A stretch of DNA of 28,959 nt from positions 1 through 28,959 of the IMG/VR virus record IMGVR_UViG_3300022173_000100; one strand, given 5' to 3'. The notes beneath the pieces are model-generated. The model did not search any database, was not told the origin of the DNA, and saw only the letters and a program-made list of their open reading frames with translations. Made by a program: the position numbers and the translations under genes. Of this stretch, positions 1 through 28,959 are shown piece after piece. Every line of letters starts with the position of its first letter. Positions within the stretch are counted from its first letter, which is position 1. This DNA comes from a virus (lineage: Duplodnaviria > Caudoviricetes).

Positions 1-192
1 ACACAAAAAAAAAAAAAAAAAATAAATAATAACAGATACTTAGCTCCATAGTAAAAAGACCCAAAACGCCTAACCCCTTGAAATCAGTTGTACTTATATT
101 TTTTTTTGAGTTATTTATTTTTAAGTACATAAGTACAGTATTAGTATAACTTATACCCTGCCCAACCACAATTCAAGTAGTTACGAAAACTG

Positions 193-221
193 TTGACACC
201 GCGACAACTTTGTGGTATAAT
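193..221 (+). promoter_or_regulatory. Host sigma70 promoter, extended -10
   Basis: TTGACA(193-198)-17 bp-TATAAT(216-221), with TG at 213-214. Confidence 0.9.
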
Positions 222-238
222 ATTGATTGGAGAGTTTT

Positions 239-448
239 ATGAAAACTAGAAAATGCTCAGCTTGTAAAGAATTAAAAGCTTCAGATTGTTTTTATACTAA
301 ATCTCGCTACTGCAAAATCTGCACCCGTGAATATGGAAAGCGCAACTCACTCAAACACATTCTTAATATTCCTAATGTTACTGATTACGATAAAAAACAA
401 TACAATATCAACAAAGCTATAATAGAAAAATATTTAGAAAAAAAGTAG
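239..448 (+). CDS. Small Zn-finger protein (CxxC...CxxC)
   Basis: GGAGAG SD at 229-234 supports ATG 239 rather than TTG 227; CSAC...CKIC resembles the N-terminal Zn module of the EndoVII ORF at 6500. Confidence 0.7.
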   Translation: MKTRKCSACKELKASDCFYTKSRYCKICTREYGKRNSLKHILNIPNVTDYDKKQYNINKAIIEKYLEKK

Positions 449-453
449 ATCAT

Positions 454-469
454 TGGCACCATTCTTGCA
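454..469 (+). promoter_or_regulatory. sigma54 (-24/-12) promoter consensus
   Basis: TGGCAC-cattc-TTGCA, exact GG-N10-GC spacing, intergenic. Confidence 0.65.
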
Positions 470-517
470 CGCTAAAACGCACGCCGCAGTAATCCCTCAA
501 CCAACCACCCTACTAAC

Positions 518-546
518 TTGACAGATTGGACTTTTTCTGATATAAT
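518..546 (+). promoter_or_regulatory. Host sigma70 promoter (rightward member of convergent pair)
   Basis: TTGACA(518-523)-17 bp-TATAAT(541-546), TG at 538-539. Confidence 0.9.
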
Positions 547-596
547 GGAAGTAGCGCTTTTACGTTGTAGCGCCAAAACGTGCGGACGCTACTTTC

Positions 597-625
597 ATTA
601 TAACATGGTGGCGTGGTGACGTCAA
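597..625 (-). promoter_or_regulatory. Host sigma70 promoter (leftward member of convergent pair)
   Basis: Minus strand reads TTGACG(625-620)-17 bp-TATAAT(602-597) with an extended TGn. Confidence 0.85.
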
Positions 626-661
626 GGACAAAACGTGTTAGCCATATCAAACAAAAGTCTA

Positions 662-677
662 TGGCATAAACTTTGCA
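662..677 (+). promoter_or_regulatory. sigma54 (-24/-12) promoter consensus
   Basis: TGGCAT-aaact-TTGCA, exact spacing, intergenic. Confidence 0.6.
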
Positions 678-721
678 AGGCGGCGAAACGCCCCAAGGTT
701 AGTATTACCTCAAAATAGTTG

Positions 722-750
722 TTGACTTATTATCAATAATAACCGATAAT
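722..750 (+). promoter_or_regulatory. Host sigma70 promoter
   Basis: TTGACT-17 bp-GATAAT; near-palindrome TTATTATCAATAATAA (727-742) in the spacer. Confidence 0.7.
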
Positions 751-766
751 AATTATGGAGGTACTT

Positions 767-946
767 ATGGAATTTTTTATGGCTATAGCATTACTTTGTC
801 AGGTTGCAACTGGAAACGAACTTCGATGGAAATCGGAATCGGAGCAAGCAAGTTGTCATAAATATTATGCAAAATGTTTTAGAGAATCTAAAGCTAAATT
901 TAAAAACGATACTGAGGTTTTAACTCATTGTGTTGAGAGTAGATAA
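767..946 (+). CDS. Small Cys-containing protein with hydrophobic N-terminus (possibly exported)
   Basis: GGAGG SD at 757-761 fits ATG 767; MEFFMAIALLC N-terminus; 4 Cys. Confidence 0.65.
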   Translation: MEFFMAIALLCQVATGNELRWKSESEQASCHKYYAKCFRESKAKFKNDTEVLTHCVESR

Positions 947-964
947 ATTCTAAAGGATTACCTC

Positions 965-1111
965 ATGAGCTACTACTCAACTGATAGGATTATATCTGGA
1001 ACCAAAGTAATGATAGGAGCCGACATCTACCTCGTCCAATCATGTGTCGACCTATCGTGGATAACGGGTGGAGAATCAATAGGTTATCATCTTCAATTAA
1101 TTAAGTGTTGA
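965..1111 (+). CDS. 48-aa hypothetical protein (not in ORF track)
   Basis: AAAGGA upstream; ATG 965 to TGA 1109-1111 (MSYYSTDRIISGTKVMIGADIYLVQSC...HLQLIKC); fills the gap between neighbours. Confidence 0.6.
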   Translation: MSYYSTDRIISGTKVMIGADIYLVQSCVDLSWITGGESIGYHLQLIKC

Positions 1112-1136
1112 CACAAACATGTCAATATGATATGAT
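1108..1136 (+). promoter_or_regulatory. Host sigma70 promoter with palindromic operator
   Basis: TTGACA-17 bp-TATGAT with TGn; inverted repeat TTGACA-N6-TGTCAA (1108-1125). Confidence 0.8.
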
Positions 1137-1153
1137 TGAGTTAAGAGGTAATT

Positions 1154-1342
1154 ATGATTTTATTAATCCTAGGTTTTCTTTCAATAATATTTTTATGGGC
1201 AGAACACACTCGTTGGGAGAATAAACGTAACAACGCTGGACCGCTATCATCGTGGGATAAGATGTCTGATGATGAGAAGTTTGCTCACTATGAAAAAACA
1301 ATTGCCCAGCAAATACAAGATAGACAAAACAAACTGCAGTAG
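1154..1342 (+). CDS. Small membrane-anchored hypothetical protein
   Basis: AAGAGG SD; N-terminal hydrophobic helix MILLILGFLSIIFLW. Confidence 0.75.
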   Translation: MILLILGFLSIIFLWAEHTRWENKRNNAGPLSSWDKMSDDEKFAHYEKTIAQQIQDRQNKLQ

Positions 1343-1377
1343 CCGCGACGCCCAGAGTACGTAGCTAACCCTCAAAC

Positions 1378-1629
1378 TTGGAGAGTTATATAGCTACGGC
1401 GTGCAAAAAGTGCAACAAACCCTCAACAGTGACTCTTTCAACTATGAAGTGTGAAATGATGAATGGTGTTATGTGCGCTGTCAACGTTGAAATCACAATG
1501 TGTGACATCAAAACTTGTCAGCACAGTTTCATGACTGACGAACAACATAAATCTTATCGCTCTGCTTTATTAAAAGAGTATAATCGTAAAAAAGATATTG
1601 TTCCGAAATGGAAAAAACCCTCCTCATAA
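1378..1629 (+). CDS. YgiT/MqsA-type Zn-finger protein without HTH (true start possibly ATA 1390)
   Basis: CKKC ... CDIKTCQHSFMTDEQ followed by a helix ending YNRKK, like the MqsA N-terminal domain. Confidence 0.65.
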   Translation: MESYIATACKKCNKPSTVTLSTMKCEMMNGVMCAVNVEITMCDIKTCQHSFMTDEQHKSYRSALLKEYNRKKDIVPKWKKPSS

Positions 1630-1639
1630 AACCCAGATA
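1628..1639 (+). promoter_or_regulatory. Putative phage late promoter motif, copy 1
   Basis: AAAACCCAGATA; recurs before portal, scaffold and tail genes. Confidence 0.65.
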
Positions 1640-1653
1640 GTATAGGGATAGTA

Positions 1654-1932
1654 ATGGAAGAGACAATGGTAAACACCGAATCTGAGAATACACGAGAACT
1701 CTACTTAATTGATGGAGAGTCTAGAAACGTCAAATCGCCGTATTACCAACGACTTGTCCAATACACCCGATCTTTGATTCGCGCACTAAACGGTGCAAAC
1801 GTTACACCGGATTTAGAAACCTACTGCTACCATCAAATGTGGCTTACGCGGGTCGAGATGAATAAATATCGTGAAGCGTTTTTACGCACATTTCAACCGG
1901 AGCATACACCCGATGGACCAAACGCGAGTTAA
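1654..1932 (+). CDS. Hypothetical protein
   Basis: 92-aa ORF, AGGGA SD, directly behind the late motif. Confidence 0.65.
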   Translation: MEETMVNTESENTRELYLIDGESRNVKSPYYQRLVQYTRSLIRALNGANVTPDLETYCYHQMWLTRVEMNKYREAFLRTFQPEHTPDGPNAS

Positions 1933-2197
1933 AGAAATTAAAGCCCTCCTCAAAATTATGCATGATAACGGTGTTACTAACTTAAAGGTTGGGGACATTG
2001 AGATTTCACTTCCAAAGCCCAAAACCCCAATTAAAACTCAAATCATGCAAGTGTCACCACAAGAAAAAGCTGCTATCCAATCTGCTTTTGGGAATCACCA
2101 ACATGCAATGGAAATGCTAAATAAGAAGCCAGCGTTCACTGATAAGACTGAGTTCGATGAATTGGACGATATTTTGTTTGCTCATGAGAAATTTTAA
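1913..2197 (+). CDS. Pre-portal hypothetical protein; N-terminus resembles the AccB/BCCP N-terminal domain
   Basis: GGAG at 1899-1902 and in-frame ATG 1913; KEIKALLKIMHDNGVTNLKVGDIEISL. Confidence 0.65.
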   Translation: MDQTRVKEIKALLKIMHDNGVTNLKVGDIEISLPKPKTPIKTQIMQVSPQEKAAIQSAFGNHQHAMEMLNKKPAFTDKTEFDELDDILFAHEKF

Positions 2198-2201
2198 CCA
2201 T

Positions 2202-2213
2202 AAATCCCAGATA
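2202..2213 (+). promoter_or_regulatory. Putative phage late promoter motif, copy 2
   Basis: AAATCCCAGATA upstream of the portal. Confidence 0.7.
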
Positions 2214-2276
2214 TCTTAAGATAAATGACCATTAAACGGCATAATTCAATCATTTTATATTAAATTAAGGCAAATT

Positions 2277-4166
2277 GTGGCGAAAAAACCATCTAAAATA
2301 GAAGAAAAAGTTGTTGCATACGATCCTAAAGCGAAAGTGATTGAGGAGTATGTTAACCAACCGGCTAACGGCGGCACAATTAAGTCACAGTGGTGGAAAG
2401 TAGAGCCTGAAAACCAATTTAAACACATCGCGGCTGTAACTAACTCAATAATAGAATCTCAATCCTACCGTCAAATGATGAATTTACGGTATGCACGTTT
2501 ATACGCCAATCAAGACTTACAAGGTTTTGGAATGGGAATGTATGATCGCGTAACAGCTACCTCTATTCAAAATCGTGCATCTTATAACGTTGTAAAAGCT
2601 TGTGTAGATTCTGCAGCTGCTAAGATTGCGAAACAAAGACCTAGAATTGTAGCACTCACAAACGGTGGATCGTGGAATTTACAACAACGATCTAAGAAAT
2701 TAAGCAAATACATTGGTGGTCTATTTAATAACATGAATGCCTATTCAGAAATGAGTAAAGTATTTGTTGATGCTTGCGTATTTGGTACTGGCGCTTTAAA
2801 AGTTTTTCAAGATGGAGAAACGGTTAAGTGTGAGCGAGTGTTTATTAATGAAATAGTGGTAGATGATGCTGAGTCCATTTACGGACAACCTAGACAACTA
2901 CATCAAATTAAATACATCAGCAGAGATGTTCTTATAAACATGTTTCCAGAACACGCGGAAAAAATTATATCTGCTTCATCTGGAATGCCAGGAGACGCTT
3001 CTACAACCACATCCTATGCTGCGGACTATATCACAGTAAGAGAATCTTGGCATTTAAAATCTGGAAAAAACGCCACCGACGGTGTTAAAGTTATTTCAAT
3101 AGAAAATTGCACACTAGACTCGCAACCTTATAACAAGGATGATTTTCCGTTTTTATTTTTAAAATGGTCTAGACGTTTACTCGGTTTTTTTGGTGTTGGT
3201 ATTGCAGAAGAATTAATTGGTTTACAGATTGAAATTAACAAACTTTTAAGAGATATTCAATCGGCTCAAAACCTTGCTTGCGTACCTAGGGTTTTAATTG
3301 AGTCTGGATCAAGCGTAGTTGAAGACCACATCAATAATAAGATCGGCTCAATTATAAAATATACCGGAACCGCGCCAACAATTGTTACAGCAAATGCAAT
3401 GCCTACTGAACTTTACAATTTTTTAGAAACACTATATCAAAAAGCGTTTCAAATCACAGGTATTTCCCAACTCTCCGCGTCTTCTCAAAAACCAGCTGGA
3501 CTAAACTCCGGTGTGGCTTTACGTGAATACCAAGATATTGAGACAGAAAGATTCAGCCTAGTATCTCAAGCTTACGAAGACATGTTTATTGAATTAGGGA
3601 ACCGATGTATTGACTTATCAAAAGAGTTATCCGAGATTAATCCTAAACTATCTATAAATGTTGTTGGAAGCCAACTAGTTGAAGAAATATCGTGGTCGGA
3701 AATCCAAGTAAGCAAAGATCAATTTATTTTACAACTATACCCAGCGTCCCTTTTACCAACTCAACCAGCCGGACGGTTACAACGAGTTCAAGAGTTATTG
3801 CAAGCAGGTATGATTAATCAAACTACTGCTAAATCTTTACTTGACATGCCAGATTTAGATGATGCAATGGATAATGAGCTTGCTGCTTATAATGATATAC
3901 ATGCAGTAATTGAGTGGATGATGGAGAAAAATGAATACTCTGCTCCAGAGCCTTTTATGAATCCAGAATTGTGTATTCAAATAGGTAACTCACAATATTT
4001 ACGCGCAAAAACTAGTGGAGTTGAGGAAGAAAAGTTAGAACTATTAAGACGATTTATTGAGGATAGTGCGCAGCTAATAAAACTAGCTACTCCACAACAA
4101 CCTACTAACCCAGCCTTGGCAGTTCCTGAAGCGCTTCCAACGTCTGATCTAATTCCTCAAGCGTAG
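2277..4166 (+). CDS. Portal protein (podovirus/P22-like)
   Basis: 629 aa, GTG start; portal-like motifs YNVVKACVD..AKI...RP, FGVGIAEELIGLQIEIN, SGVALRE; precedes scaffold and capsid. Confidence 0.9.
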   Translation: MAKKPSKIEEKVVAYDPKAKVIEEYVNQPANGGTIKSQWWKVEPENQFKHIAAVTNSIIESQSYRQMMNLRYARLYANQDLQGFGMGMYDRVTATSIQNRASYNVVKACVDSAAAKIAKQRPRIVALTNGGSWNLQQRSKKLSKYIGGLFNNMNAYSEMSKVFVDACVFGTGALKVFQDGETVKCERVFINEIVVDDAESIYGQPRQLHQIKYISRDVLINMFPEHAEKIISASSGMPGDASTTTSYAADYITVRESWHLKSGKNATDGVKVISIENCTLDSQPYNKDDFPFLFLKWSRRLLGFFGVGIAEELIGLQIEINKLLRDIQSAQNLACVPRVLIESGSSVVEDHINNKIGSIIKYTGTAPTIVTANAMPTELYNFLETLYQKAFQITGISQLSASSQKPAGLNSGVALREYQDIETERFSLVSQAYEDMFIELGNRCIDLSKELSEINPKLSINVVGSQLVEEISWSEIQVSKDQFILQLYPASLLPTQPAGRLQRVQELLQAGMINQTTAKSLLDMPDLDDAMDNELAAYNDIHAVIEWMMEKNEYSAPEPFMNPELCIQIGNSQYLRAKTSGVEEEKLELLRRFIEDSAQLIKLATPQQPTNPALAVPEALPTSDLIPQA

Positions 4167-4168
4167 TA

Positions 4169-4198
4169 AAATCCCAGATTTAATAGCCCATAGTGGGC
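4169..4198 (+). promoter_or_regulatory. Putative late promoter motif, copy 3, plus 5' hairpin
   Basis: AAATCCCAGATT then GCCCA-TAG-TGGGC. Confidence 0.7.
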
Positions 4199-4229
4199 GC
4201 TAAAAGATAACATTTCAAAAGGAAAACCA

Positions 4230-5141
4230 ATGTCAGAATCGCAACCAGTGAATTCAATGATGCCATCATCTACCCCTGCTACAGAAGAAGTTAAAGTTGT
4301 AGAACAACCTAACCCAGAAAAATCACAAGAACCCGCTTCCACTAAAGAAGAACAAGATTTCTCCTCAAGGTTTGCAGCACTTTCTCGTAGAGAAAAACAA
4401 CTTATTGAGAAAGAACGTAAATTGAAAGATCTTGAGTCCAAGTATAAAGATAAAGACTCAAACTACCAATCATGGGAAGAAAAGAAAGCTAAGTTTAAAA
4501 CCAACCCAGACTCAATATTTGAAGAAGTTGGTATGAGTTTTGACGAGCTTGTTAATTACAAATTAGGCTTAGCTACAAAAGAGGAAGAAAAGGCTAATGA
4601 TCCCGATGCTATGTATAAAAAACTAAAGGCTGATTTACAAGCTGAATTAGAAGCTAAAGAAAAAGCTAAGGTAGAAGCCGAAGAAAAAGCCCGCCAGGAA
4701 CGTGAGCAACAAGAAAACACCCAGATAATAGAAAGCTTTAAGTCTGAACTGGTAGAAACCATTAAGAAAAATGCTGATAAATACGAGTTAATTAACTATC
4801 AGCAGAATTTTGACCTAGTTTTTGACGTAATTCAACAGTACTTTGATGAACACGAAGAGGTTCTCCCAATTGACCAAGCGGCTGATCACGTTGAGTCATA
4901 TTTGGAGTCTTTAGTGGAAGGAGCTACTAAGTTGAAGAAGTTTCAATCAAAATTTGCACCTAAGGCAGAACCAACGCAAGTGCCTGAAAGTGCTACCAAG
5001 ACAAACCAGGGTCAAGATAATACCCCAAAAACCCTGAGTAACTCGTTAAACGCACAAAACTCAAGCTTTAATCGTGAACCGATCAGCATTGAGGAAAGCA
5101 AAAGACGTGCCGCTCAACTCTTGCGATGGAGCAATACTTAG
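4230..5141 (+). CDS. Capsid scaffolding protein
   Basis: Glu/Lys-rich coiled coil between portal and capsid; basic C-terminal helix (ESKRRAAQLL). Confidence 0.85.
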   Translation: MSESQPVNSMMPSSTPATEEVKVVEQPNPEKSQEPASTKEEQDFSSRFAALSRREKQLIEKERKLKDLESKYKDKDSNYQSWEEKKAKFKTNPDSIFEEVGMSFDELVNYKLGLATKEEEKANDPDAMYKKLKADLQAELEAKEKAKVEAEEKARQEREQQENTQIIESFKSELVETIKKNADKYELINYQQNFDLVFDVIQQYFDEHEEVLPIDQAADHVESYLESLVEGATKLKKFQSKFAPKAEPTQVPESATKTNQGQDNTPKTLSNSLNAQNSSFNREPISIEESKRRAAQLLRWSNT

Positions 5142-5142
5142 T

Positions 5143-5167
5143 TTTACTAGCAATGGTTGTTAGTAAA
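5143..5167 (+). promoter_or_regulatory. Stem-loop in capsid leader (processing or stability element)
   Basis: TTTACTAGCAA-TGG-TTGTTAGTAAA, 11 bp with one G-U, no U-tail on +. Confidence 0.5.
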
Positions 5168-5203
5168 CAAAAATTAAAAAAACTTTCTTAAAAGGAATAA
5201 ATT

Positions 5204-6424
5204 ATGTCTTTAGATCTTACCTCGTTTGATGCTGCGCTTAAGCAACATTATACTAATGATGTAGTCCAGATGATGGTCTACAAAGATAACCCTCTTCTAG
5301 CTTTAGTTTCTAAATATGAAGATTTCGGTGGTCGTAACTTACCAATACCTTTGATATATGGTAACCCACAAAACCGATCTGCTACTTTTGCAACTGCTCA
5401 AGCTGGTACTTCTACTTCTAAACTAGAAGATTTCGTGTTAACACGCGTAAAAGATTACTCAATCGCTACTATTGATAACGAAACTCTTGAAGCTTCTAAA
5501 GGTAATGCTAACGCATTTATGGAAGCTGCTACTGTAGAAATCGATGGTTGTATTAACAGCTTAACTCGATCTCTAGCTATCTCTATGTACCGTGATTCTT
5601 CTGGTTATATTGGACAAGTTAATGCTGAACCGTCTACAAACGCTTCTACGTTCCAAATCCAACTTAAATCAGCTGAAGATGTTACTAACTTTGAACTTGG
5701 TCAAGTTATTGTAATTTACTCTGCAAAAACTGGTGGATCTATCAGAACTTCTGATGGTTCAGATGATGAATTTCCAGTTGTAGCAATCAACAGAGCTTCT
5801 GGTCTATTAACAGTAACTGGAACTTATTCTGGTTCTGGTGATATCGCAGCAAACGATTATATCTTTGTTGAAGGCGATAGAGGTCTTAAAGTTTCTGGTC
5901 TTGAAGGATGGGTTCCATCTTCTGCTCCAGCTGCTACTGCTTTCTTTGGTGTTGACAGAAGTGTTGATACTCGTTTAGGTGGTTTACGTTTGGATGCTAC
6001 TGCTCTTCCAATCGAAGAAGCTCTTATCAATGGTGCAAGTTTAGCTGCTAGAGAAGGTGGAAAAATTGATCACTTCTTTATGTCATACGCTAAATATGCT
6101 GAGTTGGAAAAAGCTCTTGGATCTAAAGTTCAATATGTTGATCTTAAAGTTAACCCTGAAGTTGGTTTCCGTGGTATCATGGTAAATGGTCCTCGTGGTC
6201 CAATTAAGTGTATCCCAGATCAAAACTGTCCGTCTTCTTCAATTTTTGGTCTTCAGTTAAATACTTGGAAACTTTACTCACTTGGTAAAGCTGTAAGAGT
6301 AATTGATAGTGATGGACTTCAAATGTTGAGACAATCATCTGCTGATGGGGTTGAAGTGCGCTACGGCTTCTACGGCAATTTGGGTTGCAACGCACCCGGA
6401 TATAACATTAATATTTCCGTATAA
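5204..6424 (+). CDS. Major capsid protein (HK97 fold)
   Basis: 406 aa, AAGGA SD, strongly biased codons, follows scaffold, followed by a terminator. Confidence 0.9.
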   Translation: MSLDLTSFDAALKQHYTNDVVQMMVYKDNPLLALVSKYEDFGGRNLPIPLIYGNPQNRSATFATAQAGTSTSKLEDFVLTRVKDYSIATIDNETLEASKGNANAFMEAATVEIDGCINSLTRSLAISMYRDSSGYIGQVNAEPSTNASTFQIQLKSAEDVTNFELGQVIVIYSAKTGGSIRTSDGSDDEFPVVAINRASGLLTVTGTYSGSGDIAANDYIFVEGDRGLKVSGLEGWVPSSAPAATAFFGVDRSVDTRLGGLRLDATALPIEEALINGASLAAREGGKIDHFFMSYAKYAELEKALGSKVQYVDLKVNPEVGFRGIMVNGPRGPIKCIPDQNCPSSSIFGLQLNTWKLYSLGKAVRVIDSDGLQMLRQSSADGVEVRYGFYGNLGCNAPGYNINISV

Positions 6425-6445
6425 TTAGTTTTAGTTTTTTAAACT

Positions 6446-6474
6446 AGGGAAGGGAGAAATCCCTTTCCTTTTTT
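6446..6474 (+). terminator. Rho-independent terminator
   Basis: AGGGAAGGGA-GAAA-TCCCTTTCCT followed by a T-run. Confidence 0.9.
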
Positions 6475-6483
6475 ATGTTTTTG

Positions 6484-6492
6484 TGTTATACT
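6484..6492 (+). promoter_or_regulatory. Extended -10 promoter for a leaderless endonuclease mRNA
   Basis: TGtTATACT ends 7 nt before ATG 6500; no SD. Confidence 0.6.
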
Positions 6493-6499
6493 ATAAGAT

Positions 6500-6916
6500 A
6501 TGAAAACAAAATGGTGTAATAGATGTGAAATTGAAAAACCGGAAGCGGATTTTCATAAAGATAAAACAGTTCGTAGTGGATTATATGGGTTTTGTAAAGT
6601 ATGCAAAACTAATGCCAGCAAACAATGGCAAAAAGATAATCCAACTAGGAAACGAGAAACTCAGTTAAAACGCAACTACGGTATATCCTTAGAAGATTAC
6701 CAAGAAATGAAAAAAGCACAAAATAATTGTTGCGCAACTTGTGATAGAAATGAAAGTGAGTTAAAAAGAAGTTTGATGGTAGATCACTGCCACACTTCTG
6801 GAAAAATAAGAGGATTACTTTGCGATGAATGCAATTTATCCTTAGGTAAAATTAAAGACAATATACAAACTTTAGAAAAAATGATTTTGTATTTAAAAAT
6901 AAATCCTGGTAAATAA
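6500..6916 (+). CDS. Endonuclease VII-family HNH (probable free-standing homing endonuclease)
   Basis: YGISLEDY...QNNCCATC...VDHCHTSGKIRGLLCDECN..LG...DN signature; N-terminal CxxC-CxxC. Confidence 0.92.
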   Translation: MKTKWCNRCEIEKPEADFHKDKTVRSGLYGFCKVCKTNASKQWQKDNPTRKRETQLKRNYGISLEDYQEMKKAQNNCCATCDRNESELKRSLMVDHCHTSGKIRGLLCDECNLSLGKIKDNIQTLEKMILYLKINPGK

Positions 6917-6990
6917 TTATCAGGCAATTCTACTCGATGGGGATCTTGTAGGTTGTACCCATACCCACCCGAAAGGGTAAAGGAGTTCAC

Positions 6991-7392
6991 ATGGCTAACA
7001 GAAGATTTAAACAGTTTCAAGGAACATTAGAATCAGGAATCGTAAAACTTTACGGTGAAATGACTATCGGTTCTTCAGGAGCAATCTCTAGCTCAAGCAC
7101 TCAAGGTTTCAGTATTGCACTTACAGACTCTGAAGCTGGTCGTTACACGATCACACTAAACGATGCTTACTATGCAATCAAAGGTTGCCAAGTAACTTTG
7201 GTTGGTCCAGCGGATGCTGCTTTAACTGATGCTGGCGGCGTAATTTCGTTTATTCGTAATGACGATGTTAACGGAGCAAAAACTTTCGACCTTCAATTTG
7301 CTTCTAACGTTGACCTTGCTGATGCAGATGTTCAATCTGGTGCTAAAGTTTTAATGGAAATCACACTCAAAAATTCATCTCAAGAATTTTAA
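6991..7392 (+). CDS. Virion structural protein (capsid decoration-like)
   Basis: AAGGAG SD, beta-rich, capsid-like codon bias, AGRYTITL motif. Confidence 0.6.
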   Translation: MANRRFKQFQGTLESGIVKLYGEMTIGSSGAISSSSTQGFSIALTDSEAGRYTITLNDAYYAIKGCQVTLVGPADAALTDAGGVISFIRNDDVNGAKTFDLQFASNVDLADADVQSGAKVLMEITLKNSSQEF

Positions 7393-7405
7393 TTAAGAGG
7401 CTTTT

Positions 7406-7657
7406 ATGATGATGATGCCTGACAAAAAAAATGCTGCTGGAATTATCGTTGCAAAACTTAGTCCAGAAAAAAAAGTAGAGGAAAAAATGGTTGAAGAAAA
7501 ACCTCAATCTGATTACTCCGCTGCTAAAGAAGATGCTGCTAAAAAAATGATTGCCGCTTTTGAAAAAAAAGATGCAAAAATGTTAGCATCTTATCTTCAA
7601 GATTTTATGGACATGTGCGACATGGAAGAAGATAGTTCTGAATCTGAAATGGAATAA
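7406..7657 (+). CDS. Small charged hypothetical protein
   Basis: AAGAGG SD; K/E/M-rich with acidic tail. Confidence 0.75.
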   Translation: MMMMPDKKNAAGIIVAKLSPEKKVEEKMVEEKPQSDYSAAKEDAAKKMIAAFEKKDAKMLASYLQDFMDMCDMEEDSSESEME

Positions 7658-7659
7658 TC

Positions 7660-7683
7660 GGGGGCGGAAACGCCCTCTTTTTT
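7660..7683 (+). terminator. Rho-independent terminator
   Basis: GGGGGCG-GAAA-CGCCCTC-TTTTTT. Confidence 0.85.
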
Positions 7684-7694
7684 AAGAGGTACAC

Positions 7695-8381
7695 ATGGCG
7701 GAAACGCTTTCCTCGTTACGAACGCGAGTTCGTGCACGAGCTGATATGAAGAATTCCAACTTTGTTGAGGATTCCGAACTTAATCAATACATAAACTCTT
7801 CTTATCAAGAGTTATACGATCTATTAGTAGCTTCATTTGAGGATTACTATACAGCCGCCCCTACAAGTTTTACAATTGCATCTGGATCTAACACCTATAC
7901 GCTGCCTGCGGATTTTTATAAACTTCGTGGCGTAGATTTTAGCAGCGATGGATCAAACTACTATACTATGATGCCATTTGACTTTGCAAACAGAAATAAT
8001 TTAAATAACAACGTTGGTGTTTTAGCTCTCTCTCAATATCAAAACCAATACCGCATAGTCGGAGACAAAATATACATTACTCCAGAAGATAATGCAGCTG
8101 GATCTTACCGGATATGGTATGTTCCTCGCGCTACCGTGCTAACTGTAGATGCCTCAACTCTTGATGGTATTAATGGTTGGGAAGAATATGTTGTAGTAGA
8201 TGCTGCTCGTAAATGTTTAGCAAAAGAAGAGAGTGATACTTCATTTTTAGTACAAGAAAAAGAAATGTTAAGACAAAGAATTATAGCGATGTCTGCTCGT
8301 AGAGATGCGGGTATGCCTAAAAGTATTACTGATGTGAATACATCGTTATACGGTGGCTACTACCGCAGTAGGATTTTTTAG
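7695..8381 (+). CDS. Head-tail adaptor (tail tubular protein A-like)
   Basis: TLSSLRTRVRARAD...ELNQYIN...YTLPADF pattern; position. Confidence 0.8.
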   Translation: MAETLSSLRTRVRARADMKNSNFVEDSELNQYINSSYQELYDLLVASFEDYYTAAPTSFTIASGSNTYTLPADFYKLRGVDFSSDGSNYYTMMPFDFANRNNLNNNVGVLALSQYQNQYRIVGDKIYITPEDNAAGSYRIWYVPRATVLTVDASTLDGINGWEEYVVVDAARKCLAKEESDTSFLVQEKEMLRQRIIAMSARRDAGMPKSITDVNTSLYGGYYRSRIF

Positions 8382-8695
8382 TGTTTAAAAAGTTTAAAAA
8401 AATAGAGATTGAAGACGAAGTCTTATCTCGAATGCAAGATAATGTTGAGCAAGCAATTTCTCTTTTACCTACTACTGATATTTTACAAGGTAGATTAGTA
8501 AAGAATGTATCGCTGTTATCCGCATCAACGGTTAAAGTTTCCCACAAATTGGGAAGACCTCCGGTTGGTTGGATAATTGTTCGACAAAGGGCAAGTGCTA
8601 TTATATGGGATTCTCAAGATTCCAATGCAAACCCTAGTCTGACATTAGATCTTAACTGTAGTGCTAATGTTACAGTTGATTTATACGTGTTTTAG
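8381..8695 (+). CDS. Small virion/tail protein
   Basis: GTG overlaps the adaptor TAG; VSHKLGRPPVGWIIV motif typical of small tail beta-proteins. Confidence 0.7.
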   Translation: MFKKFKKIEIEDEVLSRMQDNVEQAISLLPTTDILQGRLVKNVSLLSASTVKVSHKLGRPPVGWIIVRQRASAIIWDSQDSNANPSLTLDLNCSANVTVDLYVF

Positions 8696-8712
8696 ATTAA
8701 GGAATAAAAAAT

Positions 8713-9369
8713 ATGTCAACAACTTACATGCTTTTAGATTTACCAACACCAAGCGTGACCGTGGGTCCAACTTGGGCACAAGATGTCAATGATGCTTTTG
8801 ATCTTGTAGATGCTCACGACCACTCATCTGGTAAAGGCGTTAAAGTAAAACCTAATGGGATGAACATTAACGATGATCTAGACATTCAAGAAAATCAACT
8901 TGAAAACGTTGAAGCTGTTGAGTTAGTAGATCTAGCGGTTGCTTTATCCGGCGCATCAAATGCTAACAAAATTCACGCTGTCGGCGGAGATTTATACTTT
9001 ACAAATAGTTCTGGAACAGCGGTACAAATTACCGACGGCGGATCGATCGTATCCAGCCCCGGGTCAGCCTCAATATTTGAAACAAGTGCTGTATCTGGAG
9101 ATGTTACAATATCCCCATCTGATACATTTGTATATTTAATTATTGACACTAGTGCAGCCAGAGCTATAACTTTACCACTTGCTTCAGCAGTAACAGCTGG
9201 ACGAATTTATATTTTAAAGGATGCAACAGGTCAAGCTGATACAAATGCTATAACAATTGCACGTGCTGGTTCTGATACTATTGATGGTGATACAAGTTAT
9301 GTTATGGACGAAGAGTACGGATCTAGAATTGTAGTAAGTGATGGAACTTCAAAATGGCATGTTAGTTAA
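8713..9369 (+). CDS. Proximal tail fibre/connector protein
   Basis: HDHS motif; C-terminal ITLP..G...ILKD..G.A..N.ITI...G..TIDG...W domain. Confidence 0.65.
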   Translation: MSTTYMLLDLPTPSVTVGPTWAQDVNDAFDLVDAHDHSSGKGVKVKPNGMNINDDLDIQENQLENVEAVELVDLAVALSGASNANKIHAVGGDLYFTNSSGTAVQITDGGSIVSSPGSASIFETSAVSGDVTISPSDTFVYLIIDTSAARAITLPLASAVTAGRIYILKDATGQADTNAITIARAGSDTIDGDTSYVMDEEYGSRIVVSDGTSKWHVS

Positions 9370-9378
9370 GGAATACCA

Positions 9379-12342
9379 ATGTTACAAAAACAAAGTCTTC
9401 CTATTAATTTTGAATCAGGGATGGATACAAAAACCGACACTAAGCAATTAGATCTCGGCAAAATGTATCAAATAATAAACGGAACTTATTCGTCTCCGCG
9501 CAAAATTACTAAAAGAAATGGATATAATGCTTTAGAAAAATATAACACCAGCGGAGATGAGGTTGAATCTTTACAATCTTTAGCCGTGTTTAATAATGAA
9601 TTAGTAGGGTTTTCTGACACTACACTATATTCGTATTCTGAAAATATTGAGAAGTGGGTAGACCGTGGCGATATCTCAAACTTAAACGTAACCTCTGTTC
9701 CGGTAATGAGAAATGCATATAATGCTACTAAAATACACTCTAGTTGTGTAAACAATATTGCAGCATTTGTATGGAAAGATAGTAGAGGCGGTTGCCGCTT
9801 TTCAATAGTGGACACCACCTCAAATACTTTTTTTCAATCTGATATAGAGTTATCAGCTAGCGCGGAAGATCCACAAGTTGTAGTAAATCAATCACAGTTT
9901 TATTTATTTTATAGAGAAACAGGTGTTTTAAAATACAAAAAAGTAAACTCTGCAAATCCTACAGTTTTAGGTTCTGCAGTTACCGTTAAATCTGATTTAG
10001 ATAGTACAAATCCAAGATATGATACAAAAAACATTAATGATAGAATTTATGTTGCATATAACTCAACTGCTGGAAATGAATTGCAAGTGTTTTATATAAA
10101 CAGTTCAGATGCATTATCCAGTGCTACTGGAGTTAATGTTCAGCCAACAGAGTGTATAACTATTACAAATGATTCTCAAGATAGAATTTGGATTGCATAT
10201 CACAACGCTACATCAGTTTTTGCAATATGCTTATCATATACACTAAGCGCTACTTTACTATCAGCAACAGTAATAGAAACAATAGCAAACGTAGTAAATG
10301 TTAGTCTAATAGAAACTGCAACCACTACAATGACGGCGGTATATACCATATCTGACTCAACTGCTTCCGAATATTTAACACGTAAAAACACAATAACTCT
10401 TGCTGGAACAGCCGGAACAGCCGCAGTATTTTTACGCTCAGTATCACAAGCTAGTAAGCTATTTGAATATAACGATATTCAATATACACTTTTGGTTCAC
10501 GACTCTACTTTACAACAAACATACTTTTTGGCAGATCTTGCAGGTATAATTCAAGCCAGATTTTCTCCTGGAATTGGAGGAAATGTTTTAGGTAAAAGTC
10601 AATTAATGGAGCCATGTGTTTTATCTACTGGTGAGTTTTTATTTTCTACGCAGATAAAATCTATTATCTTTCAATCTGAAGATTCCTCAGGATCAATAGC
10701 ATCTAGTACATTTGGGATTAGCAGAAACACTATTAATTTTGAGCCAACACTTAACTATCAGGATTCTGGACTAGGACAAAACCTATATATCACTGGTGGA
10801 GTTCTTAAGAATTATGATGGATCTACTGTAACTGAAGATAATTTCTTTTTGTTTCCAGAAGGGTTAACGGCTGGTACAAACTCAGCATCTGGTGGATCGA
10901 TGAGTGATGGAGTATATCAGTATGTGGCTGTTTACTCTTGGTTTGACAATCGTGGACAACTTCATAGAAGCGCTACCTCAATTCCCCTAAGCGTCACAAC
11001 TTCTGCAGGTGGCTCATCTCAAACTCAACAAGTAATCATACCAACTCTTCGCCTAACTCAAAAATCTAATGTTATGATTGAGTTGTATCGAACAGAAAAT
11101 GCCGGAACAACTTTTTATTTACTACAATCATATTCCTCTCCAACTTTTAACGATAAAACAGTTGACACTGTAACTTATACAGATGGAGCTACCGACGCTA
11201 GTTTATTAGACAACCCTACTTTATATACTACTGGTGGCGTGTTAGATAACGACCCAGCACCCAATGCTTCAATTATTGTAAATTGGAAAAATAGGTTAGT
11301 GTTAGCAGGATTAGAAGATCAAGAACAAATCGCTTACTCAAAAATTTATTCTCCAGGTACTCCAGCACAATTTTCAGATTTTTTAAGAGTTAACATTAGT
11401 AATCAAGGCGGTCCAGTAACTGCTCTTGGAGTGTTAGATGATAAATTAATTATTTTTAAAAAATCCCTAATATTCCTATTCACTGGAAATGGTCCAAATA
11501 ATACAGGAGAACAATCGGATTTTGGAGAACCTGAGATTATATCCTCGGACGCCGGATGTGAAGACCCCGCCTCAGTAGTGATTACTCCGGTAGGCATTAT
11601 GTTTAAATCTAGTAAAGGGATTTACTTATTAAACAGAGGATTAAATGTCCAGTATATTGGTGCTCCAGTAGAGGCATACAATCAATATCAAATTACAGCT
11701 GCAACAAATGTTCCAGACAATAACCAAGTTAGATTTTTAACAGATGATTCATACTGTCTTGTATACGATACTTTTTTTGAAAAATGGTCTATATTTGATA
11801 ACCATGGTGGAAAAGATGGTGAGATTTTAAATAGTAGTTATGTTTATTTAAGAAATAATGAAAATTTAGTATATAAACAAGATAGCTCATTTTTAGATAA
11901 TGGTGAACCTATTAGTTTACAAATTGATACTGGGTGGTTAAGTTTTGCCGGAGTTCAAGGGTTTCAAAGAGTTTATAAACTTTTAGGATTAGGTGAGTTT
12001 TTCTCAAGCCACAACCTTACAATTAAAACTGCATTTAACTATCAAAATCTATTTACAGAAAGTAAGACTATTGCATCTGATGATTTTATAAACTCAAGCA
12101 CTTATGGTGATAGCGCTACTTATGGGTCTGACGAATATTACGGTGGAGATTCTGGTCTAAACGCCTACCAATTTCGCCTAGATATCAAGTCTCAAAAATC
12201 CCAGAGTATTAGAATTACGATAAAAGAGTCACAAAATGACACTTATGGACGTGGTTTATCGCTTTCTAACCTAAATTTTGAAATTGGGTTAAAATCTGGA
12301 ACTGGAAAGATTAATCAATCGCAAGGGTTTGGAACCAACTGA
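9379..12342 (+). CDS. Tail nozzle (tail tubular protein B / P22 gp10-like)
   Basis: 987 aa, beta-propeller-like; F..GMDTK N-terminus, KRNGY, LIIFK, GC....SVV motifs; position. Confidence 0.8.
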   Translation: MLQKQSLPINFESGMDTKTDTKQLDLGKMYQIINGTYSSPRKITKRNGYNALEKYNTSGDEVESLQSLAVFNNELVGFSDTTLYSYSENIEKWVDRGDISNLNVTSVPVMRNAYNATKIHSSCVNNIAAFVWKDSRGGCRFSIVDTTSNTFFQSDIELSASAEDPQVVVNQSQFYLFYRETGVLKYKKVNSANPTVLGSAVTVKSDLDSTNPRYDTKNINDRIYVAYNSTAGNELQVFYINSSDALSSATGVNVQPTECITITNDSQDRIWIAYHNATSVFAICLSYTLSATLLSATVIETIANVVNVSLIETATTTMTAVYTISDSTASEYLTRKNTITLAGTAGTAAVFLRSVSQASKLFEYNDIQYTLLVHDSTLQQTYFLADLAGIIQARFSPGIGGNVLGKSQLMEPCVLSTGEFLFSTQIKSIIFQSEDSSGSIASSTFGISRNTINFEPTLNYQDSGLGQNLYITGGVLKNYDGSTVTEDNFFLFPEGLTAGTNSASGGSMSDGVYQYVAVYSWFDNRGQLHRSATSIPLSVTTSAGGSSQTQQVIIPTLRLTQKSNVMIELYRTENAGTTFYLLQSYSSPTFNDKTVDTVTYTDGATDASLLDNPTLYTTGGVLDNDPAPNASIIVNWKNRLVLAGLEDQEQIAYSKIYSPGTPAQFSDFLRVNISNQGGPVTALGVLDDKLIIFKKSLIFLFTGNGPNNTGEQSDFGEPEIISSDAGCEDPASVVITPVGIMFKSSKGIYLLNRGLNVQYIGAPVEAYNQYQITAATNVPDNNQVRFLTDDSYCLVYDTFFEKWSIFDNHGGKDGEILNSSYVYLRNNENLVYKQDSSFLDNGEPISLQIDTGWLSFAGVQGFQRVYKLLGLGEFFSSHNLTIKTAFNYQNLFTESKTIASDDFINSSTYGDSATYGSDEYYGGDSGLNAYQFRLDIKSQKSQSIRITIKESQNDTYGRGLSLSNLNFEIGLKSGTGKINQSQGFGTN

Positions 12343-12677
12343 TGATACAATATAAATTATATCTTGAGGAGACTTATCCGGGACAATCCTGCTACATTGA
12401 CTCTCAAAATAGAGGTTGGGCAAGTTATAAGATTGAAGGCGATGAATGTTATATCAATCATTGTTACTTAGCTCCAGAATATAGAAATTTAGCATTAATG
12501 AGCGAACTATGCTCAAACATTGAAGCAATTGCACGTGAATCTGGGTGTAAGTATATGACCGGAACGGTTGAGGTTGGTACTGGAAATCCAATTAGAAGTT
12601 TAAAAATGATGGCAACGGATGGGTATAGAATTCATTCAGCAAATAATAACATTATTGTTATGATAAAGGATCTATAA
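12342..12677 (+). CDS. GNAT-fold acetyltransferase-like protein (T7 gp13 position)
   Basis: YINHCYLAPEYR...ARESGC...GY pattern; lies between nozzle and ejection genes. Confidence 0.75.
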   Translation: MIQYKLYLEETYPGQSCYIDSQNRGWASYKIEGDECYINHCYLAPEYRNLALMSELCSNIEAIARESGCKYMTGTVEVGTGNPIRSLKMMATDGYRIHSANNNIIVMIKDL

Positions 12678-13594
12678 TGGGAAGCGCGGTTAAAAAAGTA
12701 GCTAAAGTAGCAGTAAGCACAGTAGACCCTTTAAACCTTAGTGGTAAAGGCGCATTTAGTCCGGTACCAGGTTTAGAAGGAAAGTTAGGCGGTGCTTTTG
12801 ATGCTATTACTGGAAAAGTTAATACACCTAGTGGATATAATCCAAATGCCGCTGCTTTTGCTCCATCAAAAGAACAGTTGGAATTTAGAAAAACTTTAAA
12901 AGCTCAAGCACTAGGACAAGATCCAACATCTGTAGCTCAACAACAACTTCAACGTGGTACTGACAGAAATATAGCGCAAATAGCCGGATTAGCTGGCGGT
13001 CAAAGAAGTAATCAAGGGTTGGCATTAAGACAAGCATTTAGAGCACAAGCCGGTGCTAACCAAGAAATGGCTGGACAAGCTGCTGCCTTAAGAGCGCAAG
13101 AAATGGGCGCTGCACAAGACGCATACTCTCAAGATTTAATAAGAGAACAACAGTCTTCTCAAAATTTAGAAAATACAAGAGCAGGAATTGCAGGCGCTAC
13201 TCAAGCACTACAGTTTCAAGCCAACCAAGCTAAAGCTCAGGGATTACAAAATCTAATACAAACTGGTGCAGGTGCTGCTTTAATGATGTCCGATGAAAAT
13301 TTAAAAAAAGATATTAAAAAAGCGTCTCCAAAAGACTTAGAAGATTTTGCTGTAAAATTAAAAGCTTCAAAATTTAAATATAAACAGCCTAATGGAGAAT
13401 CTTATCAAGACGGTGAAGTTACTGGAATTATGGCACAAGATTTAGAAAAAAGTAAGATAGGAAAAGATATGATTGTTGATAGTAATATTGGAAAAATGGT
13501 TGATATGAAAAGAGCTGTCCCCGCTACTTTGGCTGCTATTTCTGATATAATGAAAAGAATTAAAAATTTAGAAAATAAAAAAGAAAAGGTTTAG
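12677..13594 (+). CDS. Ejection/pilot protein with C-terminal peptidase S74 (intramolecular chaperone) domain
   Basis: Ala/Gln/Gly-rich N-terminal part; SDENLKKDIK...FKYK...GIMAQDLEK and a terminal coiled coil. Confidence 0.8.
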   Translation: MGSAVKKVAKVAVSTVDPLNLSGKGAFSPVPGLEGKLGGAFDAITGKVNTPSGYNPNAAAFAPSKEQLEFRKTLKAQALGQDPTSVAQQQLQRGTDRNIAQIAGLAGGQRSNQGLALRQAFRAQAGANQEMAGQAAALRAQEMGAAQDAYSQDLIREQQSSQNLENTRAGIAGATQALQFQANQAKAQGLQNLIQTGAGAALMMSDENLKKDIKKASPKDLEDFAVKLKASKFKYKQPNGESYQDGEVTGIMAQDLEKSKIGKDMIVDSNIGKMVDMKRAVPATLAAISDIMKRIKNLENKKEKV

Positions 13595-13596
13595 TT

Positions 13597-13887
13597 ATGG
13601 CATTTGATGGTAAAATGTTTATGCAAAACTTTGGTAAAGCTTTAGTACAAAAAGGTATTGGGCAAAAAAGCGGTCCAGATATTCAATCGCAATTTTTCGA
13701 CATGCTTAAAAAGAAAAAAATGCAACAATCTTCTGGTGTAGACTATTCTCCAGAGTTAGAAAACGCAAAAAAAGTTGAGCAGGTGGTTGCTCCGGGATTA
13801 AAATCCGTTGAAATGAAAGATTTGAATCAAACTACTATGGATGATGAAGAAGAATTAAAAAATAAACGCAAATCTTATTTTGCATAA
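13597..13887 (+). CDS. Hypothetical K/M/Q-rich protein
   Basis: AAAGG SD, 96 aa, in operon. Confidence 0.7.
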   Translation: MAFDGKMFMQNFGKALVQKGIGQKSGPDIQSQFFDMLKKKKMQQSSGVDYSPELENAKKVEQVVAPGLKSVEMKDLNQTTMDDEEELKNKRKSYFA

Positions 13888-13889
13888 AC

Positions 13890-13918
13890 TTGACATTAAA
13901 TTAAAATAATGGTATAAT
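13890..13918 (+). promoter_or_regulatory. Perfect host sigma70 promoter inside the virion module
   Basis: TTGACA-17 bp-TATAAT with TGn, intergenic. Confidence 0.85.
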
Positions 13919-13935
13919 AATAGATTGAGGGATTC

Positions 13936-15375
13936 ATGGCTGACACACAAACAAAAGTAGACGCAGAAAAAGCAAGGATTGTACAACAATCTTTAGGTAA
14001 AAATGCACCTGCTTTACAGGGTATGGAATTTGATCTTCCACAATATAACTCTCCAGATACAGAATTACAAGCGTTAAATATAGTTGCCGATGGAAATTCC
14101 GTTTTAGACAGAGCTGCTCCAACGGCGCAATTAGCGACAACAAACCCAATTGTTGTTGAGCAAATAGCACAAAAGCGCGGTGAGTTAGGTTTGCCCGGAG
14201 GAATTGCACCAGCTCCACAAGCTCCTATAAGTGTTGACCAGTTACAAGTAACCCCGCAACAAACCCCTACTCAATCAATACAACCATCTGGTCCAAATTT
14301 GGACGCTTATAATAAAACAATTAAAGCTCTAGGAACCGCTGCTGAAGTTGGTAAACTGGCAGCCGCTCAAGAAATAGCTGCTGTTGATGCATATGATAGT
14401 AAACTCAAAGAATTTGAAATAAAGCAACAAGAAGCTAGGGATGCTCGACAAAAAGAAGTCGATGGTAAAATATTATTAGCTCAAAAACAAGTTGAAGAAA
14501 TAGCGTCTGGAGACATAGATCCAAACAGAGTATTCTCTAACATGTCAACTGCACAAAAATTTGGTAACATTATTTTAACGGCTATTGCTGGAAATAAAGG
14601 TATTGAAGCATTAGATAGAATGGTTAGAATGGATGTTGCCGCTCAAGAAAATAATAAAAATAGTAAGTTGAGTGCAGCTAAGGATAAAGTTTCTATTTAT
14701 CAAGATTTTAGAAATAAATTAAAAGACGACTTTTTAGCAGCTGAAGCAACAAAAGCTTCAATGTATCAAGTTGCCCAAATGAAACTACAAGCTATACAAG
14801 GTCAAACTAGGAATGCGCAAGTAGCAGCTAATATACAAAACCAAATGGCTGAGTTGGAGTTAAAAAAACAAGAAACTGTTGCTAAGTTTCAAGAACATGC
14901 TAACAAGCTTGCGGCGCAAGAATCTTTACAAGCAGTTGATCCTGTTACAGCTAAAATTAATATGCTACCTGATAGTGCGCAAAAACCATTATTAGAAGCT
15001 AAAGAAGTTTACGACGCAACTCAGGCGGCGTTTAAAACAATTGATAGTATTTTTTCAGAAGCAGAAGGTATTGGTGGAATAGAAGGAAATATTCCTTTTT
15101 CAGATAAAAAAGCTCAAGTAGAAGCTAACAATGCTAACATTGAGTCAGCAATTCGTGCTACTATGAAGGGTCAGGGAACTATTCAAGAAGCGGAGATTGA
15201 AAGACTTGTAAAGCCTTTACTACCGCTACCATCGGACTCAGTGTCTCGTATCAGGATTAAACAACAAAAACTTAAGCAACTACTCTCAACAAAAAATGCT
15301 GGACAGATTGGTCGTTTACAAAATATGGGATTACTTCCTAGAGAATTTTCACCAACGTCAGCTAAAAAAAACTAA
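13936..15375 (+). CDS. Putative internal virion/ejection protein
   Basis: 479 aa, Ala/Gln/Lys-rich coiled coils; position. Confidence 0.65.
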   Translation: MADTQTKVDAEKARIVQQSLGKNAPALQGMEFDLPQYNSPDTELQALNIVADGNSVLDRAAPTAQLATTNPIVVEQIAQKRGELGLPGGIAPAPQAPISVDQLQVTPQQTPTQSIQPSGPNLDAYNKTIKALGTAAEVGKLAAAQEIAAVDAYDSKLKEFEIKQQEARDARQKEVDGKILLAQKQVEEIASGDIDPNRVFSNMSTAQKFGNIILTAIAGNKGIEALDRMVRMDVAAQENNKNSKLSAAKDKVSIYQDFRNKLKDDFLAAEATKASMYQVAQMKLQAIQGQTRNAQVAANIQNQMAELELKKQETVAKFQEHANKLAAQESLQAVDPVTAKINMLPDSAQKPLLEAKEVYDATQAAFKTIDSIFSEAEGIGGIEGNIPFSDKKAQVEANNANIESAIRATMKGQGTIQEAEIERLVKPLLPLPSDSVSRIRIKQQKLKQLLSTKNAGQIGRLQNMGLLPREFSPTSAKKN

Positions 15376-15378
15376 ATC

Positions 15379-17757
15379 ATGGAAAAAATTTATAACGTAC
15401 AAACTGGTCTACCAGAAGAATTGACGTTAGATAAAGTTCCTCAGGCTTTACAGTCTGGAACTCATGCATTTAAAAAAGGCACTAGAGTTGATGTGCTTGA
15501 TCCAAGTGGTGAATCATACTCTTTAGATGTTTCTGAATTAAATGATGCTGTTGCAAATGGTTGGAAATTAGAATCCGATGATGATAAGGCTATTAGACAA
15601 GCGGTTAAAAATAATTCAGGGTTTATTGGTGGATTAAAAGTTGGAGTAGGGCAAGCAATTGATGAGACTTTTCTTGGAATTCCAGAAGATATTTATGATG
15701 CAACTGCTAATCCATTAGATGTTGCAAAAAAAGATGCAATAAAAAATGCACATAGTACTTTTAACGCTATTGGAGGCACCGCTGGATTTTTATCTTCGTT
15801 TGCAAATCCAAGTACTGCTGCAGGACGAATCGCTCTTCCCGCTACTCAATTAATTAAAGGAGCTACTAAAGCAGGTGTAGCTGTAGAAAAAAAAATAGCT
15901 GAAGCGGCTGGAAAAACTTTAGGAGAAGGTGTAATTGCAAAAGCTGCTCCTAAAATAGCTGGCTCAGCAGCTGAGGGTGTGGCATTTACTGCTCCTATTG
16001 CTGTAACTGAAGCAATGTTAGGAGAACCAGATAAAGCTGCTGAAACATTATTGGCTGGTGGATTATTTGGTGGGATTTTTGGAGGTGCTATTGAAGCAAC
16101 TAAACCACTGGTTAAGCTTGGAAAAGATAAATTAGAAAATTTTGCAAAAATTAAATCTTTTGACGAAGATTCCGCTCTTAACGCTTTAAACTTGACCCCA
16201 TCTCAAAAATTTAAACTTCAGGATACTGCTCCAGATGTAGTTGAAAAACTACCAAATGTTATGCGAGCAATTACAAAAGATGATCCCGGTCTACTGTTTA
16301 ATCTTCCAAAGCTTCAACAGAAATTTTCGGAAGTCAAAGCTGTTGCTGGTAAGGGGATTGGTACAATCATAGATGATGCTCATGTTTTAATAAAAGATAA
16401 ATTAAAATTTGCAGATGATGTAACTAAATCTAATATAGAAAATTTAGGATATGATTTTAAAAATTTAGTAACTAAAATAGATGATTTTACTGAAAAATTT
16501 AAAGGTGATCCAAGATACAGTTCTTACTTAAAAGAAGTTGATGGTGAGATTTCCTATTTAAATAAGCTAATGAAAGATAATGCAATTAATGCAAAGAGTA
16601 CAGATTTAAGATTTATTAGAGATTACCAAACTCGCACTGGTGATTTAGTTAAGTACGATAGGGCTGCTAATAAAGTTGATATTGCTTCTGATGTTAGAAA
16701 GTTGATTGATAAAGATATTCAGAATTACCTTAAAGATGATTTGCCTAAACTAATTGAAATTGTTGATCCAAGTGCTAAATCTAAGATTGAAATGTTTAAA
16801 CAATATAACGACCAATACCGAGTTGCAAAAACAATTGAAAAGAATTTAAAGCAAGCCGCGTCAAAAGAACAAGCCGCTCCATTTTTAGGATTCAGAGATT
16901 TACTTGCTGGAGCTACCGGAGGTAGTGTTGGTGGTTTACTAGGTGCCGCAGTAGGTGTTGGTGCTAAAAGAATTATGGACTATGGTAAACGCGCTTATGA
17001 AGTTGGTGGCATTTTATCTGCTAATGAAAAAATTAAATCTGTTGTTAAAAAAATGGAATCAATTCCAGCGGCTTTAAAGTCTTACGAAAAACCCGCTAAA
17101 GCAATGACAACCTTATCAATTGCCAATATAACAGGAAATAAAGAAGATGATAATTTTGATAAGTTATCACAAAAACTTTATGCGTTTGCTAATAACCCTC
17201 AAAACAATGACTTAACAAATGCTCTAGATGCTATGGGAGAAACAGGTGCACCACAATTAGCTGAAGCTACAAAGCTTAAAGCAGTTGAAGCCGCTCAATA
17301 TTTAATTAGTGTTATACCTAAACCACTGACGCCAAACAATCCGCTAATAAAAGGCAAAACTTACAAACCATCTGATATGGAACTAAATAAGTTTAAACGT
17401 CAAGTTAAAACAGCATTAGACCCATTTTCAGCAATTGAAGATTTAAACAATAATAGTCTAACTGTTGAACAGGTTGAGGTGTTGGCAAACGTTTATCCAA
17501 AAATTTTAGAAGATATTAGGTTTCAGGTACAAAGTGCTGTACAAGACAATCCGTCGCAAATACCGTATAATAAAAGAATAAAACTATCGTTATTATTAGG
17601 AATGGACTTAGATCCGTCTTTAAATCAAGAAACGGCAGCTATAATTATGAGTCAGCCAGGACAAGAGCAGGCAAACCCGCAACCCCAAGGTAATCCAAAC
17701 GCCAACTTTACATCTTATCCTAGTGAAAACCAACGAATACAGAACGACATAAAATAG
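15379..17757 (+). CDS. Large internal virion/ejection protein
   Basis: 792 aa, helical, Gly/Ala-rich hydrophobic segments (GGLFGGIFGGA; GGSVGGLLGAAVG). Confidence 0.7.
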   Translation: MEKIYNVQTGLPEELTLDKVPQALQSGTHAFKKGTRVDVLDPSGESYSLDVSELNDAVANGWKLESDDDKAIRQAVKNNSGFIGGLKVGVGQAIDETFLGIPEDIYDATANPLDVAKKDAIKNAHSTFNAIGGTAGFLSSFANPSTAAGRIALPATQLIKGATKAGVAVEKKIAEAAGKTLGEGVIAKAAPKIAGSAAEGVAFTAPIAVTEAMLGEPDKAAETLLAGGLFGGIFGGAIEATKPLVKLGKDKLENFAKIKSFDEDSALNALNLTPSQKFKLQDTAPDVVEKLPNVMRAITKDDPGLLFNLPKLQQKFSEVKAVAGKGIGTIIDDAHVLIKDKLKFADDVTKSNIENLGYDFKNLVTKIDDFTEKFKGDPRYSSYLKEVDGEISYLNKLMKDNAINAKSTDLRFIRDYQTRTGDLVKYDRAANKVDIASDVRKLIDKDIQNYLKDDLPKLIEIVDPSAKSKIEMFKQYNDQYRVAKTIEKNLKQAASKEQAAPFLGFRDLLAGATGGSVGGLLGAAVGVGAKRIMDYGKRAYEVGGILSANEKIKSVVKKMESIPAALKSYEKPAKAMTTLSIANITGNKEDDNFDKLSQKLYAFANNPQNNDLTNALDAMGETGAPQLAEATKLKAVEAAQYLISVIPKPLTPNNPLIKGKTYKPSDMELNKFKRQVKTALDPFSAIEDLNNNSLTVEQVEVLANVYPKILEDIRFQVQSAVQDNPSQIPYNKRIKLSLLLGMDLDPSLNQETAAIIMSQPGQEQANPQPQGNPNANFTSYPSENQRIQNDIK

Positions 17758-17761
17758 TAAG

Positions 17762-17802
17762 AAATCCCAGATAAGGTATAAATCTACGCCCTATAAAGGC
17801 GT
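17762..17802 (+). promoter_or_regulatory. Putative late promoter motif, copy 4, plus hairpin
   Basis: AAATCCCAGATA then ACGCC-N7-GGCGT. Confidence 0.7.
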
Positions 17803-17823
17803 TTGCCTTATAAGGGGGATGTC

Positions 17824-18174
17824 TTGTCACGAAAAAACGTTATTTACGGTTATTTAGCATTTGATGCGGTTAGTATTGGTGCATCTCAGACATCCTCTGA
17901 AATTGAAGTTGGCGGCGAAGATTACGGATCAATATACCTATTTTGGACTGGTTCATCTCCAGTAGGAACTTTAGAAGTTCAAGCCAAAAACGGTGCAAAC
18001 GGAACTTATCGCGCTTTAGATTTTGGATCAACTATCTCAATTTCTGGAGCAAGTGGAAATCACGACCTTATCCTCAATGAGCTTCCTTTTACACATTTAA
18101 AACTGGTTTATACTAGAAGTTCTGGAACTGGATCACTAACAGCAAATGTTACGTTAAAATCGAAGGGAGCTTAA
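17824..18174 (+). CDS. Small beta-sandwich virion protein
   Basis: AAGGGGG SD at 17812-17818 fits TTG 17824 (MSRKNV...) better than 17803. Confidence 0.7.
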   Translation: MSRKNVIYGYLAFDAVSIGASQTSSEIEVGGEDYGSIYLFWTGSSPVGTLEVQAKNGANGTYRALDFGSTISISGASGNHDLILNELPFTHLKLVYTRSSGTGSLTANVTLKSKGA

Positions 18175-18175
18175 T

Positions 18176-18463
18176 ATGAGTACATTCATATATCCCCAAA
18201 CCGCTGCAGCTTCTGGTGGAGCTACTGAAGTAACAGTTGATGCAATACTTACTCAGGTTGAAGAAATAAATGCAAGGGTTGGCGGATCTTTTGTAGCTGA
18301 AGCTTTTGATTATATCGCTCTAACTTATGTAGCTTCTGGAAATGGCGTTGGTGAAATTGAGACCGCAGTATACAAAACTGGTGGGTCTGGTGGAACTACA
18401 GTTGCTACTCTAACTTTAGCATACGATGGAAGCAATCTCTTATCATCCGTAACTAAGAGTTAA
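18176..18463 (+). CDS. Small tail-associated protein
   Basis: AGGGAG SD; YKTGGSGGTTVATLTLAYD..NL motif. Confidence 0.7.
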   Translation: MSTFIYPQTAAASGGATEVTVDAILTQVEEINARVGGSFVAEAFDYIALTYVASGNGVGEIETAVYKTGGSGGTTVATLTLAYDGSNLLSSVTKS

Positions 18464-18465
18464 TT

Positions 18466-20397
18466 GTGGGAACTAAGTTTAATCCGTTTACCTCAAATTT
18501 TGATATTGTACTAGACAAAGCTTCTCAAATTATAAATGTTCCAGCTGGTAGTATTGCAGCTACTAATGTACAAGCTGCTATCAACGAATTAGACACAGAA
18601 AAACAACCTACTGGTAATTATATAACCGCTTTAACTGGGGACGTAACCGCATCCGGTCCTGGATCAGTAGCGGCAACTATTGCAACTGACGCAGTTACTC
18701 CAGAAAAATCTTCTGCGAAAGTTAAATTAAGTCTATCATCCGGGATTATTTCCGGAGGAGCTGTCACAATCAATGCTGATCCCACAAAGATTGATGTCGC
18801 TTCTGGTACGGGAATGATTATTGATGATTGGACTACTCCAACTGCTCCTGTAGTTTACAACGTTTCATGGTCAACTCAAACTGGAGTTACCGTAACTAAC
18901 TTAGGAACTTCTCCACAATCTTTTATAGCTATAGACACGGCTGGAACTATTACTCAATATACGTCATTTCCAAGTAATGAAGTTCTTCGGAGTGTGATTC
19001 TTTTAGCACAACTTGGACATGCTAACTTAACTACAGTAAATGCTGTTACTCCTAGGTATTCAGTAGCCGCATCCCCTATATCTCAACTTAGAGATTTAAT
19101 ACAAGAATTTAATTTAATTTCAGATGGGAATATTATATCTGCAAATGGTGCTAACTTAAATATAAATAAAAGTTCTGGATATATTTTTGGAATGGGAGTT
19201 AATTACACAACTAATGATGCTGACCCAAATAGGATTGTTACAGGGTCGGCTACCGCCGCAACTTTCACATATCGCACTCAAACTGGAAATGGTTCTTCTG
19301 GTAATACTGCAATTGATCCAGCTAATTACGATAATGCCGGAACTATTACTCCAGTTGGTGGCGGATCTAATGCAACAACAAATCAACGAATTTATTTAAA
19401 CGCACTAAATAATCTTGTTATTCAATATGGACAAACCGTTTACAGTTCTTTATCTGCAGCAATTCAAGGTATCCAAACAGAATCCTTTACAACATTTTCA
19501 AACGTAACAGACAACTCAGTTTTAATTGGGATTCTTTCTGTTGTAAAAACAGCTACAGATTTAAGTAATACATCACAAGCTAGGTTTATTCGAGTTGGTA
19601 GATTTGGGGATACAGTAGGAGCGGCTGCAGGATCTTCTACTACAAATTTACAACAAGCATATGATAATAGTGTAACTCCAGAAGTACTAACCGACTCAAC
19701 TAGAGGTGCTTTAACTATTAGGCGCGGAAGTGCGGCTGATACAGACACTGTTTTTGAAGGGATGAACAATGCAAGCTCTGTTACTTTTTCTGTAACTGGA
19801 AACGGCGTAATTCAATCTGCAGCCTTAACAGCAAGTCAAATAGTTTTAACTGATGCTAGTAAAAATCTAGTATCAAGTGGAACCTTATCAGTTGCTTTAG
19901 GTGGTACTAACTCTAGCACTGCATTAAACAATAATCGTGTTATACAATCATCCGCAGGTGCAATAGTTGAGGCGGCGGCGATTACGGCTTCTAGAGCTTT
20001 AATTTCAGATGCTAACGGCATACCAACACACGCCACCACTACCTCAACCGAGATTGGGTATGTTAACGGCGTAACTTCTGCAATTCAAACACAATTAGAT
20101 GCTAAACAAGCAAAACTTCGTACAATTGTTAACGTTAGTTCAGATGTAACTCTTACTACAAATGCTATTCATTTAGTAAGTACAGCGGCGGCGCGTAGTT
20201 TAACGTTACCATCTCCAGTGTCTGGAACAGAAATAATTATAAAAGATGTAACTGGTAGCGCAAACGTAAATAATATTACAATTGTACGTTTTGGGTCTGA
20301 AACCATTGAAGGCGTAGCGGCAAGTTACACAATGGATCAAACTTATCAATCAATTACTTTAGTAGCTGATGGCTCTGGAAATTGGTGGGTAATCTAG
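18466..20397 (+). CDS. Tail fibre protein
   Basis: T/S/A/G-rich; ATNVQAAINELD, LTGDVT, GGT, LGYL-like GYVNGVTSAIQTQLD motifs; C-terminal hub domain. Confidence 0.85.
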   Translation: MGTKFNPFTSNFDIVLDKASQIINVPAGSIAATNVQAAINELDTEKQPTGNYITALTGDVTASGPGSVAATIATDAVTPEKSSAKVKLSLSSGIISGGAVTINADPTKIDVASGTGMIIDDWTTPTAPVVYNVSWSTQTGVTVTNLGTSPQSFIAIDTAGTITQYTSFPSNEVLRSVILLAQLGHANLTTVNAVTPRYSVAASPISQLRDLIQEFNLISDGNIISANGANLNINKSSGYIFGMGVNYTTNDADPNRIVTGSATAATFTYRTQTGNGSSGNTAIDPANYDNAGTITPVGGGSNATTNQRIYLNALNNLVIQYGQTVYSSLSAAIQGIQTESFTTFSNVTDNSVLIGILSVVKTATDLSNTSQARFIRVGRFGDTVGAAAGSSTTNLQQAYDNSVTPEVLTDSTRGALTIRRGSAADTDTVFEGMNNASSVTFSVTGNGVIQSAALTASQIVLTDASKNLVSSGTLSVALGGTNSSTALNNNRVIQSSAGAIVEAAAITASRALISDANGIPTHATTTSTEIGYVNGVTSAIQTQLDAKQAKLRTIVNVSSDVTLTTNAIHLVSTAAARSLTLPSPVSGTEIIIKDVTGSANVNNITIVRFGSETIEGVAASYTMDQTYQSITLVADGSGNWWVI

Positions 20398-20398
20398 T

Positions 20399-21052
20399 AT
20401 GAATGTTTACTGTATTACATTTCCAAATAATAAAAAATATGTTGGAATTGAAAGTCATACAGGTGTTCGCAAGAGACAGCATAGTAAATGTTATTATAAA
20501 AATATGTTAGTTACAAAAGCTATTTTAAAATATGGCTGGGAAAATTGCAATTTTAAATATTTAATATCTAATGCACCAAGTGAAACTTGTTATTATTTAG
20601 AAAAAAAATTAATAAAACTATGGAATTTGCAAGATAGAAATTTTGGATATAACATATCTTGTGGTGGTGAAAAACCGGCGCTTGGTGTCAAAAAATCTAA
20701 AGAAACTATAGAAAAGTTAAAAGTTGCAAGATCAAAATATAAATTAACTAAAGACTGGAAATTAAATATAGCAAAAACTCTTACAAATAAAAAACATACA
20801 GAAACTAGAAGAAATAATCAAGCTTTGGCAAAAGGAGCAAAACCTTTTTATGCAGTTAAAGTTGTAGATAATAAAATTGTAGAGTATTTAGGTCCTTTTA
20901 TCTCTAAAGGCATTTGCGCAGGGGTTATAGGTGGAATTAGTTCTAAAATTAGTCTTTGTTTGCGTGGGATTAGAAAAACTCATAGTGGATACGTTTTTTC
21001 ATATAAAAGCCCAGATATATTGAATATTACAGGCGGAAACGCCCACGGTTAA
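20399..21052 (+). CDS. GIY-YIG homing endonuclease (free-standing)
   Basis: VYCITFPNNKKYVG, AILKYGWENC, GYNI..GG, NUMOD3-like KKSKETIEKL/KKHTETRR, NUMOD1-like ISLCLRGIRKTHSGYVF; more AT-rich than its flanks. Confidence 0.92.
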   Translation: MNVYCITFPNNKKYVGIESHTGVRKRQHSKCYYKNMLVTKAILKYGWENCNFKYLISNAPSETCYYLEKKLIKLWNLQDRNFGYNISCGGEKPALGVKKSKETIEKLKVARSKYKLTKDWKLNIAKTLTNKKHTETRRNNQALAKGAKPFYAVKVVDNKIVEYLGPFISKGICAGVIGGISSKISLCLRGIRKTHSGYVFSYKSPDILNITGGNAHG

Positions 21053-21059
21053 TAGCCGT
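21006..21059 (+). promoter_or_regulatory. Putative late promoter motif, copy 5, plus two hairpins
   Basis: AAAGCCCAGATA; GGCG-GAAA-CGCC; ACGGTT-AAT-AGCCGT. Confidence 0.65.
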
Positions 21060-21076
21060 ATAATAAGGAGTCCAAG

Positions 21077-23083
21077 ATTAGTTACGTAGGAAACAACCCC
21101 AAATTTACAACCCAGCTTTACCGCCCTCAATCAGCTGATCCATCTAACCCTGCAGAAGGGATGGTTTTTCGTTCTGACGGTACTTCACGTTCTAAAGGTC
21201 TATGGGAATACAGAGAAGGAAACTGGCAACGATTTGGTTCAGATGCTAAGACTTATATAGCAAACTACAACATCGATTCCTCAACTACTTCGTGGGCTAC
21301 CTATGCGGACGCGGCTGGTGTGGTTCCTGTAAATGGAACTGGCGGCGTTGCTACAACAACTTTTACTTTTTCAAGTTCAAGTCCATTACGTGGATCTGGA
21401 TCAGGTATAATCACTAAAGATGCTGCTAACCGCCAAGGCGAAGGTATCAGTACAGATTTTACAATCGACACGGCTGATCAAGGTAAAGTGTTACAGCTTT
21501 CGTTTGATTTTACAACTTCAAGTGCGTATGTTGCAGCCGATTATCGTGTGTTTTTATACGACGTTACAAACTCTCTTCTTATTGAAGGTAATGCAAGAGA
21601 CTTGCAGGCAAACGCTGGGTATGGATTGTACATCGGAAACTTCCAAACCTCCTCAAACTCAACATCATATCGTTTAATCCTTCACTGCGCAAGCACAAAT
21701 GCTAGTGCTTATACTATTAAAGTTGATAACTTTATTTTATCACCAAGCCAAGTTTCTCAAGGTGCAATTGTTACTGATTGGCAATCTTACACACCAACTG
21801 GTTCATGGTCTGCAAACACAACATATACTGGAAAATATCGAAGAGTGGGGGATTCTCTAGAATTAGATATAACAGTTAGTACTTCTGGAGCGCCTACCGC
21901 TGCAAATTTAACTGTTAATTTACCAACTGGTTTTGTAGTAGACACAACAAAAATATCAAACAGTGGAGCGGTAAATATTTTTGGCGGTGGTACGGCTAGA
22001 GATTTTGGTGTAGATAATTACTTAGTGTACGCTGGGTATAACTCAACAACAAGTATTGCAATTTATAAAGATGATGGAGATGGTACATATTCTAACGTTA
22101 GTAACACAGCCCCATTTACTTTTGGCGCTAGTGATTCCGTATTAGTTAGAGGGATAAGTATTCCAATAGTTGGGTGGTCCTCCTCAATAACCGTGCCATC
22201 GCAACAAACCAATCAAGTTATTGTATGTAGAGCGTACAGAGCCTCATCAAATCAAACTATATCATCAACTTCTGCAACAACTGTAGTATTTAACACCGTT
22301 GAAAGTGACTCGGCTGGAGGATTTAACACTAGTACTGGAACGTACACAGTTCCTGAAGCTGGATTTTATTTTATCTCTGCTCAATTATATTTAACAAGTT
22401 ATACATCTGCAGAAAAAAATACTATAAGAATTGCTGTTAATGGAGGGTCGGTTGCAATTAGAGAAGCTACTGCAGATTCTACTTCGTGGATGAATAACAT
22501 AGTATGCGTACAATATTGTAGCAAAGGAGACGCAATAACTGCTTCTTCTCAATCTGCAGCCGACACTTCTTATGATATTCAAGCAAATCAAGGTGGATCG
22601 GCAATTTATATTGCTAAAATTCAAGGTAATCAAACCATTGGAATGGACGAAGTTGTAGCTTGTGAATACACGACAGATGCTGGGCAGAATATAAATACAG
22701 GAGCTACAGGTGCTGTAATCGTTTGGGACGATAGAGTGTATGATACCCATTTAGCGATGAATTCTAGTACAGGAGTGTGGACTTGTCCAGTCGCCGGTAA
22801 ATATTTGATTTCATACAAATTTTTATGGGGTGGAACTACTGCCTGGGAATTAGGAGAATCTAGTATTGGAGAAATTGAAAAAAACAGTACTTCTGTAATT
22901 ATTGATGATTATTTTGTTTTTACCTCAGCCTCCTCTATAAGAATTGGAAATAAAGATTCAATTGTTTTAGATTTAGCTAAAGGTGACACAATCGGTATTA
23001 GAGCAAAACAAGATTCCGATTCTACTCAAAATTTAACAGCTGATGGTAAGAAAAACGCAATCTCAATAGCAAGGATTAAATAA
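21077..23083 (+). CDS. Tail fibre/receptor-binding protein with tandem C1q-like domains; probable ATT start
   Basis: AAGGAG at 21065-21070, in-frame ATT 21077 giving MSYVGNNP; DWQSYTPT..GKYRRVGD module; two F/W..D....FNTSTG.YT.P..G.Y repeats. Confidence 0.85.
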   Translation: MSYVGNNPKFTTQLYRPQSADPSNPAEGMVFRSDGTSRSKGLWEYREGNWQRFGSDAKTYIANYNIDSSTTSWATYADAAGVVPVNGTGGVATTTFTFSSSSPLRGSGSGIITKDAANRQGEGISTDFTIDTADQGKVLQLSFDFTTSSAYVAADYRVFLYDVTNSLLIEGNARDLQANAGYGLYIGNFQTSSNSTSYRLILHCASTNASAYTIKVDNFILSPSQVSQGAIVTDWQSYTPTGSWSANTTYTGKYRRVGDSLELDITVSTSGAPTAANLTVNLPTGFVVDTTKISNSGAVNIFGGGTARDFGVDNYLVYAGYNSTTSIAIYKDDGDGTYSNVSNTAPFTFGASDSVLVRGISIPIVGWSSSITVPSQQTNQVIVCRAYRASSNQTISSTSATTVVFNTVESDSAGGFNTSTGTYTVPEAGFYFISAQLYLTSYTSAEKNTIRIAVNGGSVAIREATADSTSWMNNIVCVQYCSKGDAITASSQSAADTSYDIQANQGGSAIYIAKIQGNQTIGMDEVVACEYTTDAGQNINTGATGAVIVWDDRVYDTHLAMNSSTGVWTCPVAGKYLISYKFLWGGTTAWELGESSIGEIEKNSTSVIIDDYFVFTSASSIRIGNKDSIVLDLAKGDTIGIRAKQDSDSTQNLTADGKKNAISIARIK

Positions 23084-23084
23084 T

Positions 23085-23426
23085 ATGTATCAAGTAAATA
23101 TAAAAAATGTAGAAAAAGATCTATCATGGTCTGCCCAGTTTGAATCAAAGGAATTGGCGCAAGAATGGTTAGATAAACAAATTGGAAAGCCAAATCGATT
23201 ACCACAACGTAAAGTAATAGTCGATGAAGTTGAAGTAGAGATGCCTTCTGAGTTTACTTCGGAAATTTTAGATATCTCTGAAATGGTAGCTTTATCTAAA
23301 GCTAAATTAGAAGCAAAACAATACCTTGCAAGTTCGGATTGGTATGTTATCCGTTTTATGGATTCTGGTGTAGAAATTCCATCTGATGTAAAACAAAAAC
23401 GTGAAGAAGCGAGAAAACTATTATGA
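23085..23426 (+). CDS. Tail fibre assembly/chaperone-like protein
   Basis: AKQYLASSDWYVIR...GVEIP..V..KR..AR C-terminal motif; follows the fibre. Confidence 0.7.
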   Translation: MYQVNIKNVEKDLSWSAQFESKELAQEWLDKQIGKPNRLPQRKVIVDEVEVEMPSEFTSEILDISEMVALSKAKLEAKQYLASSDWYVIRFMDSGVEIPSDVKQKREEARKLL

Positions 23427-24046
23427 GAATTTATAATGACACAATATTTGACTTAACAAATAATACTTACACCCAAACGTCCGACCCTATAACGGTTGAG
23501 CATATGGGTGGATATTGCTACGCCTCAAACTTTACTGTAGCTGCATTAACAAATAAAACGTTTGTTGATGCGGATGTAAATGTTGGAACGGATCTAATTA
23601 CAATCGCGAGCCACGATTTAGTAACTGGTCAAGCGTTTACTTTAACTACTACGGGCGTATTACCCGATGGATTAGCTTTAGCGACAACATACTACGCAAT
23701 TGTAGTATCATCTTCTACATTTAAAGTAGCTTCCTCTGTAGCAAACGCAATAGCTGGAACCGCGGTTGATATTACAGCGGCTGCAGGCGGCGGAACTCAT
23801 ACAGTTGCAAAAACTGCAATTTCTGGAGCCTCTCTCAAAGTTCAATTTTCATTAGACTATAATCCAAATTTTCCTGCTACTGGAACTTGGTTTGATTTAA
23901 CTTCTGGATCAGACAACATTACTGCTACTGGATCAATTCAAGCAAATAAAGCTGATGTATACTATCCGTGGATTAGATTTGTCTTAACTCAGCCAAGCGG
24001 GATTCTATCTAGTTTTGTTTTATTTTTCAACGCTAAAGGATTTTAA
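23423..24046 (+). CDS. Virion structural protein with inserted HGL..G-type beta domain
   Basis: ITIASHDLVTGQ...LPDGL...TTYY.I......FKVA insert; flanks resemble ORF 17824. Confidence 0.65.
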   Translation: MRIYNDTIFDLTNNTYTQTSDPITVEHMGGYCYASNFTVAALTNKTFVDADVNVGTDLITIASHDLVTGQAFTLTTTGVLPDGLALATTYYAIVVSSSTFKVASSVANAIAGTAVDITAAAGGGTHTVAKTAISGASLKVQFSLDYNPNFPATGTWFDLTSGSDNITATGSIQANKADVYYPWIRFVLTQPSGILSSFVLFFNAKGF

Positions 24047-24058
24047 TCGGTGTAAGAC

Positions 24059-24331
24059 ATGGATGATTTCAGAAAAGAGTTAAAAGAAATTCGTGAAAGT
24101 CAAATTCGAATGGAATCCGATCTAAAATATCACATTCGTCGTACAGATTTATTAGAGAAAGATGTTGAAGTTAGGTCTATTGCTTTAAAAAATGAAGTGG
24201 ATCGAATTGATAAAAATGTGATTGAGTTAGGGAAACCAATTGCTTTTACGGACGTGCTAAAAATTGCCGCAACCGTTGCCGCGCTTGTTTCCTCAATATT
24301 AGTCGCGCTTAAACATTTTAAAGGGCTTTAG
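24059..24331 (+). CDS. Holin/XhlA-like membrane protein
   Basis: N-terminal coiled coil plus C-terminal TM helix. Confidence 0.55.
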   Translation: MDDFRKELKEIRESQIRMESDLKYHIRRTDLLEKDVEVRSIALKNEVDRIDKNVIELGKPIAFTDVLKIAATVAALVSSILVALKHFKGL

Positions 24332-24333
24332 TC

Positions 24334-24615
24334 GTGGAAAAGATAAAAGAACTTTTTCGTAAGATGAATGAACACGGCATAGCTTTACCTATGATCCGTG
24401 TAGATGGCAAACCCTCAATTACCGCTACTTTTGCTTTTATCTCATTTAACACTGCATTATTTGGTCAAATTGGTAAAATTGCTAACGTATTTGGAGCTAT
24501 CGATCTTGACGCTGCCAACTATTTATTTTTTGGTTGTCTGTTTGCATACTTAGGTAGACGTATGACCGCCGAAAAAGGTAAGATTGAAGTTAGTGATAAG
24601 TCGGAGGCTCCGTGA
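24334..24615 (+). CDS. Holin-like membrane protein
   Basis: Two hydrophobic segments (after GKPS; YLFFGCLFAYLGRR), charged tail. Confidence 0.6.
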   Translation: MEKIKELFRKMNEHGIALPMIRVDGKPSITATFAFISFNTALFGQIGKIANVFGAIDLDAANYLFFGCLFAYLGRRMTAEKGKIEVSDKSEAP

Positions 24616-25076
24616 GTGAGGCATTTAAAAAAGCGTTAATGAGTAAAAAAAACAAGTTTGATGAACTTAACGAAAAAGGTTATACAAAGATAGACGGTAA
24701 CGCGCCAATGCCAGAGCATTCTTACACGCGAATAAAAGAAGGACCGGCTCCGATTGATAAAGGTTATACAAAAGTTCCGGGAAAATCTGGAAAGTTTGGT
24801 GGAAAACTAGGTGCTTTAGCCGCCATAGGCTCTTTAGGATATCAAGCGTTAAAGGGCGAACCCGTTATGGCGCAAGACGTTGTAAAATCGGGCGCGGAAC
24901 TCCTCAATCCTCTACCTTTTAGTATGGATGAAATGAAGTCTGAAGTTGATAAAATGGATTCAAAAAAGAAATTAGACCAACTTATGGCTGATAAAGAGCT
25001 TGAACGTAAAATGCGCGAAGACAAAGCACGTCCAGGCGCATTAGAGTTTGGCAAGTACCTTAAAAAAATAAAATAA
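24612..25076 (+). CDS. Hypothetical protein with short internal repeats
   Basis: GGAGG SD, GTG start; KGYTK twice, HSYTR once; central Gly/Ala hydrophobic stretch. Confidence 0.7.
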   Translation: MSEAFKKALMSKKNKFDELNEKGYTKIDGNAPMPEHSYTRIKEGPAPIDKGYTKVPGKSGKFGGKLGALAAIGSLGYQALKGEPVMAQDVVKSGAELLNPLPFSMDEMKSEVDKMDSKKKLDQLMADKELERKMREDKARPGALEFGKYLKKIK

Positions 25077-25277
25077 CTACTTACTCAACTTTCCCATAGC
25101 ATCATTACAAATCGCTCTAACCCCTTCCTCAGACATACCCACATCGTAAAGTCTTTTAGCGCAATCAATCATAGCTTCGCGGTCACGTTCACGACGTGGA
25201 GTCTCATTTTTAGGTTCTAGAAGAGAGCATCCAGGTCCTAATAATCCGATTAATAAAAGTGATAAAATTAGTTTCAT
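25077..25277 (-). CDS. Putative lipoprotein
   Basis: MKLILSLLLIGLLGPG|C signal/lipobox-like; two further Cys. Confidence 0.65.
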   Translation of the reverse strand: MKLILSLLLIGLLGPGCSLLEPKNETPRRERDREAMIDCAKRLYDVGMSEEGVRAICNDAMGKLSK

Positions 25278-25492
25278 AAACCCCCCTTGTGATCCTCATA
25301 ATGTCTTTCCATCAAAACACCAGCTACATATGCGTCTATAAACATTAATTTACTTAAGTGATCCATTTTTAGTTCTAATGCAAAACGAGATGCTAATTTT
25401 AGCGCATCAAGATAAGAATCTTTATGGGTATCCTTTATTATTTTTAAAGCTTCTAGTAGTGGGTAATTAGTTAAATTTTGTTTATGATACAT
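25274..25492 (-). CDS. Hypothetical protein
   Basis: 72 aa, translationally coupled to neighbours. Confidence 0.65.
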   Translation of the reverse strand: MYHKQNLTNYPLLEALKIIKDTHKDSYLDALKLASRFALELKMDHLSKLMFIDAYVAGVLMERHYEDHKGGL

Positions 25493-25675
25493 TTAAAACT
25501 CCTTATAGTATGTTGCATATATGTAGGTAAAAGTAGGAATAATTATAATTAATCCGAATGTTAAATAAGCCCAAAACATGTTACCTTCGGTTAAGTCTTT
25601 TAAATCTACCCCACTACCGCTGGGTATTACTATTGTTTTTGATTTTACTTTTTTTCTTTTTTTTGTTTTTTTCAT
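25493..25675 (-). CDS. Small membrane protein
   Basis: Basic N-terminus, C-terminal TM helix. Confidence 0.65.
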   Translation of the reverse strand: MKKTKKRKKVKSKTIVIPSGSGVDLKDLTEGNMFWAYLTFGLIIIIPTFTYIYATYYKEF

Positions 25676-25682
25676 AACTTAC

Positions 25683-26018
25683 CTACCTTGTTGACTCAAT
25701 AGCTACTTTTGCAGCAAATCCAGTAATTAAAACACCTAAAGTAAAGTATCCAACTGATTTCCAAAAACTACGTGCCTCAGAAGATTTAAGTTCACTTTTA
25801 TAAAGCTCAACTCTTTCATCTTGGATAGCGGATAAATCTTTAAGCTTGAGGTTCTGCAACTCAAGATTTTTCTTATCTTCGTTAATTTGTCTAAACTCTT
25901 TCATTTGCGCGGCATCAGACAAAATTCCATCATACGGCGCTACATCGCCCTTTTTGAGGGTGGTCATTTCGGCGTGAGCCAGTCTTACTATTAGTAGTGC
26001 GATTAGTGCGTATCTCAT
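25683..26018 (-). CDS. Spanin-like protein (signal peptide, coiled coil, C-terminal TM)
   Basis: AHA cleavage site; LKKGDVAPYDGIL; coiled coil; YFTLGVLITGFAA. Confidence 0.55.
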   Translation of the reverse strand: MRYALIALLIVRLAHAEMTTLKKGDVAPYDGILSDAAQMKEFRQINEDKKNLELQNLKLKDLSAIQDERVELYKSELKSSEARSFWKSVGYFTLGVLITGFAAKVAIESTR

Positions 26019-26020
26019 AG

Positions 26021-26251
26021 TTACTCCTTATCGATGCATGATGTATATTCATTATCAATTTCGTTAATATTAACTTTATAATTTGATAAATGTTGCCAGT
26101 TGAGTAGTTCGTATGTTGAGCCGTTTACCTCTAAAACTTTATAACGTACCACATTACCTGTTGGATCAGCCTTATTACAAATAAATTGACCTTCAGAAAA
26201 TTTTGCTGAATTACAGGATACTATTAATATAAAAAATAAGAATAATCTCAC
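26021..26251 (-). CDS. Putative lipoprotein
   Basis: GTG start; MRLFLFFILIVS|C. Confidence 0.6.
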   Translation of the reverse strand: MRLFLFFILIVSCNSAKFSEGQFICNKADPTGNVVRYKVLEVNGSTYELLNWQHLSNYKVNINEIDNEYTSCIDKE

Positions 26252-26484
26252 TTTTTCTCCTTATTCCAATAGTCAAGTTCAGATTCTAGCGTCTTATCTT
26301 CAACCGGTTTACCGATTTTTTCATCAAGCGCTTTAACTTCCGCCTTAACCTCATCCGCTTTTTTATCAAGCGCTGCAGATTTTGAGGTGAACTCTACACT
26401 AGCCCCGCCTTTACGGAAAAAAAGAAAAATAAAGCCGATAGCTCCGATAATTGCCGCTGCGATTCCAGTGATGAATGATTTCAT
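26248..26484 (-). CDS. i-spanin-like membrane protein
   Basis: N-terminal TM helix plus coiled coil, immediately after the endolysin. Confidence 0.55.
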   Translation of the reverse strand: MKSFITGIAAAIIGAIGFIFLFFRKGGASVEFTSKSAALDKKADEVKAEVKALDEKIGKPVEDKTLESELDYWNKEKK

Positions 26485-26495
26485 AATTTATCCTT

Positions 26496-26879
26496 TTATG
26501 GTTTAAATACTCTAGTTCTTCCATCTACACGACTTTTAGGCTTACGAAGCTGTAAATGGACCCACGTTGTGGCTATTGCTGGGTCTTCCATAAATAGACC
26601 ACATTTTTCTAATATTTCATCAGTACAAAAGTTTGTCAATTCCCTAGATATATCTTTAAAGTCTACTGCTTCTAACGTTAAATGCGCCGACTTTTTGCCG
26701 CCGCCCGCTTTTGTGTTGTAATGTCCCGGACGGTAGCCAGAAGATACGGACATTGGTTTACCATATAGTTGACGTAATTTATTAACTGCAATGAGTAAAT
26801 TATTGAGCTTTGTTTCTAATTCGGGCGTTAATGGGTATTCTTTATCACGTCCCATTAAAACCTCATCACGCGTAATCAT
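26496..26879 (-). CDS. Peptidase M15A-family endolysin
   Basis: LR..YGKPM.VSSGYR...N...GG...SAH....AVD...WVHL zinc motif. Confidence 0.9.
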   Translation of the reverse strand: MITRDEVLMGRDKEYPLTPELETKLNNLLIAVNKLRQLYGKPMSVSSGYRPGHYNTKAGGGKKSAHLTLEAVDFKDISRELTNFCTDEILEKCGLFMEDPAIATTWVHLQLRKPKSRVDGRTRVFKP

Positions 26880-27394
26880 GGTATATCCTTTAGCATCATA
26901 TCGTTATAATAAAATGCGCATTTACTTTTTAAATGCTTCAATCTTGGCTCCGCTTGAACTGCCAACATATCACTAAATTGTACCACGTTTTGAATCAAAA
27001 GTAAACCTTTTTCTATTTCCATGCACAAAATAACGTAGTGCCCCTCAAATTTCGGAAGGGAACTTTTTTCCATCAACCAACTCATGCCGTAGCGTTTTAC
27101 TGAATCAATTGATTGCGTTTTAACGCTAAAGTTATGACCTCCAGCGGTTAAGTCTGCAGAATGGGATTTACGTCCACCCCTATAAATCTCTAAATCAGGT
27201 AAAGTCGTATCGGCAAATTTTGAGGAGAGCAGTTCGTACGCCGCAAACTCTCCCAATTTCCCCGTGATAATGTCTTGCGTAATCTTATCCAGGTTAGCTT
27301 GTCCACGTGAAGCATAATATTTATTAGTTTGGGCGCATTCTTGCGCGAATAACGTGCATTTATCGATTGTTTCTTGGGCAATTTTAATCAACAT
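26876..27394 (-). CDS. Putative PD-(D/E)XK-fold nuclease-like protein
   Basis: GKLGEFAA helix, ADL, SVKT (the D/E of D/ExK is replaced by S). Confidence 0.5.
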   Translation of the reverse strand: MLIKIAQETIDKCTLFAQECAQTNKYYASRGQANLDKITQDIITGKLGEFAAYELLSSKFADTTLPDLEIYRGGRKSHSADLTAGGHNFSVKTQSIDSVKRYGMSWLMEKSSLPKFEGHYVILCMEIEKGLLLIQNVVQFSDMLAVQAEPRLKHLKSKCAFYYNDMMLKDIP

Positions 27395-28077
27395 TGGAAC
27401 TCCGATTTAGTAAATATTTTTTCAATCCTTATTTTTTCAGCATGATTACAATGCATTTCTAAATTTCTATTAAATTCATATACACACTTAAAGTCTTCCG
27501 GTGCACTATACTCAGAAATATACACTAAATTGTTTTTACTAAGATCTCTTACTTTATCCCAAAACTTATTGTAATTAAAATCAACGCTGTATTTAGTAGT
27601 ATTAGCATATGGCGGGTCTAAATATATTAAAGCCCCTTCTACATCTAAATCAAATAAAGACATATTTTTGAAGGAGAGTCCTATTTTATTTTTAAATTTT
27701 TTTTCTAAAGAATTTTTTGCATTTTGCGCATAATTTCTATCTATACTACCTCTTGCATATCCACTAAAGTATTTACCAGAAAAAGAACATCCAAAACCAA
27801 TAAATGCTTTTAAAGGGTTGTTATCTGGTAGACTTTTAGCATTTTCATAATCTAATTCTGAAACTGCACTAGGAGGTTCAAATCCGGTTAATATTGCATT
27901 ATATAAACAAATTAATGAACTATGCACATCTATTCCTAATCGATCCCCTGACATTCTAGTTATTATACTAGCACCCCCAACAGTTCCATCTATAAATAAT
28001 TGTCCAGGTTTTCTTTTACTTTCTAAAAATTCTACAATTTTTTTTGCTACTTTTTCTTTTCCACCCAAATATTGCAT
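27388..28077 (-). CDS. DNA adenine methyltransferase (D12/Dam class)
   Basis: YLGGK N-terminus, FIGFGCSFSGKYF.GY, IYLDPPY, VYISEY. Confidence 0.9.
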   Translation of the reverse strand: MQYLGGKEKVAKKIVEFLESKRKPGQLFIDGTVGGASIITRMSGDRLGIDVHSSLICLYNAILTGFEPPSAVSELDYENAKSLPDNNPLKAFIGFGCSFSGKYFSGYARGSIDRNYAQNAKNSLEKKFKNKIGLSFKNMSLFDLDVEGALIYLDPPYANTTKYSVDFNYNKFWDKVRDLSKNNLVYISEYSAPEDFKCVYEFNRNLEMHCNHAEKIRIEKIFTKSEFQC

Positions 28078-28086
28078 ATATACTCC

Positions 28087-28959
28087 TTAGTGTGATTCTG
28101 CAAAGTTTTTACCAAACGCCGGCGGCGCTTTAAGTTTTACTGGCAGTTCTATAACAGATTCCATGCATTCTTGCGCAATAGTAGCGGCTCTAGCTTTAAA
28201 TTCCTCTTTTACCTCAATAACCAACTGATCATGAATTTGACATATAACTAAGGCTGGGATTTTATGTTTAATAAACTCTCTATTAACAGCGATTGCAGCG
28301 CGGTTTACTACTGATGCGGCTAACGATTGGATTTGAAAGTTACGCCCGTTATTGATATAATTTGTAATCTTACGTCTTTTCTCTTTCATTTCCTCATACA
28401 GTGTAGGGCTTTCGTGGAACTGTTTCCACAACTCTAGAGAATCAAATATCCACGGTCCAGTTTCACGTAATATCGTAATAGCTTCTGGCATCCTACGTTT
28501 ACGACCTACTAAAGAGGTTACATAACCTAGTTTTTTTACCGAATCATCCGTAGTGTCCATCCATTTTTTTAAGTTTGGAAACGCTCTCATGTATTGATCA
28601 ATTAATCGTTGAGCCTCGTCCTGAGAAATATTTAACTCCTTACTCAATTTGAAAGAGCCCATTCCATATGGAACACCCAAACAATAGGATTTACTCTTTT
28701 GACGTGCAGCCTTATTAATCTTTCCAAGATAGTTTGGTGCATTCTTATCAGCAGAAACGCCTTCCAACCGTTCGGTCATAATTGCAATAGTTGAGTAGAA
28801 GTCTTGATTTTTATTGAAGATGTCTTGTAAGCCTTTATCGCCTGAAACCGCGCTAAAAATGTGCGGCTCTAATGATTCATAGTCGATATCAACAAATGAA
28901 TGAAATGGGCGAGATACAAAAAACTCACGAATTGCATTTGTGTATTTCATGACTAAAGC
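28087..28959 (-). CDS. polA: DNA polymerase family A, C-terminal part (5'-truncated by the window)
   Basis: Motif A DYESLE, motif B RQKSKSYCLGVPYG, NFQIQS, motif C QIHDQL; frame stays open (GCT TTA GTC) to the window edge. Confidence 0.95.
   Translation of the reverse strand, partial: ALVMKYTNAIREFFVSRPFHSFVDIDYESLEPHIFSAVSGDKGLQDIFNKNQDFYSTIAIMTERLEGVSADKNAPNYLGKINKAARQKSKSYCLGVPYGMGSFKLSKELNISQDEAQRLIDQYMRAFPNLKKWMDTTDDSVKKLGYVTSLVGRKRRMPEAITILRETGPWIFDSLELWKQFHESPTLYEEMKEKRRKITNYINNGRNFQIQSLAASVVNRAAIAVNREFIKHKIPALVICQIHDQLVIEVKEEFKARAATIAQECMESVIELPVKLKAPPAFGKNFAESH

Follow-up and report, generated by a model that had tools for sequence, protein, structure and literature searches.

Mirror-symmetric, face-to-face consensus sigma70 promoters in a podovirus-like genome: a probable case of known interference geometry with unusually exact symmetry

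Background

The closest described counterpart of the locus analyzed here is found at helD of B. subtilis, where an antisense promoter with no gene of its own, its start lying 39 bp from that of the sense promoter, represses the latter by interference; a stalled antisense polymerase relieves the repression and a gap shortened by 17 bp abolishes regulation (PMC12802891). As far as the excerpts of that report go, the motif used to search for pairs of the helD/pps kind has a gap of 45-55 between the two -10 boxes, and interference is usually asymmetric, a strong promoter acting on a weak one (PMC12802891). Modelling of facing promoters, in the sections of the source drawn on here, associates a distance of 50 bp with dislodgement of bound polymerase rather than with collision (PMC5001618).

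Here we describe a facing promoter pair in the window, by which we mean the whole 28,959-nucleotide stretch of viral DNA that was analyzed. A literature search of partial coverage turned up no paper that describes such a pair with mirror symmetry in a lytic phage.

Results and Discussion

Structure and symmetry of the promoter pair

The original prediction described two facing sigma70 promoters with extended TGn motifs, 16-bp arms matching at 15 of 16 positions around unrelated spacers, and starts at about 553 and 590, some 37 bp apart. All of this was borne out, and the elements are as follows.

518-546, forward strand: promoter P+, TTGACA-17-TATAAT, 12/12, extended TG, predicted start A553
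541-556, forward strand: left 16-bp arm, comprising the -10 box, the discriminator and the first 4 transcribed bases
557-586, no strand: inner palindrome, imperfect, whose hairpin loop has a third GTAGCG (567-572)
587-602, reverse strand: right 16-bp arm, matching the left one at 15/16 positions
597-625, reverse strand: promoter P-, TTGACG-17-TATAAT, 11/12, extended TG, predicted start A590

The starts were inferred from the positions of the -10 boxes. P+ and P- face each other with 50 bp between the -10 boxes and 38 bp, counted inclusively, between the predicted starts, and both have T-1, A+1, G+2 and a purine-rich discriminator. The two arms form the sole inverted repeat of their kind in the window (16 bp, at most one mismatch, at most 60 bp between). 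Beyond what had been predicted, the palindrome extends inward to a centre at 571/572, giving 34-bp arms with Watson-Crick pairs at 25 of 34 positions. Nine of the ten bases 3' of the two -10 boxes match, for which the chance is 5.5e-5 if bases are independent, and the -35 boxes pair at 5/6 positions; the spacers outside TGn pair at 0/14. Six promoters in the window have a 17-bp spacer and score 11/12 or better, against 0.43 expected from 30 Markov simulations. The pair is real and non-random, and its symmetry is unusual and unexplained.

Two repeats had also been pointed out: CAAAACGTG does occur at 574 and 629; AAAACGC is present at 63 and 474 but is not special, with nine copies in the window. 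An assembly artefact is unlikely as judged from the sequence alone, since fold-back artefacts would be expected to give perfect repeats and not 15/16 arms with unrelated spacers. A 6S-like mimic was rejected: the unpaired region would lie between -35 and -10 and not at the start, and no Rfam match was found.

Genes and signals around the pair

The window is a partial podovirus-like genome. Its + strand carries the capsid and tail genes, and its - strand, at the right end, those for endolysin, methylase and family A polymerase. The features flanking the pair, and the portal, are listed below.

193-221, forward strand: consensus sigma70 promoter, 12/12, TG, before ORF 227-448; its transcript would run into the pair
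227-448, forward strand: ORF of 73 aa, weakly similar to the N-terminal portion of endonuclease VII/HNH families
454-469, forward strand: sigma54-like -24/-12 motif, perfect match
662-677, forward strand: second sigma54-like motif, 1 mismatch
667-703, forward strand: predicted RNA hairpin that lacks a U-tract and was not called as an intrinsic terminator in the terminator scan
722-750, forward strand: separate promoter, 10/12, directly before ORF 755
755-946, forward strand: ORF 755-946, first gene 3' of P+, small, Cys-containing, with a hydrophobic N-terminus
2277-4166, forward strand: SU10-type portal

Both genes that flank the pair are on the + strand. ORF 227-448, which a P- transcript would cross antisense, matched phrog_2340 (E 1e-4) and phrog_1035 (E 1e-3), and a search for a longer homolog found none. 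ORF 755-946 has a single homolog of 92% (P0121), with no family match in profile searches and no Atlas match. The region is a dense promoter cluster, with five sigma70 promoters (193, 518, 625 in reverse, 722, 1108) and two sigma54-like motifs (454, 662), the motifs being a further addition to the original prediction. These motifs were called with what we take to be the sigma54 -24/-12 consensus; by this assumed consensus the window has six, against 0.37 expected. An RBS-like sequence and a start codon stand directly 3' of the four other strong forward promoters, at 193, 722, 1108 and 13890. P+ is followed by one doubtful RBS-led candidate ahead of the next promoter, and P- by no RBS-led gene within 210 nt. 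An AT-rich palindrome, TTATTAT-CA-ATAATAA (727-742), lies inside the spacer of the 722-750 promoter and may be an operator.

No RNA polymerase, integrase or repressor was found among the 41 scanned ORFs of the window, nor among 46 non-structural ORFs (those of the structural region left out) of G001, a complete 52.7-kb relative with a portal of 71% identity; the phage is therefore likely to depend on host polymerase and is apparently lytic. The polymerase gene (window region 25077-28959) runs opposite to the portal gene here but shares its strand in G001, which points to a rearranged replication module. Neither the portal nor the promoter pair had a match in cultured phages. The single clue to the host, a 44% relative in an Elusimicrobiota MAG, is not informative.

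Three side observations concern the genome at large. Window 1-190 and positions 2700-2900 of a related contig (L088) are AT-rich, with runs of A and of T and the common motif CTAA.CCCTTGAAAT; the contigs of several relatives start near this stretch, as would be expected of a genome end or origin region. G001 encodes a terminase large subunit of 807 aa with a helicase-like N-terminal match (L271:8147-10570), far from the portal and on the opposite strand. The hexamer CCCAGA is strand-biased in the window (11 on +, 1 on -; sites include 1351, 1632, 2206, 4173, 17766 and 21010), is also present in L212, L214, L215, L240 and L241, often lies directly 5' of clade genes and is triplicate in L215; it is a candidate late-promoter or activator site of the phage.

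The region in related phages

Portal-based scans gave 27, 34 and 1 loci, of which five, at 71% identity or more, had at least 1.5 kb upstream; the closest portals (P0002, P0003) are at 86-88%. A scan with a neighbouring small ORF returned the contig of L215 again and nothing else. The original prediction had made a geometry not conserved in relatives an argument against itself, and the outcome goes largely that way. The facing pair was found in neither of the two relatives that span the region, L240 and G001, both of which carry sigma54-like motifs and have genes on the + strand to the left of the equivalent region as well. A relaxed pair search over 64 portal-clade loci, most of them distant or too short, found one, the window's own contig.

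One partial relative, L214 (portal 76%), starts inside a probable homolog of the pair and keeps a version without the mirror: a reverse promoter (TTGACA-17-TATCGT with TG and GAAAG after the -10 box) precedes the same conserved small ORFs as in the window, and a possible forward -10 box, followed by GGAGG..TAGCG, lies 29 bp from it, with its -35 box off the contig. The centre is shorter in L214, and the homology is not significant by local alignment, the element falling outside the top 8 of 1,154 window positions. L212 starts in three tandem 20-bp units resembling window 553-574. Of 1,154 window positions this is the best match for the unit but a weak one, at a score of 29 where the next position reaches 28; L212 lacks a reverse promoter at the corresponding place. 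L215 starts at a forward promoter. Judged by these relatives, the region is labile across the clade, part of which may share the reverse promoter; the exact mirror is so far unique and likely to be lineage-specific.

Sigma54-like -24/-12 motifs cluster in the non-coding region 5' of the portal across the clade, in both orientations (L088 2464, 2482 and 2512; L240 6769 and 7677; L257 6371; L263 5211 and 5237), and the equivalent region of G001/L088 has three perfect copies.

Facing promoter pairs in other phages

The exact facing pattern was found at at least 121 loci in IMG/VR (estimate about 310), and the back-to-back control at about 2,700, estimated from 3/64 parts, so that by these estimates facing pairs are about 9 times rarer. 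Among the 121 matches listed there were 103 distinct facing pairs, and compared with 103 other pairs among the matches listed the window stands out in two respects: identity after the -10 boxes was at most 8/10 elsewhere, against 9/10 in the window, and the window's spacer identity of 0/14 was the lowest. Likewise, among unrelated-spacer pairs of 379 phage consensus promoters, identity of at least 9/10 after the -10 box was seen in 130 of 59,413 (0.2%). Palindromy of the whole middle was slightly higher in one AT-rich pair (0.71 against 0.68 in the window).

Two classes of facing pair could be told apart. Among 65 distinct loci with 3-kb flanks, a PHROG transcription regulator adjoins 20 of the 40 that have a called flanking gene, and these regulator-adjoining pairs are ordinary temperate switches. 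The second class is a repeated gene-less cassette, which makes up the greater part of the 38 GC-hairpin pairs found in a set of 109 relaxed pairs and was seen at the loci below.

Around 3001-3100, with further copies: gene-less cassette in L104, L105, L119, L124, L130, L131 and L137
Around the same positions, with further copies: gene-less cassette in L140, L143, L149, L154, L157 and L160

Its order is terminator, forward consensus promoter, GC hairpin, reverse consensus promoter, another promoter and gene. The hairpin has 8-10 bp of GC and is variable in sequence and fixed in position, with the reverse promoter starting at its base; the gap is mostly 36-39, up to 3 copies occur per 6 kb, mostly in large phage contigs, and cultured phages gave no match. 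Helical periodicity of the gaps as a general trait is not claimed, because the peak at 36-39 stems mostly from this single family of cassettes: 22 of the 38 GC-hairpin pairs have gaps of 36-38, and the remaining 71 pairs are spread. The window pair, with a gap of 50, a centred palindrome, one copy and no terminator, differs from the cassette with its 36-39 gap, offset hairpin and several copies; it belongs to neither class, and its distinguishing trait is the symmetry.

DNA matches to a single arm numbered 88 in 86 loci, nine of them with a -35 box of at least 5/6, and none of the 88 had a facing partner arm. Symmetric arms with promoter context had no copy in IMG/VR, the one match being a terminator-like hairpin, and a motif common to the window and L214 gave 0 matches there. 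An unrelated contig (L036) carries two back-to-back copies of the 16-nt arm motif (1001-1016 and 1633-1648) in a long non-coding region, each 3' of a common CGGACTGTTTTATTTT.

Mode of action of the pair

We favour mutual transcriptional interference, to which we give a probability of about 0.5, in which P- would restrain read-through transcription of the small-gene and capsid operon in a podovirus that is apparently lytic. The facing consensus promoters for host sigma70, 50 bp apart, would act on double-stranded DNA: both would fire, and polymerases 38 bp apart would dislodge or occlude each other, as at helD. The gene-less P- would in this way brake rightward transcription from P+ and from the upstream promoters at 193 and 454 towards the small-gene cluster and the portal/capsid operon, and rightward output would rise whenever P- was slowed or blocked, for example by a protein on the GTAGCG inverted repeat or by a stalled or modified polymerase. 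Inverted copying, or a reshuffling of repeats in this labile region, may have produced the exact mirror, through which the two promoters would start transcription with similar kinetics and which may also serve as a symmetric operator.

Two DNA promoters fit the locus better than one hairpin because the reverse -35 box stands at the exact 17-bp register and the spacers have no paired positions; the -35 boxes, moreover, are unpaired in the predicted single-strand folds. The case for an interference valve draws on the helD tests and on the modelling of dislodgement at 50 bp, in so far as the excerpted sources give them (PMC12802891, PMC5001618). By analogy, the near-equality of the geometry to the tested helD pair counts in its favour, as do the recurrence of face-to-face consensus pairs in phages (at least 103 distinct), the transcription regulator beside 20 of the 40 loci with a called flanking gene, and the probable counterpart of P- in L214. 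On the other hand, L240 and G001 do without the pair, L212 lacks the reverse promoter, the L214 homology is not significant by local alignment, the relaxed search of the clade found no pair outside the window's own contig, and both window promoters look strong, whereas the published cases, in the parts of the report consulted, are usually strong on weak (PMC12802891). The brake cannot fully silence ORF 755, because the ORF's own promoter at 722-750 lies downstream of the pair, and interference by itself does not require the 9/10 identity or the inner palindrome.

Several other explanations were weighed against mutual interference. That the pair is incidental, an inverted copy of a strong promoter made by template switching or cassette shuffling and tolerated, with a P- that fires but matters little, seems unlikely to us. 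Such an origin would suit a labile region (tandem units in L212, a shorter centre in L214, no pair in L240 and G001), a mirror that is not kept in L214 and the lack in IMG/VR of symmetric-arm copies with promoter context and of matches to the window/L214 motif; yet a simple inverted duplicate would keep spacer identity, whereas here the spacers share nothing while -35, TG, -10 and discriminator were kept, and the rarity of facing relative to back-to-back pairs suggests that they are not freely tolerated. Alternatively, the consensus promoters and the neighbouring sigma70 and sigma54-like sites may titrate host holoenzyme onto phage DNA, since open complexes at two fully consensus promoters would be long-lived and slow to escape. 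T-1, A+1 and G+2 together with a purine-rich discriminator stabilise open complexes, and both promoters have them; seven holoenzyme sites are predicted in 193-1136, and neither P+ nor P- stands directly before an RBS, unlike the promoters at 193, 722, 1108 and 13890. Sigma54 holoenzyme, according to excerpts of one report, can repress by occupancy (PMC4551910). We regard such a sink as quite unlikely all the same: one pair per genome is a small sink, the facing geometry and the symmetry are not needed for it, and the pair is absent from two relatives. A self-folding strand accounts directly for the mirror symmetry. In priming of the sso type the displaced single + strand would fold and rebuild a duplex extended -10, and host polymerase would synthesise a primer, some 20 nt long, in the direction of the loop as far as the CS-6-like TAGCG. 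The + strand fold puts TAGCGC, 5/6 of CS-6 TAGCGA/T, in the terminal loop (DNA z -2.25), arm mismatches are G-T in 4/9 cases on the + strand against 2 on the - strand, and the published layout, as far as the excerpts describe it, likewise places CS-6 in the loop and the polymerase site distal to it (PMC8860593, PMC10378824). We nevertheless give sso-type priming a slim chance. The -10 box pairs in the fold, but the -35 duplex, 5 bp beyond a 14x14 loop, is not formed; no Rep or rolling-circle gene was found in the scanned ORFs of the window or G001, both of which encode a family A polymerase and a helicase; there is no skew signal; the symmetry is broken in L214; and TAGCG occurs 47 times in the window. 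The bidirectional origin that had been proposed fared no better, since in the window GC skew tracks the coding strand, and in G001 there is no flip across the corresponding region; a local sign change near 600 rests on 200-bp windows, and what remains is the sso-like resemblance.

A functional RNA is also improbable, whether as a P- antisense RNA, comparable to the antisense RNAs OOP of lambda and sar of P22, directed against the P+ RNA and the mRNA of ORF 227-448, or as a hairpin at 538-605 that, in RNA reading through from upstream, would serve as a processing site for a double-strand RNase. As + RNA the stretch 538-605 does reach -27.1 kcal/mol (z -5.0), and as - RNA -22.8; in the unrelated gene-less cassette of gut phages, transcription from the reverse promoter begins at a hairpin and runs into a terminator. 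RNAs initiated at the predicted starts, however, are no better folded than shuffles (z -0.65 and +0.67), the 5' hairpins on both are weak (z -1.65 and -0.68), either promoter transcribes only 4 of the 16 arm bases, the terminator scan found no intrinsic terminator and no Rfam match was obtained up to E 1. The sense/antisense sRNA pair of the original prediction is not supported by the fold, terminator and Rfam results. The convergent promoters Pe and Pc belong to the switch of temperate phage P2, and a bistable left/right developmental switch of the 186/P2 type would likewise have facing promoters with an inverted repeat over both starts; the replication genes of the window are on the - strand, and a leftward operon could begin beyond base 1. 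We consider this highly improbable, as scans of the window ORFs and of the 46 tested ORFs of G001 gave no repressor, Cro or integrase, and both flanking genes are on the + strand, likewise to the left of the equivalent region in L240 and G001. From the RNAP-occlusion switch originally proposed, mutual interference is retained as the most likely action, while for bistability the scanned ORFs gave no repressor or integrase, and no RBS-led gene follows P- within 210 nt.

If mutual interference is the correct reading, a lytic-looking phage in which no repressor was found uses a helD-type geometry as a regulator-free valve, and the pair offers a compact natural test, with two equally strong, symmetric promoters at 38 bp. 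This would be a modest extension of known transcriptional interference, and would matter much more if the symmetry had a second role in single-strand priming. Such a combination can be put forward with little confidence: a dual-mode, protein-free element whose matched opposed promoters would read the state of host RNA polymerase and gate the morphogenesis operon, whose displaced strand would fold into an sso-like priming hairpin, and which would be one of a larger class of lytic-phage modules made of facing promoters without a gene.

Comparison with known systems

To call the pair an undescribed system, as the original prediction did, was an overstatement: the same geometry has been published for helD/pps, as excerpts of the report show (PMC12802891). 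PhelD/Panti-helD and Ppps/Panti-pps are likewise two facing housekeeping-sigma promoters, with starts at 39 bp there and 38 bp predicted here, and the window's gap of 50 falls inside 45-55, its antisense promoter is gene-less and a gene lies within 300 bp downstream (PMC12802891, in part). On the broad description of such pairs the window agrees, its promoters being convergent, with spacers within 16-20, 45-100 bp apart and no more than 300 bp from a gene; the loose motif is unspecific and also matches 2 other sites in the window. The strict motif finds no match at 518, the antisense spacer being 17 and not 18-19, and the window promoters are both near-perfect, not weak plus strong; nor is an intrinsic terminator predicted behind P- that would give a terminated antisense RNA of about 90 nt, as the consulted parts describe for helD/pps (PMC12802891). 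Kinetic asymmetry and inducibility by rifampicin are further traits of the helD/pps system. The window pair differs further in its mirror-symmetric arms, in sitting in a phage and in a downstream gene that is without a family and has its own promoter.

With the temperate switches (186 pR/pL, lambda PR/PRE) the pair shares facing host promoters in a phage control region and repeats between them, in so far as the excerpts describe these (PMC5001618, PMC7498355); it differs in having no divergent repressor/Cro genes, no integrase found and co-oriented flanking genes. The ssoA/U/W and Frpo-type promoters resemble it in a hairpin with promoter boxes away from a TAGCG-containing loop, according to partial accounts (PMC8860593, PMC10378824, PMC13478746), whereas the predicted window hairpin is short, with the spacer unpaired, CS-6 at 5/6 and no Rep found, in a tailed dsDNA phage. 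The PeSL cassettes of T4-type phages are, in the excerpts of two reports, promoter-plus-hairpin modules of variable regions (PMC2839356, PMC4122927), and the window differs from them in its one copy, two opposed promoters and lack of a terminator. The geometry of the pair is thus known, and only its unusually exact mirror symmetry is new.
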